Shown: piece by piece, positions 1 to 64,000 of the stretch
Layout of the letters: every line of letters begins with the position of its first letter
Numbering within the stretch: position 1 is the stretch's first letter
NCBI GenBank assembly: GCA_035527895.1
Contig: DATKZQ010000017.1
Location: forward strand, 3,588 to 67,587
Direction of reading: 5' to 3'
Source: Desulfatiglandales bacterium
GTDB lineage: Bacteria > Desulfobacterota > DSM-4660 > Desulfatiglandales > B25-G16
DNA: 64,000 bases
The notes under the pieces: model-generated
The model's input: only the letters and a program-made list of their open reading frames with translations
The model's database searches: none
What the model was told of the DNA's origin: nothing
Made by a program: the position numbers and the translations under genes

Positions 1-323
1 TCGGGAGCGCGGAGACAACCCTGACCGCCTATCAGCTGATTCGGAGGGGAGGCTCTGTAGTGGTCGTGGGAGTCCCTGATCTGGATGCGCAGCTGACGCT
101 TCCCCTTGCTGAAATCCCCGTGATGGAAAAGAGTATATTGGGCAGTTTCTATGGGTCCGGAGATATTCGCAGGGACCTTATCACATTACTCGAGCTTTAC
201 AAGGCCGGGCGGATTAATTTAGAAAACCTTATAACGAATCGATATCGATTGGAGGAAATCAATAACGGATTTAAGGACTTAGAAGCCGGGAAAAACGCCA
301 GGGGAGTAATCATGTACGAGTGA
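1..323 (+). CDS. Zn-dependent (medium-chain) alcohol dehydrogenase family protein, C-terminal fragment; 5' end lies outside the window
   Basis: The frame is open from nt 3: GSAETTLTAYQLIRRGGSVVVVGVPD...LEAGKNARGVIMYE*. This is the usual C-terminal region of MDR dehydrogenases. Confidence 0.6.
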   Translation, partial: GSAETTLTAYQLIRRGGSVVVVGVPDLDAQLTLPLAEIPVMEKSILGSFYGSGDIRRDLITLLELYKAGRINLENLITNRYRLEEINNGFKDLEAGKNARGVIMYE

Positions 324-501
324 AGGAAATAGGAATATAATTACACTCGATAGAAAACATGTCCTGACCGATCAAGCCGGCTTCATGGCAGATCTGAGTG
401 GGATAGAGTAGAGAGCTGGCGGAGTGGTTTAGTCGTTTGGACAAACGGGACGTCCGTAAGAAAGTAAATAAATCACAGAATAGAAAAAGCTGTTCACTTT
501 C

Positions 502-684
502 TTGCGGACGTTCCAGACGATTACAGGACGACTTAGAGGGGAGAGACTTGCAGATATCGCCAGGGGATTCAATATTTCCAAATACAGCTCGGTCAGCAGT
601 TCCATAGAAAAGACTAGAAGAGAGATCCTTATTAATGGTAGACTGAAACGGCGAATAAGCCAAGTAGAAGCGCTCTTCAACTAA
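502..684 (+). pseudogene. C-terminal HTH (DnaA_C-like) remnant of an IS200/IS605-type Y1 (RayT-like) transposase
   Basis: ...GERLADIARGFNISKYSSVSSSIEKTRREILINGRLKRRISQVEALF resembles the C-terminal HTH tail of Y1 transposases. There is no N-terminal catalytic part and no RBS. Confidence 0.3.
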
Positions 685-1023
685 GAGTCAAAAGCAGACC
701 CTATTTTCTTTGTAACGGGTAAGAAACCAAATGGCAAAAGATCGGCGATTCAGAAGGCGTATTGAAGCCTGAGGCCAATCCGAAATAAGAGTCGGGGGCA
801 GGGTTGCCCGTATTCCCAATCAAATACGAAAAATGCTTGATGTGATTACTATGATTCGTGTGACTGTGTTGGCTTCTCGGGATTCTCAAAGTGGAAAAAT
901 TTATCATTCGCCCCGGTTACGGGCGAAACTTGAAAGGAGGTGATAGTGCGGCCTAAATGTGATCTGTGCGAGGTGAGGGGTATTTAGGTTTACAACTTTA
1001 TACACGAAAGGAGGAAAGGAACC

Positions 1024-2034
1024 ATGTCTAGAAAAAGAATGTATTACGTCGTTGTCGCGCTAAGCATTTGCATGTTTTTGGGTGCGTCATTCTTCAATGC
1101 CACCCAGGCTGAGGCGAAAAAGATCACCATTAAAGCTATTAGTGCCTGGGATAAAAATCATACTGGTGTTGTGGGAGATTATCTGCCCTATATCAAGCGA
1201 GCCAATGAAATGCTTCAACAAAAATATCCCGGTGAGGTTGAAATCAAATATATCGGTGGGCCTGAAGCCATTCCGACCGGAGATCAACCCGAAGCTCTCA
1301 GAGCGGGGACAGTAGATATGTATTACGGCACGGCGGCATATTATGCAGGTATCGCGCCGGCAGCCAATTGCACGAAGCTGTCACAACTCACCTCACAGGA
1401 AGAAAAGGATGTCGGTGCGGATGCCATTTTTGATGAGATGCATCGGAAAAAGTTAAACGCGACGTATCTGGGCGCACTGGGCAGCCAGCTACCGTTTCAA
1501 CTGTACACCGTCAATAAAGTTACCAGCGTGGGCCAGTTAAAAGGTTTAAAGATTCGTACATCTCCCATGTATGTCGATTTTTTAAAAGCGCTCGGAGCCA
1601 CGCCGATTTCGACAAGTCCTGGTGACGTCTATCAGGCCCTGGAACGGGGCGTTGTGGATGGTTTCATGTGGCCAATGGTCAGTATAAGAGGCTATGGTTG
1701 GCATGAGGTTTCGAAATACGTCGTGGGCCCTAGTTTTTATAAGGTGTCTCACCCGCTTCTTATGAATGCCAAGAAATGGGACTCACTCCCGAAGCATATC
1801 CAGGAAGTGCTCATGGAAGCCTTACGGTTGGAGGTTATCGCCATCGATGCCAGAACCGCCGATGAGATCACCAATGAGTATAAACTATTGATGATAGCCG
1901 GCATGGAAATTATCGAGTTCCCGGCTGCAGAGACGAAAAAATATCTCGATATGGCCTATGATGAGGGGTGGAAGGGCCAGGTCAAAATGGAGCAGGAATA
2001 TACTAACAAATTACGCAAACTGCTAACCAAATAG
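1024..2034 (+). CDS. dctP: TRAP transporter substrate-binding protein (DctP family)
   Basis: AGGAGGAAAGGA RBS and a signal peptide ending AEA. DctP-like motifs are present (LKGLKIRTSP, VYQALERGVVDG). dctQ and dctM follow. Confidence 0.85.
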   Translation: MSRKRMYYVVVALSICMFLGASFFNATQAEAKKITIKAISAWDKNHTGVVGDYLPYIKRANEMLQQKYPGEVEIKYIGGPEAIPTGDQPEALRAGTVDMYYGTAAYYAGIAPAANCTKLSQLTSQEEKDVGADAIFDEMHRKKLNATYLGALGSQLPFQLYTVNKVTSVGQLKGLKIRTSPMYVDFLKALGATPISTSPGDVYQALERGVVDGFMWPMVSIRGYGWHEVSKYVVGPSFYKVSHPLLMNAKKWDSLPKHIQEVLMEALRLEVIAIDARTADEITNEYKLLMIAGMEIIEFPAAETKKYLDMAYDEGWKGQVKMEQEYTNKLRKLLTK

Positions 2035-2047
2035 GCGGCGGCGTGTC

Positions 2048-2084
2048 GGTGAAATTCCCCGTGCCCAGTGCGGGGAATTTCACC
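2048..2084 (+). promoter_or_regulatory. Intercistronic stem-loop immediately after dctP
   Basis: A perfect 14-bp stem, GGTGAAATTCCCCG / CGGGGAATTTCACC, with a 9-nt loop, 14 nt after the dctP stop. Confidence 0.5.
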
Positions 2085-2239
2085 GTATGGCATAATGCTC
2101 CCCAGATCTCTTTTCCGGCAGGATATCCCACTCCTCGGGGACCTAACACGCTCAGCATTTTGGAAATAATGCGTAACTCAGCCAGGAGCTGAGTCATGGA
2201 GTGTTTCGGGGAGATTCGAGAACTATTAGGAGATACGGT

Positions 2240-2755
2240 ATGGCCACAAGGGATGGTAAAAGGCGCAAGAATGGTTTTGATTTTAGCATTGAATTTCTGG
2301 CTTACATAGCCGGCATTATCATTTTGGCAATAACGTTTAGTGTTTCCGGGTCAGCCGTGGTGCGGTATTTGGGTTTCCGACCGCCAGACTGGACGTTTCA
2401 GTTTACGGAGTATGCCCTATTGTGGTTCACCTTCCTGGCTGCTGCATGGCTCCTGAGAGAAGGGGGGCACATCAATATCGATACTGTTGTTACGCGGCTT
2501 CATACGAAGACACGCCGGAAGGTGGAAATCATTGATGATATATTAGGGCTTATAGTCTCCGTTACCATCTTTTGGTTCGGTACTCTCCACACCATTGACC
2601 TCTTTCAACGGGGGATTATGGAGGTAAAAGGGACAACCGTTCCAAAATTTCCGCTTTTTCTTATTATCCCCCTCGGGAGTCTGGCCCTTTCCATTCAGTT
2701 CGGTCGACAATTCTATAAAAAACTGAGATCAAAATCCGGTAATACAGAGAATTAA
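2240..2755 (+). CDS. dctQ: TRAP transporter small permease (DctQ family)
   Basis: ATG 2240 lies 7 nt after AGGAG. The ~170-aa protein has 4 hydrophobic segments and sits between dctP and dctM. The track ORF begins earlier, at 2201. Confidence 0.75.
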   Translation: MATRDGKRRKNGFDFSIEFLAYIAGIIILAITFSVSGSAVVRYLGFRPPDWTFQFTEYALLWFTFLAAAWLLREGGHINIDTVVTRLHTKTRRKVEIIDDILGLIVSVTIFWFGTLHTIDLFQRGIMEVKGTTVPKFPLFLIIPLGSLALSIQFGRQFYKKLRSKSGNTEN

Positions 2756-2810
2756 TCCGTGGACCGTTCAAGAATCCCTGTCGGAGAGAATTAAACGAGG
2801 AGGTAAAGAT

Positions 2811-4124
2811 ATGGAGTGGTGGGGTATTATGTTGCTCTTGATCGGAGGCCTTCTTCTTTTCCTTCTTATAGGACTCCCCATTGCTTTTGCATTTCTCCTG
2901 ATTAATTTTATAGGGGCATATATCTTTATGGGAGGACTGAGTGGTCTGAGTCTTTCCGTACAGCAGATATTTACATCCCTGGTAAGCTTCTCATTAGCCC
3001 CAATCCCTCTTTTTATTTTTATGGGTGAGTTGATGCTGCATTCGGGCATTGCAAAGCGCACGCTGGATGTGTTTGATATATTTATAGGGAGGCTACCGGG
3101 CAGGCTGAGCCTGATTGTCATCACCGGAGGCGCCCTGTTTTCAACGTTGAGCGGATCTACCATTGCTAATACAGCCATGCTTGGCGAAATCATGGTACCT
3201 GAAATGAAGGAACGTGGTTATAAGAACCCCATGATACTGGGTCCTATCGTGGGGGTCGGCGGACTGGCCATGCTGATTCCGCCGAGTGCTCTGGCGGTTG
3301 TGTATGCAAGTCTCGCGCAGATATCTGTGGGAAAGGTGCTGATCGCTGGGGCTGTTCCCGGGTTGATGCTGGCTGTGCTATATTCCGTTTATGTGGTTGG
3401 GAGATCCTACATAACCCCCTCAATCGCCCCAGCTTATGAGGTAGAACATCATACCCTCAAGGAAAAGATTTCGGAATTTTCTAAATATGTCCTACCTCTT
3501 GGATTCATTTTTTTCCTGGTCCTCGGGTTTATTTTTTTAGGTATCGCGACACCAACTGAAGCAGCATCCACAGGTGCTTTAGGTTCGATTATACTGGCAT
3601 GTTGCTACAAAAAATTTGACTTAACGGTCCTGCAAAAGTCCCTTAAAGGAACCCTTAAAGTCTCGGTGATGGCCTTTATGATTATTGCGGCCTCCAGTAC
3701 TTATAGCAGCATTCTAGCATATACCGGCAGCACGATGGGTCTGGTGAATCTTATCAATGACATTCAGATGTCGAGACTTGCTGTACTGATCACCATGATG
3801 GTGATACTAATGATTCTTGGTACCTTCATGGAACAGGTATCCATGATGATGATTACTATTCCCATCTTTATGCCTGTCATCCAGGGCCTTGGGTATGACC
3901 CCATCTGGTTTGCAATTCTTATGCTCCTCAACCTGGAGATGGCCATGTCAACACCGCCCTTTGGTATCCTTCTTTTTGTGATGAAAGCGTCCGCACCAGT
4001 AGGTACGAAGCTGGGAGAGATATGCCTGGCGGCCGCGCCATTTCTCATTTGCGACCTGATTGTCATGATCATCCTGATTGCCCTCCCTGAAATTACCCTC
4101 TTTCTACCTGGTTTCATGAAATAA
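2811..4124 (+). CDS. dctM: TRAP transporter large permease (DctM family)
   Basis: A 437-aa polytopic membrane protein with a GAGGAGG RBS. It is clearly paralogous to the ORF at 8289..9590. Confidence 0.9.
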   Translation: MEWWGIMLLLIGGLLLFLLIGLPIAFAFLLINFIGAYIFMGGLSGLSLSVQQIFTSLVSFSLAPIPLFIFMGELMLHSGIAKRTLDVFDIFIGRLPGRLSLIVITGGALFSTLSGSTIANTAMLGEIMVPEMKERGYKNPMILGPIVGVGGLAMLIPPSALAVVYASLAQISVGKVLIAGAVPGLMLAVLYSVYVVGRSYITPSIAPAYEVEHHTLKEKISEFSKYVLPLGFIFFLVLGFIFLGIATPTEAASTGALGSIILACCYKKFDLTVLQKSLKGTLKVSVMAFMIIAASSTYSSILAYTGSTMGLVNLINDIQMSRLAVLITMMVILMILGTFMEQVSMMMITIPIFMPVIQGLGYDPIWFAILMLLNLEMAMSTPPFGILLFVMKASAPVGTKLGEICLAAAPFLICDLIVMIILIALPEITLFLPGFMK

Positions 4125-4207
4125 CCGAGCTTCTATGTGATAGTTGGTGTGCCAGTGAAGCTCCAGGCCCCCCAAGGGGCATTCCCGCCTCTTTGACTTG
4201 ATAATTT

Positions 4208-4409
4208 CCTGCAGCGGCTCGACTGAGCTCGCCGAAGTCTTGCTGCAGGGTTACGACATAGTGCCTCCCCCTTGATGGGGGAGGTTAGGGGGGGGGTGAT
4301 AAAATGTTTGGTCACCCTCCCCTTTACCCGCCTGAAGTCTGGCGGGTTGATCCCCTCCCATTAAGGGAGGGGACGTTGACATTGGATACCCTGCAGCTTG
4401 CTGCAGGGT
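4208..4409. repeat. Cluster of GC-rich palindromic hairpins (REP/BIME-like)
   Basis: Tandem hairpins are present: CCTGCAGC..GCTGCAGG, CCTCCCCC-ttgat-GGGGGAGG, CCCGCC-tgaagtct-GGCGGG, CCCCTCCC-attaa-GGGAGGGG and ACCCTGCAG-cttg-CTGCAGGGT. Two hairpin types each occur twice. Confidence 0.4.
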
Positions 4410-4650
4410 GGTTCATTGAAGAAACCACGCCCTCATTCATGCCATAGGCGATGATATGTGATGGGAACGATCCACAGTGAGACTAGCAAGAATTGTGGGG
4501 AATGTGGTAGGGGACATGAGGATGTCCTGGACACAAGGACGACTACCGTCTAAGCCGTGAGAGAAGGCGAGGGTCAGGCTGGCCCTTACCGTTGACGCAC
4601 AGGGCGTTTTCCCCTATACTCCCTATCGGAAATACCGAGAGGTTTTATCT

Positions 4651-5286
4651 ATGGAAATACGAACGCTGCTCTTACTAGCCCCGCCGATTCTGTTGGCGCT
4701 AACATTTCATGAATATGCCCATGGGTATGTTGCAAACAAGTACGGAGATGATACGGCAAAGCGGAGTGGCCGTTTAACTCTGAATCCGCTCGCGCATCTT
4801 GACCCATTGGGCACGATCATGATCTTCTTGGTGCATTTCGGGTGGGCTAAACCGGTGCCGGTAAATCCCTATAGGTTGAGAAATCCCAAAAGAGATATGC
4901 TCTGGATTAGCGCTGCCGGTCCCCTTGCGAATATGGTTTTAGCACTTCTGAGCGGCATGTTGCTCAGACTTGTTTTCGCCGTTGGCGGGGCCCCTCAAAA
5001 GCATTCCATTGTGGGATTGCTTATAGTCATGGTGATTATGAGCTTACAGATCAATCTGGCTCTGGCCATATTCAACGTGCTTCCAATTGCCCCTCTGGAT
5101 GGCTCGAAAATCCTGGCCGGACTTCTACCAGCCAGGCATGAAGGCACAATTTACTTGTTAGAGCGCTACGGTCCTTTGATCCTTATTGGATTGATCATAT
5201 TCGGTCGAGCTACCGGCGTGCCTATTCTGGGTAGCTTGATCTGGCCGTTTGTGGGGTTTTTTAGCAAGATCTTTGCGGGAATATGA
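4651..5286 (+). CDS. Site-2 protease family zinc metalloprotease (peptidase M50)
   Basis: HEYAHG (HExxH) in the first TM segment, NPLAHLDPLGT, and LPIAPLDG near the C-terminus. The protein is polytopic. Confidence 0.8.
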   Translation: MEIRTLLLLAPPILLALTFHEYAHGYVANKYGDDTAKRSGRLTLNPLAHLDPLGTIMIFLVHFGWAKPVPVNPYRLRNPKRDMLWISAAGPLANMVLALLSGMLLRLVFAVGGAPQKHSIVGLLIVMVIMSLQINLALAIFNVLPIAPLDGSKILAGLLPARHEGTIYLLERYGPLILIGLIIFGRATGVPILGSLIWPFVGFFSKIFAGI

Positions 5287-5400
5287 ACTGACCACTGCAC
5301 ACACAAGGAATCACGTTTGCCCATAAGAGCAAAAACCCTTGCCGTTTTGATTTCCAAGCGAAACCCGGACTTTCAAGTCGACTGTTGAGGCAAGCTATAG

Positions 5401-5754
5401 TTATTGTTTTTTAACTTCGCCGGCCTCCGAAACAGGCGCGTTTTCCGGTAAGGCAGAGCATTCTCCCTCTGCACTGCGATAGGGCACGGTGGATAAGCAT
5501 ACCCCGATGTCCGATCGTTTGGTGAGCCTCCATAAACGGCCGGTCGCAGTATCCAGCATGAACTGGTCCTGGCCGGAGTCAGATATCTGACCAAAAACGT
5601 ATCTCCCTTGCATAGAGGATAAAACGGCCTTTTGGGCTTCTTTCGGCGGTTGCTGTGTCATAACCCCAAATTGCGCGTACACACTCGTAGCTGAAAAAAG
5701 GACCAGCAAAAAGAGTGTAACACGTACCGCACTGTTTTTTAAGTTTCTGAACAT
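5401..5754 (-). CDS. Secreted hypothetical protein
   Basis: GGAGG lies 8 nt upstream of the ATG. The signal peptide is MFRNLKNSAVRVTLFLLVLFSATSVYAQ. No family was recognised. Confidence 0.5.
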   Translation of the reverse strand: MFRNLKNSAVRVTLFLLVLFSATSVYAQFGVMTQQPPKEAQKAVLSSMQGRYVFGQISDSGQDQFMLDTATGRLWRLTKRSDIGVCLSTVPYRSAEGECSALPENAPVSEAGEVKKQ

Positions 5755-6379
5755 GTCCCTTACCTCCTGTCTAAGTTTCTGTTACTTCAAATACCCTTAG
5801 CCTAAAGCCTTCCGCGATCTTTCTTGGGTTACACGCCTCACGAGACCGGTATGCCTTCTTGCAACAGATCTTGAACAGCCGCACCATCTCAATACGAAGA
5901 AAGAGACCTAAGACGTGCGATCGCATCTGTGATGATAAATGAATTTCAGAAGAATTCAAGCGTTGATTGTGGCGAGAACAGGAAAGATAGCCCCGGCGAG
6001 AATCATATGCAATAGGTTATGACGAGCTGAACATTCGGGTTCGTCCGTGAATCTCCATCCGAGTTGTGTGTGAAAGGCGTATTACAACACCTTGTCAGCA
6101 TTGATTATCTCAAATCATGGCAAGATTTTTTAGAAAACCTTAATTTTGAAAGCCTCTTTCTGTGGGCGTATCATTCTACTCTTGGGTTTGGGGTAACGAG
6201 AGCATAGCAACAAGATAAGGGGAATAGAATAAAATGTGGACATGACAAGACAAAGGTCTTTCATGACCTTTCCAAGCGCTGATAATTCAATGCCTGCCCC
6301 GCCGCTTACATGTGACCACAGGAGCGAGAATAACTGAGTATCATGTCCCCGGAATTACGGCTACCCGATTATCTCACCT

Positions 6380-7003
6380 CTAATTCGATTCACTCTCAAT
6401 AATCGAGCGGACAGCACAATACCGGTTTCCGCTGAGCCGACCAAGAACATCCAAAGCAAACCAATCGACCTCTCTTTCGTTCTTTAGCAAACCATCCTCT
6501 ACATGAACAAGCTGTACTCGTCCAAGAATTAAATTTCCCGCATTAGGGCCTTCACCAATAGTAACAATACGTTCCAGCGTGCATTCAAATGAAATTTTCG
6601 CCTCCTGAACCCGGTAAGGCTTTATCTTTTTCGAAGGAATCCAATGGATACCTTTTATTGAAGACTCATCGGTTCCATAAGGTATAGACTTTGCCGTATA
6701 TTCCATGATGGAAAGGAGGTCCACCGAAACAATATTAACAACAAACTCTGGGACCTTTTGAATGTTTATCACTGTGTCTTTCATAGTTCCGTCTGATCGG
6801 TTGACCACTGAAAATGCAAGGATAGGAGGTGACCACGATACACCAGTGAAAAAACTGAACGGAGCCAGATTGGCCTGGCCGTCTTTATTAATCGAGGATA
6901 CCCAAGCAATAGGTCGGGGTATTATGGAACTTGTAAAGAGGTCATGGGCATGTCTCGGTTCCAAGTCAATCAATTCTATTCCATAGTTCGATATTCCTTT
7001 CAC
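6380..7003 (-). CDS. Flavin reductase-like (FMN-binding split-barrel) protein
   Basis: IIPRPIAWVSSINKDGQANLAPFSFF is the family signature. The start is placed at GTG 7003 (alternative TTG 6973) because the upstream ATGs lie inside or upstream of a sigma-54 promoter element. Confidence 0.7.
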   Translation of the reverse strand: MKGISNYGIELIDLEPRHAHDLFTSSIIPRPIAWVSSINKDGQANLAPFSFFTGVSWSPPILAFSVVNRSDGTMKDTVINIQKVPEFVVNIVSVDLLSIMEYTAKSIPYGTDESSIKGIHWIPSKKIKPYRVQEAKISFECTLERIVTIGEGPNAGNLILGRVQLVHVEDGLLKNEREVDWFALDVLGRLSGNRYCAVRSIIESESN

Positions 7004-7032
7004 AGCTTGATGAGATAACGTGCTGCGAGATA

Positions 7033-7186
7033 AGCAGCACCCCTTCGCGGCAGATGGTATTTTGTGCATCTGGCGTGCCAATGCGGCGGAGTCAGACTCC
7101 ATCCCGAGGATAGGCGGAGCGTGAGTGACGCATGGAGGGGGAATGGAGAACCCCGTAAAGTTATAATCTGATGTACCCTATTTACC
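7033..7186 (-). repeat. Duplicated promoter-region module, copy A
   Basis: About 155 bp align almost base for base with 11436..11591 in the same orientation. The module contains the palindromes GGAGTC-N-GACTCC and ATCC-CGA-GGAT. Confidence 0.8.
7065..7080 (-). promoter_or_regulatory. Sigma-54 (-24/-12) promoter candidate for the flavin reductase gene
   Basis: The minus strand reads TGGCACGCCAGATGCA, against the consensus TGGCACG-N4-TTGCW. The GG and GC are correctly spaced. Confidence 0.6.
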
Positions 7187-7225
7187 AGTTTTGATTACCC
7201 GGTGAATTGACTTGTTATGGATGAT

Positions 7226-7456
7226 TTAGGATTGGTGGGCTGCATATTCATCCAATAGTCTGCGAATCATTTTCTGATACTGAGTATTGCGTTTTTTTGC
7301 CTCTTTCTTAAAAAACTCTACACTGGCTTTGCTGAGTGCAATAGTGACCTTGACGGTTTCGTCCTTCAGAGCCAGCTCTTCAGGTGAAGGAAGGAAGTCG
7401 GAAATAACCTTTACCTTTCCGATAGGCTCATCCGTGTATTTTATTTTCTCTTTCAT
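7226..7456 (-). CDS. brnA: BrnA-type antitoxin (RHH/CopG-like)
   Basis: MKEKIKYTDEPIGKVKVISDFLPSPEEL...VEFFKKEAKKRNTQYQKMIRRLLDEY is the typical BrnA pattern. The gene overlaps the 3' end of brnT. Confidence 0.75.
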   Translation of the reverse strand: MKEKIKYTDEPIGKVKVISDFLPSPEELALKDETVKVTIALSKASVEFFKKEAKKRNTQYQKMIRRLLDEYAAHQS

Positions 7457-7724
7457 ATATTTTCTTTCCTTTCCGCCAATATCCGGCGCCAATAATTCTG
7501 ATCTTGTTATTTCGGTAGGTAAACCTTACAGTCATAATTCCACCAGCGACTCTGCCAAGGCAATAGTATCGCTTTTCATCATCATCACGGTGTTCCAAAT
7601 TCTCTAAGATGACACGATTATGATCCAGGAAAGCAAGCTGCGCCAAAGCAAAAGAGACGCCGTGTTTCTTTTGATTCAGTTGATCCTTAGCGGAATCCCA
7701 CTCAAAGTCAGATTGTTTTTCCAT
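7428..7724 (-). CDS. brnT: BrnT-type toxin (DUF497 ribonuclease)
   Basis: FEWDSAKDQLNQKKHGVSFALAQLAFLDHNRV...RYYCLGRV...VRFTYRNNKIRIIGAGYWRKGKKIYE is the typical BrnT pattern. Confidence 0.8.
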   Translation of the reverse strand: MEKQSDFEWDSAKDQLNQKKHGVSFALAQLAFLDHNRVILENLEHRDDDEKRYYCLGRVAGGIMTVRFTYRNNKIRIIGAGYWRKGKKIYERENKIHG

Positions 7725-7860
7725 ATCAATACGATTAAAGTACGGCAGATCAAAACATATGTCAATATTTTTATATGGCTATTTATATGGCTTTGTTATC
7801 CATAACGTAAAGATCACCTGCCTCTATGGAGCGTCAGCGGAATAAAGGTCAGGTGGATTG

Positions 7861-8220
7861 GTGTACGCCCAGCATGGGCGTGAACCTTTCGGCCCTGAGC
7901 CTCTCGGCCATGAGCTCGAGGCCGAATGGCTCAAGGCCGAAGAGCTTATGGGGTGTAAGTCCCCTGTATGTGAACCCTGTTAGTGTAATCGTACACTGAC
8001 ATAAATAGGAGCCGAAGACAAGTCGAAGATCCCGAGATGGTCGAGGGAGCGGAACCGCGAGGGTCTGTCCGAAGCTTGTCTGCCTCAGGCAGGGAAGGGA
8101 AGTCAGGGTGCAAATCTACGTGCAGGAGGGGACGTAGGTTCTGAAGCAAGTTATGAACATAACTGTTTTGCTGTTTTAAACCTTTTGGTAAGTTGTTTCA
8201 GAACCAACGTGCCCTTTTAC
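7861..8220 (+). repeat. Structured ~350-bp repeat, full copy 1 (group II intron domain I-like 5' part plus a terminal ~70-nt hairpin)
   Basis: It aligns with 13241..13583. The left boundary is sharp, at GTGTACGCCC. Internal motifs are GGGTGTAAGTCCCC, AGGAGCCGAAGACAAG and GGGAAGTCAGGGTGCAAA. It ends in the hairpin GGTTCTGAAGCAAGTTA...TAAGTTGTTTCAGAACC. Confidence 0.7.
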
Positions 8221-8288
8221 TTTCATATGCGTGTTTGGTTCCGGCTTGTCCGGGTTAGGTTGTGCCCGTGTTCTTCATCAGCTTCCTT

Positions 8289-9590
8289 TCATTTGTAAAA
8301 GACCGATGGAAGCCACAGAGCCAGACCGGGGAAGAAAAATAACAGGGCCCAGACGAGGATGAGGGCGATCAGGAAAGGCGCGACACCCGCGTAGATCGTG
8401 CCCATGGGAATCTTGGTAATGTTTTTTACCACGAATACGCAGATTGCCACCGGTGGGATGACGACGCCGATCATAGCGACGACGCCGATGACGATCCCGA
8501 ACCACAGGGGAGGAAAACCGAGTTTGAGGACGGCTGGATAAAAAATGGGGGTGGCAAGAATCAGAAAGGTAAGATCATCAATGATCGAGCCCCCAAGCTC
8601 GAAAACAAGACAAATAAGAATCATGACTAGGTAGCGGTTGAGAGGTAGCGTTGCGATCCAGTCTGCCGTCACTTGGGGGATGTTGGTCACGGTGATGAAA
8701 TGGCCGAGTACAGTGGAACCTGCGATAAGCATGAGAACCATGATGGCGGTGCGAAGCGCCTCCTTTACTGACTTGAAGTAGTTCTTGAAGGTCATATCAC
8801 GCTTGAAGATCGCCAGAAGAAGCACGGCAAAGGTGCCAACCCCTCCTGCCTCCGTAGGAGTGAAATAGCCTTGCATGATCCCGCCGACAACCAAGATGAA
8901 GACGACCAGAACCCAAAACACCTCGGGGATAGTACGTATCCTTGCTTTCCATGTGGATCGTTCGGACTTGGGCGCAATCGCAGGATTGATTCTTGCCCAT
9001 CCGTAAATGACGGCAATGAACAAGAACGCAATGATCAGTCCCGGGATGATGCCGGCGAGAAAGAGCTGCCCGATGGACTGCTCTGTGAGAATACCCAATA
9101 TGATAAGCGTGACGCTCGGCGGTATGATGACGCCGAGGGTCCCAACGGTTGCAACGATCCCTGAAGAGAGTTTTCTGTCGTACCCATACCGATCCATCTC
9201 CGGGATAGCGACGCCAGCAAAGGTTGCTGAGGTGGCTGCGGATGAGCCGCAGATGGCTTTGAAAGCGGTTGCACCGATGACCGTTGCAGTCGCCAGACCG
9301 CCGGGAATATGGCCGACGAATTTGTGGGCCGCATCATAGAGGCGTGTCGCGATGCCGGCATTGAAGCCAATCTGCCCCATCAAAATGAAAAGCGGAAAGA
9401 CCGTATACCCGTAATTGGTCATGACATCAAACATATCTCTTGAAAGGAGGTTGATCGCAGCATGGAAGCCGTTCAGGTAGGCAAAACCTGCAAAGCCTAT
9501 AAGCGCCATGGCAAAGCCCAGCTCGATGCCGGTCGAGAAAAGAAGGAGTAGCACAATGAGGGCGACAATGCCTACAGTGATCTCAGTCAT
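8289..9590 (-). CDS. dctM: TRAP transporter large permease (DctM family)
   Basis: A 433-aa polytopic protein, paralogous to 2811..4124, that overlaps the upstream dctQ by 8 nt. Confidence 0.9.
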   Translation of the reverse strand: MTEITVGIVALIVLLLLFSTGIELGFAMALIGFAGFAYLNGFHAAINLLSRDMFDVMTNYGYTVFPLFILMGQIGFNAGIATRLYDAAHKFVGHIPGGLATATVIGATAFKAICGSSAATSATFAGVAIPEMDRYGYDRKLSSGIVATVGTLGVIIPPSVTLIILGILTEQSIGQLFLAGIIPGLIIAFLFIAVIYGWARINPAIAPKSERSTWKARIRTIPEVFWVLVVFILVVGGIMQGYFTPTEAGGVGTFAVLLLAIFKRDMTFKNYFKSVKEALRTAIMVLMLIAGSTVLGHFITVTNIPQVTADWIATLPLNRYLVMILICLVFELGGSIIDDLTFLILATPIFYPAVLKLGFPPLWFGIVIGVVAMIGVVIPPVAICVFVVKNITKIPMGTIYAGVAPFLIALILVWALLFFFPGLALWLPSVFYK

Positions 9591-10065
9591 ATTGACCCCT
9601 CCAGATTCTCACGATATCAAAGATGAACACGCAGCACTCAAGCAGGCAACAGACTGCCACGGCATAAGCGACCGGGTAGAAGGGGAGCTGGATGGTGGGT
9701 GAAACTTCCCCTGATGCACGAAACGCAGCCCCGACGCTGAAAAGGTTAACCCCTATGAACGCAAAGAGAATCAGGCACAGCACGCGAGTCATGCTGTTGA
9801 CCACGTTTTTTACCCTCTCGGAGAATTTCTGCAAAAGGAATTCCATGTATACATGCCCTCTGTCGAGGGAGACTTGTGGGATACCGAAGCCGATCACGAC
9901 CGCCATGAGTAGAGCCACGATTTCATAAGTCCCGATGATGGGATGACCACCCGCTCTTAAGAGCACATCGGCAACGGTCATAAGCATCATAACGGTGACT
10001 GATATACCCGCGATGATGTTTAGGAGTTTGCTGACGAATCGCAAGATCTTAAATTGGCTTGCCAT
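9583..10065 (-). CDS. dctQ: TRAP transporter small permease (DctQ family)
   Basis: A 160-aa protein with 4 TM segments, lying between dctP and dctM. Confidence 0.8.
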   Translation of the reverse strand: MASQFKILRFVSKLLNIIAGISVTVMMLMTVADVLLRAGGHPIIGTYEIVALLMAVVIGFGIPQVSLDRGHVYMEFLLQKFSERVKNVVNSMTRVLCLILFAFIGVNLFSVGAAFRASGEVSPTIQLPFYPVAYAVAVCCLLECCVFIFDIVRIWRGQYD

Positions 10066-10098
10066 CCTTTCTCCTGTTCAGGGCAGCAAAGTACGCGT

Positions 10099-10127
10099 GT
10101 AGGGAACGGTCTAAGACCGTTCCCTAC
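10099..10127 (-). promoter_or_regulatory. Intercistronic stem-loop between dctP and dctQ
   Basis: A perfect 13-bp stem, GTAGGGAACGGTC-TAA-GACCGTTCCCTAC. Confidence 0.5.
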
Positions 10128-10173
10128 AACGAATTTTGGGCTCTCCCATGCACTTTTCAAGGGACCCGCAAGA

Positions 10174-11241
10174 TTAGAACGCAGAGGGTATTCCCCTCTT
10201 CTTCTGCTCTTTGTGCCAGTAAGCGATGCGCTCTTTGATGTATTTGATCCAGCCATCAACCTCCGCTTCGCTGTGTCCTTTGGACGCCATCTGTTTTTTA
10301 TAACTTCCTACGACCGGTTCAACAGCCTTTTTCCATCTTTCAGCCTCCGCCTCGGAAAGATCGATCATCTGTCCACCCTTACTCGTGAACAAGTCCCTCC
10401 CCTCTATATCCATCGAATCCCACAGGCCCGCTTGCTTGTCTCTGGCTTCGGAGGCCACCTCGGTGATTATCTTCTGAATCTCTGGCGAGAGGGCATTCCA
10501 CTTCTTCTTGCTTATGACCCAATAGAAGGTGATCGCCGTTCCGATCTGCCAATCTGCCGTTACGTACTTTGACACCTCTGCGAACTTCCAGTACTTGAGC
10601 GTAGAAAGGTCTACGGTGACCCCCTCGATGACACCCCTTCTCAGGGAGTCGTAGACATCCGGCATTTGAAGGGGTACCGGAACGCCACCTAGCCCCTTGA
10701 TGATCTCGGCCATCTGTCCCACGGCCCTGATCTTGATCCCTTTTACGTCCTCCAGAGTCCTGACGGGTTTGCTGATCGTCTGAAGGATAATGGGTCCAGA
10801 AGGCGATAAGTAAAGAACGTGGACATCGTCCCATTCCTTTGGTTTGTACTTGTTAAAGAAATCAGTGGCCACCCGTGTGTCTACCCAGCCGCTCGTGAAC
10901 CCAAGAGGCAGATCGAAAACTTCCGTCACAGGAAAGCGCCCGCGGGTATATTGAATATGAGAGAGCCCCAGGTCTGCGATGCCCGTGAGCACGCCGTCAT
11001 ACATCTTGACCGGGTTAAGAAGTGTGCCTCCAGGGTAATACGTGATCTCAACCTGACCATTGGTACGCTTCTTTACCTCGTCACAAAACCACCCGCTGAG
11101 GACAGACATTGGGTGAGTGACTGGGAGGTAATTGGCCGCCTTCAATTTGACGACCTCGGCCGCGGAAACAAAGGAACCGGTTACGGAACCGAAAGCCACA
11201 ATAAGAAATAAGGTAGCAATAATTGTAATAGTTCTTCTCAT
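10174..11241 (-). CDS. dctP: TRAP transporter substrate-binding protein (DctP family)
   Basis: ATG 11241 is preceded by AAGGAGG. The signal peptide is MRRTITIIATLFLIVAFGSVTGSFVSA. DctP-like motifs are present (IKGIKIRAVG, VYDSLRRGVIEG). Confidence 0.85.
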   Translation of the reverse strand: MRRTITIIATLFLIVAFGSVTGSFVSAAEVVKLKAANYLPVTHPMSVLSGWFCDEVKKRTNGQVEITYYPGGTLLNPVKMYDGVLTGIADLGLSHIQYTRGRFPVTEVFDLPLGFTSGWVDTRVATDFFNKYKPKEWDDVHVLYLSPSGPIILQTISKPVRTLEDVKGIKIRAVGQMAEIIKGLGGVPVPLQMPDVYDSLRRGVIEGVTVDLSTLKYWKFAEVSKYVTADWQIGTAITFYWVISKKKWNALSPEIQKIITEVASEARDKQAGLWDSMDIEGRDLFTSKGGQMIDLSEAEAERWKKAVEPVVGSYKKQMASKGHSEAEVDGWIKYIKERIAYWHKEQKKRGIPSAF

Positions 11242-11435
11242 CTCAGGCCTCCTTTTAAGGGTTATAATTTTGTAAAACATCTTCACCCAGGTTATCGCTC
11301 TTTTCAATCGAAACCAGTTCTACCAACTGGTGCCCATATATACCTCGGAGCGCTATGCCAAGGGGCACAACTCATGGAAGCATTTTGGCTGCCATGTTTG
11401 GTATTGTCAAGTTCTTTTGTGTAAATTTTTTATAG

Positions 11436-11591
11436 GCTGCACTCCTTGGGCGCGACAAATGCTCTTTTGTGCATCTGATGTTCCAATGGGCCGGAGTCAG
11501 ACTCCATCCCGAGGATAGGCGGAGCATGAGTGACGCATCGAGGGGGAATGGAGAACCCCGCAAAGTTATAATCTTATGTCCCCGATTTACC
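11436..11591 (-). repeat. Duplicated promoter-region module, copy B
   Basis: It aligns with 7033..7186 and lies ~230 nt upstream of dctP. Confidence 0.8.
11470..11485 (-). promoter_or_regulatory. Sigma-54 (-24/-12) promoter candidate for the dctPQM operon
   Basis: The minus strand reads TGGAACATCAGATGCA, with GG and GC at consensus spacing. It is homologous to the copy A element. Confidence 0.5.
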
Positions 11592-11743
11592 GAAACCTTG
11601 AATAAAAGGTTAGCTCAAAGTGTCAAAACCAACTTCACCATCCGGCGAGCTTGGGCCGTCCGCTTGAACCGCTTAGCCTGCGGTTCACGTGCGAAAACCT
11701 TGGCGTCGAGCAGCTTGAGTATGTACCCAAATGCCGTCATCAC

Positions 11744-12258
<515 letters not shown>

Positions 12259-13240
12259 TGCGCTCACTATTCTGGCGAGCACTACCCGCTCGCCCTCGAA
12301 GATATTTATCTGGCGACCACGAGGCTTGAGATAGCGCGTTCGGAAGTCCGGCGCCCATACCTCTTCAACAAGTTCGAGACCTCTTTGGGTAAGATACTCA
12401 GCCAACCCAGACGGAGCAAGGCCGAATATCCAGGGCGTTCCGCCTCGATGGGCGGAAGAGACGAGCTTCTGATCTGCTTTAGAGCGGGCAGTCCCGTCAA
12501 TAATACCTTGATGGATGTAGGTGAATACGATCTCGCTTCCTCCTGCCGCAGCGCCGCACATGTATCTGAACGTCCTATCCACTGCTTCTGCAGCAAGGTA
12601 TTGGGTAACACCCTCCCAAATGAAAAACGACTTGAGACCCTTACGAAATCCTGCCGCTGTCATTACGTCTTCGATATCCTGGCGGTCAAAGTCAATGGGA
12701 ACGAAGCTGACGTGTGCGGGCAATTTGCCGACCACCTTCTCCACGAATGTTTGCTTCAAGCGCTGCGTCGAAGGCAGGTCTAATTCAAAGACGTGAACCC
12801 GCTCGATATTGGTGATACGATAAGCACGGGCATCAAATCCCGCCCCCAGAATCACGACCTGTGCAATTCCTGCCCCCAACGCATCACAAAGCATATCGTC
12901 AATATAACGCGTCCGGCAATACAGGCTCCCAACAAAGCCGGGGCCAACCTGTTCCGTTAGGGCAACTAGAGCGTGGCGAAGACCTGGAAGCAGGAAGACT
13001 TTCCACAAGCCTGGCATAAGACCGCGACTGAAACGATCATTGAAAAGACGCTCCTGTTCGGGATGGTATGATTCAACGGCTCTGAGAAACGCCAACCTCA
13101 GAGCAGGCACCTTGGCGATTGCACTGCCTTCTTTCATTACTGTCTCTCCTTCAAAGAGCATCAAAGGGACACTGCCTAACGCCGTGGCTAAGCGGCTGCC
13201 AAAGGAGCGCAGCGGATTTTCAGTCCGACTTGAGCTGCTT

Positions 13241-13583
13241 GTGTACGCCCGGCATGGGCGTGAACCTTTCGGCCCTGAGCCTCTCGGCCATGAGCTCGAG
13301 GCCGAATAGCTTTTTGGGTGTAAGTCCCCTGTATGTGAGCTCTGTTAGTGTAAATATACACTGACACAAATACGAGCCGAATACAAGTCGAAGATCCCGA
13401 GCTGGTCGGGAGAGCGGAACCGCGAGGGACCATCTGAAGCTTGCCTGCCTCACGCAGGGAAGGGAAGTCAGGGTGCAAAGTTACTGCGGGAGGTGACGCA
13501 GGTTTTAAAGCAACTTATGAACACAACTCTTTTGCTGTTTAAGCTTTTTGGCAAGTTGTTTCAGAACAAAAGTCCCGTTTTAC
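13241..13583 (+). repeat. Structured ~350-bp repeat, full copy 2
   Basis: It starts at GTGTACGCCC like copy 1 and carries a ~15-nt internal deletion relative to copy 1. Confidence 0.7.
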
Positions 13584-13720
13584 CGTCCCTCTCACCGACC
13601 GTTAAATTATTTTGGTCAGCGTTAAAATCCCTTGACTCAAGGGTTGACGATGGGAATATTGTAAGTTGAGGTGCAATGATACAGAAGACCAGTACTTAAC
13701 AATTGAAGAGGAGGGTGGAG

Positions 13721-14155
13721 ATGTTTGAGAAAATACTTTATCCAACGGACTTTTCAGATGTGTCGAAAAAGGCCTTGGGATTCATCAAGCAGCTGAAGGG
13801 GGCTGGGACAAAAGAGGTTCTAGTATTGCACGTTATTGATGACAGGGAAACTGAACGACTGAGGCATATTCCGCAAATAAATGCTGAGGAGATAGAGAAG
13901 ATACACGAAGAAAATGTCCACAAAGAAATCAAGGCTATAGCCGACGAGTTGAAGAAGAGTGGTTTGGAGGTTAAGACACGGATCGATAGAGGCATTCCCT
14001 TCAGGGAGATCTTAAAGGTTGAGAAAGAGGAGGGCATCTCCGCCGTAGTTATCGGATCTCACGGCAAGACCTGCATTAGCGAAATGCTCCTTGGCTCTTG
14101 TTCAGAAAAGGTGATTAGAAAATCCACCAAGCCGGTTCTGGTTGTAAGGAGATAG
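13721..14155 (+). CDS. Universal stress protein (UspA family)
   Basis: MFEKILYPTDFSDVSKKAL...VIGSHGKT...LGSCSEKVIRKSTKPVLVV, with a GAGGAGGGTGGAG RBS. Confidence 0.85.
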   Translation: MFEKILYPTDFSDVSKKALGFIKQLKGAGTKEVLVLHVIDDRETERLRHIPQINAEEIEKIHEENVHKEIKAIADELKKSGLEVKTRIDRGIPFREILKVEKEEGISAVVIGSHGKTCISEMLLGSCSEKVIRKSTKPVLVVRR

Positions 14156-14251
14156 CAGGCGCAGTTACAGACCGAGGTGGGAGGGCAGAACAATGGGGAC
14201 ACCATACCTATTCCTGCTCACTCTTTGGTTTTCTACCCGCCTTTTTCGGTT

Positions 14252-14382
14252 TCAAAATGCGACCATCAGGTCTAAGTATGCCTGATAATCCTCATCGCTG
14301 AAGAAGGTTTCCTGCCGACGATTTCCACGTTGGGTTATGTGTTGGGAAAACCCGGAGCCACTACTCGCGCAATTCTTACCAT
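14252..14382 (-). pseudogene. N-terminal remnant of an IS200/IS605-type Y1 (RayT-like) transposase, frameshifted and truncated
   Basis: MVRIARVVAPGFP is followed, after a frameshift, by QHITQRGNRRQETFFSDEDYQAYLDLMVAF*. The remnant is flanked by the 13-bp inverted repeat GGGACACCATACC (14196-14208 / 14424-14436). Confidence 0.5.
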
Positions 14383-14463
14383 GAAATAGAATCATACGTG
14401 TACTGTTACTATGTCAAGAAATGGGTATGGTGTCCCTGGATTTCATTCTCTTTGCCCGAACTC

Positions 14464-14628
14464 CTAGCGGGTAAGCATGTATGCTAGCCATATGCCGAGT
14501 ATTCCACCAGCAACACTTCCAAGCAATGAGGTCAGAGAAAATGCATCAGCTCCCAGTAGAATGGGCATATACCCGCCTGCAAAGGAGCCGATAATCATTC
14601 CAAGCATAATTATTGATTTTCGAGACAT
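14464..14628 (-). CDS. GlsB/YeaQ/YmgE family small membrane protein
   Basis: The 54-aa product MSRKSIIMLGMIIGSFAGGYMPILLGADAFSLTSLLGSVAGGILGIWLAYMLTR. The longer track ORF runs into the IS element. Confidence 0.55.
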   Translation of the reverse strand: MSRKSIIMLGMIIGSFAGGYMPILLGADAFSLTSLLGSVAGGILGIWLAYMLTR

Positions 14629-14647
14629 AGTAGTTAGCAAAATAAAT

Positions 14648-16000
14648 GGTAGTGTAAAATATATTGTGTAAATTCTGAGAGGGTAGAAAAAAGGGCGCTT
14701 TTCCTTTAAAAGGGTTTTAAGCAATAACCTATAAAGAAAGGAGAAGCACCCATGAAAGTAGAAATTAGCGTACCAGAAATAGTAGCAATTTTCAAGGAAA
14801 TTCAAGAGCAACCTGAGAGAATTTTCGAGATGATCCGGGTAGAGATCAGAGAGAACGTTGGTGAATATCTGTCCAAGTTGATGGATATGGAGCGTACCCA
14901 ATTTCTTGAGCGGGAATGGTATGAACATGGTCAGGGAGAGGTGAATCATCGCAATGGTTCCTATCCTCGTAACTTCACATTAAAAGGTATTGGAGAGGTA
15001 AAGGTTGAGGTGCCAAGGGATCGGAAGGGTGAGTTTACAACCCAGGTCATTCCCCGAAGTAAACGGTATGAGAATGAGCTTCGGCAAGATTTGAGTGTTA
15101 TGTTTTTAACCGGTGTGAGCACACGGACCCTATCGATGATTTCTACAAGACTGATAGGCTCTAAGATATCTCCAACGGAGATAAGTAACGCCAATAAAGA
15201 GTTGATAGATGCGGTGGAGAAATGGAGGACCCGTGATCTATCCGGGGAAACGATCAAATACATATTTTTGGACGGTGTTAACTTTGATATGCGCATAGAT
15301 GGGAGCATAGAGAAGGTGCCCGTGCTGGTGGCTATTGGAGTTACAGAAACAGGGCAAAAACTGGTGTTAGGTTTCCAGGCAGGGGATAAGGAATCCGCTC
15401 CCACCTGGCGGGAGTTTTTCAAGGATCTGAAGGGAAGAGGTTTGGATGGCAGCACCATGGTCTTGGGTGTGATGGATGGATTGCCGGGACTTGAGAAGGT
15501 GTTTAAGGAAGAATTCCCAAAAGCCAAAGTCCAGAGATGCCAGGTCCATGTGGCAAGAAATGTCCTGGCCAAGGTTCCTAAGAAGTTGAAAAAGGCTGTG
15601 GCCGATGATATGCGGTCCATTTTCTATGCCTCTTCAAAATCGAAAGCTATGGAGTTCTTTGACATTTTCAAAGACAGATGGCAGCGAGATCTTCCCTCTG
15701 CCGTTAAATGCCTGGAGAACTCTTTAGAAGCGTGTCTCACATTTTTTATCTGTCCAGAGGAAGAGTGGATCTCTTTAAGGACCACGAACATTATCGAACG
15801 TCTCAACAAGGAATTTAAACGCAGAACAAAGCCTATGGAGATTGTAGCTGGGGAGAATGCCTGCTATACCCTCCTGGCTTTTATCTGCTTAAAGATGGAA
15901 TTACATTGGAAGTCAAACCCTATAGGAAAAGTGCGTAAGAACCTTCCCTTCCTCAAAGAATTGGAAGATAAAAAATTCACACAAAAAATTTGACAGTACC
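14648..16000 (+). mobile_element. IS256-family insertion sequence (1353 bp)
   Basis: The terminal inverted repeats GGTAGTGTAAAATATATTGTGTAAATT and GGTACTGTCAAATTTTTTGTGTGAATT (reverse complement of the right end) match at 22/27 positions. They bracket a single transposase gene. Confidence 0.85.
14752..15993 (+). CDS. IS256 family (Mutator-type) transposase
   Basis: A 413-aa protein containing GSYPRNFTLKGIGEVKVEVPRDRKGEF, IFLDGV, VQRCQVHVARNV and TTNIIERLNKEFKRRTK. Confidence 0.9.
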   Translation: MKVEISVPEIVAIFKEIQEQPERIFEMIRVEIRENVGEYLSKLMDMERTQFLEREWYEHGQGEVNHRNGSYPRNFTLKGIGEVKVEVPRDRKGEFTTQVIPRSKRYENELRQDLSVMFLTGVSTRTLSMISTRLIGSKISPTEISNANKELIDAVEKWRTRDLSGETIKYIFLDGVNFDMRIDGSIEKVPVLVAIGVTETGQKLVLGFQAGDKESAPTWREFFKDLKGRGLDGSTMVLGVMDGLPGLEKVFKEEFPKAKVQRCQVHVARNVLAKVPKKLKKAVADDMRSIFYASSKSKAMEFFDIFKDRWQRDLPSAVKCLENSLEACLTFFICPEEEWISLRTTNIIERLNKEFKRRTKPMEIVAGENACYTLLAFICLKMELHWKSNPIGKVRKNLPFLKELEDKKFTQKI

Positions 16001-16669
16001 CACAAACTGATACACTGGCTCATTGCTTGCGGCCTTGTCTTGCCATTTCGCTTCAAGAATATAGTGCTCCCCATCGTATTTTACGGCACCGTCGATCTGC
16101 TCGCCGTTTACCCGAAAGGCATCGGTGACTTCCAAACCGGACAGCTTCGCGAGGTTAGCAAGAATGGATTCAAGCGAATATCCACGTCTTTGAGGTGCGG
16201 TCTTCCCGGCGTGCAAGTCGAGGAACTCTTTTAACAGCTCCCCAGTTGAGATGTCGGGTTGACGCAGCACAACCTCAGCAGCATTTCTTTTCTCACGCTC
16301 GGCCTTGATCTTCCCGTCTCTTATCTCCTGCAGCTGTCTCAAGTGGTCAAGGCAGGTCTGTGCCTTTCCCCGGTCCAGCTTTCGGAGCTTGTCAAAGTAA
16401 TACGGGTCAAAATGCGACCAATTCAGCAAAGACTGAAGCATGGCCCGAAATTGGCCCAACCCGCCTGTAGCCTTTGAGGATAGATGAACGAACATGAGGT
16501 CCACCATCCTGGACCGGCTGAGGTTTTCCTCCTTGAACTGAACTATGACCTTGAGGTCGTCTTTGGTGCAGTCATGGTCTGCAAAGAAGTCATAGATGAC
16601 TTGCTTTGGCCACATTACTGCCAAAATGCAGTCCTTCATGCATCCCTTGATGTCAGCTGGAAACTTCAT
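16001..16669 (-). pseudogene. Cassette 5: PD-(D/E)xK (Mrr-type) nuclease-domain protein, 3' end replaced by the IS256 insertion
   Basis: ...RGYSLESILANLAKLSGLEVTDAFRVNGEQIDGAVKYDGEHYILEAKWQDK... carries a D...E-x-K motif. The last 7 codons (GTVKFFV*) are IS sequence. Confidence 0.6.
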
Positions 16670-16693
16670 CTGATCTCAACCATTTTTCTTGCC

Positions 16694-16754
16694 TGCCAAC
16701 GCCGCTCTTCAGCGGGCGCGGCTTTTTGCGATCCGCTGAAAAAGCATGTTAGCA
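16694..16754 (-). other. attC site of cassette 4
   Basis: The minus strand reads TGCTAAC-(imperfect palindrome CTTTTTCAGCGG..CCGCTGAAGAG)-GTTGGCA. It starts 5 nt after the ORF stop. Confidence 0.65.
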
Positions 16755-16758
16755 GATT

Positions 16759-17376
16759 CTATGTTTTTCCCTTTGCCAGTTTAGTACGCAATTTTTCATG
16801 TTGGCATTTAAGATCCTCATATAATGGATATAAGGACTGCTCTGAATGATCTAAGGCTCTAATTATCTCTCCTGGCAAGGACCCTGCGAGAAACCGATCC
16901 CATATATTTACGAACTCAATTAACGCTGGATAATGCTTTGCTGTGGAGGGTTCGGCAAGATGAATATTTTTTCTAAATATTTCTATCATCTTATGATATG
17001 CGGGGATCGTTTCAGTTTCGAGATATTCGTTATCGTAATCAATGATTTTATCAAACTTTTCACCCTTTTGTTGAGTTAGCTTTTGGAGTTCTGTGGGATT
17101 ACCTTCATACCTCTCACACATCTCATGCCAGACTTTTCCAGCGGTACTACCTATTTTTACACGTACTTTTCCAATTGTTTCGATTTCTTTTCTCAAAGAA
17201 AGAAGTGGGGAATAAAAATCAGTGAGCTGTTCGGATAGGAATTTATGACGACGCCCGATTTTCTCTCTTCTGGAAGTCAGTAAGGCACCGACAGCAACAC
17301 CGCAAAGCCCCGCAATGGCAGGGACTGTAATGGAGATGCCCCACTGCAATAAACTCACGGAATTAGGTTCAGCCAT
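16759..17376 (-). CDS. Cassette 4: hypothetical protein with an N-terminal TM anchor
   Basis: A 205-aa protein with one hydrophobic segment (ISITVPAIAGLCGVAVGALL) and a helical rest. No family was recognised. Confidence 0.5.
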   Translation of the reverse strand: MAEPNSVSLLQWGISITVPAIAGLCGVAVGALLTSRREKIGRRHKFLSEQLTDFYSPLLSLRKEIETIGKVRVKIGSTAGKVWHEMCERYEGNPTELQKLTQQKGEKFDKIIDYDNEYLETETIPAYHKMIEIFRKNIHLAEPSTAKHYPALIEFVNIWDRFLAGSLPGEIIRALDHSEQSLYPLYEDLKCQHEKLRTKLAKGKT

Positions 17377-17395
17377 AGGGCTTTTCTCCCGCTTA

Positions 17396-17455
17396 TGCTA
17401 ACGTTGCTAATCAGCCGCGCGGCTTTTTGCGTCGGCTGCATTAGCCTTGTTAGGC
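17396..17455 (-). other. attC site of cassette 3
   Basis: The minus strand reads GCCTAAC-(GCTAATGCAGCCG..CGGCTGATTAGC, with one unpaired G)-GTTAGCA. The central part is similar to the cassette 4 attC. Confidence 0.7.
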
Positions 17456-17496
17456 GATTCAAATTAAAAGGGCATCTAAGATTTCAATCCTCTAAT

Positions 17497-18645
17497 CTAA
17501 TCAAATACCCAATTAACAAGTCTATCCTTATTTACTGTGAATACACCGCCTTCATAATATAGTGTCTTTGCATAATTTCTGATAAGTTCTTGTTGTTTCA
17601 GGGTAAGATTTAACCACCATTTTTCTGCAAAGTAAGTGTTCTCACAATTTACAAAACAGTACTGAACAAAGATATCACCTTTCTCTTCATTTGGTAATTT
17701 ATCGAAACTATCTACCACATTACTTGGGTCTTGTTCGTCTTTTAACCATACAAAAATAATTGCTCCTCCATCTTCTGTATTCATAACCGAATGCGAAAGC
17801 ATTTCTGCATCCATATTTAGATCCCACATATCGAGAAGCTTATTTCCAGCAAAATCGAATTCACATTGAAAAACGCTTGAACTTACAACATCTATATCTC
17901 CTTGAAAGAAAAAACATTTGCTTTCAAATGTATCAATTTTTCTTTGAATAATGGCCGATTCGAATTTTTCCCTCAAACTATCGTTTTCTTCCAAAGATTT
18001 TTTTTGGCCCTCGATACTTTTAGTTATAGAAAGCTGCACATTTATTTGGCGATCAAGATCAAAACCTCTATCAATGACGGTGCGTTGAAATTCTAGAGAT
18101 TCGATAAGCGCCTGTTTTCTATATAATTCATTACAGACATTTCGAAACGCATGTAAAACACAATGCCAATGTTCTCCTGAAAATTCTCCTTTTTCTATTG
18201 GGGCGAACAAGCTAGTGTCGTGTCCTGAACAATAACCTGGAAAAATTGAAGCCTTCCTCCAACCAATCCTTGATGCCTTTACTTCGCCATTATTTGGATC
18301 GGGCTCAAAATTCATTAAATGGCCAGTATCATCTATTAGTTGTTTTAAGGGTCCTTTCCGCTGAATTGTGTGTGAATCTATTACCTTTCCGCTACAAGAG
18401 CTTGTTGAAGCTAATGGATGCATGCAGCCACGCTTACGCCAAAAAACTTTTCGTTGGAGATTTTGAAGTTGACCTAGCGTATAGGGTTTTTCTTGTTCCC
18501 TTAATCTATGGCATTTTTTATATTTTCTTCCAGAACCACACCAACAAGGTTCGTAATGCTTTCTATCTCTAAGAGCATTTGCGACGAATGGATGATTATC
18601 TTCAACTTCTCTTACTTTAAATGGATGTGGTGGTAGTTTTATCAT
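17497..18645 (-). CDS. Cassette 3: SEC-C motif-containing protein of unknown function
   Basis: An N-terminal CWCGSGRKYKKCH (SEC-C metal-binding motif) is followed by CSGKVIDSHTIQ and GYCSGHDTSLF. The gene is visibly AT-rich. Confidence 0.6.
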   Translation of the reverse strand: MIKLPPHPFKVREVEDNHPFVANALRDRKHYEPCWCGSGRKYKKCHRLREQEKPYTLGQLQNLQRKVFWRKRGCMHPLASTSSCSGKVIDSHTIQRKGPLKQLIDDTGHLMNFEPDPNNGEVKASRIGWRKASIFPGYCSGHDTSLFAPIEKGEFSGEHWHCVLHAFRNVCNELYRKQALIESLEFQRTVIDRGFDLDRQINVQLSITKSIEGQKKSLEENDSLREKFESAIIQRKIDTFESKCFFFQGDIDVVSSSVFQCEFDFAGNKLLDMWDLNMDAEMLSHSVMNTEDGGAIIFVWLKDEQDPSNVVDSFDKLPNEEKGDIFVQYCFVNCENTYFAEKWWLNLTLKQQELIRNYAKTLYYEGGVFTVNKDRLVNWVFD

Positions 18646-18721
18646 TCTTCCTAAATTTAGAGTGCTATTTTTTCCTACGTTATCGGCTCAAGGAACCCCT
18701 ATATAGCAATCTAATCATTAC

Positions 18722-18792
18722 GCCTAACGTAATTTTCACCTGCTGGTGTGAAGCGAAGCGAAACACCAGTCTGGTGGAAAAACTGGTTGGGC
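18722..18792 (-). other. attC site of cassette 2
   Basis: The minus strand reads GCCCAAC-(TTTTCCACCAGACTGGTGT..ACACCAGCAGGTGAAAA, with unpaired bases)-GTTAGGC. Confidence 0.7.
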
Positions 18793-18834
18793 GTCATTGC
18801 CCCATAGTACGTTGTTCTCTGCAGAGCTGTAACA

Positions 18835-19575
18835 CTATAGATCTACAATCCCATTACGAAAGATGTATTCGCGCCCCTCATCGGTAAGCTGCACAATCGC
18901 ATGGCTTCGAAAGACAAGCCCCTGGTCGCTAGCTTCGGCAAAATATCTTTCGAAAGACAACCTGTGAAGACTGGAGTTTTTGACTGCTGTGTCAAAGAAT
19001 ATCGTACCTTTTCGAGATTGATTGGCTGTAGCAGCAATTGCCTCCATAACTGATCGAATACCATCACTGGTGCGGTCTGGTCGAGAACTCTGCATAGGCG
19101 CGAACGGCGCCGTGCCAATCGGTGGCTTCTCGTAGAGAGGCGCGTTCAGTAGGGTCCTAAGAAGATCGTCAAAACTGTATTCAATCTCATCGTCATTTGA
19201 GAAGTTTATGTAGAGCTTCGATTGCATAAAAGTTGGGAGCTTATTAGCTCCCTTTTGTCGAATTATGGGAATTACCTTATTGTTGTTGATCCTTGATAGC
19301 AGTGAGGAAGTCATTATCATCTTTTCGTATCCTACACCGCCTGCTCCGGCGTTCGCTTTTTCAACATACACTTCGGTACATATCATTAGCACGAAGTCAC
19401 AAGAAGATAGTTGTGTCTCCATAAAGTGTGGTAGGTCATCACCAGGGCGCAAATCCCACTGATCCAATACTGCATCAACACCTCGGTTACGAAGGGTTGT
19501 CGCGAAATCAAGAACCCATGCTTTGTGCTCCGCAGAATCGTGGGAGTATGAAATGAAAACGACTGGTGGATTCAT
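18835..19575 (-). CDS. Cassette 2: TIR-like domain protein with a C-terminal putative winged-helix domain
   Basis: VVFISYSHDSAEHKAWVLDFATTLRNRGVDAVLDQWDLRPGDDLPHFME...FVLMICTEVYVEKANAGAGGVGYE is a TIR/SEFIR-like pattern. Confidence 0.7.
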   Translation of the reverse strand: MNPPVVFISYSHDSAEHKAWVLDFATTLRNRGVDAVLDQWDLRPGDDLPHFMETQLSSCDFVLMICTEVYVEKANAGAGGVGYEKMIMTSSLLSRINNNKVIPIIRQKGANKLPTFMQSKLYINFSNDDEIEYSFDDLLRTLLNAPLYEKPPIGTAPFAPMQSSRPDRTSDGIRSVMEAIAATANQSRKGTIFFDTAVKNSSLHRLSFERYFAEASDQGLVFRSHAIVQLTDEGREYIFRNGIVDL

Positions 19576-19621
19576 ATCGAAGCTCCTAAGCTATTTCTTG
19601 TGGAAATCACTGTAATATGTC

Positions 19622-19677
19622 GCCCAACATGAAGTTCATCGGGAGCGTAAGCGATCCGGTGAAACGATTTGTTGGGC
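19622..19677 (-). other. attC site of cassette 1
   Basis: GCCCAAC...GTTGGGC flanks an imperfect palindrome, 30 nt after the ORF stop. Confidence 0.6.
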
Positions 19678-19706
19678 GGTCCTTTGCCCATTTTCTTTAC
19701 TCAGTA

Positions 19707-20330
19707 TCAGGGCTGTCCCCCTTCATTTCTGTTTTGCCAGTGAATCGGAATGTTAGGGTGCTCACCCACGAAATCCGGGTTTATGATGCAAATAGAGTCC
19801 GGCGATTGGGTCCGGTCTTTCAAGGTCGTTGGCACTCGCATATAGGCAATCGCATTCTCCAACCGGAGTTCTCGCTCTCTGACAGCAACCCGATTTGGAA
19901 GATCAAGCATCCAGCCATACTGGCTATACAGCATGCCCTCTATGTGAATGGTACTCTGGTCTTGAAAAGCAATTCTTACTACATGGTTCCGGGCCTCTTG
20001 GTTTACGCATGTAGATTTAAGTCGCGGAAGCACATCACTGCGTCCGAGCGAAAACCTCATTGCTAAGGCCTCTCCGTGCCATGGCAGGCCAAGTGCAAAA
20101 GTCCGAATTGCATCAATTATGGTCTGCGAAAATATTTGTTTAATAATTGAATATCCCACGCCCTGATTTTTCAGAAGATAGGCCAGAGCGCCAATTGATA
20201 TTTTTGCCAAGCCTCTGCAATATGTTTCCTGCTCGTGGGGTCTTAACCCGACCGGAAATGCGATTGCATATACACTTTCGGGAGGTATTTGTCTATTTGT
20301 CTCTGTCGTAGATATATCGAAAAGCTGCAT
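19707..20330 (-). CDS. Cassette 1, ORF B: hypothetical protein (partner or frameshifted C-terminal part of the HNH protein)
   Basis: A 207-aa ORF that overlaps ORF A by 38 nt in another frame. There is no attC between the two ORFs. Confidence 0.45.
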   Translation of the reverse strand: MQLFDISTTETNRQIPPESVYAIAFPVGLRPHEQETYCRGLAKISIGALAYLLKNQGVGYSIIKQIFSQTIIDAIRTFALGLPWHGEALAMRFSLGRSDVLPRLKSTCVNQEARNHVVRIAFQDQSTIHIEGMLYSQYGWMLDLPNRVAVRERELRLENAIAYMRVPTTLKDRTQSPDSICIINPDFVGEHPNIPIHWQNRNEGGQP

Positions 20331-20616
20331 CTACCCGTGGTTCTAAGCCTTCAAAATAGGAAAATTGAAACGGTCTAAGAGCACCATCAGCCAATAGGGC
20401 TTCTCCCGATCGTTTCAATGCTCTGGTGTTCTCGAACCTTACCAAGTACAGCATATCCCTCACTTCATTATCGAAGACTGAATTCGATCGGGTATTACTC
20501 GCCTCGCATACCGGCAGCCATTGATTTTCAGGGCCGTCAATAGACCTAGGTATGAAATGCTCTTGCGTCAACGAATCGTCATGATCTTCATTGCAAAGGA
20601 AACAGTAATAGCTCAT
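20293..20616 (-). CDS. Cassette 1, ORF A: HNH endonuclease-domain protein
   Basis: MSYYCFLCNEDHDDSLTQEHFIPRSIDGPENQWLPVCEASNTRSNS fits the pattern CxxC...EH...C..N. ATG 20616 lies 13 nt after the GTTGGGC junction. Confidence 0.6.
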   Translation of the reverse strand: MSYYCFLCNEDHDDSLTQEHFIPRSIDGPENQWLPVCEASNTRSNSVFDNEVRDMLYLVRFENTRALKRSGEALLADGALRPFQFSYFEGLEPRVDAAFRYIYDRDK

Positions 20617-20628
20617 TTGTTTCTGTTC

Positions 20629-20700
20629 GCCCAACCATTGATTCTTAGGCGAATTTGCCTGGTATTGGGCTATTGGGGCATAAGACAGGCAAATTTGCCT
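20629..20700. other. Candidate attI region
   Basis: GTTGGGC on the minus strand (20635-20629) lies at the start of cassette 1. Two copies of the palindrome AGGC(G/A)AATTTGCCT (20647-20660, 20687-20700) lie between it and intI. Confidence 0.45.
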
Positions 20701-20761
20701 GTTGACAATATTCAATATTTTGCCTCCCATCTGGCGGAGCTCTACAGAAACGGAGGGAGCC

Positions 20762-20980
20762 ATGGCACGCAGACTCCTCGATGAAATGCACGAGATGATG
20801 AGGCGTCGCCACTATTCGATACGTACCGAGCAGAGCTACTGTGCGTGGGTAAAGCGCTATGTGCACTTTCATAAGATGCGGAGCAGGGCGGGCCTTCGGA
20901 ACGGCGAACAAAAGATCGAAGCGTTCCTCACTCATCTTGCCATAGACCTCCGTTTGACTCCTGGAAAATGTTGTCTCTAG
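20762..20980 (+). pseudogene. intI: Integron integrase remnant (N-terminal ~65-70 residues only)
   Basis: MARRLLDEMHEMMRRRHYSIRTEQSYCAWVKRYVHFHKMRSRAGLRNGEQKIEAFLTHLAI matches the IntI N-terminal SAM-like domain (HYSxRTEQxY..W...F..FH, EAFLxHLA). The frame then ends. A GGAGGGAG RBS is present. Confidence 0.7.
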
Positions 20981-21338
20981 TTTTTGAAAGGCCTAACTAA
21001 TTACCGATGGATCAGCGGTGGTTCAGAGTGGGCAATCAGCTGAGCAGGAGAGCGTAAGTGGTGCTTTGAGCTCTGCGTGAGCAAGAGAAGTAGAATCGCG
21101 GTTTCACTTGAAAAGTGGCGCCACTAGATCAGATTAGCTAAGAATGATGTCTCTTTTACCATATCTTATCAGTATCGGCAAGAGGGAATGGGCTTGTATG
21201 AATAACGACCTCAAGTTTTAGTAGGATCTGCCGATAGAAGAAATTGGAATAACGGGGATATCGGATTCCAAAGGCAACTAACTGCGATAGTTGTGCGTAG
21301 TTGTCAAACTCAGAGAACAATAGCTCGGGGAGCTTGAA

Positions 21339-21557
21339 TTGGGAGTATATGAGGAAATGATGGGGACTGATAAAGAAGTAATGAATGCCGACGAGGTTTC
21401 CAGTTGGCTTCGTATCCCCAAATCAACCCTCTATAAGCTGTGTTGCGAGGGCCAAATCCCCTGTGCCAAGATCGGGAAACACTGGAGGTTTGACAGGGCA
21501 ATGGTCAAATCATGGTTTCAAAAGAGAGTTCGAGAAACAATAGCACAGAATTACTGA
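21339..21557 (+). CDS. Excisionase-family helix-turn-helix DNA-binding protein
   Basis: ADEVSSWLRIPKSTLYKLCCEGQIPCAKIGKHWRFDRAMVKSWF is an HTH_17/excisionase pattern. Confidence 0.65.
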   Translation: MGVYEEMMGTDKEVMNADEVSSWLRIPKSTLYKLCCEGQIPCAKIGKHWRFDRAMVKSWFQKRVRETIAQNY

Positions 21558-21649
21558 AATAAGCGGATGGGAACGGTTTCATGAACACAGGACACGTGAG
21601 GATTTCCGTGTAACTATTTGAAAACTTAACCGCAGGAGAACAACGATCA

Positions 21650-22135
21650 ATGGAAAGATCTCTGAAGGTAATACTTGAACCCACATGGGATGAAATAGAA
21701 AAGGCCAGGAACAGAAGCAGCGATTTCCTGAATGCCCATGGGTTATCAAATGATGCTGTGCACGCGCTTACGATGGTGGTGAGTGAACTGATCGAGAACA
21801 GTGTCAAATATGGCAAGTTCGCAGCACCGGAAAGTAAGGTAGTCGTAACGATCGATATTGAAGAAAGCATGATCTCTGTTGAAGTAGTCAACCCCGTCGA
21901 TGAAACAGCATACAAGCATTTGAAGAACCTGGATAAGACAATTCAATGGATCAGGGGACATCAAGACCCCTTTGAGGCCTATATAGAAAGACTGAGGGAG
22001 GTCTCTAGAAGACCACTGGATGATAAGGAAAGCGGCCTGGGCCTTGTCAGAATATCATATGAGGGAAGAGCTATCCTCGATTTTTTTCTTGGTGAAAATG
22101 ACCTGTTAAGCGTGTCGGCTGTTTCACCCTATTAG
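21650..22135 (+). CDS. GHKL-type anti-sigma-factor-like Ser/Thr kinase (SiaB/RsbW-like)
   Basis: N-box VVSELIENSVKYG and G-box DDKESGLGLVRI in a 161-aa protein. Confidence 0.7.
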   Translation: MERSLKVILEPTWDEIEKARNRSSDFLNAHGLSNDAVHALTMVVSELIENSVKYGKFAAPESKVVVTIDIEESMISVEVVNPVDETAYKHLKNLDKTIQWIRGHQDPFEAYIERLREVSRRPLDDKESGLGLVRISYEGRAILDFFLGENDLLSVSAVSPY

Positions 22136-22148
22136 AAAGGCTAAAGAG

Positions 22149-22526
22149 ATGACTGTGCGAGAGAAAGAGACATTTGTTAGCAATCTGCTGAAATTAGAAC
22201 TCGAGGAAAAGAAAGACTCTATCAATATCAGCTGGTCTGGAAAGAGCATAGATCGTGAGCCAGGGAAATTTATCACCCCAATTCTCGTCAACGCTATCAG
22301 GAGAAGCAGCGGGCTTAATAAAAAGATCATATTGGACTTTCGGGAGCTGGCTTATATGAATTCATCATCTATCACACCAGTCATAAAGATCCTTGAAAGG
22401 GCCAAAAGAGGGAGAACTCAAATCAGGGTTGTCTATAGAAAATCTCTGAAATGGCAAGATCTCTCCTTTTCTGCCTTAGAGATATTTAAAACCAAAGACC
22501 GCAGAGTGGAAATCAAGGGATTGTAA
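22149..22526 (+). CDS. SiaC-like (DUF1987-type) partner-switch phosphoprotein
   Basis: ISWSGKSIDREPGKFITPILVNAI...ILDFRELAYMNSSSITPVIKILERA follows the SiaC pattern (GDSYPEN..F..VIDW...L.L.L.YLNTSSIK..DIL) in a 125-aa protein. Confidence 0.6.
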   Translation: MTVREKETFVSNLLKLELEEKKDSINISWSGKSIDREPGKFITPILVNAIRRSSGLNKKIILDFRELAYMNSSSITPVIKILERAKRGRTQIRVVYRKSLKWQDLSFSALEIFKTKDRRVEIKGL

Positions 22527-22532
22527 TACAGC

Positions 22533-23927
22533 ATGCACCAAGATGCCATAAACCTAACGGCTGATCTGATCACAGGAAAAGAGAAGATACCCGTCGATGT
22601 CACCTACGCATCCAGATATTCTCTGCTGGTCCGTTACCCGGATTCACGGGCTTACGGGGATGGAGCACGTTTCTCCAAGCTCGTGATCCATCTCACCGGA
22701 GAAGATTGTGAGCTGGGTCCGTGCAGGGTCATGTCAGAACCCAACATCGATGGCTATGCAGGCAGGCTCGTTTTCCTTGAGGATGTTTATGACCTCGAAA
22801 ACCTGTTTCTTAACAACAGGATAGTCAAGCTGCAAAACGCTTTTGTTAACCTGCCGTTGGTCCTGGCTTACAAAGAGAGGATCTGCAAGGCATTTAAGGA
22901 GTATACCGCCAATCTCACGTATGATTTGAGCGTCTATAAGGGTCTCTTTGATAGCCTGGATCTGGAATTGAGTGCCGAGCCTGAGAGCACAAGAGAATCG
23001 GTCAGGAGAGCCATCATCGATACCGAGGGCAAGAAGTTCATGCGGTTCCTTGATGAGAGGCTGAAGGAACTAGGGGGCATAGTCGGTTCGTTCAACAGGG
23101 AAGAGCATGCGCAGCACGGGTTTTATTTCAGAAAACAACTGTGGAACTATATCCTCTGTTCTCCACTTCTGAAACGAACCAATCTGAAGCCAAGAGGATA
23201 CGCTGGAGATTCGGTGATGATGCAAATGATTTATGCAAACGAGCTTCAGGGTGATTCCACCTTTTCGAAGCTCATGCATAAGCATCCATTGGATCACTCT
23301 GCCGCTCGGGCTGTACGAAGCAGAAGACATGTTATAGCGAACATGGCCCGCCGTATCAGGGAATATGATACCGGTATAACGGACGGAAGATTGAAGGTCT
23401 TGTCTGTTGCCAGCGGGTCTGCAATTGAAATCGACGACATACTGGTTACTGCCGGGGATTGTGAAAAATATCATTTTGCCCTGCTCGATCAAGACCGACA
23501 GGCCCTGATCGAAGCGGCGGAGTGTATTAACCGGATTGAGAAGAAGTTAGAAGCCAAAATCAAGGTAGACTACATAAACGAATCCGTACGAACCATGCTT
23601 GCGTCGCCACAATTGAAGGGCAGGTGGGGGGAATTCGATTTCATTTATTCGATGGGGCTTTTTGATTATCTCACTCCTCGGGTGGCGTCGGCCGTGCTCC
23701 GTAAGCTTTTCCAATTGCTGAAGCCCGGTGGGGAGATGATCGCCGGAAATTTCCATACATCAAATCCGAGCAAATACTATATGGAGTATTGGGCAGACTG
23801 GGTTCTCTACCATCGAACGGAACAAGAGTTCGGAGATCTGTTAGGCAATGCTGCCTCAGCGGAAATCGATATCTTTTTCGATGATACAGAGAGTCAAATG
23901 TTTCTTCACATAAGAAAGACAGGATAG
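22533..23927 (+). CDS. Fusion protein: N-terminal domain of unknown function plus a class I SAM-dependent methyltransferase (PhcB-like architecture)
   Basis: The SAM motifs VLSVASGSAIE, LLDQD, FDFIYSMGLFDYL and LLKPGGEMIAGNF lie in the C-terminal half of a 464-aa protein. The gene starts 7 nt after the SiaC-like gene. Confidence 0.65.
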   Translation: MHQDAINLTADLITGKEKIPVDVTYASRYSLLVRYPDSRAYGDGARFSKLVIHLTGEDCELGPCRVMSEPNIDGYAGRLVFLEDVYDLENLFLNNRIVKLQNAFVNLPLVLAYKERICKAFKEYTANLTYDLSVYKGLFDSLDLELSAEPESTRESVRRAIIDTEGKKFMRFLDERLKELGGIVGSFNREEHAQHGFYFRKQLWNYILCSPLLKRTNLKPRGYAGDSVMMQMIYANELQGDSTFSKLMHKHPLDHSAARAVRSRRHVIANMARRIREYDTGITDGRLKVLSVASGSAIEIDDILVTAGDCEKYHFALLDQDRQALIEAAECINRIEKKLEAKIKVDYINESVRTMLASPQLKGRWGEFDFIYSMGLFDYLTPRVASAVLRKLFQLLKPGGEMIAGNFHTSNPSKYYMEYWADWVLYHRTEQEFGDLLGNAASAEIDIFFDDTESQMFLHIRKTG

Positions 23928-24138
23928 CGATGACATGCGCTGTGCATACTGACCCCTTTTTTCTTAACTGGAGGGTGTTTTTGTCCGTCTTTGGCCGGTG
24001 AGTCATGAAACGTTCTTTGAATCGACACGTTTGACACCTATGGAGGCCTTTCACGGAGGGACAATAAATGCGGTTTCCGATGTTTATCACCTTATCTGAG
24101 TTATAGAAGGATGGCTAACGTTTAAACCCGGGATTGAG

Positions 24139-25509
24139 ATGAGCCTCATTGCTAACACGACAGAGCAGTTCGATTATGATGCCGATCAATTCGAAAGCTA
24201 CCTCAGCAGCATCATCCATGAGTGGCTGAAAACTCTCACTATTCTGGCATTCCTAATGGTTCCGGCATTCCTGATACTGGATTATTTCATAATGCCTAAG
24301 GAGCTTCTCCAGCGATTTGTTATTTACAGATCCATTTCTACACTCATCGTGATCATCCAATATGCCATTGTTCGTCAAACCAGAGCAAGCAGGCTCTCTT
24401 ACATCCACGGGTATGTTGTTTCAGTGAATATTGGAGGAATGATAGCGCTGATGACAGTTGATCTGGGAGGGTTTAATTCCAGTTATTACGCGGGCCTGAA
24501 TCTCGTTATTATTGGGGTAAATCTCTGGATACCATGGAAGACCCTCCACTCAGCCCTCAATAGCATCATAGTTATTTCCTTGTATATCTTATTGAATGTC
24601 ATTGCAGGTCATCCATATGCTCATTCGCCCCTCATCAATAACCTCTTTTTTCTGTTCTCAACAGCAATCATTGCCGTGAGCATAAACCATGTGAAACACA
24701 AACTTGTCAAACAGGAGTTTTACCTGCTTGTTGAGTTGAAAAAGGCCCGGGATGCGCTCTGGAGTGAGATGGAACTGGCAAAACGGATACAAACAGCACT
24801 TTTGCCGGACAGGGAAAAGGTTAAGGGCTTTGAAATTGCCGCTACCATGGTCCCGGCCAAAGAGGTAGGTGGCGATTATTACGATATCATCGAAACCCCA
24901 ACGGGGGATAAATGGGTTACCATTGGTGACGTGTCGGGCCATGGGGTTGATTCAGGGCTGATTATGATGATGGCACAAACAAGTATTCTTTCGACGGTAC
25001 ATAGTTCAACGGACTGTAGGCCATCAGCGGTTCTCCAATCGGTAAACTCGATTCTGAGAGAGAATATTTCGAGGTTGGGATCCGACCACTACATGACCAT
25101 GATGGCCATCCGGTTCAATGAATCACAAATGACCCTGGCCGGAAAACACCAAGATATCATAATTCATAGATCTGCATTGAATAAAACCGAAACCATCCCT
25201 ACAAAAGGAACGTGGCTGGGAATCGATGAAGATATCGGGAAATACTTGGATGATGTTTCGGTGACCATAGAGGAAGGCGATCTCATACTGCTATTCACCG
25301 ATGGCATCACCGAGGCTACAAACAGGAATGGGGAGATGTATGGACAGGTTCGCCTCGAACAGGCCCTGAATGAATACGCAGATTTGCCCGTCCGTAAGAT
25401 CCTCGACAAGGTAATCGAAGACGTAACGGTCTTTCAGGAAGAACAACTGGATGATATGACCTTGGTAGTAATCAAGAAAGGCGATCCGAGTTCAACCTAC
25501 TGGCATTAG
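24139..25509 (+). CDS. Membrane-anchored PP2C/SpoIIE-family Ser/Thr phosphatase (SiaA-like)
   Basis: A ~190-aa multi-TM N-terminus is followed by EVGGDYYDI, GDVSGHGVDSGLIMMMAQT, FTDGITEA and DDMTLVVIK. Confidence 0.8.
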   Translation: MSLIANTTEQFDYDADQFESYLSSIIHEWLKTLTILAFLMVPAFLILDYFIMPKELLQRFVIYRSISTLIVIIQYAIVRQTRASRLSYIHGYVVSVNIGGMIALMTVDLGGFNSSYYAGLNLVIIGVNLWIPWKTLHSALNSIIVISLYILLNVIAGHPYAHSPLINNLFFLFSTAIIAVSINHVKHKLVKQEFYLLVELKKARDALWSEMELAKRIQTALLPDREKVKGFEIAATMVPAKEVGGDYYDIIETPTGDKWVTIGDVSGHGVDSGLIMMMAQTSILSTVHSSTDCRPSAVLQSVNSILRENISRLGSDHYMTMMAIRFNESQMTLAGKHQDIIIHRSALNKTETIPTKGTWLGIDEDIGKYLDDVSVTIEEGDLILLFTDGITEATNRNGEMYGQVRLEQALNEYADLPVRKILDKVIEDVTVFQEEQLDDMTLVVIKKGDPSSTYWH

Positions 25510-25538
25510 GCATTTCTAACCATTTAAAGCAGGTAGAC

Positions 25539-27842
25539 ATGACGGTTGTTTCCTTTTCAGCAAATGAAATAAAGGCAAACCTGCTGACGCTGTCCTTTCC
25601 CAAAGAACTTGAGCAGGCCTTTCTTGATGACTATTTTGAAAAATCGTTACGACATGTGCGCATAGCCTTGCTTTTGGGTTTCTTTTTTTACGGGATTTTC
25701 GGAATTCTCGACGCATGGCTCGTTCCAGACGTGAAGGAGACACTATGGCTTATTCGCTATGCCATTTTTTTTCCTTTTCTGCTTGGGGTATTCCTGTTCT
25801 CCTACTCCATTCATTTCAAGAAATTCATGCAGCTATCGATTGCAGGTGTAATCTTGGTAGCTGGACTGGGCATCATCGCGATGATCCTGATTGCTCCGGA
25901 TCCGGGGAGTTATCTGTATTACGCGGGCTTGATTCTGATCTTTCTTTTTGGATACACCTTTTTCAAACTCCGATTCATCTGGGCAACCGTCACAGGCTGG
26001 ACGCTCGTGATTGCCTACGAAATCTCAGCTATATGGTTGACTCAGACCCCCATTCCCATTCTGATTAACAACAACTTCTTCTTCCTTGCAGGCAATGTAA
26101 TCGGGATGTTTGCCTGTTACTCCATCGAGTTCTATTCACGTAAGGACTTCATCCAGGCCCGTCAACTGCAAGCGGAGAAGAAAAAGGTCACTGACGCCAA
26201 CCGAGAACTGGAGGAAAGAGTTGAGGAACGGACCGCACAACTCACGAGAACAAATGAGGAACTCAGGCAAGAGATAGAAGAACGCAGACGGGCACAGGAA
26301 GCACTGCACGAGAGCCAGAAACGTTACCGCGACCTCTTCGAGCAGTCCAGGGATCCAATCTTTATTAATTCGCGAGAGGGCAAACTTATTGACGTTAACC
26401 AGTCCTTTCTGGATCTGCTTGGCTATACCAAATCAGAGATAGGAAATCTCAAATCTCAAGAGACATATGCTAACCCGGATGACCGGTCCAGATTTCAGCA
26501 CGAGATAGAACAAAAGGGATCTGCCACGGACTTTGAGTTGAAATTAAGGAAGAAGGATGGCACAGAGATAGATTGCCTGCTCACTGCGACTGTGCGGAAG
26601 GCTGAAGATGGGGCAATTCTGGGATACCAGGGAATCATACGTGACATCACTGAGCACAAGCGCGCGGAAGAGGAAAGAAAGAAGCTTGAAGTCCAGCTGG
26701 CGCGAGCCCAAAGGATGGAGGCTATGGGTACGCTAGCTGGGGGTGTGGCACACGATTTCAACAATATCCTTGCAGCTATCGTCGGCTATGTGGAGCTTTC
26801 AATGCTGGATGTCGTCGAAGACACCAAAGTGAAGCACAATCTGGAAGAAGTGCTAAGGGCCGGCAAGCGGGCGAAAGACCTGGTGAACCAGATTCTTGCC
26901 TTCAGCCGGCAAAGCCGAAATGAGCTGAAACCCGTGGAGATTACCCCGGTTGTGAAAGAGGCCTTAAAGCTCTTGAGGGCCTCTTTACCTACCACTATTG
27001 AGATCCGCCACCACGTGGAGCCTGATACCGGGACTATAGAGGCGGATCCTACCCAGATCCATCAGGTTCTCATGAACCTTTGCACCAATGCGGCCCATGC
27101 CATGAGTGAGGAAGGCGGGCTGTTGGAGGTGAGTGTCACAAAGGTTGCTATAGATGCCTCTGCTGCACCGCTGAATTTAGATATAGATTCGGGACCGTAT
27201 CTGAAGATGTCCGTACGTGATACCGGTCATGGGATGACTTCTAAGGTATTGGAAAGGATCTTCGATCCCTATTTTACCACCAAGGAGAAGGGCAAGGGAA
27301 CCGGACTGGGATTGGCGGTGGTACACGGCATTGTGAAGAGCCACAAGGGCGGCATTGGTGTGGAGAGTGAGCCCGGGAGTGGAACATGCTTTCATGTATA
27401 CTTTCCGAGGATAGAGCAAAAGAAAGAGCTGACCGACACCGAGACTGTCCAACCCTTTCCCACAGGGCACGAGTGTGTGCTTTTCGTAGACGATGAGCAG
27501 GATCTGGTGCAGATAGCGGCGCAGATGTTATCTCATCTCGGGTATGAGGTCACAACAAGAATGAGCAGCAACGAGGCCTTGGAGTTGTTCCGCGTAAACC
27601 CAGAGCGGTTCGATCTGGTTATTACCGACATGACCATGCCGAATATGACGGGAGATACGCTGTCCAAAGAACTCATGAAGATTCGCCGCGACATCCCAAT
27701 TATACTGTGCACCGGATTCAGTGAACGTATCAGTGAGGAGAAGGCAAAGGCTATAGGGATTAAGGAATTCGTCATGAAACCCCTTGCGATGGGCGATCTT
27801 GCCAAGCGAGTACGAAAGGTGCTGGACAACGAGCGCTTTTAA
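25539..27842 (+). CDS. Hybrid sensor histidine kinase (multi-TM sensor, coiled coil, PAS, HisKA, HATPase, receiver)
   Basis: H-box GGVAHDFNNIL, N-box LMNLCTNAAHAM, G-boxes VRDTGHGM and GTGLGLAVV, and a receiver domain (VLFVDDE...LVITDMTMPNMTG). Confidence 0.9.
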   Translation: MTVVSFSANEIKANLLTLSFPKELEQAFLDDYFEKSLRHVRIALLLGFFFYGIFGILDAWLVPDVKETLWLIRYAIFFPFLLGVFLFSYSIHFKKFMQLSIAGVILVAGLGIIAMILIAPDPGSYLYYAGLILIFLFGYTFFKLRFIWATVTGWTLVIAYEISAIWLTQTPIPILINNNFFFLAGNVIGMFACYSIEFYSRKDFIQARQLQAEKKKVTDANRELEERVEERTAQLTRTNEELRQEIEERRRAQEALHESQKRYRDLFEQSRDPIFINSREGKLIDVNQSFLDLLGYTKSEIGNLKSQETYANPDDRSRFQHEIEQKGSATDFELKLRKKDGTEIDCLLTATVRKAEDGAILGYQGIIRDITEHKRAEEERKKLEVQLARAQRMEAMGTLAGGVAHDFNNILAAIVGYVELSMLDVVEDTKVKHNLEEVLRAGKRAKDLVNQILAFSRQSRNELKPVEITPVVKEALKLLRASLPTTIEIRHHVEPDTGTIEADPTQIHQVLMNLCTNAAHAMSEEGGLLEVSVTKVAIDASAAPLNLDIDSGPYLKMSVRDTGHGMTSKVLERIFDPYFTTKEKGKGTGLGLAVVHGIVKSHKGGIGVESEPGSGTCFHVYFPRIEQKKELTDTETVQPFPTGHECVLFVDDEQDLVQIAAQMLSHLGYEVTTRMSSNEALELFRVNPERFDLVITDMTMPNMTGDTLSKELMKIRRDIPIILCTGFSERISEEKAKAIGIKEFVMKPLAMGDLAKRVRKVLDNERF

Positions 27843-27948
27843 GCCCAGCTGCATTTTGTCAGTCATCCCCATAGCTCAAACGCGGTTTCTCTTACCTCCA
27901 TTTTGCCGTTTACCCGTACCTTTCCTGCTGCCGCGGCCTGTGAAGTAC

Positions 27949-28028
27949 GAGGGACGGTCATGAATTTATACCATTATTCCTGTTAGAGTGTGGTTTTTGA
28001 GAAAATTATATTTTCATGACCGTCCCTC
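27949..28028. repeat. 16-bp perfect inverted repeat with a 48-nt spacer in a convergent intergenic region
   Basis: GAGGGACGGTCATGAA (27949-27964) / TTCATGACCGTCCCTC (28013-28028). Confidence 0.6.
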
Positions 28029-28231
28029 ATCTCTTCATAGATAAGGACATATGGCCGTTACCTTACAATATCTTGCACAAGATCGGTCAGATAGCATCTT
28101 TTCCCCAATAGATTTACCACCTGAACAGCAAAAAACCATAGGATCACAGCAGAAAAGACCTCATCGCCATCCCGATGGTGCAGATTGTTTGATGCTCTCA
28201 GCTTTATGTCCTAAAGTTGTGATACGATCTC

Positions 28232-29002
28232 CTAAACACCATCGTTGTCAAACCGAATATTACAAACCGACAGCAATCGTTCTTTCATCTCCTCGTAGCC
28301 CTGTTCCATCAACGGCTCGAGGTCAACAATATCTGCGGTGTTGTACTGGATAAGGCGATCCAAAGCTCCCTTATCTCCGTGCTGGTAGGCGTGCCACAGC
28401 AAAACGGCGGCATACCCGTCTAATCCATCGACATCCGAGTCGCGAGAAAGGCCGAAGGATTTTTCAATTACCTTCAGCCCACCTGTGTACCCCAGTTTCT
28501 TCAAAAAAAACCGAAGGTCGATATGAGCGGGGGGGAGGGCTATGTTCGGGAACTGGCGCCTGATGAACGGCAGATCAAACTGCGAGCCGTTGAAGGTGAC
28601 GATCAGCTCATAGGGAGCTATTGCGGTTTCGAATTCATCTAGATTGATGCCCTGCACAAAGGTCTTTACCCTGTGGCCGTCGTAGATGCCGATGACGGTG
28701 ATCTCATCAACACCCTGGTACAGGCCGCTCGTTTCAATATCCAGGTACACGGCCCTGTGCCTGAACCTGCTGAACAAACGCCACGTGTCCGATGGAGAAA
28801 GCCTTTCCACGAAAAAGCGGATATTGCCCCTGTTTTCCAGGGACGCCTCCAGGTTTTGACGCACAAGGGTGGCCCGTCCCTGAGAAAGGGGTATTTCCTC
28901 ATGCATGAGAAAATCTCTCCAGGTGAGGATGCCCTTTTCCCAGAGAGATTGCTCGGTTTTCGGGCCGATGCCGGGAATATGGACAAAGGTGTGCTCCAGC
29001 AA
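28232..29002 (-). CDS. RNase H-like (YprB-type) exonuclease domain protein
   Basis: AVYLDIETSG (DxE), TFNGSQFDLPF and YNTADIV are DEDD-like motifs. Confidence 0.65.
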   Translation of the reverse strand: MLEHTFVHIPGIGPKTEQSLWEKGILTWRDFLMHEEIPLSQGRATLVRQNLEASLENRGNIRFFVERLSPSDTWRLFSRFRHRAVYLDIETSGLYQGVDEITVIGIYDGHRVKTFVQGINLDEFETAIAPYELIVTFNGSQFDLPFIRRQFPNIALPPAHIDLRFFLKKLGYTGGLKVIEKSFGLSRDSDVDGLDGYAAVLLWHAYQHGDKGALDRLIQYNTADIVDLEPLMEQGYEEMKERLLSVCNIRFDNDGV

Positions 29003-29017
29003 AAGCGTCCCCCCTTC

Positions 29018-29749
29018 TTACTGGTCTATCGCGCCAAGGCCCCCGAGGTTATTGAGGGGTGTGCCATGTCCGGGATAGATGTGTGCAACTGTCAACGGCA
29101 GAAGTCTCTGAAAGGAACCCTTGATTGCAGTACGGTCGCAACAGAAACTGTTTAACTTGCACCTGCCCCCGGTGCTGAGGATGGTGTCTCCGGTGAGGAG
29201 CGTTTTTTCCTGCCTGTTGTAAAAGCAGACGCTATCGGTGGTGTGCCCGGGAGTTGCAATCAGCTCCCAGTGGGGCAGATACGGCACCGGCTGCCCTTCG
29301 CAGAGGATACAGGCGGCATGATAGCGTGATGGAAGCCATGTTCTCAGCACGGGCAGTGGAATCCCAACCCTATCGCTTACGAGGGCAGCGACGGTATTTC
29401 TGATATGACCATCCAGGGCCATGAACACGGTAAGCCTGTTGAGCCACAGGGAGGGCGAGATAAGGCAGAGCTTACTCTTTCTCTTGAGGTACTCGCCGAC
29501 GGTCTTGAAAAAGCAGACCTCGATTTCGGGAAACAGATCCACGAGCCGTGATATGCCGGCCACGTGGTCTATGTGAAAATGAGTGGCCGTAACCAGTTTC
29601 AGGCGGGAGGTGTCTAAAGAACGACGGTTGAAGTACTGTAATATCCTGCTGGCGGCAGCGGCTGTGCCGACATCAACAGCCACGCAGGAATCACCATCCT
29701 CTATCAGGTAGGTATTGGCATAACCACCTCTGATACTGTGAACGGGCAT
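29018..29749 (-). CDS. MBL-fold metallo-hydrolase
   Basis: TATHFHIDHVAG (HxHxDH) and TPGHT. Confidence 0.75.
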   Translation of the reverse strand: MPVHSIRGGYANTYLIEDGDSCVAVDVGTAAAASRILQYFNRRSLDTSRLKLVTATHFHIDHVAGISRLVDLFPEIEVCFFKTVGEYLKRKSKLCLISPSLWLNRLTVFMALDGHIRNTVAALVSDRVGIPLPVLRTWLPSRYHAACILCEGQPVPYLPHWELIATPGHTTDSVCFYNRQEKTLLTGDTILSTGGRCKLNSFCCDRTAIKGSFQRLLPLTVAHIYPGHGTPLNNLGGLGAIDQ

Positions 29750-29764
29750 TCTCCTTTCAATCCA

Positions 29765-32413
29765 TCAGCCAGAGGTGTGTCCGGCAATCATATCGAATAC
29801 CTGAGCGAGGGCAGCTTTCAGCTCAGATACCTTTGTTCCGCCACCCTCGGCCATGTCTTTTCTTCCGCCGCCTTTCCCGCCCACCAATGTGGAAAGGGAC
29901 CGTATGATCTCCCCGGCGTTGAACCTGCCAGTCAGATCAGGTGTGACCCGACATTGCAGAAAGACCTTGTTCTTATCCCTGGCGCCAAGCACGATTATGC
30001 CGGATTTCAATCTATCCTTGATGTGGTCGCCAAACTCCCGTAAGTCTTTGGGATTGGCCGCCGAAACCTCCTGGCTGATAACTCTGATGCCGTCTATTTT
30101 CCGGGCGGTTGTAATGAGATCCTCTGACTGCACGGCAGCCAGCCTCGCCTTGAGGGATTCGATCTCGCGATCTCTTTCTTTTTGTGCCTCCAAAAGATGC
30201 TCAACCCTGGAGACAAGTTGATCAGGAGTAGTCTTGAGGAGGCTCGATACCGTTTTCAGTTTGTCCTCCTCTTCTTGGATCTCTCTGACCGCGCCCTCTC
30301 CGGTAAAACCCTCTATTCTCCTAACACCGGATGCAACCGCCCCCTCACCGGCAATCATGAAGACACCTATTTCTCCCGTTGACTTGGAGTGAGTTCCTCC
30401 GCAGAGCTCGCGGCTCAGACCATCGCCGATTGTCAAAACCCGCACCTGATCACCGTACCGTTCTTCGAACAGGGCAATCGCATCCAGCTTGAAGGCCTCA
30501 TCTCGATCCAATATGAGCGTGGTTACGGGCAGGTTCTTTTGTATGTTGAGATTTACCGTCATCTCAACTTCTCTCAATCTCTCGGGCGGTATCTGGGCGA
30601 AGTGGGTAAAGTCGAATCTCATCCTATCGGGACCTACGTAAGATCCGGCCTGTTTAACGTGTTCCCCCAGGGTCTCTCTTAATGCAGCCTGAAGGAGATG
30701 GGTCGCTGTATGGTTGTGAGCAATATTGTTTCGCCTCTTCTCATCCACCGCAGCGTCAACGGTATCTCCCTGCTTAACAACACCATCAATTACCCTTCCC
30801 CTGTGAACAATCAGGTTCGTGGGGTAGCGGAGCGTCTCAAGGATTTCAACCCGACAGGTTTCGGTTGCAACCCATCCGGTATCACCGACTTGACCGCCGG
30901 CTTCTCCATAAAAGGGGGTCTGATCGAGCACGATCTCTATCTGATCCCCACCCTGTGCCGATTCGGCCTCATTACCATCTTCGAGGAGCGCAAGGATCTT
31001 TCCCCGGGCCACGAGCGTTTCATATCCCAAGAACTGGCATATTACCCCGCTCGAATCAAGCCTCCGGTAAACCTCGGGTATTTCCTCTTCTCCGCTTCCC
31101 TTCCAGCTTCTCTGAGAGGCGGCTCTTTGTTCTGACATAGCGTGTTCAAATCCCTCGAGGTCAACCTGAAGATCCTCGTCTCGCGCTATGTCTCCTACAA
31201 GGTCTGGGGGAAAACCATAGGTGTCATAGAGCTTGAATACCAGGCCTCCGGGAATGGAGGATTGTCCCTTTGCCCGCAATTCATCCATCTCATCTTTCAA
31301 CAGGGAGAGACCGTGGATCAGGGTGTCTTCAAATCTCTTCTCCTCATTGATGACCACTTCATCAATGAATCTCCTCGATTGCTCGAGCTCCGGATAGTCG
31401 GGGCCCATTACGGTAACCACCGTGTCGGTTAGACGGTGGAGAAAGGGGCCCTTGAGCCCAATGATTTGCCCGTATCTGAGCGCACGCCTGATGATCCGGC
31501 GGACCACGTAGCCCCTGCCCTCATTTGACGGCATGATGCCGTCGGCTATCAAGAATGCCAGTGCCCGGCTGTGATCTGCAAGCACGCGGAAGGAGATATC
31601 GGCCTTAGCATCCCGGCCATACGTAGAGCCTGCCAGCTCCTCGGTAAGCCTCATAACATTGTCGAAGAGGTCGGTATCGTAGTTTGAGCAGACACCCTGG
31701 AGGACCGCTGACAATCTCTCCAGACCCATGCCGGTGTCGATATTCTGTTTCGGAAGGGGTGTAAGGGTCCCCTCCGAGTCTCTGTTAAACTGCATGAACA
31801 CCAGGTTCCATAACTCCAAATACCTGTCGCAGTCGCACCCTACCTTGCAGGTGGGCTTACCGCAGCCTGCCTCAGGACCCTGGTCGAAATAGATCTCCGA
31901 GCATGGGCCGCAAGGACCGGTGTCTCCCATAGACCAGAAGTTGTCTTCCTCGCCGAATCTGCTGATCTTTTCTTGGGGCACGCCGATTTTCTGGTTCCAG
32001 ATCTTATATGCTTCGTCATCGTCCGTGTATACGGAGACCCAGAGTTTATCTTCCAGTAAGCCGTACCCCGCGGTCAAAAGCTCCCAGCCCATCTCGATTG
32101 CTCCTTCTTTGAAATAATCCCCGAAGGAGAAATTACCGAGCATTTCAAAGAAGGTGTGGTGTCTGTTGGTATATCCTACCTCATCGAGATCGTTATGTTT
32201 TCCTCCAGCCCTGACACATTTTTGGGAGCTCGTTGCCCTCGTGTATCCCCTCTGCTCAAAGCCAAGAAACAGGGTCTTGAACGGAACCATGCCGGCATTG
32301 GTAAAAAGCAGGGTAGGGTCGTCTTTGGGAACCAGTGAGGCGCTTTTTACGATCTCATGGCCATGATCCTTAAAGTACTGCAAAAACTTCTCTCTAATGC
32401 TTCTGCTCTCCAT
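29765..32413 (-). CDS. alaS: Alanine--tRNA ligase
   Basis: An 882-aa protein containing FLQYFKDHGHEIV, FTNAGMVPFK, RHHTFFEMLGNFSFGDYFK and the HTATHLL editing-domain motif. Confidence 0.95.
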   Translation of the reverse strand: MESRSIREKFLQYFKDHGHEIVKSASLVPKDDPTLLFTNAGMVPFKTLFLGFEQRGYTRATSSQKCVRAGGKHNDLDEVGYTNRHHTFFEMLGNFSFGDYFKEGAIEMGWELLTAGYGLLEDKLWVSVYTDDDEAYKIWNQKIGVPQEKISRFGEEDNFWSMGDTGPCGPCSEIYFDQGPEAGCGKPTCKVGCDCDRYLELWNLVFMQFNRDSEGTLTPLPKQNIDTGMGLERLSAVLQGVCSNYDTDLFDNVMRLTEELAGSTYGRDAKADISFRVLADHSRALAFLIADGIMPSNEGRGYVVRRIIRRALRYGQIIGLKGPFLHRLTDTVVTVMGPDYPELEQSRRFIDEVVINEEKRFEDTLIHGLSLLKDEMDELRAKGQSSIPGGLVFKLYDTYGFPPDLVGDIARDEDLQVDLEGFEHAMSEQRAASQRSWKGSGEEEIPEVYRRLDSSGVICQFLGYETLVARGKILALLEDGNEAESAQGGDQIEIVLDQTPFYGEAGGQVGDTGWVATETCRVEILETLRYPTNLIVHRGRVIDGVVKQGDTVDAAVDEKRRNNIAHNHTATHLLQAALRETLGEHVKQAGSYVGPDRMRFDFTHFAQIPPERLREVEMTVNLNIQKNLPVTTLILDRDEAFKLDAIALFEERYGDQVRVLTIGDGLSRELCGGTHSKSTGEIGVFMIAGEGAVASGVRRIEGFTGEGAVREIQEEEDKLKTVSSLLKTTPDQLVSRVEHLLEAQKERDREIESLKARLAAVQSEDLITTARKIDGIRVISQEVSAANPKDLREFGDHIKDRLKSGIIVLGARDKNKVFLQCRVTPDLTGRFNAGEIIRSLSTLVGGKGGGRKDMAEGGGTKVSELKAALAQVFDMIAGHTSG

Positions 32414-32428
32414 AGGTCGTCGACTGTA

Positions 32429-33472
32429 TTATTCTTGTGAGTTATCGGTGTTGGTCTGGGGGGCGCCTTGTTTTTCACCGAGGCCGAGTTTCTCTTTTAC
32501 CCGAACGGAGATATCACTCGTAATATCCGGGTGTTCGCTCAAAAACCTCCGAACGTTCTCTCTCCCTTGCCCAATCCTTTCCTCGTTGAATGAGTACCAC
32601 GAGCCGCTTTTCTCAACGATGTCTAATTCAACCCCGAGGTCCAGCAGGTCTCCTTCCTTTGATATACCGGTGCCATAGATGATATCGAACTCAGCCTGCC
32701 TGAAGGGAGGGGCGACCTTATTCTTGACTACCTTTACACGTGTTCTGTTGCCTACTGTCTTATCACCTTCCTGAATCACGGCTATCTTTCGGATGTCGAG
32801 ACGCTGGGTGGCATAGAATTTGAGCGCATTTCCGCCGCTTGTGGTCTCCGGATTTCCAAACATCACGCCGATCTTCATCCGTATCTGATTAATGAAAATA
32901 ACGCATGTCATCGATCGGTTAATGCTGGCCGCCAGTTTTCTGAGGGCCTTAGACATGAGCCGTGCCTGGAGTCCCACCTGTTGATCTCCCATTTCCCCCT
33001 CTATCTCGGCCCGAGGAACGAGGGCTGCAACCGAGTCGATTACTAATGCGTCTATGGCCCCACTTCGCACCAGGATTTCGGCGATATCCAGCGCCTGCTC
33101 ACCGTTGTCGGGCTGGGATACGAGAAGGGAATCTATATTTACGCCGAGCCTCTTGGCATAGGAAAGATCGAGGGCGTGTTCAGCATCTATGAAGGCAACA
33201 ATTCCGTCTTTGGCCTGTGCCTCTGCAACGATGTGCAAGGCCAACGTCGTCTTTCCCGAGGACTCAGGGCCATAGATCTCTACCACTCGTCCCCGTGGTA
33301 CGCCGCCCACGCCAAGGGCGTAATCGAGGGCAAGTGAGCCCGTGGAAATGACCGGAATGTCTATCACAGCCCCGGCTTGCCCCAGCTTCATTATGGAGCC
33401 TTTACCGAATTGCTTTTCGATTTGTGAAATGGCGAGACCGACAGACTTTTCCTTTTCCGAATCTACTGCCAT
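32429..33472 (-). CDS. recA: Recombinase RecA
   Basis: [29 protein letters not shown] and [29 protein letters not shown]. Confidence 0.97.
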
Positions 33473-33505
33473 AATATGCCTCCCTTTTGTAAGACCTGTT
33501 TACTG

Positions 33506-33805
33506 GTAACACGTTAGCTCTTTGAAATTAACCTCAACCCGAGCATGGGGGTATCTTTTTTTGACTCTGTCCTCCCATCGTTCAGAGCAGTGGGCGTTTC
33601 AAAACGGCGCACGCAGGCTGCTACCTTAGTGCTAAGGCTTACGGGGCGGTGCGTCGGTTTGAAACGGCCCTGTACGGGGCCTTGTTTAGAGGACAGAGCA
33701 AAAAAAGATACCCCCATGCTCGGTCCCCTGGGTTCTGTTATGAATAGCCACTGGGCATCAGCAAATGGACAGGAGCGCTACCTTTTCAAAGAGCTAACGT
33801 GTTAC
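33506..33805. repeat. Nested palindromic structure between thpR and recA: an outer 22-bp inverted repeat enclosing a 175-bp long-hairpin element (33544..33718)
   Basis: The outer arms are GTAACACGTTAGCTCTTTGAAA / TTTCAAAGAGCTAACGTGTTAC. The inner element runs CATGGGGGTATCTTTTTTTGACTCTGTCCTC...GAGGACAGAGCAAAAAAAGATACCCCCATG, with apex CCTTAGTGCTAAGG. Confidence 0.8.
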
Positions 33806-33807
33806 AT

Positions 33808-34380
33808 TTACAGTATTTTCAATGGCCAAGCGGCCATCTTTGTATGAACTGGTCCGGCCGGTCTAAGGTCACTCTTGAAAAGAATCAGTTCCTTCAGGTA
33901 ATCCTCGTCACTAGTAATATCATGAAATCTGTCAAGAATCCATTTCAATTCCTCGCCCCGGTTCACTGTACCTTTGAACCGGCCCAACGTCAGGTGTGGC
34001 CTGAAAGGCCTATTTTCCGGCTTGAAACCGAGCTCCTCTAATGCCGCCTGCAGTTCATCCCGCAGGTCTGACAGGCCCCCTATTTCACCATCAAGGCCAA
34101 TCCACAATACCCGTGGTCTCCTCCAGTTGGGGAATACGCCTACCCTGTTGAGCCTGATCTGGAAGGCGGAGAACCTCTCGGCAATTGAGCCGGCCTTTTG
34201 CTTTACGCCGGCTATGGTTTCCTCCGTAACAGGGCCAAGAAAGACGATTGTGAGATGAATATTTTCTACCTTAACCCACCTCACGGGCAAACGTGATTGC
34301 TGCAATTCTTTAGAGATCTCCCCAACCTGCTCTTTGATCTGGAGGGGAAGTTCAAATGCCAGGAATGAACGGATGCCCAT
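33808..34380 (-). CDS. thpR: RNA 2',3'-cyclic phosphodiesterase (2H family, ThpR/LigT)
   Basis: Two HxTx motifs: HLTIVFLG and HLTLGRF. Confidence 0.8.
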   Translation of the reverse strand: MGIRSFLAFELPLQIKEQVGEISKELQQSRLPVRWVKVENIHLTIVFLGPVTEETIAGVKQKAGSIAERFSAFQIRLNRVGVFPNWRRPRVLWIGLDGEIGGLSDLRDELQAALEELGFKPENRPFRPHLTLGRFKGTVNRGEELKWILDRFHDITSDEDYLKELILFKSDLRPAGPVHTKMAAWPLKIL

Positions 34381-35608
34381 GTAAGTATCTCCTCACCCAA
34401 TCAAGCGCCATCTCGGCAGTAGCAACCTTTACGCTCTGCCTGTCTCCGGGAAACCGATACTGGCTGGAGAATACCCTGCCGCGTACGGAAAGTCCAATGA
34501 AGACGGTACCAACCGGTTTGGTCTCCGAACCTCCTGAGGGGCCGGCAATTCCAGTCACGGCCAATCCCATATCCGTTCTTGCGGACCTCCTGATACCTTC
34601 GGCCATCTCTCTTACCGTTTGATCGCTCACGGCCCCGTATGTGTCAAGGGTATGCTGTTGTACGCCAAGCATCTCCACCTTCGATCGATCGCTGTACACA
34701 ACAGCCCCCCGCTCGAAATACACTGAACTGCCTGATATGGAGGTGAGCCTGTGGCCGATGAGCCCGCCCGTGCATGATTCAGCCAAAGATAGTGTCACAT
34801 TTCGGGCTGTCAACAATTCTCCAACGACCGCTTCTAGGGTTTTATCTCCCGATGCAAAAACATAGGGACCTAACAGGCCTTGGATTTTATCTTCAGCCCG
34901 TGTCAATTCCTCTTCGATCTCCGCTAGATCTTCTCCCCGGATTGTAATGGTAATGCGAGTTTCGGGGAAAGACGGATAGAAGCCGAACATGACCCTCTTC
35001 AGGTCATCACTGAGACCACTGAGGATATCGGCAATTTGAGATTCGCCCAGCCCAAAGACCTTGAGTATCCTGTGCCGCGGGACAAGAGGCGGTCTATAGC
35101 GCCTCAGGATATCCGGAACAACAACCCGATCCAACAACTGCCTCATCTGCTCAGGTACACCGGGCAGGAAATAGAGTTGACTGTCTCTTTTTGAAATGGA
35201 AAAGCCACAGGCATATCCTTGAGGGTCTAAAACCTTTGCCCCCCTGGGAAGCCAGGCCAGTTTTACCAGGTTTGGAGACCAGGTCAGGCCTGATCTCTCG
35301 GTGCAATCCTTTATGTGGTCGAATAGGCCTTGATCAAGATAAAGGGGTCTGTCTAAGGTCTTTGCTGCTATCTCGGCGGTCAGGTCATCGTCAGTGGGCC
35401 CCAAACCACCAGTGACGATAACAAAACGAGACCTCTTGACAGCGGTCCTCAGCGCAGCGGAAAGTGTATCGCAGTTGTCGCCGACCGTGGTAATCTCGTT
35501 CACTTCAAGGCCGCACGATATGAGGCACCCTGATGCATACCAACCATTGAGGTCTCTGGTCTTTCCTGAAATCAGTTCATCGCCGATAATGATGATCTCT
35601 GTAAGCAT
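34352..35608 (-). CDS. cinA: CinA family protein (MoCF-binding domain plus nicotinamide-nucleotide amidohydrolase PncC domain)
   Basis: MLTEIIIIGDELISGKTRDLN, VIVTGGLGPTDDDLT and ESCTGGL. Confidence 0.85.
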   Translation of the reverse strand: MLTEIIIIGDELISGKTRDLNGWYASGCLISCGLEVNEITTVGDNCDTLSAALRTAVKRSRFVIVTGGLGPTDDDLTAEIAAKTLDRPLYLDQGLFDHIKDCTERSGLTWSPNLVKLAWLPRGAKVLDPQGYACGFSISKRDSQLYFLPGVPEQMRQLLDRVVVPDILRRYRPPLVPRHRILKVFGLGESQIADILSGLSDDLKRVMFGFYPSFPETRITITIRGEDLAEIEEELTRAEDKIQGLLGPYVFASGDKTLEAVVGELLTARNVTLSLAESCTGGLIGHRLTSISGSSVYFERGAVVYSDRSKVEMLGVQQHTLDTYGAVSDQTVREMAEGIRRSARTDMGLAVTGIAGPSGGSETKPVGTVFIGLSVRGRVFSSQYRFPGDRQSVKVATAEMALDWVRRYLHGHPFIPGI

Positions 35609-35630
35609 AACTTTTTTCAATAGCACGTTT

Positions 35631-36143
35631 TCAATTGAGCATAAAGAGAAGAAGTCTCAACGATATGTGGGCGTATACCCCCGCCAACAGATCGTCAAGA
35701 ACTATGCCGATCCCCCCCTTCAGTTTTTTTTCGATGGTCTTTATAGGTGGCGGCTTCAGGATGTCGAAAAACCTGAAAAGAAAGAACCCCCCTGCCAGAG
35801 CCGGCCACGTAAAGGGGATGAACGCAGTGGTGAGCAAGAAACCAGCTACCTCATCAACGACGATCACCGGTGGGTCGTCCGAACCAAGGATTCTTTGGCT
35901 CCGGTGAGATGACCAGATTGCGCCAATGGCTATTATCAGCAGAATTGAGAACTGGTACTGAGGGCCGAGAAGACTTCCTGCTACATACAGTGGGATGGCC
36001 GCGACCGTGCCAAACGTACCGGGCATTCCCGGTAACAGACCTGCGCCGAACCAGATTGAAGAAATCAGGGCAATCTTATCTAAAAGACCACGTTCCTTGA
36101 TCGCCTTTATTATGGTAAATGTATCAGATTCAGTAATCGACAT
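35631..36143 (-). CDS. pgpA: Phosphatidylglycerophosphatase A
   Basis: FGAGLLPGMPGTFGTVAAIPL, DDPPVIVVDEVAG and FRFFDILKPPPI. The start is chosen at ATG 36143; the track ORF begins at 36179. Confidence 0.8.
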   Translation of the reverse strand: MSITESDTFTIIKAIKERGLLDKIALISSIWFGAGLLPGMPGTFGTVAAIPLYVAGSLLGPQYQFSILLIIAIGAIWSSHRSQRILGSDDPPVIVVDEVAGFLLTTAFIPFTWPALAGGFFLFRFFDILKPPPIKTIEKKLKGGIGIVLDDLLAGVYAHISLRLLLFMLN

Positions 36144-36467
36144 CAAGAACGAACGGATTCTTAAGGGTAAGCACCTCAACCTCTTTATCAGGGTAAAGGT
36201 AGTTAGTCAAAGGGTTTCCTGTCGACTACATCACCGAAAACACAATGAAATGGTGATTGAGGACCTGCAGCATTCTCGTACCTGCAGGAGTTAGCGTAAC
36301 AAAGGGTAAAAACCGGGGTTTTGAGAATATTGGTCGTTTCATTGTGTGCCGGGTTCTTGAATGCCCCTCTAAAAAGGCAAGAGCTTCGATAAAATTTTCC
36401 TTGAGTTACATGAGGCCTTAATTGTATTGTACCCGAAAAAAATAGTTACCTGGGAAAGGAAGATATC

Positions 36468-36791
36468 ATGAGGAATGGAAAAATTGCTGTAGGTATTTCG
36501 CTCCTATGCCTCTTTGTAATGTTCGGGTGCCATTACGCGCGTACGGCAGGAACGGCGAGGACAGTTGAGTTAACGGTAATGAATGTTCCTGCCGGCTGCT
36601 GAGGTCAGCCACAAGATAGGATAAGGTCTATCCTAATAAATGCTGAAGGGGTGTTGAACTTCGGTCTGTACCCGGAATCTTTCACGGTAACGGTAACATT
36701 CGATCCGGAAAAGACCACTGTACAAGAGATTATTGAAGTCCTCTCAGAGGGAGGATATCCGGTTTCAGGAGAACCTAAGTGGGTGAAGTGA
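36468..36791 (+). CDS. Secreted/lipoprotein HMA-like protein with an in-frame TGA (candidate selenoprotein), copy 1
   Basis: The signal peptide has an FGC lipobox-like end. The frame reads ...MNVPAGC-TGA(36600-36602)-GQPQDRIRSIL...FTVTVTFD...GGYPVSGEPKWVK* and is paralogous across the TGA to 52210..52539. Confidence 0.65.
36603..36648 (+). promoter_or_regulatory. Candidate bacterial SECIS stem-loop
   Basis: CAGC-cacaaga-TAGGATA-aggtc-TATCCTA-ataaat-GCTG. The upper stem begins 14 nt after the TGA and is conserved in the paralogue. Confidence 0.5.
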
Positions 36792-37014
36792 ATTGTTTTC
36801 GCCCTGAATAGCATAGCCTTTTAGTCAGGGTGACCTCGTGCAATCGAGGTGGCCACGTGTGGTTGCTCGGATCGCGGCGCAGTGGTCCAAACAATCATTA
36901 GAGTTATAAAGAGTATTACGGTCCCCGATAGGCTTGGAAAATTTCTGAGAGAATGAGTTCCGGCGCCAATCCCAGAAATTGCCTAACAGGAACAGCAGGG
37001 TGGTGACCTACCGT

Positions 37015-37932
37015 CTAAACTGCCTTTAGCATCTTATCCACGGCTGCCTTCGCCTTCAGGCGGATCTTCTTTGGGACCTTGATCTGATGTTTCATTTCAT
37101 CCAATGAACTGAGGACCTTCTCGAGGGTAATCAACTTCATATTAGGGCAAACCGCTTGCCCTGAGGCAGGAATAAACTCCTTGCCCGGGTTCTCCTTTCT
37201 GAGCCGATGGAGTATCCCAATCTCGGTGCCCACTATCATTGTGCTGACATCCTGTCTCATGGCGTACCGGCACATCCCTCCAGTACTTAGGACTTCATCG
37301 GCGAGGGCGACAACATCCGGCCGGCACTCGGGATGAACAATAACCTTTGCCGAGGGATATTTCTGCTTCAGATCGGTAATATGTTTTGGGAGTATCTTGA
37401 GATGCGTGGGGCAATAGCCCGGCCAGAAGACCAAATCCTTGTCAGTCTTCATGGAGACATAATGGCCGAGATACTTGTCAGGGACAAATAGTATCTCTTC
37501 GCGATCGAGGCTTTCTACAACCTTGAGGGCATTGGCCGAGGTACAGCAAACATCTGATTCTGCCTTGACCTCTGCGGTTGAATTGATATAGCAGACCACG
37601 GCAGCCCTCGGGTGTTCCCGTTTCATCGCCCTCAATTCTTCAGCAGTGACCATGTTTGCCATGGGACAGCCGGCATTCATATCGGGAAGCACGACAATCT
37701 TGTCCGGGCAAAGGATCGAAGCTGTTTCCGCCATAAAATGGACCCCGCAAAAGACTATCACTGCTGCATCGGTTCCAGCAGCGGTTTGGCTTAACCCCAA
37801 CGAATCGCCGACGAAATCAGCTATATCTTGAACTTCGCCCCGTTGGTAGTTATGAGCCAAAATGACGGCGTTTCTCTCTCTTTTCAGCTTTACTATGCTT
37901 TCTTTAAGTTTTTCATTACTGTTCTGCATCAA
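37015..37932 (-). CDS. nadA: Quinolinate synthase
   Basis: AVILAHNYQRGEVQDIADFVGDSL, VHPEC and LSTGGM in a 305-aa protein. Confidence 0.9.
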   Translation of the reverse strand: MMQNSNEKLKESIVKLKRERNAVILAHNYQRGEVQDIADFVGDSLGLSQTAAGTDAAVIVFCGVHFMAETASILCPDKIVVLPDMNAGCPMANMVTAEELRAMKREHPRAAVVCYINSTAEVKAESDVCCTSANALKVVESLDREEILFVPDKYLGHYVSMKTDKDLVFWPGYCPTHLKILPKHITDLKQKYPSAKVIVHPECRPDVVALADEVLSTGGMCRYAMRQDVSTMIVGTEIGILHRLRKENPGKEFIPASGQAVCPNMKLITLEKVLSSLDEMKHQIKVPKKIRLKAKAAVDKMLKAV

Positions 37933-38713
37933 TCACGATTCTCCACTCATGAGTATAGACATTCATTCTCTTCCCTCTCACATAACCAATAAGGGTTATG
38001 CCCAATTCATCGGCTAACTTCACCCCGAGATCAGTAGGCGCGGATTTCGAGATGATTATGGGAATGGTTCTCTTGGCTACCTTGAGCAATATCTCGGAGG
38101 AGATTCTGCCGCTGGTGACTATTACGTGTTCATCGGTTGGCAAATCTTGTAGAAGACATTGACCGAAGATTTTGTCAATGGCATTGTGTCTGCCGATGTC
38201 CTCGGCGAAGAGGAGAATGTCCCCTGCGTCACAAAGAGCAGCACTATGCACGCCACCAGTCATCCTATAAAGCTTTGAGCGGTGATGGAATGCCTTCATC
38301 AGGGCGAAAACGTCTTCCGCTAATAACCTTATTTGGGATTCCACCCTTGCCATAGCTCCCACATCAGCAGAGCTGTAAAAGGAGGCTCCCCTTCCGCACC
38401 CTGAGGTTATGAAACGCTTGAATACGAGTTCGCCGGCTGATTCGTTATCTTCTTCGGTTTCGACACGGACCACACCTCTCTTTTCGTCAACCGTTATCTT
38501 CTTGATCTCATCCTTGCTACTTATCAAGCCTTCAGAATAAAGGAAGCCGACAGCCAGGTATTTCAAATCCTTTGGTGTGCATAACAGGGTCACCAATTCC
38601 CTATTGTTGAGCATGATGGTAAGGGGACGTTCCCGGGCTACTAAGTCCTCTATCCTGTTTTTGTCCTTTTCAGTAAAACGCACTATAGAAAGTTTCTGTG
38701 TTTCGTCTGCCAT
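37916..38713 (-). CDS. fdhD: Formate dehydrogenase accessory sulfurtransferase FdhD, paralogue 1
   Basis: SGCGRG, TGGVHSAALC, EDIGRHNAIDK and SGRISSEILLK. Confidence 0.85.
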   Translation of the reverse strand: MADETQKLSIVRFTEKDKNRIEDLVARERPLTIMLNNRELVTLLCTPKDLKYLAVGFLYSEGLISSKDEIKKITVDEKRGVVRVETEEDNESAGELVFKRFITSGCGRGASFYSSADVGAMARVESQIRLLAEDVFALMKAFHHRSKLYRMTGGVHSAALCDAGDILLFAEDIGRHNAIDKIFGQCLLQDLPTDEHVIVTSGRISSEILLKVAKRTIPIIISKSAPTDLGVKLADELGITLIGYVRGKRMNVYTHEWRIVIDAEQ

Positions 38714-38718
38714 CTTTA

Positions 38719-39939
38719 TCAGCCCTTCTGGAGGTGTTTATGAAAATCAGCTCCCGTGCAAGCAGGAATCAGATCTCCACAAGCTTCTGCGTGTTGGGTT
38801 CTTTTAGCCATAGGTTGTGCGCTGCAATTGTTTCGGCAATGATGTTCTCCTCCGGCCCTCTCTATCGTTCCGCCGCCTATTACCGTATCGCCCTCATAGA
38901 AAACTGCTGCCTGCCCCGGCGTGATGGCCATTTGTAATTCTTTAAACCTTATGTTGACCTTATCTTCATTAAGTGGCGTTATTGTTGCTTCGGCTTCCTC
39001 GTGAAGGTATCGTATCTTCACACTCGCCTCAATCGAATGCTCCAGTTTGTTTATTGATATCCAGTTGAGGTGGGAGGCTATCAGTTCGTCCCCATATGTC
39101 TCCCCTTTACTTCCTACCACGATGGAATTCTCTTCCGGGTTGATCGCGATTACATACAACGGCTCGCTGGAGGATATCCCGAGTCTCTTTCGCTGGCCTA
39201 TGGTGTAAAAGGGGATCCCCTGGTGTTCCCCTAGGACATCCCCTTGCCGATCCACTATTGGACCTCGCACTGCTGTCGGTGGGGTGTGTTCCCTGAGGAA
39301 TCTAGGGTAATCATTATGAGGGATAAAGCAAATCTCCTGGCTTTCAGGCTTTGCAGCTACGGAAAGCCCGAGTTCTCCTGCGATTTCCCTAACGCCCTCC
39401 TTTGAATGATCTCCCACGGGAAAGAGAACACGTTTCAATTGATCCTGCGTCAGCGGATAGAGGAAATAAGATTGGTCCTTGCGACGGTCAAACCCTCTTC
39501 TGAGAGCATATCTTCCTGTCACCTGATCCTTCTCTACCCTGGCGTAGTGACCGGTGGCAATGGAAGATGCGCCCAACTCCCGGCCTTTGCGCAACAGCGC
39601 ACCGAACTTTATATACTGGTTGCACTTGATGCAGGGATTTGGGGTTCTTCCCAGGCTATAGTCTTGACAAAAGGGAGTAATAACCTTTTGAAAGAAGATG
39701 TCCCTGAAATTCAGCACGTAGTGAGGGATATTCAGTTTATAGGCTACCCTCTTGGCATCCTCTACTGCGGAGACCCCGCAACAACCACCAAATGGGTCTA
39801 ACTCACGTTTCTGCCTATCCGGGGGCCATATTTGCATGGTTACCCCAATCACCTGATAGCCTTCCTCTTTGAGGATGGCTGCGGCGACCGAGGAATCTAC
39901 TCCACCGCTCATGGCGACGATGACCCTTTTTGAGTTCAT
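38719..39939 (-). CDS. mnmA: tRNA 2-thiouridine(34) synthase MnmA (C-type) with a Cys-containing C-terminal extension
   Basis: PP-loop VAMSGGVDSSV, NPCIKCN and ATGHYAR. The start is chosen at ATG 39939. The ~45-aa tail is ...HHCRNNCSAQ...ACGDLIPAC.... Confidence 0.85.
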   Translation of the reverse strand: MNSKRVIVAMSGGVDSSVAAAILKEEGYQVIGVTMQIWPPDRQKRELDPFGGCCGVSAVEDAKRVAYKLNIPHYVLNFRDIFFQKVITPFCQDYSLGRTPNPCIKCNQYIKFGALLRKGRELGASSIATGHYARVEKDQVTGRYALRRGFDRRKDQSYFLYPLTQDQLKRVLFPVGDHSKEGVREIAGELGLSVAAKPESQEICFIPHNDYPRFLREHTPPTAVRGPIVDRQGDVLGEHQGIPFYTIGQRKRLGISSSEPLYVIAINPEENSIVVGSKGETYGDELIASHLNWISINKLEHSIEASVKIRYLHEEAEATITPLNEDKVNIRFKELQMAITPGQAAVFYEGDTVIGGGTIERAGGEHHCRNNCSAQPMAKRTQHAEACGDLIPACTGADFHKHLQKG

Positions 39940-40067
39940 ACCCATACGACAGTAAATAAGGTAGGCCTCAGACCCCTTATTTTTGGATGCAAGGCCTGTT
40001 TCAATAATCCTAAGACAGTGAATTGATGGACTCGCAACCGAGCAGAGGGCAGTTGTCTTATCCCCAC

Positions 40068-41222
40068 CTACGAGAGTGGCGACACAGCTCGAAGCCTGTG
40101 AACGATCTTCGGTAGAACTTCTAAGACCCGCTCTATCATTTCCTCGGAAGTCCACTTCCCAAGGCTAAGCCGTACCGAACCATAGACCTGTTCAGAGGAA
40201 AGCCCCATCGCCGAGAGAATATGAGACGGCTCAAGGCTGGCCGAACTGCAGGCTGAGCCAGTAGAAGCACAGATGCCTTCAAGATCGAGGTTCAAGACTA
40301 TTGATTCTCCTTCCAAAAACCCAAAGCTTATATTAACATTGTTGGGCAGCCTCATTGCGGGATGCCCGTTGAGACGGGTATGGTCAATCCGCTCGAGGAT
40401 ACCCATGATCAATTTGTCCCGAAGGGATGTGAGCCGATCTGTTTCGTTGCTCATTTCCTGCCGGGCGAGTTCTATTGCCCGGCCAAGGCCGACGATTCCG
40501 GGGACATTTTCGGTGCCCGCCCGTCGCCGCCTCTCCTGCTCGCCGCCGTGCATCAACGGGGCCAGTCTGGTTTCCCTCCTGATATACAATGCCCCAACCC
40601 CCTTGGGGCCGTAAAGCTTATGCGCCGAGAGGGAGAGCAGATCAATGCCAAGCTCATCCACATCTACCGGCAGATGGCCTACAGTCTGCACAGCATCGGT
40701 ATGAAAATAGATTTCACGCTCTTTCGCAATCTTCCCTATCTCCGCTATCGGCTCGATCGTGCCCATTTCATTGTTGGCGTGCATCACCGAAATTAGGATG
40801 GTATCACCGGTTATCGCCTTCTTCACATCAGAGGGATCCACCAGGCCGTACTCGTCTACCGGGACATAGGTTATTCGGAACCCCCTCTCCTCCAGAAACT
40901 TGCAGGTCTCTGTCACCGCATGGTGCTCAACAGGGGTGGTGATTATATGATTCCCTTTGGCCTCGTTTGCATAGGCCACGCCCACAAGTGCGAAGTTATC
41001 GGACTCGGTCCCGCCGCTCGTGAAGACGATCTCATCAACCTCTGCCCCGATGAGCTCGGAAACCTTAGCCCGCGCCTCCTCGATGGCTCCCTTCGCCTCC
41101 TGGCCATAAGAATAGGTACCGGAGGGGTTGCCAAAGGTGTCGGTGAAGAATGATGACATCGCCTTTACAACTTCCGGGTCAACAGGAGTAGTGGCCGCGT
41201 AGTCAAGGTATATTCTTCTCAT
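40068..41222 (-). CDS. nifS: Cysteine desulfurase (NifS/IscS family)
   Basis: YLDYAATTP, SAHKLYGPKGVGALY (PLP Lys) and GSACSS (active-site Cys). Confidence 0.9.
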   Translation of the reverse strand: MRRIYLDYAATTPVDPEVVKAMSSFFTDTFGNPSGTYSYGQEAKGAIEEARAKVSELIGAEVDEIVFTSGGTESDNFALVGVAYANEAKGNHIITTPVEHHAVTETCKFLEERGFRITYVPVDEYGLVDPSDVKKAITGDTILISVMHANNEMGTIEPIAEIGKIAKEREIYFHTDAVQTVGHLPVDVDELGIDLLSLSAHKLYGPKGVGALYIRRETRLAPLMHGGEQERRRRAGTENVPGIVGLGRAIELARQEMSNETDRLTSLRDKLIMGILERIDHTRLNGHPAMRLPNNVNISFGFLEGESIVLNLDLEGICASTGSACSSASLEPSHILSAMGLSSEQVYGSVRLSLGKWTSEEMIERVLEVLPKIVHRLRAVSPLS

Positions 41223-42055
41223 CCTTTGCCGTTTTCCGTTAGAACCTCGTTCATGCTCCCCGTTCTATATCCTTCCAGATCAACCGTTACATAGGAGTAA
41301 CCCAACGTTTTGAAATAGGATACGATCTTCGAGCTCGGCTTATCACTTAACAATCTGGGAATATCTTTCTTGGGGACTTCTATTCTGGCTATGGTATCAT
41401 GATGCCTCACTCGTACGTGCGTGAACCCGAGATCCTTCAAAAAGCGTTCTGCCTTATCAATCGTGATGAGATTTTCCCTTGTTATCCGCGTGCCGTAGGG
41501 AAGGCGAGAAGCGAGGCAGGCGAAGGAGGGTTTGCTCCACGTGGGTAGGCCCATCCTTTTGCTCATGGAACGAATATCGGGCTTGGTCAGCATGGCCTCC
41601 TGAAGGGGCGATCTTACCCCTAATTCGCGGGCCGCTTCCATGCCGGGACGAAAGTCATCCAGATCATCGAAGTTGCTTCCGTCCACGACATACTTCAGGT
41701 TATTCTCTTTGGCAATGCTTGTAAGTTCGGCAAAGAGTTCTTTCTTGCACCAGTAGCACCTGTCCTTTGGATTGCTGACGAATTTAGGGTTCGTTAGTTC
41801 CCGGGTTTCGATGATCTCATGTCGTGCTTTCAGGTTATGAGCAAGGGCCTTCGCCTGTTCTATCTCTTCGGAAGGATAAACGGTGGAGCTGGCCGTAACG
41901 GCAAGGACTTTGTTTCCCAACACATCCTTGGCAACCCTCAAGAGGAGCGTGCTATCCACACCGCCGGAAAAAGCAATGAGAACGCTCTCCATATCCAGGA
42001 GAATGTCCTCGAGGTTTTGGGATTTCCCCTTTCTATTGTCTGTGCTGGTTTTCAT
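41219..42055 (-). CDS. PP-loop ATP pyrophosphatase of the LarE/TIGR00268 type (three-Cys variant)
   Basis: AFSGGVDSTLL, DRCYWCKKELF and FACLASRLPYG. The start is chosen at ATG 42055. Confidence 0.7.
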   Translation of the reverse strand: MKTSTDNRKGKSQNLEDILLDMESVLIAFSGGVDSTLLLRVAKDVLGNKVLAVTASSTVYPSEEIEQAKALAHNLKARHEIIETRELTNPKFVSNPKDRCYWCKKELFAELTSIAKENNLKYVVDGSNFDDLDDFRPGMEAARELGVRSPLQEAMLTKPDIRSMSKRMGLPTWSKPSFACLASRLPYGTRITRENLITIDKAERFLKDLGFTHVRVRHHDTIARIEVPKKDIPRLLSDKPSSKIVSYFKTLGYSYVTVDLEGYRTGSMNEVLTENGKG

Positions 42056-42101
42056 GGCAACCTTTGTCTCAATTCCGTCCGTTCTAGGTCCTTCGAGGAT
42101 A

Positions 42102-42815
42102 TTAACCGCACCCACAATCTCCGCCGGTCGCACAGGCAGCGACATCAGGGCAGTCGTTGCTGCCGCAGAGCATCTTGAGAAGGGTTACGCTCACGAAATC
42201 CGCTGCCCGGTAGAGCTCGTCAGTGGTTTTCCCTTCGATGACGAATTTGCCGTCTCCAAAAACCCTTACCAGCGTCTCTCGGCCCCCGCTCTTAGGGCCT
42301 TTTATTTGGATTACAGGAGTCATGGGCGTGGCATCCGAGTCCAGTGACTGGATCTGAGAGCCATCCTTAACGGAACTCGGTGACTTGCTGCCGGGTTTTG
42401 TGTAGGCGATACCATTGAATTTGTTACGATTGACGATCTGCAGATAGAGCGCCAGGTCTCTTACGGCCGGCATGACTTCATCCTCCTCATCCGGGTTTAT
42501 CAGTATGGTAGTGCGAACCACTTTTTCACCCATCATCCCCAGCAGAAGTGCCGAGTGTTTGGCGAGCATGTCCTTTCCCGGGGCGTCGAGGGTTACCGTA
42601 AGGGCCTCTCTTGGGTCTGTCTTGAAGGGAAAGCGTGCTCCCCTGGCCTCAATATAGTAATAACCCAGTTTGGAATCATAGTCTACTTTCCCCTCGTACA
42701 TGCCCAGCTGGATCCTATCCGAATTTTGAGGCTCGGGCAAGGACCAACTGTCCAATTTTAATCCTATAATAACCAGCACCGCAATGGAAAAGAACATAAT
42801 TTGTTTGCCTTTCAT
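42102..42815 (-). CDS. Membrane-anchored hypothetical protein with a Cys-rich C-terminal tail
   Basis: N-terminal anchor MKGKQIMFFSIAVLVIIGL and C-terminus ...LCGSNDCPDVAACATGGDCGCG*. The start overlaps the stop of the ABC ATPase gene by 1 nt. Confidence 0.55.
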   Translation of the reverse strand: MKGKQIMFFSIAVLVIIGLKLDSWSLPEPQNSDRIQLGMYEGKVDYDSKLGYYYIEARGARFPFKTDPREALTVTLDAPGKDMLAKHSALLLGMMGEKVVRTTILINPDEEDEVMPAVRDLALYLQIVNRNKFNGIAYTKPGSKSPSSVKDGSQIQSLDSDATPMTPVIQIKGPKSGGRETLVRVFGDGKFVIEGKTTDELYRAADFVSVTLLKMLCGSNDCPDVAACATGGDCGCG

Positions 42816-43468
42816 TACATTATCCTCCCGTCTACAATTTCTATTTTTCTCTTGGCGAAATCCGCAATTGCAGCATCATGCGTCACCAAGAGCACGGTTA
42901 CCCCTTGTCCGTTGAGTTCCTTCACATATCCCATGAGATTCTCTCCGGTTTTGGTGTCCAGATTTCCGGTGGGCTCGTCTGCCAGTATGACAGAGGCATT
43001 ATTTGCTAAGGCGCGCGCAATGGCGACCCGTTGCTGCTCGCCTAAGCTGAGCTCAGAGGGCAGATGGAAGAATCGGTCTTTCAAGCCGACCTTCTCCAGC
43101 AATTGGCTGGCTCTGGCCCTCTGTTTGGTGGGATGTGCCCCGGCGAAATAGAGCGGTATTTCTACGTTTTCAATAGCTGTAAGGTACGAAATGAGATTGA
43201 ATGTCTGAAACACGAAGCCAAATTTCTTCCTCCGGAAGGCCGCCCGTTCCCGCGGCCCCAGTTTTCCAAGCGATACGCCGTCAACCAGGGTTTCGCCCGA
43301 TGTTGGGGTCAATAACCCCGCGACCAGATTTAGGAATGTGGTTTTACCGCTTCCACTAGGACCGACTATTGCGATAAAGTCGCCATTCTCTACCTGTAAA
43401 CTAACGTTGTTCAGCGCTCCAATGCTCCCATAGGACTTTGTCACGCTCTTCAGTTCGATCATTCTCAC
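42815..43468 (-). CDS. ABC transporter ATP-binding protein (MacB/LolD-like)
   Basis: Walker A GPSGSGKTT, signature LSLGEQQRVAIARAL and Walker B ILADEPTGNLD. Confidence 0.9.
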   Translation of the reverse strand: MRMIELKSVTKSYGSIGALNNVSLQVENGDFIAIVGPSGSGKTTFLNLVAGLLTPTSGETLVDGVSLGKLGPRERAAFRRKKFGFVFQTFNLISYLTAIENVEIPLYFAGAHPTKQRARASQLLEKVGLKDRFFHLPSELSLGEQQRVAIARALANNASVILADEPTGNLDTKTGENLMGYVKELNGQGVTVLLVTHDAAIADFAKRKIEIVDGRIM

Positions 43469-44610
43469 ACCTCCTGTAGCGCCTCAACCGGGTCAAGTTG
43501 GGCGGCCCTTTTAGCCGGCAATATACTCGCTGTGATGCAAATGGCCGTTGAGATAGCAACGGAATACGGTAAGAGATGGAGTATTGGCGGGACAGGCGTA
43601 CCGGCAAGCTGGGGGCCTGCCGCCATCGAGATGATCGTACCCAATGCGTAACCGGCGAGACCGCCGATCACGCCCAGAAACAGGGCCTTTAGGATAAAAA
43701 ACGTGTATAATTTCCTTGCATCGGCTCCAATGGCCAGGAGAATGCCGATCTCGTGGCGACGATCAGACACGGTTGAGGACATGTAATTCATCACGAGAAA
43801 ACCGCCCAGACATAATACGACAATGTAAACGATGCGAATAAAGTCCTCGATCTTGGTAAGGGTGCCGATCTGAGCTTCGGCTATCTGTTTCACCGGTATC
43901 ACCCTGGCATCGTCTGGGAGCGCTTTGTCTATCTCATCGGCGATATCATAGAGGTTCATGGTGGAGCACGAGATACAGCTGGTAGAGACCTCGATCACGT
44001 TCACCAACCTTTCTCTCCCGGTGAGGCCCTGCAAGATATGTAATGGTACGAATGCCATGAGATCATCGGCTGAACCGGTTTCGTCCAAGATCCCGCTTAC
44101 CCTGAATACCTCATCCCCGAGCTTTACCTGGCTGACAGGCCCTACATGAGCCGCTGTGTAATGGCCCAGAAGGATTTCGTTGCCTTGTGGGAACTGATCA
44201 GTAACTATTTTCCTGTCGATCATCCACCAGGGTTTGGCCTTGATTTCGTCCTCCGTAATGCCGGCCACTGAAAGGCTGACATCACCAACCACGAAACGTT
44301 CATGCAATTTGGGCGATACCGCCACGATCATTCCGCCGTGCTCTATGGTTTGTATCCTTTTACCGTATACCTCGGGCAGCAACGCGGTGCCCTGTGTTAG
44401 GGCGTTTGTGTCAAAGAGCTCGCCGCCGGGCTGGATGATGATATTCGCGCCGAATCTCAAGAGCTGCTCTTTGGCCTTATCATACAAGGCGCTGTTGATA
44501 GTCTGGGCAGCCACAAAGATACTGATACCCAGGAGTATACATAGGATACCGGCTGTTGTTTTCCTCTTCCTGCGACCCATTTCTTTGGTTACAAATTCTA
44601 CTGTTCGCAT
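43465..44610 (-). CDS. ABC transporter permease (FtsX/MacB-type)
   Basis: One N-terminal TM, a ~230-aa extracytoplasmic domain and three C-terminal TM segments. It overlaps the ATPase gene by 4 nt. Confidence 0.8.
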   Translation of the reverse strand: MRTVEFVTKEMGRRKRKTTAGILCILLGISIFVAAQTINSALYDKAKEQLLRFGANIIIQPGGELFDTNALTQGTALLPEVYGKRIQTIEHGGMIVAVSPKLHERFVVGDVSLSVAGITEDEIKAKPWWMIDRKIVTDQFPQGNEILLGHYTAAHVGPVSQVKLGDEVFRVSGILDETGSADDLMAFVPLHILQGLTGRERLVNVIEVSTSCISCSTMNLYDIADEIDKALPDDARVIPVKQIAEAQIGTLTKIEDFIRIVYIVVLCLGGFLVMNYMSSTVSDRRHEIGILLAIGADARKLYTFFILKALFLGVIGGLAGYALGTIISMAAGPQLAGTPVPPILHLLPYSVAISTAICITASILPAKRAAQLDPVEALQEV

Positions 44611-44673
44611 TGTCTCCTACCTCAAATCCCTCAACCAAGACATCAGAACCTTGGTCGACTGATGGCTTACAAC

Positions 44674-45414
44674 TTACAGCGTTCCCTTCTTGATGAGTTC
44701 TTCGGATACCCCCGAAGGCGCTTCTATGGTTTCCGGTCTATTATTCAGATATTCCCGTAATTCTACAGGTTTGTTCTCTTTTGACTCTAATTCCTTTATT
44801 CGTTTCTCGAGTTTTTTCTGCTCCGTGAGCACGAACTGAATGGCATCGGCTATCGGGTCGGGCAGGTTTCCATGCTCCAAGGCCCGGATCTCCTTTGATG
44901 AAAACTCTTTACCTATCTTTCCGGGTACACCGACTACCGTAGCCCCTGGGGGCACGTCTCGGACAACGACGCTGCCGGCGGCGATTCTGGCTCCATCCCC
45001 AACGGTAATGGCTCCCAGAATTATCGCCCCTGCTCCAACGACTACGCGATTTTGCAACGTGGGATGGCGCTTCTTCTTTTCCAGGGTTGTGCCGCCCAAA
45101 ACCACGCCTTGGTATAACAGAACATCATTGTCGATCTCGGCAGTTTCACCTATGACCACCCCCATACCATGGTCGATAAAGAACCGCCGGCCGATCTTTG
45201 CTCCAGGGTGAATCTCGATGCCGCATAATGATCGGCCGATATGGGATACAAGTCTCGCGACAAAAAAGAACTCATGCCTCCAGAGCAGGTGGGCTATTCT
45301 ATGTAACCAGAGGGCATGAAGCCCGGGATAGCAGATGAGGACCTCCAGCACGCTCCTCGCTGCTGGGTCCTTCGCGAACACTGTTTGGATATCCTCTCGA
45401 ATTCTCTCAAGCAT
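44674..45414 (-). CDS. cysE: Serine O-acetyltransferase
   Basis: [55 protein letters not shown] and hexapeptide repeats. Confidence 0.9.
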
Positions 45415-45460
45415 TTGAACTACTCACCCATGTTTTCAGGATATTTCGTATTCTGAGCCA

Positions 45461-45868
45461 TTAGAACCTTACCTCCATTGCCCGTAACGGGCAGGCCTTG
45501 ACGCAGAGCCCACAGGCAACGCATTTGGTGTCATGAAAATGAACCTCTCTCGTTACCGGTACAACCTCAAAGGCAGCAGCCGGGCACAAAGGAACACAGG
45601 CACCACAGTGACTGCACCTTGTGCTATTGCGAACAACATCTTGAGATAGGGGCTGCAATTTTACTCCCACCTCCTTCAGATACTGGATACCTCGTTCATA
45701 GTTCTTTTCTTCACCACCCAATTCCAAAACCAAGAGGCCTCCTTCCTCTGCGGTAATATAGGCCTTGAGAATGTTAAATTCGAGGTCATAGTCTTTGACC
45801 AACCTATGCACGATGGGTTGATCGGCCAGCTTATACGGAAAATGGAGTACTATTCTTTGAGAGATCAT
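45461..45868 (-). CDS. NIL domain / 2x[4Fe-4S] ferredoxin fusion (homocysteine biosynthesis partner, MA1822-like)
   Basis: An N-terminal NIL-like domain is followed by CSHCGACVPLCP and CVACGLCVKACP. GGAGG lies upstream of ATG 45868. Confidence 0.7.
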   Translation of the reverse strand: MISQRIVLHFPYKLADQPIVHRLVKDYDLEFNILKAYITAEEGGLLVLELGGEEKNYERGIQYLKEVGVKLQPLSQDVVRNSTRCSHCGACVPLCPAAAFEVVPVTREVHFHDTKCVACGLCVKACPLRAMEVRF

Positions 45869-45951
45869 CTTAACAACCTCCAAGAAGCGGAAATGGGGAA
45901 GGCGCAGATCAGGTATATTCTCATCTGCGCCTCCCGCGCTTTCCTTTCAGC

Positions 45952-47166
45952 CTATTTTTCAAGAGGCCTTTCCCTAAGCGGTTTGCACGTGGTGCCCGTT
46001 TCAGGCCCTGGGAAAAAGCCTACCGGTTCAGTGAGCAGAAAGTCCCCTTTCTCAATCCATTCCTTTAATGTTTTGGCTATCTCTACTGCCTTGGGATAAC
46101 TTGAAAGGCTCCCGGTGGGAACCGCCATGCCTTGAACGGTGATCTTACCGCTCTTGAGCTGGGCGTAGTTCACTTCGCCGAGGCTCCCCTTTTTTCCCTG
46201 AGGATAGCTCTCGCCGTAGTCGACGATCTGAGTCCATAGCTCCTCGTCATTTACTGCGGTATACGTACACATTTCCTCATTTAGGATGGGAATCGGAACG
46301 CCGATGCCAACGGTAAGGGTTGTTCCGTAACCTTGCATGGATGTACCTGCCAGCCATTCGGCGCTCATCTGTTTCAAATCTCCGATAACGGCTAAGGTTC
46401 CTGAAGGAACACACGGTGTACCGTTGTCTTTGCGCTGAACCGCGGGGTTAAACTGAGTCCCCTGCCAGACTACGTAGCCGATTCCCCCTCCCAAGAAGAT
46501 TCTTGTGCCGATGCCAATTGTCTTATAATAGGGATCGTTCAAGAGAGGAGAGAGCTGCCCAGCGCTGCAATAGTTAGCACTGCCTAGATTGGGCTTGAGC
46601 ATCCCCATGTAAGTATAAATAGCCGTATTACCCAGGTTAACAGCTACGTTGTAATTCTGGTAGGCATTCCTGGGATTGAAAAGCACCGCTTCATTGAGAT
46701 CTCTAATATTGACCCAGGTTTCCAGTTTCCTCCTTGGATAACAATCTGTTCCGTAAGCATTGGCAACCAGCTTTAGATCTTTGCCGGCTACCAAATCTTC
46801 GATTACGTGACCACCACCGTACCTGAACTCACCGGGGAAGGTTTTATTCCTCGGGTCATCATCAGGTAGAGCGGTTGCCCCGATGAAGGTATCGACGGCA
46901 GCAAGGCCGGTATAAAGAGGCACGTCATTCAGATAGGCCCGTTCTCCACCCAGTTTTATCTTAGGGGTGCTGTGCCCGATGTTAAAGTAGGCACCGGATG
47001 AACACATCGGACCAAAGGTACCCGTTGTGACCACGTCCACCTGCTGAGCTGCTTTCTTAGCTCCCTTCTCTTCGACAATGTCGATAATCTCCTCGGCAGT
47101 CACTACGACTGCCTCTCCTCTCTTGATCTTTTCATTGATCTCTTTGATGGTCTTAGCCATGTTCAA
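45952..47166 (-). CDS. COG1900/DUF39 homocysteine biosynthesis protein (MA1821-like)
   Basis: A 404-aa protein: KTIKEINEKIKRGEAVVVTAEE...VDVVTTGTFGPMCSSGAYFN.... It is adjacent to the NIL-ferredoxin gene. Confidence 0.7.
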   Translation of the reverse strand: MNMAKTIKEINEKIKRGEAVVVTAEEIIDIVEEKGAKKAAQQVDVVTTGTFGPMCSSGAYFNIGHSTPKIKLGGERAYLNDVPLYTGLAAVDTFIGATALPDDDPRNKTFPGEFRYGGGHVIEDLVAGKDLKLVANAYGTDCYPRRKLETWVNIRDLNEAVLFNPRNAYQNYNVAVNLGNTAIYTYMGMLKPNLGSANYCSAGQLSPLLNDPYYKTIGIGTRIFLGGGIGYVVWQGTQFNPAVQRKDNGTPCVPSGTLAVIGDLKQMSAEWLAGTSMQGYGTTLTVGIGVPIPILNEEMCTYTAVNDEELWTQIVDYGESYPQGKKGSLGEVNYAQLKSGKITVQGMAVPTGSLSSYPKAVEIAKTLKEWIEKGDFLLTEPVGFFPGPETGTTCKPLRERPLEK

Positions 47167-47649
47167 CCTCTTCGAGTAGTGTTAATTATTACATTCTAAC
47201 TCAGGCCGTCACGCAATAGTGGCCCTCAAGGGCCTCTGCATGATCCATGGCATCACCACTATTTGGTTTTTTGAGACTTCTCGGTGTATCATCTTGCCTA
47301 AATCCCTAAGCTCCTTTATTCGCCTTCGCCAGAATAGGCTGCAGCTTGCTGTAGGGTCCTGCTCGACACGGATGGCGAGGCGACCGCGCCGACTTGTCCC
47401 GCCGAAGTTTTGACGAAGCCGGAAGCTCTCAGAGCGCCCGTCCTCGTCCGACGCCATAGGCTATGGCCGACGGTGTCCGCAGGCCTGCTCCGCCATAGTA
47501 GCCAAAAAGGCTACGAAGGCCGGGTAACCCTATCTACGGAGGATGGAAAGACGAGCGGCTTCGGCCGAGTTCCGCTTGACTTCGTCATAGATGCCCCGCG
47601 CGGAAGCGCGGGGAGCTTCACTTTTGTGTGTACTAAATCTAAGCCTGTG

Positions 47650-48051
47650 CTACGGTTCATGATGGGAATCCTGAGGTTGCAGCAGATATGATAGAACCTC
47701 ACAGTTCCGGCAAATCTTCATCTTTTCATTCCAGTTCTTATGGACAATACCCCCACAAATGGTGCCGTTAATAAACCAACAGAGCCTCCCGGCCCGGAAT
47801 TCCCAGGCAGGGCATTGCTTCTTGCGATCGGGAGGGCATCTTTTGATAACCCAGCAAGCCTTTCCTTCGTTCTGATCTCCCCTTTTCCTCGACACCAAGA
47901 AAAAAAGCTGCCGCTCCACATGGGCTGGCACCGATCGCCATCCCTGCTCATAGCTGTGCACCGCTTTGAGCGAGGTGCCCAAGAGTTCGGCCAGCTGTTT
48001 CTGTGTCTTGCCCAGCTTCTTACGGGCCTGCAGAAATTTTTCACTGTCCAT
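47650..48051 (-). CDS. XRE-family HTH regulator with a Cys-rich C-terminal domain (two CW dipeptides)
   Basis: HTH LGKTQKQLAELLGTSLKAVHSYEQG, then CWVIKRCPPDRKKQCPAWEFRAGRLCWFINGTICGG...CRNC. The start is placed by comparison with the paralogue. Confidence 0.7.
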   Translation of the reverse strand: MDSEKFLQARKKLGKTQKQLAELLGTSLKAVHSYEQGWRSVPAHVERQLFFLVSRKRGDQNEGKACWVIKRCPPDRKKQCPAWEFRAGRLCWFINGTICGGIVHKNWNEKMKICRNCEVLSYLLQPQDSHHEP

Positions 48052-48102
48052 ATGGGCCCTTAGCACGGTTTTGGTTAATCCCAAAAGGCGTCATAATTTA
48101 GA

Positions 48103-48131
48103 AAAATACCACGCTGTGGTACTTTTGTCAA
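48103..48131 (-). promoter_or_regulatory. Sigma-70-type promoter with a palindromic operator in the spacer
   Basis: The minus strand reads TTGACA-17 nt-TATTTT. The spacer contains TACCAC-N3-GTGGTA. The same architecture occurs at 50185..50213. Confidence 0.55.
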
Positions 48132-48305
48132 CTAGAAATACCTTCCTTGAAAAAATTTCCTTCGAGGATAGGGACGGGTTGGTGTGAAGGGCTGTAATTG
48201 TTACGACGAAAAGTGTGTGTGCCAGGTGGGGTCTTTCCGGATCACCAGTGCCGTGGCCTATAGACAGTGCGATTTGGGCTGCCAAGATGCGATCTTTTTG
48301 AGTTT

Positions 48306-48647
48306 TTACTCCCCTTCATCCAGGGCGATTTTCCTTACGGTGATTTCCCAATCGGTATTATCGATCCGAGTTACTGACAGAATCTCATGTCCCTCGTTTT
48401 TCAAACTTCTGGGAACATTCTCTGCAGAGGGAGGGTAGTCCACAGTTACGCGCAGCACCTCTCCAACCTCCATTTCCTCCAGGGCGAGCAAGGACTTGAC
48501 AAAGGTATAGGGACACACTTCTCCTTTGAGATCGATCTCCCGATTAATTTTCGGTGCTTCATTGGTCTCATTTCTGGCTCCGCAGATTTCTTCCGGTCTA
48601 GCTTCGGCGCGCATCGTGCCTCCTTTCGAATTCTTCTGGTGTTTCAT
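48306..48647 (-). CDS. TusA/SirA-like sulfurtransferase
   Basis: DLKGEVCPYTFVKSLLALEEM carries the Cys-Pro motif. It follows the MoeB/ThiF gene after a 7-nt gap. Confidence 0.75.
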   Translation of the reverse strand: MKHQKNSKGGTMRAEARPEEICGARNETNEAPKINREIDLKGEVCPYTFVKSLLALEEMEVGEVLRVTVDYPPSAENVPRSLKNEGHEILSVTRIDNTDWEITVRKIALDEGE

Positions 48648-48654
48648 ATGTATC

Positions 48655-49458
48655 CTAACTGATTCTGCAAAACTGTTCGTAATCGATGAGTTCTTTTATG
48701 GTAGGGCTGTTTCCACAAAGGGCACAGTCGCCTCTGTGACTGACCTGTACTTTCGAAAACTCCATGTGTAGTGCATCAAATAGTAGCAGCGTTCCTGTCA
48801 GCGGTTCTCCTAAACCCAGGATAAGCTTGATCGCCTCATTCGCCTGGATGGCGCCGACAATTCCGGTAAGGGCACCCAAGACGCCTGCCTCCTGGCAACT
48901 GGGTACCATGTCCGGCGGCGGTGGGGCAGGCCATAGGCAGCGAAGGCACCCATTGCCGGGAACGAATACAGTAACTTGACCTTCAAATCGTAAAATGCCA
49001 GCATGGACGTCGGGCTTGCCCGCTAAGAAGCAGGCATCGTTCACTAGATACTTCGTGGGGAAGTTGTCGCTACCCTCGACGACAATATCGTAGTCGGCAA
49101 TGATGTCCATGATATTCTCTGAGGAAAGCCGCAACGGGTACTGGACGACTTCGACGTCAGGGTTTATGTCATTGAGTGCTTCCGCTGCAGAAACCACTTT
49201 TGGTCTCCCGAGGTCGCGGGTGTGGTGAAGAATCTGGCGCTGTAAATTGCTCAAATCGACACGATCAGAATCACAAATCCCGAGCTTCCCTACCCCAGCT
49301 GCTGCTAGGTATATGGCCGCTGGAGAACCTAAACCTCCTGCACCGACCATGAAAACCTTGGCCTCCAGGAGTTTCCTTTGTCCTTTTCCTCCGACCCCGG
49401 GGAGGACAATTTGACGGCTATAGCGCCTAATCTGTTTTTCTGTTAAACCCATGTACAT
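48655..49458 (-). CDS. MoeB/ThiF/HesA-family adenylyltransferase (E1-like)
   Basis: YSRQIVLPGVGGKGQRKL, VGAGGLGSPAAIYLAAAGVG, CLRC and CALC. Confidence 0.85.
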   Translation of the reverse strand: MYMGLTEKQIRRYSRQIVLPGVGGKGQRKLLEAKVFMVGAGGLGSPAAIYLAAAGVGKLGICDSDRVDLSNLQRQILHHTRDLGRPKVVSAAEALNDINPDVEVVQYPLRLSSENIMDIIADYDIVVEGSDNFPTKYLVNDACFLAGKPDVHAGILRFEGQVTVFVPGNGCLRCLWPAPPPPDMVPSCQEAGVLGALTGIVGAIQANEAIKLILGLGEPLTGTLLLFDALHMEFSKVQVSHRGDCALCGNSPTIKELIDYEQFCRIS

Positions 49459-49708
49459 TTTTGCCTCGTCCGCGCTCGTGCTATGTTACTGCCGAATTCA
49501 ATATCGCAAGGCATTCTTTAGAACCCTATTATGTATCGCCCCGTCTGCCTGGGCTAGGTGTCCTGCAGAACTTACACATGCCCCTATCAATGTTGAATTC
49601 AGCGATATGATATGCATTTCTATTGATCAGAGGTTTGTGGCAGTTACAGCTTTCGGTTCATAGATGCAGGCACTCTTGCCCCTTTGACTTTGCAAAGTCT
49701 CTAATTGA

Positions 49709-50137
49709 TCAAACACCTCGATGCCTTCGCTCCTTTAAGAGCGCCTTAGCGCTTAGGTGTCGTTGCAGGAAAGAATAAAACACCTCGCTGGATCCGCAGA
49801 CCTTCATATTTACGTGATAGTTTTCTCGCACTTACCCTTCGAAGCTGGTGCCGTTGATGAACCAACAAAGCGTCCCAGCCTGGAACTCCCATGCAGGACA
49901 TTGCCTTCTGCGCTCGGGAGGGCATTCTTTGATAACCCAGCAAGCCTGCCTTCCTTTCTGATCACCCCTTTTCCTTGAAACAAGGAAGAAGATTTGCCGT
50001 TCCACATGGGCTGGCACCGATCGCCACCCCTGCTAATAGCTGTGAACTGCCTTAAGCGACGTGCCTAAAAGCTCAGCTATCTGTTTCTGAGTCTTGTCTA
50101 ACTTGTTACGGGCCTGAAGGAACTTCTCTCTGTTCAT
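49709..50137 (-). pseudogene. Decayed paralogue of the XRE/Cys-rich regulator (two in-frame stops)
   Basis: MNREKFLQARNKLDKTQKQIAELLGTSLKAVHSY-TAG-QGWRSVPAHVERQ...CWFINGTSFEG-TAA-VRENYH.... The stops are at 50033-50035 and 49832-49834, and the Cys ligands CGG are replaced by FEG. Confidence 0.75.
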
Positions 50138-50184
50138 AGCCTTCTCTAAAGATCTCCTCGGGAATGTGAAGAAACTCTTGAAAT

Positions 50185-50213
50185 TAGATACCACAAAGTG
50201 GTATTACTGTCAA
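50185..50213 (-). promoter_or_regulatory. Sigma-70-type promoter with a palindromic operator, shared divergent region with the NRAMP gene
   Basis: The minus strand reads TTGACA-17 nt-TATCTA. The spacer contains ATACCAC-N3-GTGGTAT (50188-50204). Confidence 0.5.
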
Positions 50214-50270
50214 TATAAAAAGCTCTTCTTCCATTGGGGAAGGGGATTCATTTGGAGGAGGCTAGTCTAA

Positions 50271-51482
50271 ATGCTAAGAAGATGGCCTACATATTTCCGT
50301 CAGATGGGGCCTGCCTGGATCATTAGTGCCGTAGCCTGTGGACCTGCCACGCTTGCCAGTGTATGCATCGCAGGGGCCTCCTACGGGTTTGAGCTCTTGT
50401 GGGTTGTAATCTTGAGTGCGATCTTTGGAGCTACTGCTCAATACCTTGGAGCCAGAATCGGAATCCTGGAGGGCAGGGGAGTTATTGCCACAGTTGAAGA
50501 CCGTCTCGGCCCCATTTGGGCGTGGGTTTTGGCCATTGATGCCGCTCTTGCAACGTATCTTGCCGCACTGGTCTTAATGAACGCCTTGGTTGGCGTCACC
50601 TCAATTGTAACGGGGATTGAGAGCCCCTGGTGGGGAATACTGTACGCAATCATAATCTCACTGGCGCTGATTCGTGGCGGTTACCGGTGGTTTGAGAACC
50701 TTTGCAAAGCCCTTGTAGGGTTCGTGGTGTTATGTTTTATCATAACGGCGTTCCAGGCCGATTTCACGGTCGTTGATGTCGTTAGAGGTATTCTCCCCAA
50801 CATTCCTGGCGGGATTGACTCGGCCCTTATGATTGCGGCCATATTGGGAGGTGCCGTTCACATAACCATCATCGGCATGCACAGCTATAACACCAATGCC
50901 AGGAAGTGGTCTAGAAAAGACCTGGGTTTGGCCCGGTTCGACAACACCCTTTCCATGGGATTCGCCTTCGGCATTTACAGCGTGGCCATTTTTCTCGTGG
51001 CTGCCGCGGTTTTGCATCCAAACCAGATAAAGGTAAAACTGGCCACCGACGCTGCTTTGAGCCTTGGGCCATTGCTTGGTAAGCATGCAATGGTCATATT
51101 TCTCATTGGTTTGTGGGCCGCTACCCTTTCTACCATATCACCTACATTTTTGGCCGGCACCTATTTCATATTTGACAAAATGAAATGGGACATGAACCCT
51201 GAAACTAGAAAATTCCATATGGTTATTCTCGGGGGAGCATTGTTGAGTGCGTTCGGCCCATTTATGAAGGGAAGTTTTTTCCTGCTTCTTCCGCTGATGC
51301 TCGCTCTTGGACTGTGCGGGACCCCGCTCATTATTGCCATTATGCTCTATCTGCTAAATAAAAGGAACATAGTGGGAGAATACAGGAATTCGGTTGTGCT
51401 TAATGTCTTGGGGGGCCTCACCCTTTTGGTGACGAGCGTGGTTGCAGTGAGATTCATTCTAGTTAAGGTTGGTTTTGTTTAA
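50271..51482 (+). CDS. mntH: NRAMP-family divalent metal transporter
   Basis: A 403-aa polytopic protein with MGPAWIISAVACGPATLASV and typical NRAMP N-terminal motifs. Confidence 0.8.
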   Translation: MLRRWPTYFRQMGPAWIISAVACGPATLASVCIAGASYGFELLWVVILSAIFGATAQYLGARIGILEGRGVIATVEDRLGPIWAWVLAIDAALATYLAALVLMNALVGVTSIVTGIESPWWGILYAIIISLALIRGGYRWFENLCKALVGFVVLCFIITAFQADFTVVDVVRGILPNIPGGIDSALMIAAILGGAVHITIIGMHSYNTNARKWSRKDLGLARFDNTLSMGFAFGIYSVAIFLVAAAVLHPNQIKVKLATDAALSLGPLLGKHAMVIFLIGLWAATLSTISPTFLAGTYFIFDKMKWDMNPETRKFHMVILGGALLSAFGPFMKGSFFLLLPLMLALGLCGTPLIIAIMLYLLNKRNIVGEYRNSVVLNVLGGLTLLVTSVVAVRFILVKVGFV

Positions 51483-52036
51483 TGCCGTCGCAAACTAAGC
51501 ATGAAAGAGGAATGAGCGTTCACGAATTCAAGAACAAAAAGATCATTATTGTGGGTGAGGTGAACACCGGGAAAACGACCTACCTGAGCAAACTCATAAA
51601 CGAATTCATCTTCGAGGGTGAAGATGACCTTGCCCTCATAGATATGGCCCCAGAACGGACGAAAGGCGTTGGCGGAAAGATGAACATAGAGGCCGGTGAT
51701 GTTATAAGGTGTTACACAGCACCAATCGTGGCACCCAGGCTCATGGGGAGGAGCACTGATGAAGTCGAGACGCTGGCGAAACAAAATGCGGAATTGATAG
51801 AGAACATCTTTCTCGAATACCTAAAGAATCCCGGCAAGACCCTTTTTGTAAACGATATTTCACTCTACTTGCAGGCCGGAGCGCTTTACAAACTCCTTTC
51901 ATGGCTCAACTCAACACCCACGGTGATTATGAACGGTTATTACGGATCGAGTCTTGGGGGAGGGGAACTGGGAAGGAGGGAGAGAAAGAACATGCAGTCT
52001 CTTATGGAAAGGTGCGATCGGATAATTCAGCTTTGA
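51482..52036 (+). CDS. P-loop NTPase of unknown function
   Basis: Walker A GEVNTGKTT. The ATG overlaps the NRAMP stop (TAATG). ATG 51512 is an alternative start. Confidence 0.55.
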   Translation: MPSQTKHERGMSVHEFKNKKIIIVGEVNTGKTTYLSKLINEFIFEGEDDLALIDMAPERTKGVGGKMNIEAGDVIRCYTAPIVAPRLMGRSTDEVETLAKQNAELIENIFLEYLKNPGKTLFVNDISLYLQAGALYKLLSWLNSTPTVIMNGYYGSSLGGGELGRRERKNMQSLMERCDRIIQL

Positions 52037-52209
52037 GAAAACCATCGCAATGCTCTTCAGAGAGGCACCCAGGCTGTCCGGTCGAAGGCGACAACTTATT
52101 TAGTTCATTGCCCCACATGAGTTCATCGTTTTCCAGAGTTGTTGCTTTTGAATCGACCTGATATGTGATTAAGTTAATCAGAGACGTTTCAATTGAAAGG
52201 GAGGATTCC

Positions 52210-52539
52210 ATGAAATATAGAAAGATTCTCTTGTTCCTGGCAGCGGCTGGTCTTTTACTACTTTACGTTTCACAAGCCCTTCTAGCGGCCACACCTGAGG
52301 CAACGGTTAAGTTAACCGTACCGAATTTGCCTGCGCCAGGTGGTGGGTGAGGTGATCCACAGGAAGGGATAAAGTCTATCCTGACGAGTATTGATGGCAT
52401 AACGAAATACCATCTTGACGCAGAAGCCTTCACGGTCACGGTTACCTTTGATGATAGTAAGACCACCGTTAACCTGATCATGGAAAGGCTTGCAAAGGGA
52501 GGCTACCCGGTCAAAGGCGAACCCCGTTGGGTAGAGTAA
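52210..52539 (+). CDS. Secreted HMA-like protein with an in-frame TGA (candidate selenoprotein), copy 2
   Basis: GGGAGG RBS and a signal peptide. The frame reads ...PNLPAPGGG-TGA(52348-52350)-GDPQEGIKSIL...FTVTVTFD...GGYPVKGEPRWVE*. Confidence 0.65.
52366..52382 (+). promoter_or_regulatory. Candidate SECIS upper stem-loop
   Basis: GGGATA-aagtc-TATCCT lies 15 nt after the TGA and is homologous to 36617..36635. Confidence 0.45.
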
Positions 52540-52696
52540 TTCTGCTCATCGCCCTGCCCATTGCCGGTTAGGATCATGGGCAGGCTTAGCCTAAGGAGGG
52601 TCTTGCCATAAGGAACATGTGGAAGAACCCTTCCTCCTGTCCTTATCCTGTTGCCGTGGGCGGAAAGCTCTCAGGCGCGCCGATCTGATGTGGACA

Positions 52697-52969
52697 TTAG
52701 CCTCCCGCAATCATGAGGGTTATTGAGAGCTTATCGCCGTCCTTGACCGGTTTGGCAAGTTCCTCCGGGTAGGAGCTTTCGGCGTTGACGTAGATATCAA
52801 TATAGTTGAGCAGCTTTCCCTTCTTGTCGAAAAGCTTGCTCTTGATGTCGGGAAACCTCTGCACCAAGTCAGCGAGGCACTCACCTACGGTGGCACCTGA
52901 AACGTTAACTGTGGCCTGATTGTTCGTGATATGGCGTAATGCCTGGTGAATATTTACCGTTATGCTCAA
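52697..52969 (-). CDS. MoaD/ThiS-family ubiquitin-like sulfur carrier
   Basis: A 90-aa protein ending ...ITLMIAGG*, with the C-terminal Gly-Gly. It follows ThiF after a 3-nt gap. Confidence 0.8.
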   Translation of the reverse strand: MSITVNIHQALRHITNNQATVNVSGATVGECLADLVQRFPDIKSKLFDKKGKLLNYIDIYVNAESSYPEELAKPVKDGDKLSITLMIAGG

Positions 52970-52972
52970 TTC

Positions 52973-53716
52973 CTACTCCTTTCTCGTCGCCTGACCGCAG
53001 TGCTCGCAATGGGGGTCTTTCTTGACCCTCAATTCGGTGAACTGCATGCTGAGCCCGTCATAAATTAAGAGTTTATTGATCAGAAGTTCACCAACCCCCA
53101 CGAGGTACTTTACTGCCTCGGTTGCCTGAATGCAGCCGATAACCGCCGGTGTAACTCCAATCACCGGGAATTTCTCTTCAGGAATAACCCCCCGATACAC
53201 ACATCTGAGGCATGCCGATTTGCCGGGGACGATGGTCATAGCCCTTCCTTCGAACCCGTAGACTGCTCCATGAAAGAAGGGGATATTGTTTTCGATGGCG
53301 ACCTTGTTTAACAGGTATCTCGTGGGCAGGTTATCCATGGCATCAACAATGAGATTGCAGTCGGATACCAGGTGATCGAGATTGGCTTCCGTTATCGTAT
53401 CTCCGATGGCCTCTATTTTCACGTCCGGATTCAGTCTCATGAGCTTTTCTTTGGCTGAGTCAACCTTGCTCTTGCCCCGGTCTTCATGCCAGTGCAGGAT
53501 CTGCCGATTCAGGTTGCTGAGCTCGACCGTATCATGGTCAACGATTCGTATGCTGCCAATGCCGGCCGCAGTCAAATAGACGGCAGCCGGAGACCCGAGC
53601 CCGCCAGCACCGGCGATGAGCACGCGGGCCTTCTTGAGCCTTTCTTGCCCTTCCTCGCCGAAGCCCTGAATCATTATTTGCCGGTCATACCGTTCTCGTT
53701 CACGAGCGGTTAACAT
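52973..53716 (-). CDS. ThiF/MoeB/HesA-family adenylyltransferase (E1-like)
   Basis: YDRQIMIQGFGEEGQERL, AGAGGLGSPAAVYLTAAGIG, CLRC and CEHC. Confidence 0.85.
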   Translation of the reverse strand: MLTARERERYDRQIMIQGFGEEGQERLKKARVLIAGAGGLGSPAAVYLTAAGIGSIRIVDHDTVELSNLNRQILHWHEDRGKSKVDSAKEKLMRLNPDVKIEAIGDTITEANLDHLVSDCNLIVDAMDNLPTRYLLNKVAIENNIPFFHGAVYGFEGRAMTIVPGKSACLRCVYRGVIPEEKFPVIGVTPAVIGCIQATEAVKYLVGVGELLINKLLIYDGLSMQFTELRVKKDPHCEHCGQATRKE

Positions 53717-53733
53717 ATGCTCATTACTCCCTG

Positions 53734-54057
53734 CTATTGCGTCTCTTCGCCTATCCAGTTTAAATAGTCGGGGTTACCACCGATGATAGGCAAGGCGATT
53801 ACCTCCGGGACGTCGTAGCTATGAATCTCTTTGACCAGGCTAACGATCTCATCAAGCGACGAGGCCTTACTCTTAACAATCAGGAGGCTTTCCTGATCGG
53901 AATCCATTCGGCCTTCCCACCAAAAGAGGGATGTAACCGTGGGCACGATATTGACGCACGCCGCTTTCCTGTGCTCGAGGAGTGCTTCGGCTACTCGCCG
54001 GGCTTCTCCATCGGTGCCGGTGGTTATCAAAATGACTATATTCTGATCATTTTCCAT
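53734..54057 (-). CDS. cutA: CutA1 divalent-cation tolerance protein
   Basis: ACVNIVPTVTSLFWWEGRMDSDQESLLIVKS...HSYDVPEVIALPI. Confidence 0.8.
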   Translation of the reverse strand: MENDQNIVILITTGTDGEARRVAEALLEHRKAACVNIVPTVTSLFWWEGRMDSDQESLLIVKSKASSLDEIVSLVKEIHSYDVPEVIALPIIGGNPDYLNWIGEETQ

Positions 54058-54826
54058 GAGACACCACCCTCCAGCTATGGGTGTAAACATTCATCCGGTT
54101 TTCACGGACAAAACCAATGAGCGTTATACCCAGTTCGTCAGCTAGTTTTACCCCTAGATTTGTGGGAGCGGATTTCGATATGAGGAGTGGGATCTTCCTT
54201 TTAGCCGCCTTGCTCAATATCTCAGAGGATACCCTCCCACTGGTAACAAGCAGGCGATCATGAATTGGTATATCCTTTAAGAGGCATTCACCGAAGACCT
54301 TATCAATAGCATTGTGTCGCCCGATATCCTCACTGAAGACCAGGATGCTCTTCGTATCGCATAAGGCAGCACTGTGCACACCACCGGTAGACTCGAATAG
54401 TTCAGAGCGGTGAACGAATTGTTCAACGAGATTGAGAACCTCAGAAGGCGAAAGGTGGATGGGCGTGTCTATCTTCGATCGTGGATCAATGCCGGCATAA
54501 GGAGAGCCTCCCTTTCCTCCGCTTGAGCCAATGAGCCGCTTAGAGAGAATATCCTCTGGGAACTTCTGAGGCATTTTGGTTGCCACCCTCACAAGGCTTC
54601 CCTCGGCATTAAGATCTATTTCTTTGATGTCGTCTTTGCTGTTTATTAAGCCTTCTGAAAACAAAAAGCCAATCGCGAGACAATCCAGCTTTTCCGGGGA
54701 GCACAAAAGCGCCACCAGTTCGCGGTCATTCAGGACGATCGTGAGGTGGAATTCCTTTACAACAATGTCCTCCATCTCCATTATTCTGTCCCTGGTTGCG
54801 CGGAGGATGGGGAATTTATCCAACAT
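54047..54826 (-). CDS. fdhD: Formate dehydrogenase accessory sulfurtransferase FdhD, paralogue 2
   Basis: TGGVHSAALC, EDIGRHNAIDK and SGRVSSEILSK. It is clearly paralogous to 37916..38713. Confidence 0.85.
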   Translation of the reverse strand: MLDKFPILRATRDRIMEMEDIVVKEFHLTIVLNDRELVALLCSPEKLDCLAIGFLFSEGLINSKDDIKEIDLNAEGSLVRVATKMPQKFPEDILSKRLIGSSGGKGGSPYAGIDPRSKIDTPIHLSPSEVLNLVEQFVHRSELFESTGGVHSAALCDTKSILVFSEDIGRHNAIDKVFGECLLKDIPIHDRLLVTSGRVSSEILSKAAKRKIPLLISKSAPTNLGVKLADELGITLIGFVRENRMNVYTHSWRVVSHGK

Positions 54827-55271
54827 TTCCGATCCTTATTGGGTCTCCAGCTCTGATAACCCCGCCACGGATTACCCTGGCGAAGACACCCTCTGTGGGC
54901 ATAACACACGTGCCTGCCTGCCGGAAGATCGCACATTTGGCGTGGCACTCCTTGCCGAATTGGGTAAGTTCAAGGACGGTCTCATTTCCAACAGTGAGAT
55001 GTGTGCCAATGGACAGGGACAGGAGGTTTATCCCCTTGGTTGTCAGATTCTCAGCAAAATCCCCGGGGCCAACATCGAAACCAAGGCCTCTCATCTTCTC
55101 AATGCTTTCAACGGCCAACAGGCTTACCTGGCGATGTGTACAGGGGTCGGCATGGGCATCGCCAAGAAAACCAAAATCCTTTTCAGCAGTAGCCTCTGAC
55201 ACCGTCTTTTTTCTCGTGCCCTTTGTCTTGCTGGTGCATACAGCAACTATGTTCGCCACCGAAGACTCCAA
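54816..55271 (-). CDS. MOSC domain-containing protein
   Basis: HRQVSLLAVESIE, GDFAENLTTKGINL and ELTQFGKECHAKC in a 151-aa protein. Confidence 0.7.
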   Translation of the reverse strand: MESSVANIVAVCTSKTKGTRKKTVSEATAEKDFGFLGDAHADPCTHRQVSLLAVESIEKMRGLGFDVGPGDFAENLTTKGINLLSLSIGTHLTVGNETVLELTQFGKECHAKCAIFRQAGTCVMPTEGVFARVIRGGVIRAGDPIRIGNVG

Positions 55272-55276
55272 CTATC

Positions 55277-55738
55277 TCAAAACCCAATGCGTCTTTCAGA
55301 TTTTTGCTCTTCTGCGTATTCTGTACATCTCTTTCTATGCCGGTCTACCAAATCCTGCAAAGTGATAGAATCGAGCAAGCTGTCGCAGGCCCTTTTCATC
55401 TCCACCCAGACTTCGCGAGTTGTGCATTCGTTGCTTTGGGTACAGAACCCAGGCTCATCAACACAAGGTACAGGTGCCGTCGAACCTTCTGTAACCTCCA
55501 TGATTTCAGTGAGCCATATTTCTGAGGGCGGTCGAGCCAGCGTAAATCCACCCGAAGCGCCGCGAGCGCTCTTCACCAGGCCCGCTGATCTGAGGGGAAT
55601 AAACAGTTGCTCGAGATATCCCCGAGATATACTTTGCCTTTCAGAGATATCCTTTACCAATACCGGACCCTCTCCAAGATGGAGGGCCAAATCAAGCATA
55701 GTCCGTGCGGAATATCTTCCTTTTGTAGAGAGCCTCAT
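55277..55738 (-). CDS. Rrf2-family transcriptional regulator (IscR-like, Cys-containing)
   Basis: MRLSTKGRYSARTMLDLAL, ISRGYLEQLFIPLRSAGLVKSARGASGGFTLA and the Cys cluster PCVDEPGFCTQSNEC. Confidence 0.85.
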   Translation of the reverse strand: MRLSTKGRYSARTMLDLALHLGEGPVLVKDISERQSISRGYLEQLFIPLRSAGLVKSARGASGGFTLARPPSEIWLTEIMEVTEGSTAPVPCVDEPGFCTQSNECTTREVWVEMKRACDSLLDSITLQDLVDRHRKRCTEYAEEQKSERRIGF

Positions 55739-55933
55739 CGCGGATTTATGGCACATACTTTACTAATAAATAATTATCACAAAGACAGAATCTGTCAAGG
55801 TACCAATTGTCAATTGACCGGCATCAACGGGATTCAGACTAAAAAGATTACTGAGGAAGGCCTTTGGCACAATCAATCGAGAGGGCAGACCTGTTGCACA
55901 ATATGAGTCAACATAATGGATGAGGAGGGATGG

Positions 55934-57142
55934 TCAGATTATGCCTAGTTTTTTTCCTTCCTGTTCTGCGATTTCGAGGGTCTGATCTAGCTCTTCATCG
56001 GTATGGATGGCCATAAATGATGTCCGAATCAGGGCGCGGTTCGGAGGAACACCCGGGCTTACGACCGGATTGACATACACGCCTCTGTCAAAGAGGTTTT
56101 TCCAGAAAAGGAAGGTCTTTTGGTTATCCCCGATAATCAGGGGCACAATGGGTGTTTCGCTTTTTCCGATATTGAAACCCATGCTTGAGAAGCCCTGTAT
56201 CATTTTGCGGGCTATTTCCTGCAATCTGATTACACGTTGGGGTTCTCGTTCAATGATGCCAAGGGCCGCCATGACTGCGGCAATATTAGCAGGAGGCATG
56301 CTTGCGCTGAAGATGAGCGGTCGCGAGACATGCTTGATGTAATCAATGACCCTTTCCTCACCTGCCACAAAACCGCCTATTGAGCCGAAAGCCTTGGAGA
56401 AGGTGCACATGATCAAGTCGGGCCCTTCTTGATCGTGGTAAAATTCTGTTGTGCCGCGGCCCGTCTTACCTATTACACCTATTGCATGGGCGTCGTCCAG
56501 ATAGAGCCCGACACGGTATTTTTCGCACAGGGCCTTGAGCTCAGGAAGCTTGGCAATATCTCCCTCCATACTGAAAACACCATCGGTTACAAGCAGCTTT
56601 GCCGCTTCAGGGGGGATACCTGAGAGCTTTTTTTCCAGGTCCTCCAAATCATTATGCTTGAATCGGTGGATGTTGACTTTGCGATTTAGGCCAAGGGCGA
56701 GAAAAATGCCATCCATGATGGAAGCATGGTTAAATTTGTCGGTAAGCACGTGCTCCCCGCGCCCAACAAGTGCGGATATCGAACCCAGGTTAGTCTGATA
56801 GCCTGTGGTAAAGCAGAGAGCTGCTTCTTTGCCTACGAAGACAGCGAGCCGTTCCTCGAGTTCTTCGTGGAGGGTCAGCGTTCCATTCATGAAGCGTGAG
56901 CCGGAACAGCTTGTTCCATATTTCTTGATAGCCTCTATGCTTGCTTCGCGAACCTCCGGGTCTAAGGCAAGCCCGAGATAGTTATTTGAGCCGGCCATGA
57001 TAAGTTCCCGACCCTCAATGATTACCCTTGATCCCCGAGAGCCCTGAATGGGCTTGAAATAAGGATAAAGACCGAATTCTCGAGCTTTCACTGCTTCTGT
57101 GAAGTTATAGCATTTCTGGAAAATCCCTGGTGTACCGTTCAT
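55934..57142 (-). CDS. PLP-dependent alpha-oxoamine synthase, serine palmitoyltransferase-like
   Basis: GLYPYFKPI, AGSNNYLGL, GSRFMNGT, FNHASIMDG and TFSKAFGSIGG (PLP Lys) in a 402-aa protein. Confidence 0.6.
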   Translation of the reverse strand: MNGTPGIFQKCYNFTEAVKAREFGLYPYFKPIQGSRGSRVIIEGRELIMAGSNNYLGLALDPEVREASIEAIKKYGTSCSGSRFMNGTLTLHEELEERLAVFVGKEAALCFTTGYQTNLGSISALVGRGEHVLTDKFNHASIMDGIFLALGLNRKVNIHRFKHNDLEDLEKKLSGIPPEAAKLLVTDGVFSMEGDIAKLPELKALCEKYRVGLYLDDAHAIGVIGKTGRGTTEFYHDQEGPDLIMCTFSKAFGSIGGFVAGEERVIDYIKHVSRPLIFSASMPPANIAAVMAALGIIEREPQRVIRLQEIARKMIQGFSSMGFNIGKSETPIVPLIIGDNQKTFLFWKNLFDRGVYVNPVVSPGVPPNRALIRTSFMAIHTDEELDQTLEIAEQEGKKLGII

Positions 57143-57212
57143 ACTTCCCCCTGAAATCTTGGCATCTTCATCATCGTGCGTATCCTAGAAAGCACTCGCA
57201 TTTTCTTTGCTC

Positions 57213-58034
57213 TCAGGTGCCGTGCTTCTGCACCCGTCGTATCTCTCGGTCCATCATCCAGTTAACCCAGGTGGGAAAAAGACGTTTTGCCAGATAGATC
57301 ATTTTTCCTGAAAAACCGGAGATAATCATGAATTCCCCCTTTTCCATGCCGCGGATACAGGCCTTTGCAACAGCCTCAGCGCTCATTGGCTTTGATTTTT
57401 CTGAAAGAGCTTTGGTTTCAGCTGGTTTTGTCTTATTTTCTTCGGCAAGTTGCGGCGTATCGGTATCGGGGGGACAGAGGACTGAAACACTAATGCCGTA
57501 TCTCTTAAGCTCTGCTCTGAGTGCTTCGGATAGGCCGATCACTCCAAACTTGGATGCGCTGTAGGCGGTGTATCCAAACGTTCCAATAAAACCGGCGATA
57601 GATGAGATGTTGACAATAGTTCCACCTTTGTCTCTCATATATGGTTCCAAAACCCTAATCACATTCCATGTCCCTATCAGGTTTATCGTGATTACGTCAA
57701 CTAACTTTTCATATGGAATTTCTTGGAAATAGTTAGGATAGGCAATACCTGCCGAATTGACGAGAATATCAGGAGCACCGTAAGTCTCTGCGGTCCTGGA
57801 AAGCGTGTCTCGGACCTGATCCATTTTGGAGACATCAACCGAGACGAGATGAACCGTCTGGCGCTCTTTGCTCGTAAGTGATTGAAGATCTTCACGAGCA
57901 GACTCAAGCCTTTCATGGTTTCTTGCTATGAGCACCACTGTTGCCCCGCACCTTAGGAGTTCCCTGGCAATCGCCAGACCGATTCCGCTGGAACCACCGG
58001 TAATGTATGCGGTTTTTGCTGAATAATTTTTCAT
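57213..58034 (-). CDS. SDR-family oxidoreductase (3-ketodihydrosphingosine reductase-like)
   Basis: TGGSSGIG, NSAG and YSASK (catalytic YxxxK). The start is chosen at ATG 58034. Confidence 0.65.
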   Translation of the reverse strand: MKNYSAKTAYITGGSSGIGLAIARELLRCGATVVLIARNHERLESAREDLQSLTSKERQTVHLVSVDVSKMDQVRDTLSRTAETYGAPDILVNSAGIAYPNYFQEIPYEKLVDVITINLIGTWNVIRVLEPYMRDKGGTIVNISSIAGFIGTFGYTAYSASKFGVIGLSEALRAELKRYGISVSVLCPPDTDTPQLAEENKTKPAETKALSEKSKPMSAEAVAKACIRGMEKGEFMIISGFSGKMIYLAKRLFPTWVNWMMDREIRRVQKHGT

Positions 58035-58752
58035 AGCCTGATAGGCCCTGCCTTTTTTTGGAAAAGGTGCATGCTCACGTAAGACCGAAAAGCCATGGGT
58101 TCCATGGTCTAATTCGCAAAAACCGGTGCCATCGGAGGACCGGAGAGGCAGAAGCATGGCATTATTGGGAAATCAGCGAAAGAATGAAAAAAAGGGCACG
58201 ACTTCTGGCTGCCATGCCGATTAACGGTTTCTCTAAAGGTTGTCACGAGCACCATGAGCGTTAATTCTTTCGAAATATTACATGTCAGCAGATTTTTCAG
58301 TACACAACAGAAAACAAGGAGACGCGTATTCGGCGGAAAGAAGCATAGGCGAAAGATCACGGAGTGTCAATAATTAATCCGGAACCCCAAATGATCAAAA
58401 ACACAGGACCGTTGCTCAACGTCAAGGACTGCGAGTGTCGGGATATGGTCCCTAATGCCTGCTCATATAAGGGGAGAAGCGTGTTTTGGGATGAGGCTCT
58501 CTTTTGGGACAACTGCGGCCTTGAGCGTTTCATGATTCGTTCATTCATTTACTGGCCCTCTGCAGAGCAGTTATTTACCTGTACTTTCGGTATGTGGCAC
58601 AGGCCGTTTTCACGTCTCGTATCACCCGCCATTACTCAGAGAGATATTCGGGTCATTTTTGTTTGCTTGCTTTAGAGGCCGATATCCTGTAGAAATGAAC
58701 TTTATTCCATTATTATCCCTATAAAGTCTGATAGATCTAAACCGAATCCCAG

Positions 58753-59640
58753 ATGCGCCTTCAAGATTTCTTTAGCAGCAGACCGATTACACAGCTCGGT
58801 ATTTACTTGGCCCAGTATGTGCCCAAAAGGATCGGGTATCGGCTGGCACAGATTGCAGCCACTATCATTGCACGCCGAAGGCCTCAGGTTTATTGGACGG
58901 TTCGGGGCAATTTGCGCCAGATCGTTGGCCCGGAGGCAGAGGAAAAGGCACTTCACAACATGGCGCGTCAACTCTTTGCTCATGCCGGGCAGACCTACTA
59001 TGACTTTTTCCATCTCATAGGCCGGCCCCCGGAAGTGCATGCCGAGATGGTACGCATCCCCGAATCTATGCTTACCTGTATTAGATCGGAAATGAGTAGA
59101 GGTCGGGGTGTTCTGCTGCTGGGAACGCATATGAGCAACTTCGATCTTGTTTTATTGGCCTTCGGAGCATATGGGTTTCCCGTTCAGGTGCTCACCGTAT
59201 CGGACCCGGTACCGGGTTTCCACGTATTGAATCGTCTACGGATCAGGGCGGGTTTTGAGGTCACCCCAATCACACCTGAATCGCTGCGGGCGGCTGTCCG
59301 CCGATTGAAAGGCGGTGGTATCGTTGTAACCGCCGGGGATCGCCCCATCCCAGAGGATCGTGAGTTGATCAGCTTCTTCGGCCGCCCGGCTTACTTACCC
59401 CTGGGGCCTGCAAGATTGGCAATGATGAGCGAAGCAACAGTTCTCATGGGCGGCTGCCAGTATGACCCAAAACAGGGTTATGTTTTGGAGGTTACAGGAC
59501 CTATTGAACTGGTGCGTACCGGCAACTGGCGAAAAGATGTGCTTGATAATACCACTAAGCTTACCAGTGTTTTGGAAAGGTATGTCCGCGCACATCCTGA
59601 GCAGTGGATGATGTTCTACCCACTTTGGCCGGAGTCGTGA
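58753..59640 (+). CDS. Lysophospholipid / lipid A-type (LpxL/HtrB family) acyltransferase
   Basis: A 295-aa protein with the GTHMSNFD (HX4D-like) motif. Confidence 0.6.
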   Translation: MRLQDFFSSRPITQLGIYLAQYVPKRIGYRLAQIAATIIARRRPQVYWTVRGNLRQIVGPEAEEKALHNMARQLFAHAGQTYYDFFHLIGRPPEVHAEMVRIPESMLTCIRSEMSRGRGVLLLGTHMSNFDLVLLAFGAYGFPVQVLTVSDPVPGFHVLNRLRIRAGFEVTPITPESLRAAVRRLKGGGIVVTAGDRPIPEDRELISFFGRPAYLPLGPARLAMMSEATVLMGGCQYDPKQGYVLEVTGPIELVRTGNWRKDVLDNTTKLTSVLERYVRAHPEQWMMFYPLWPES

Positions 59641-59691
59641 AAGGTCTCGGCTCATCGTTTTTCACCCTATGCTATCGAACAGGTTTACTAT

Positions 59692-60348
59692 ATGGAGTCG
59701 CTGATTGAGGTAGTTCAACGCTTTTGGGCCGACCTGCAGAACGGGCAGGTCCTTGAGCTCGGCTATTGGACTTACATCGTGCTGGCACTGTGTAACATGG
59801 TACAGGGACCGCTCGTCACCTTGTTGGGCGCCGCGGCCGCGTCGGCAGGGCTCCTGCGCCCGAGCCTGGTCTTCATAGCGTCGGTCACCGGGCATCTGAC
59901 TGCCGACATCGTGTGGTATTCATTAGGGCATGCAGGCAAAATTGAATGGTTCAGCCGGCTGATGCCGGCACACCGTAAGCATATCGAGAAGTTGCAGCGG
60001 GGAATGCACCGTAATGCCAGGAAGATACTGTTGATGGCCAAGCTCTCTTCTGGTTTGGCCGTGCCAGCCCTCATTGCGGCAGGGCTCACAAGGGTTGCCT
60101 GGCGAAGGTGTTTTCCGATCGTACTGGTGGGGGAGGTGCTCTGCACCAGCATACTCATGCTCACCGGTTACTATGCCACCGAAGCGATTATTCGACGGGC
60201 TGATTGGGGCATGCTGTTTGTGATATTGGGACTTTTAGTCATTTTCCTACTAATGCTTTTTTGGGTCATTCCGCGTGCCTTGCGGCGAAACGAGCGATTG
60301 AGCAAGTTGGCAATCGAAGGTGATGGCAAGCTAGAGGCCGGGAGGTAA
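59692..60348 (+). CDS. DedA/VTT-domain membrane protein
   Basis: A 218-aa polytopic protein with a DedA-like pattern. Confidence 0.5.
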   Translation: MESLIEVVQRFWADLQNGQVLELGYWTYIVLALCNMVQGPLVTLLGAAAASAGLLRPSLVFIASVTGHLTADIVWYSLGHAGKIEWFSRLMPAHRKHIEKLQRGMHRNARKILLMAKLSSGLAVPALIAAGLTRVAWRRCFPIVLVGEVLCTSILMLTGYYATEAIIRRADWGMLFVILGLLVIFLLMLFWVIPRALRRNERLSKLAIEGDGKLEAGR

Positions 60349-60422
60349 GAACAGTGACCTGGTCCGAGAAGAACCCGGTCATGCCCATTTTCGCAAGGCG
60401 ATATCTATTGGCCTCACGGGAT

Positions 60423-60503
60423 GTGGTCACAGAGGTTGGGTTTAGAAAACCTAGACGGAGACTCCTAGGGCTTTTGCGGTGTAAACCCCACCTCTGTGAC
60501 CAC
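60423..60503. repeat. Long hairpin (22-bp stem, one mismatch, 37-nt loop) in the dedA / CDP-alcohol transferase gap
   Basis: GTGGTCACAGAGGTTGGGTTTA ... TAAACCCCACCTCTGTGACCAC. The loop contains CCTAG..CCTAGG. Confidence 0.7.
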
Positions 60504-60742
60504 TACAAGACTCGGTGGAATTCTTTTTTAAGATATCGCCTTTCGAAAACAGCCATGACCTCCTTTGGTGTATGAGTGATACTAATAGCTTAGTGTCGCT
60601 CCATGGGTACTTGAAAAGAGCTATTCAAAAGGGTGAAGAAAAAAAAGATATCCATATCCCTCAACAGCAGCAAGTCAGGCAGAATCGATGCGCATCACTG
60701 TTTTGGGGAGCTAAAGCAATAATCGAATAGACGAAATGCCAA

Positions 60743-61411
60743 ATGAGAGAGACGGAATCGCATAAGAGGATCAACGACATTCTATTAGGTCCGCTCGAAA
60801 GACCGGCATTACAATGGCTGGCTGCACGTATGCCAAGATGGGTGAACCCCGACATCTTGACCGGCGTGGGTCTGTTGGGCTCGGTGGTCATCTTTTTCAG
60901 CTACTGGCTCACCAACATTACCGCGCACTTTTTGTGGCTGGCCAGCCTAGGGCTCGTGATCAACTGGTTCGGTGATAGCCTGGACGGCACACTGGCCCGG
61001 TATCGGAAGATTGAGAGGCCGAAATACGGTTTTTTTATCGACCACACGGTTGATGCCGTCAGCACCCTGCTCATTGTTTTCGGCCTCGGCTTATCACCGT
61101 ATGTCAAGTTTGAGATTGCATGCCTGGCCTTAATCGGCTACCTATTGATGTCCGTTTTCGTTTACATCCGGACCTATGTGCAGGGTGTTTTCAAGATTTC
61201 CTACGGGGGGTTTGGCCCCACAGAGGTGAGGCTCATCCTAATCATAGCAAATACGATAATCTATTTTCTCGGGAACCCTGTTGTAACACTGCCTTTTGGC
61301 GCACTGTCCATTTATGATCTGATCGCCGGTATTGTTGCCATAGCCCTCACCGTGATCTTTTTGGTTTCAACGATCAGGCAGGCTCGGGAGTTGGCAAAGC
61401 TGGGGGAGTGA
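60743..61411 (+). CDS. CDP-alcohol phosphatidyltransferase family protein
   Basis: DSLDGTLARYRKIERPKYGFFIDHTVDAV fits the motif DGx2ARx8Gx3Dx3D. Confidence 0.8.
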   Translation: MRETESHKRINDILLGPLERPALQWLAARMPRWVNPDILTGVGLLGSVVIFFSYWLTNITAHFLWLASLGLVINWFGDSLDGTLARYRKIERPKYGFFIDHTVDAVSTLLIVFGLGLSPYVKFEIACLALIGYLLMSVFVYIRTYVQGVFKISYGGFGPTEVRLILIIANTIIYFLGNPVVTLPFGALSIYDLIAGIVAIALTVIFLVSTIRQARELAKLGE

Positions 61412-61633
61412 GGTGCAGGATCAGGCATTTCCGTAAGCGATTTGTGGGTAGGGCCACCAGGAAGAGAAGTTTTTAAAAGATTTTACAGGTGTGATCTCTG
61501 TAGACTGTCTTTGCCCTTTACGTGCAGCACATTTGTCCCGAGAAACCGGATGTCTTTGTCGGCGGAACTAATTATCGTATGCCAAAAAGGCAGTCCGTGG
61601 CGATAGACAAACTCATGATTCCCCGAGGAGACT

Positions 61634-62764
61634 ATGATGATAGCAATCGAGAGAGCAGATACGAGCAACAGAGCTCAGGTTCGGCGCTTTATTGAATTTC
61701 CTTTTCGGCTCTATGATCGACATCCACAATGGGTTCCGCCTATACGCAGCGATGTAGCCCTCATGCTCAACCCCAAAAAGCACCCGTTCTACGAGCACTC
61801 TACGGCCGATTTCTTTTTCGCTGTAAGGGACGGCAGGGACGTGGGGCGGATTGCTGCGCTGGAGAATCGTAACTCTAACCGCTATCATGATATACGAATA
61901 GCACAGTTTTACCTATTTGAGTGTGAGGATGACAGAGAAGCCGCCGGAGCCCTATTTCAAAGAGTATTCGAATGGGCCAAGGAGCGTAACTTGGACACCG
62001 TGGTCGGCCCCAAGGGATTCAGCCCCTTTGACGGCTACGGCCTCTTGCAGGAGGGCTTTGAACATCGGCAAATGATGAACATGATGAACTACAACTACGA
62101 ATACTACCTTCGCCTGATGGAGGAAAACGGATTCAAGAAGGAGGTCGATTTTGTATCACACTTCGTCTCCCCGGAAGAGGTCCGACTGCCTGATCGTGTT
62201 TATAGTATTGCCGAGCGGGCCAAAAGACGCCACCGATTGGAGGTCATCCGATTCAATACGAAGCGAGAGTTGCGCAGGTGGGCTGGAAAAATCGGCACGT
62301 CCTATAACCGTGCTTTCGTAAAGAATTGGGAATACGTACCTCTAACCGAACGAGAAATAGCATTCGTTGTTGACACCATTATGCTGGTCGCCAATCCAAA
62401 GCTCATTAAGATCATCGCACGAGACGGCGATGTGGTCGGCTTCGCCTTTGGATGGCCGGACGTTTCTGCGGCAATGCAGCGTTGTAAAGGAAGGCTGTTT
62501 CCATTCGGGATTATTGACTTGCTGTTAGAGATGCGCCGCACATCATGGATATCCGGCAACGGGATGGGAATCCTTCCGGAGTTTCAGGGACGAGGCGGCA
62601 ACGCATTGCTGTACGTAGAAATGGAAAAAACAGTGCGTGATTATGGCTTCAAATACCATGAGATGACCCAGATCGCCGAGACCGCTGTCCAGATGCGTAA
62701 AGACCTGGAGACGCTGGGCGGAAAACCGTATAAGAACCACCGGGTGTTTACAAGGACTCTCTGA
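61634..62764 (+). CDS. GNAT-like acyl-CoA N-acyltransferase family protein (function unknown)
   Basis: A 376-aa protein containing FIEFPFRLYDRHPQWVPPIRSDV and ILPEFQGRGGNALLY. Confidence 0.5.
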   Translation: MMIAIERADTSNRAQVRRFIEFPFRLYDRHPQWVPPIRSDVALMLNPKKHPFYEHSTADFFFAVRDGRDVGRIAALENRNSNRYHDIRIAQFYLFECEDDREAAGALFQRVFEWAKERNLDTVVGPKGFSPFDGYGLLQEGFEHRQMMNMMNYNYEYYLRLMEENGFKKEVDFVSHFVSPEEVRLPDRVYSIAERAKRRHRLEVIRFNTKRELRRWAGKIGTSYNRAFVKNWEYVPLTEREIAFVVDTIMLVANPKLIKIIARDGDVVGFAFGWPDVSAAMQRCKGRLFPFGIIDLLLEMRRTSWISGNGMGILPEFQGRGGNALLYVEMEKTVRDYGFKYHEMTQIAETAVQMRKDLETLGGKPYKNHRVFTRTL

Positions 62765-62885
62765 GTCCCGGGGCGGGTGATGCTACGATGGCAGGGGCAC
62801 CACCCTTTTAGACTGGGCTGTCACATTAGCACCTGACCCCGGCGCTTCGCTTCAGGGTTATACATGAAAGAAACGGTATGGTGAG

Positions 62886-63059
62886 CATGGAGATATCTTT
62901 TTTGCTCTGCCCTCCCAACAAGGCCCCGTACAGGGCCGTTTCAAACCGACGCACCTCCCCATAAGCCTTAGCACTAAGGTACCAGCCTGTGTGCGCCGTT
63001 TTGAAACGCCCACTCCTCTGAACCATGAGAGGACAGAGTCAAAAAAAGACATCTCCATG
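62886..63059 (-). repeat. Second copy of the 175-bp long-hairpin element, inverted relative to 33544..33718
   Basis: The reverse complement aligns over the whole length with copy 1. The terminal stem changes are compensatory: CATGGAGATGTC/GATATCTCCATG here against CATGGGGGTATC/GATACCCCCATG in copy 1. Confidence 0.8.
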
Positions 63060-63137
63060 CTATGGTATCGTTAGTTTCTTAGGAGAAAGGACTTCCCGAT
63101 AGCGGCAGCATGACCGTTCGGACTCTCTTGGCCGGTC

Positions 63138-64000
63138 TCAGCTTTGGTCATCCATGGCGATGGTCTTATAGGGATTGCTGCAAGGGGGCCCTTCGGTATA
63201 GAGCATCTTCCCTTCCGACAGATCCATGATCGTTGAGCACAGCGTCTCCCACTGATCGATAAGCTCGTACCGCTCGTCTCGATGCCGACAGATGGAATTG
63301 GGGTGACCGAAGTGATCTGTCAACACCTCTTTGATTGTATCCCATCCGAGCCTTCCCTTCCTCTCATCGAAAAGCCGGAAAGCCCGGTTGCTGCGGAATA
63401 TGGTGTCCGGGAGCGTGCTTTTACCCGTGTCTCTGACCCGGAGGTTTGGAGATTGGAAATGGTTGGCATGGGTGAGAATACCGCCCTCGGGGTAGAGGAA
63501 TAACACGTCGTTAGGGGTGTTTTCTGCATCAATTGCCTCCCCCTCTCTATGGGCAATCACCATATTCATGGAGTTAGGCCCCACAAAGGTCAAAAGCATT
63601 TTAAGGCAGTCTGGCAGGTTTGTCGAGTTGAGTGCGGCTCTGAGTTTAATGAGGAACGGCAAGCCAAGCTTGAAGGTATCAGTCTCACACCGAATGTAGT
63701 TTATGCACACGCCCATGCCTGCTGAGTTGAAACCTCGATGGCCGATTGTTCCCGCCTCAGCGTGCATGATGATATCGGGTTTGTCCTTCTGGTGGAGCTT
63801 CAAGATTATGCACGAGTTTTCTGCTTCGGCACGCCAATCCCAATTCTGGCCAATGTACATGTGTTGGTTCTGTGTAGCTTCCGGAAGGAGGGCAAAGGAG
63901 GTGCATCCTTCCAGGGTCGAGTTTTGCATAGCATTTGGAAGGCATGCGAAGGTCACCTCTGTTCTCGCATTGAGGGATAAGATCTCCTCGAACCTCAAGC
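63138..64000 (-). CDS. C45-family (acyl-CoA:6-APA acyltransferase-like) peptidase/acyltransferase; 5' end probably outside the window
   Basis: EGCTSFALLPEAT is the candidate nucleophile Cys, with YIGQNWDW. The ORF runs to the window edge. Confidence 0.6.
   Translation of the reverse strand, partial: LRFEEILSLNARTEVTFACLPNAMQNSTLEGCTSFALLPEATQNQHMYIGQNWDWRAEAENSCIILKLHQKDKPDIIMHAEAGTIGHRGFNSAGMGVCINYIRCETDTFKLGLPFLIKLRAALNSTNLPDCLKMLLTFVGPNSMNMVIAHREGEAIDAENTPNDVLFLYPEGGILTHANHFQSPNLRVRDTGKSTLPDTIFRSNRAFRLFDERKGRLGWDTIKEVLTDHFGHPNSICRHRDERYELIDQWETLCSTIMDLSEGKMLYTEGPPCSNPYKTIAMDDQS

Follow-up and report, generated by a model that had tools for sequence, protein, structure and literature searches.

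MerP (TIGR02052; PDB entries 1osd and 1afi) consists of a signal peptide and a single HMA domain of ~70 residues, with two thiolates in the motif GMTCxxC. The CopZ/Atx1 chaperones and the N-terminal HMA domains of P1B-ATPases (PF00403) are cytoplasmic and use CxxC, with the reactive residue in the β1-α1 loop. Several HMA-type selenoproteins are also known, namely NF041115 (UxxU), the MerT/CopZ fusion-like NF045683 and a cation-transporting ATPase with UxxC (PMC13188914). The gene described here is the second of two copies in the window, the whole 64,000-nt stretch of DNA that was analysed. Its predicted product resembles MerP in having a signal peptide and a single HMA domain, and the chaperones and ATPase domains in its fold and in the position of the reactive residue. 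With the known HMA selenoproteins it shares a selenocysteine (Sec, U) in the metal-binding loop and an anaerobic host. The differences are found in the site itself. Where MerP has two thiolates, the family of this gene has one selenolate (U-x-x-P). Unlike the chaperones and ATPase domains, it is predicted to be exported and has a single Sec, with an invariant Pro replacing the second Cys. The known HMA selenoproteins have a second Sec or Cys at i+3, whereas the family has Pro there. They also have Cys-containing homologues, whereas among the 86 copies of this subfamily there is no Sec/Cys pair and no Cys at the Sec position, suggesting that selenium is indispensable to the function. Coordinates of all features are given in Table 1.

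Table 1. Positions in the window of the selenoprotein gene (copy 2), its paralogue (copy 1) and neighboring features.
Feature	Position	Strand	Remarks
NRAMP-family transporter, non-canonical metal site	50271..51482	+	Pfam Nramp 257 bits
P-loop NTPase, 184 aa, uncharacterised family	51482..52036	+	Walker A only; ATG overlaps the NRAMP stop (TAATG); translationally coupled
Shine-Dalgarno GGGAGGA (core GGGAGG 52199-52204)	52199..52205	+	5 nt upstream of the ATG; strong; read from the sequence
Selenoprotein gene, copy 2	52210..52539	+	ATG 52210, TAA 52537-52539; 110 codons with stop; 109 aa with U at residue 47; HMA 25.4 bits; TGA in 86/86 homologues
Predicted signal peptide MKYRKILLFLAAAGLLLLYVSQALLA	52210..52287	+	Judged by eye
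UGA read as selenocysteine (putative)	52348..52350	+	TGA 86/86; aligns with the first Cys of HMA GMTCxxC
SECIS-like hairpin GGGAUA-AAGUC-UAUCCU (copy 2)	52366..52382	+	Begins 15 nt past the UGA, within the coding sequence
Inverted repeat CCUGCCCAU..AUGGGCAGG between convergent genes	52553..52584	.	Possible terminator without U-run; weak evidence
Rrf2-MOSC-FdhD-CutA-MoeB/ThiF-MoaD-like operon	52697..55756	-	Convergent; NCBIfam and Pfam matches; recurrent family neighbor
Copy 1, paralogue, C-U-G loop	36468..36791	+	TGA 36600-36602; 45% identity to copy 2 (tblastn), TGA codons aligned
Copy-1 hairpin UAGGAUA-AGGUC-UAUCCUA	36617-36635	+	-5.8 kcal/mol, z -2.1

The TGA at codon 47 is the only one in frame in copy 2. 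An earlier note on this DNA had described a second TGA-containing HMA-like gene at this place, and its coordinates and translation agree with ours exactly. The 30 nt directly 5′ of the ATG are identical in the homologous loci L007 and L003. The N-terminus, proposed as a signal peptide in the same note, looks like one by eye, and all family members have a basic N-terminus, a hydrophobic core of 15–18 residues and an A-x-A-like end, again judged by eye. In a model predicted with AF2 for homologue P0001 (56% identical, with Trp at the Sec site) this region forms an N-terminal helix of its own, which a linker of low confidence joins to the rest. The rest of the P0001 model shows the β-α-β-β-α-β order (E30-36, H47-58, E62-68, E73-79, H85-94, E100-106), although only one of the five models is confident (pLDDT 73). 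All Foldseek matches of this model are HMA domains, and the top match is MerP 1osd with a TM-score of 0.84. The product of copy 2 is thus most likely exported and, judging from the model of its homologue, folded as an HMA domain.

Sequence profiles give a similar picture. Against Pfam HMA (PF00403, gathering threshold 24.8 bits) copy 2 passes and copy 1, with 23.0 bits, does not. Pfam and NCBIfam both indicate MerP/CopZ similarity of copy 2, and MerP is its best NCBIfam match (42.7 bits; copy 1 31.5), far below the equivalog cut-off of 92.55. The scores of the copies against NF041115 (15–21 bits, cut-off 95) and NF045683 (20–22 bits, cut-off 375) also fall short, and no NCBIfam model passes its cut-off for the family protein. 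In profile alignments to PDB entries, with 1osd and 1afi among the matches, the Sec aligns with the first Cys of MTCxxC and the invariant Pro with the second. The two-Cys motif GMTCxxC is not present, and the domain has no other Cys. The residue before the TGA in copy 2 is Gly, as had been noted, while other family members have Cys at -1, +1, -2 or -3. Among 68 distinct proteins, 38 have no Cys at positions -4 to +3 around the Sec, and the remainder of the domain lacks Cys in all 68. The Sec is therefore the only conserved candidate redox or metal ligand of the loop, as the note had proposed. One ligand alone is unusual in an HMA metal site. Very probably, copy 2 encodes a secreted protein of metal-binding type whose single reactive residue is the Sec from the internal TGA.

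Homologues were retrieved with peptide patterns that leave out the TGA codon. This gave 86 gene copies (65 distinct) from MAGs, public genomes and metagenomes, with identities spanning 42–100%. The TGA stands at the same column in every copy, so the variability without Cys replacement that would have counted against the earlier reading is not seen. The reading frame stays open for 62 codons past the TGA in all 86 copies. Codon-position entropies for positions 1, 2 and 3 are 0.63, 0.47 and 1.03 bits after the TGA, versus 0.65, 0.57 and 1.21 bits before it, which is coding-like. Between copy 2 and L007 there are 10 synonymous and 5 non-synonymous codon changes 3′ of the TGA. In the window, TGA is the ordinary stop of 11 of the 29 other genes, indicating that recoding at copy 2 is site-specific; the stop codon of copy 1 is among these 11. 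In the wider exported clade, Sec/Cys pairs do occur (CxU/CxC and CxxU/CxxC, with TGA verified at the DNA level), the Cys forms CxC and CxxC being P0029, P0050, P0127 and P0128.

The nucleotides 3′ of the TGA are constrained beyond the protein sequence. The family consensus hairpin is AGGAUA-AGGUC-UAUCCU, 15 nt 3′ of the TGA, and its pairing holds in 97.7% of cells (50 distinct rows). Not one synonymous change occurs among the 65 distinct sequences in codons +6 to +10 (AGG ATA AGG TCT ATC), whereas other conserved residues use 2–5 codons. The closing pair covaries between UA and CG, and in a distant relative a G-C pair has changed to U-A in a compensatory manner; the stem varies so little that only one pair shows covariation. 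The closest known element is the bacterial SECIS of E. coli fdhF type. The family hairpin resembles it, and the general bSECIS model, in being a small intra-ORF hairpin just 3′ of the UGA, with GGUC or GU in the apical loop and the loop starting 21 nt from the UGA. It differs in its shorter and weaker stem without a bulged U, and copy 2 differs further in having AAGUC rather than AGGUC. The bSECIS model has a loop of 3–9 nt, a stem of 4–16 bp, a G in the first two loop positions, a UGA-to-loop distance of 16–37 nt and a minimum free energy of -7.5 kcal/mol or lower (PMC13188914). With a 5-nt loop, a 6–7 bp stem and G-G/U in the loop, the family consensus and copy 1 fall within the loop, stem, G and spacing rules. 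The copy-2 loop has A where every other member has G, and when read as AAGUC, with G at position 3, it departs from the G rule. The hairpins are short and, with energies of -4.5 to -8.7 kcal/mol, weak. The core gives -4.5 to -6.6 kcal/mol and the surrounding 45 nt give -7.5 to -9.2 kcal/mol (-4.5 and -9.2 in copy 2), which is borderline against the -7.5 rule. The absence of synonymous change in the stem codons lends strong support that does not depend on the energies. Rfam, at gathering and permissive thresholds, returned no SECIS and no other credible RNA family; this is uninformative, because Rfam has no generic bacterial SECIS model. From TGA conservation, the coding signal past the TGA and the SECIS-like hairpin, the gene is HMA-like and its TGA almost certainly a Sec codon.

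Taken with the fold, we consider it rather probable that the gene is a genuine selenoprotein gene with an exported MerP-like HMA domain, likely acting in soft-metal or chalcogen capture. The UGA would be decoded as Sec by SelB and tRNA-Sec, recruited by the hairpin inside the coding sequence. The protein would be made with its signal peptide, exported and folded like MerP. In the β1-α1 loop, replacement of the two-Cys site by U-x-x-P would leave one exposed selenolate as the only conserved soft ligand. Outside the cytoplasm this selenolate probably captures something thiophilic, which could be a chalcogen species or a soft metal ion such as Hg(II), Cu(I) or Cd(II). The protein would hold it as a monoselenolate or an inter-protein complex, and pass it to, or keep it from, a membrane transporter, conceivably of the NRAMP or CDF type. 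None of selA, selB, selC, selD or tRNA genes lies within the 64-kb window; on the contig of homologue L008, SelD (TIGR00476, 222 bits) is encoded 3 kb upstream of the HMA gene. There are no merR, merT or merA genes among the annotated window neighbors or the recurrent neighbor clusters, and no mer, cop or ars genes adjacent to the family.

The transporter neighbors differ between lineages. Of the 39 lineages for which sufficient sequence is available, 12 have a CDF exporter gene downstream. In the window, the gene is preceded on the same strand by an NRAMP gene and a P-loop NTPase gene, with the overlapping stop and start and the 173-nt gap before copy 2 that the earlier note had described. 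Alignments to solved structures show that the NRAMP metal site has CGPA in place of DPGN and HIT in place of MPH. For the NTPase, no PDB or family match beyond Walker A was found, and no family passes its cut-off. Copy 2 might act as the periplasmic helper in a transport unit of three genes, handing its substrate to the Cys/His-site NRAMP variant with the NTPase as cytoplasmic partner. This is compatible with selenolate capture as preferred above, and we regard it as a tentative possibility. A soft substrate would fit the Cys/His site, L007 keeps the same arrangement, and in a Desulfarculaceae MAG the gene after this NRAMP-NTPase pair encodes another protein with a signal peptide (172 aa). The shared strand and the translational coupling also agree with the metal-related unit suggested in the note. 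However, the trio is confined to the copy-2 lineage (the window, L007 and contigs of the same organism). L095 and L099 also have the conserved NRAMP-NTPase pair; outside the copy-2 lineage, what comes after the pair is another exported protein or, as in L099, no third gene, and about 60 other family lineages have no NRAMP nearby. The gap contains weak hairpins and is ~70% conserved, and promoter and terminator calls in it are not decisive. In a scan of 51900–52800 the counts were at or below shuffled expectation and so have no bearing on co-transcription.

A second recurrent context is the sulfur-relay genes. Copy 1 is convergent with NadA-FdhD and copy 2 with an operon containing MoaD-like, MoeB/ThiF, CutA and FdhD genes, as had been observed. 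The repeated fdhD context extends beyond the window: a considerable fraction of family loci have FdhD, ThiS/MoaD, ThiF or Rrf2 genes no more than 4 kb away, in varied orientation. A direct role in Mo/W-enzyme maturation remains speculative since the fdhD operons are convergent and their proteins cytoplasmic. FdhD, ThiS/MoaD, ThiF, CoADR-rhodanese, NifS, NifU and Rrf2 recur beside family members, either convergent downstream or divergent upstream, and these two orientations suggest that proximity survives rearrangement. A split ThiF gene near the L007 homologue was considered as a second selenoprotein gene and rejected, because its in-frame stop is TAG rather than TGA.

The exported Sec protein could instead be a chalcogen carrier or redox protein working with an Rrf2-controlled FdhD/ThiS/ThiF/CoADR-rhodanese module. 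As a carrier it would bind sulfane sulfur or selenium to its selenolate in a Se-S or Se-Se adduct; as a redox protein it would cycle via a selenenylsulfide formed with the thiol of a partner. Taken in its widest sense, the earlier note's hint at Mo/W-enzyme maturation amounts to this reading. We consider this unlikely, though less so than the readings that follow. A lone Sec without a second fixed ligand fits it better than a classical HMA metal site. In the main subfamily a TPR lipoprotein gene lies directly upstream on the same strand; its product has one free Cys, in the motif EK.W.CDK, which is conserved in 23 of 24 distinct sequences and could serve as the partner thiol. In one lineage, the genes for SelD, a NifS-like protein, a HAD protein and HMA-U share a strand. 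On the other side, the proteins of the sulfur relay belong to the cytoplasm, and most of their genes are convergent with the HMA gene, hence not co-transcribed with it. The taxonomy is narrow, so that synteny may be inherited rather than selected, and no homologue of the TPR lipoprotein was found in the window. To our knowledge, the HMA fold has no chalcogen-carrier member. A more elaborate picture, which we hold to be quite doubtful, joins several of these elements. Here the family would be one-ligand, obligately selenium-dependent exported HMA proteins, not classical metallochaperones, in a new envelope system with the Cys-bearing TPR lipoprotein (main subfamily) or the Cys/His-site NRAMP variant (copy 2). 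By forming an intermolecular Se-S or Se-metal-S bridge they would capture a thiophilic metal or an S/Se species, and they would be co-regulated by Rrf2 with the FdhD/ThiS/ThiF relay.

Reading of the UGA as Trp or Cys, through near-cognate decoding or a reassigned code and without selenium, is very improbable. Some pipelines do give Trp in homologues P0001, P0002 and P0005, but the DNA of these records has TGA, not TGG. The use of TGA as a normal stop in the window argues against it as well. In the sequences checked from the wider clade, the counterpart of this position is Cys and never a Trp encoded by TGG, and nucleotide constraint on a hairpin directly 3′ is expected under SelB-dependent recoding. 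That the TGA is a true stop, leaving a pseudogene or a 46-residue signal-peptide fragment much as gene callers and public records have it, is hardly credible, since the open frame behind it shows coding-type variation and carries most of the HMA domain, and the TGA never drifts to a sense codon or another stop.

The family is very probably a group of unannotated selenoproteins from relatives of sediment sulfate reducers. It comprises at least 66 distinct proteins from sediment Desulfobacterota and is an unrecognised entry in the bacterial selenoproteome. Standard annotation misses it because each public record found is a truncated fragment, such as a 'hypothetical protein' of 44–61 aa, 'cation transporter, partial' or 'CopZ'. 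The family is absent from the 2026 catalogue of 119 selenoprotein families, and neither Haft's SAO selenoprotein paper nor the marine Deltaproteobacteria Sec/Pyl paper mentions such a protein. The 'MerP' selenoprotein of the GOS study was compared and rejected as a member; its sequences (HHARTSAPAGTUCQSG...) are unrelated fragments. The invariant 17-nt hairpin provides a ready search key to find these genes and annotate them correctly. An HMA site in which one selenolate, with an invariant proline after it, stands in for the two thiolates raises the question of whether one Sec is enough for Hg, Cu or Cd, or whether the HMA fold has been recruited for extracytoplasmic chalcogen or redox chemistry.

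The surrounding exported MerP-like clade contains further CxU and CxxU forms. Among its Cys-form relatives, L093 adjoins an LMWPc/ArsC-like gene and L094 is uninformative; two contexts are too few to infer function. Scanning the window for in-frame TGA codons gave no convincing read-through candidate beyond the two HMA copies. The inverted repeat between copy 2 and the convergent operon has a centroid fold of -18 kcal/mol with a z-score of only -0.38, and is in part conserved in L007.

The in-frame TGA of copy 2 (Table) very probably encodes selenocysteine (Sec), which would make the gene and its relatives, here HMA-U, genuine selenoprotein genes. Copy 2 translates exactly as the earlier note had it, and sequence reading and Pfam confirm what was observed there of the gene and its neighbors. 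A word-indexed protein search returns only four clusters: two full-length, with Trp at the TGA position, and two 61-aa N-terminal fragments, one of which is the window's own truncated ORF. The DNA behind the full-length 'Trp' records has TGA at that position. GTDB genomes and JGI metagenomes, scanned with the peptide patterns FTVTVTFD and PQDRIRSIL, both away from the TGA codon, give 6 and 75 loci. The alignment set, including the window copies, holds 86 gene copies, 65 of them distinct at the nucleotide level. TGA occupies the same column in all 86, and neither Cys nor any other codon is found there. Variation 3' of the TGA is coding-like, with mean column entropies of 0.63/0.47/1.03 bits at codon positions 1/2/3, compared with 0.65/0.57/1.21 on the 5' side. 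TGA is the ordinary stop in 11 of the 29 annotated window genes, copy 1 among them, so the genome has no TGA-reassigned code and recoding must be site-specific. Two homologue loci, L055 and L080, show an extra in-frame stop three codons ahead of the usual end, at a conserved Trp (PK*VQ), probably just an earlier stop.

Features of the window (plain positions) and of homologue loci (L-numbers)
Feature	Position	Strand	Remark
Copy 2, HMA-U gene	52210..52539	+	ATG start, TAA stop, GGGAGGA ahead of ATG
Sole in-frame TGA of copy 2	52348-52350	+	Sequence reading
Copy 1, paralogue	36468..36791	+	45% identity to copy 2; TGA 36600-36602 aligned with that of copy 2
NRAMP variant	50271..51482	+	Pfam Nramp, 257 bits
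P-loop NTPase, 184 aa	51482..52036	+	Own ATG overlaps NRAMP stop
Coupled NTPase	L095:4001-4534
Coupled NTPase	L099:4001-4555
NRAMP homologue, Desulfarculaceae	L095:2790-4001
XRE/two-CW-domain regulator, second copy	49832..50194	-	In-frame TAG 50033-50035
XRE/two-CW-domain regulator, intact	47650..48084	-
Inverted repeat, 9 bp	52553..52584		CCUGCCCAU..AUGGGCAGG
Sulfur-trafficking island	34352..57142
Extra in-frame stop	L055:318-638
Extra in-frame stop	L080:3444-3656
Wider-clade relative	L088:223-531		Loop C-V-U-P
Wider-clade relative	L089:745-1059		Loop C-A-U-P
Wider-clade relative	L092:240-503		Loop C-A-S-U-G
LMWPc and Cys-form relative P0127	L093:100-1012		Same strand; CxC loop
TPR lipoprotein	L029:5208-5888	+
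TPR lipoprotein	L019:3389-4069	+
SelD to HMA-U cluster	L008:3-4209		One strand; same contig as L020
ThiF-family gene	L007:5965-7080	-	In-frame TAG

A hairpin of the form (U/C)AGGAUA-AGGUC-UAUCCU(A/G), common to all members, lies 15 nt 3' of the UGA. Pairing is kept in 97.7% of cells over 50 distinct rows, in which the closing pair covaries (UA 32, CG 7, UG 4) and the remaining six pairs are nearly invariant. Synonymous codon use is a more telling measure of the constraint than this covariation. The stem and loop codons AGG ATA AGG TCT ATC (R-I-R-S-I) show zero synonymous variation in 65 distinct sequences; codons for these residues are three- to six-fold degenerate, and other residues of equal conservation are encoded by 2-5 codons. 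The hairpin codons have a third-position entropy of 0.023 bits, compared with about 1.0 elsewhere. Relatives further off retain the hairpin through a compensatory change (AGUAUA..UAUACU in L089). In its geometry the element fits the published bacterial SECIS model, having a loop of 5 nt, a stem of 6-7 bp, loop G-G-U and a loop start 21 nt 3' of the UGA (PMC13188914). It is weak: the core folds at -4.5 to -8.7 kcal/mol and the 45-nt region at -7.5 to -9.2. The copy 2 loop (52372..52376) is AAGUC, giving Lys instead of Arg, and its second position is G in all other members. The G-U dinucleotide, the SelB contact in the E. coli fdhF element, is kept in copy 2, yet decoding there may be less efficient. 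The closest relatives of copy 2, L007 and L003, have a changed last loop base (AGGUA); in this lineage the SECIS loop is apparently drifting.

The invariant TGA, the coding-like 3' variation, the hairpin and the HMA similarity together support the earlier reading of copy 2 as an HMA protein with TGA as Sec. Read-through of the UGA without Sec is very improbable, and a true stop or a pseudogene is barely credible.

The protein is, with high probability, exported and of HMA fold. Copy 2 scores 25.4 bits with Pfam HMA (threshold 24.8) and copy 1 falls just below threshold. The best NCBIfam match, MerP, is far under its cut-off, and the HMA-type selenoprotein models NF041115 and NF045683 give 15-22 bits. 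Against PDB sequences, the family profile matches CopA, MerP and CopZ domains. These carry M-T-C-x-x-C with two Cys, whereas HMA-U has Sec aligned with the first and an invariant Pro with the second. For homologue P0001, AF2 (pLDDT 73, one of five models confident) predicts a helix at the N-terminus, a linker of low confidence and a beta-alpha-beta-beta-alpha-beta domain; the Sec position falls in the beta1-alpha1 loop. Foldseek finds oxidized MerP (1osd, TM 0.84) as best match, then HMA domains only. N-termini of all members are basic, followed by a hydrophobic stretch of 15-18 residues with an A-x-A-like or lipobox-like end, read as a predicted export signal. In 38 of 68 distinct proteins the -4..+3 stretch around Sec lacks Cys; 14 have U-C, 12 have C-U, and in two each the Cys sits at -2 or -3. 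No Cys occurs later in the HMA domain in any of the 68. A second thiol near Sec thus comes and goes at differing positions, and Sec is the only conserved soft ligand, as had been proposed.

HMMER, run exhaustively against 1.84 billion representatives, gives 138 matches. Many are fragments, either N-terminal of 44 aa or C-terminal of roughly 50-63 aa, a pattern that marks genes split at the TGA. The full-length relatives make up a wider clade of MerP-like exported proteins (~100 aa, common C-terminal G-x-P-x-[FW]-[LV]-[KN]), none of which passes a cut-off in NCBIfam release 20.0. Their loops are CxU or CxxU (called as Trp), CxC, CxxC, single C or without any Cys; hence Sec/Cys pairs exist in the wider clade and none in the HMA-U subfamily. 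In L088, L089 and L092 the in-frame TGA is verified and the same hairpin type follows; these are further unannotated selenoprotein genes. The Cys-form relative P0127 lies directly 3' of an LMWPc gene (low-molecular-weight phosphatase / ArsC-type), a single hint of an arsenic link. HMA-domain selenoproteins are already known (UxxU, UxxC, a MerT/CopZ fusion), and new families are regularly added to the bacterial selenoproteome. HMA-U is absent from the 119 families of the 2026 catalogue (PMC13188914, Table 1). It stands out as obligately Sec, with a single-ligand U-x-x-P site in a predicted exported HMA fold, and as systematically mis-annotated: public names of cluster members, all fragments, are 'hypothetical protein' (Desulfatiglandales MAG), 'cation transporter, partial' and 'copper chaperone CopZ'. 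A 'MerP' selenoprotein from GOS data was rejected as the same family, being an unrelated fragment.

We propose, as the best-supported account, that SelB, directed by the in-ORF hairpin, would insert Sec at UGA-47 and the protein would then be exported. The MerP-like domain would present one exposed selenolate at the place of the nucleophilic first Cys of HMA domains, with Pro capping helix alpha-1. A thiophilic metal or chalcogen species could be bound as a monoselenolate, as a bridge between two proteins, or jointly with a partner thiol, for example the conserved Cys of a TPR lipoprotein or a transporter. Metal or chalcogen capture as the function has about even chances; the combined reading of selenoprotein, exported HMA fold and capture we consider fairly probable.

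Copy 2 follows the NTPase by 173 nt, on one strand with it and NRAMP. The metal-related unit suggested for the three is lineage-specific at best: across family loci, NRAMP and the NTPase accompany the copy-2 lineage only, in the window, L007 (85-89% identity) and same-organism contigs. The NTPase belongs to an uncharacterized P-loop family of 175-185 aa (97 database matches, none named) and is an unusual partner for an NRAMP transporter. Of three homologues checked, two (49% and 53% identity) have the same NRAMP variant upstream, its stop overlapping their start; the third (38%) lacks this arrangement. Translational coupling of the NTPase to this NRAMP variant occurs in three lineages. In L095 the gene after the pair encodes a different exported protein, of 172 aa; in L099 nothing follows. 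In alignments to solved MntH/DMT structures, the variant replaces DPGN of TM1 by C-G-P-A and A..MPH of TM6 by G-A-V-H-I-T, as does the L095 homologue, which points to an NRAMP subfamily with a putative Cys/His site. These motifs and the exported third protein are compatible with a soft substrate and a periplasmic accessory at the third position. The spacer of 173 nt shows ~70% conservation and contains weak hairpins, and a promoter/terminator scan gives no decisive call. That copy 2 is an NRAMP accessory is possible, if doubtful; it would be copy-2-specific and not exclusive of ligand capture. Directly upstream of NRAMP, the second XRE/two-CW-domain regulator copy lacks its C-terminal part, has TAG where the intact paralogue has Glu, and is probably a pseudogene.

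Neighbor ORFs were clustered over 83 loci (66 distinct proteins), with cluster representatives annotated by Pfam; counts are within 4 kb, for 43 lineages with at least 1.5 kb upstream and 39 with at least 1.5 kb downstream. The main subfamily typically has a divergent Rrf2 gene, then TPR lipoprotein and HMA-U together on one strand, and after them a convergent ThiS/MoaD-ThiF-(CoADR-rhodanese)-FdhD operon, CDF cation exporter or sigma-54 regulator. At several loci an Rrf2-FdhD-CoADR-ThiF-ThiS operon lies upstream instead, divergent from TPR-HMA-U. Copy-1-type loci read CinA-PgpA (divergent), HMA-U, FdhD (convergent). Among the counted lineages, Rrf2 is upstream in 23/43 and the TPR lipoprotein in 19/43; FdhD is upstream in 7/43 and downstream in 13/39, ThiF in 5/43 and 10/39; ThiS/MoaD and CDF are each downstream in 12/39. 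The repeated fdhD context seen in the window, where MoaD-like, MoeB/ThiF, CutA, FdhD, MOSC and Rrf2 (minus strand) converge with copy 2 and NadA-FdhD-MnmA-NifS with copy 1, is thereby borne out as a family-wide tendency. It is non-operonic, with cytoplasmic partner proteins, in a family of narrow taxonomic range; the context may be inherited synteny, and a link to Mo/W-enzyme maturation is unproven. A chalcogen carrier or redox protein tied to the sulfur-relay module is unlikely beside metal or chalcogen capture.

The TPR lipoprotein gene, immediately upstream on the same strand in the main subfamily, has no homologue in the window. Its product has a lipobox SG[AV]GC and, in 23 of 24 distinct sequences, one further Cys (EK.W.CDK), which could serve the Sec protein as partner thiol. 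In one lineage (L008/L020) SelD (TIGR00476, 222 bits), a YbaK-like ORF, a NifS or selenocysteine-lyase-like class-V aminotransferase, a HAD-like ORF and HMA-U share one strand, followed by a convergent CDF exporter. The window island is sulfur-trafficking throughout: NifS, MnmA, two FdhD paralogues (55% identical), a LarE-like PP-loop ATPase, HcyBio + NIL-ferredoxin, a TusA/YedF-like protein, two ThiF/MoeB genes, a MoaD-like gene, MOSC and Rrf2. The inverted repeat between HMA-U and the MoaD-like gene, which converge, lacks a U-run and is conserved in part in L007; it may be a bidirectional terminator. The ThiF-family gene of L007 lies 3 kb away from the HMA-U homologue and has its TAG directly behind the conserved RQ.L motif, where Tyr, His or Phe is usual; this could reflect a pseudogene, an assembly error or pyrrolysine.
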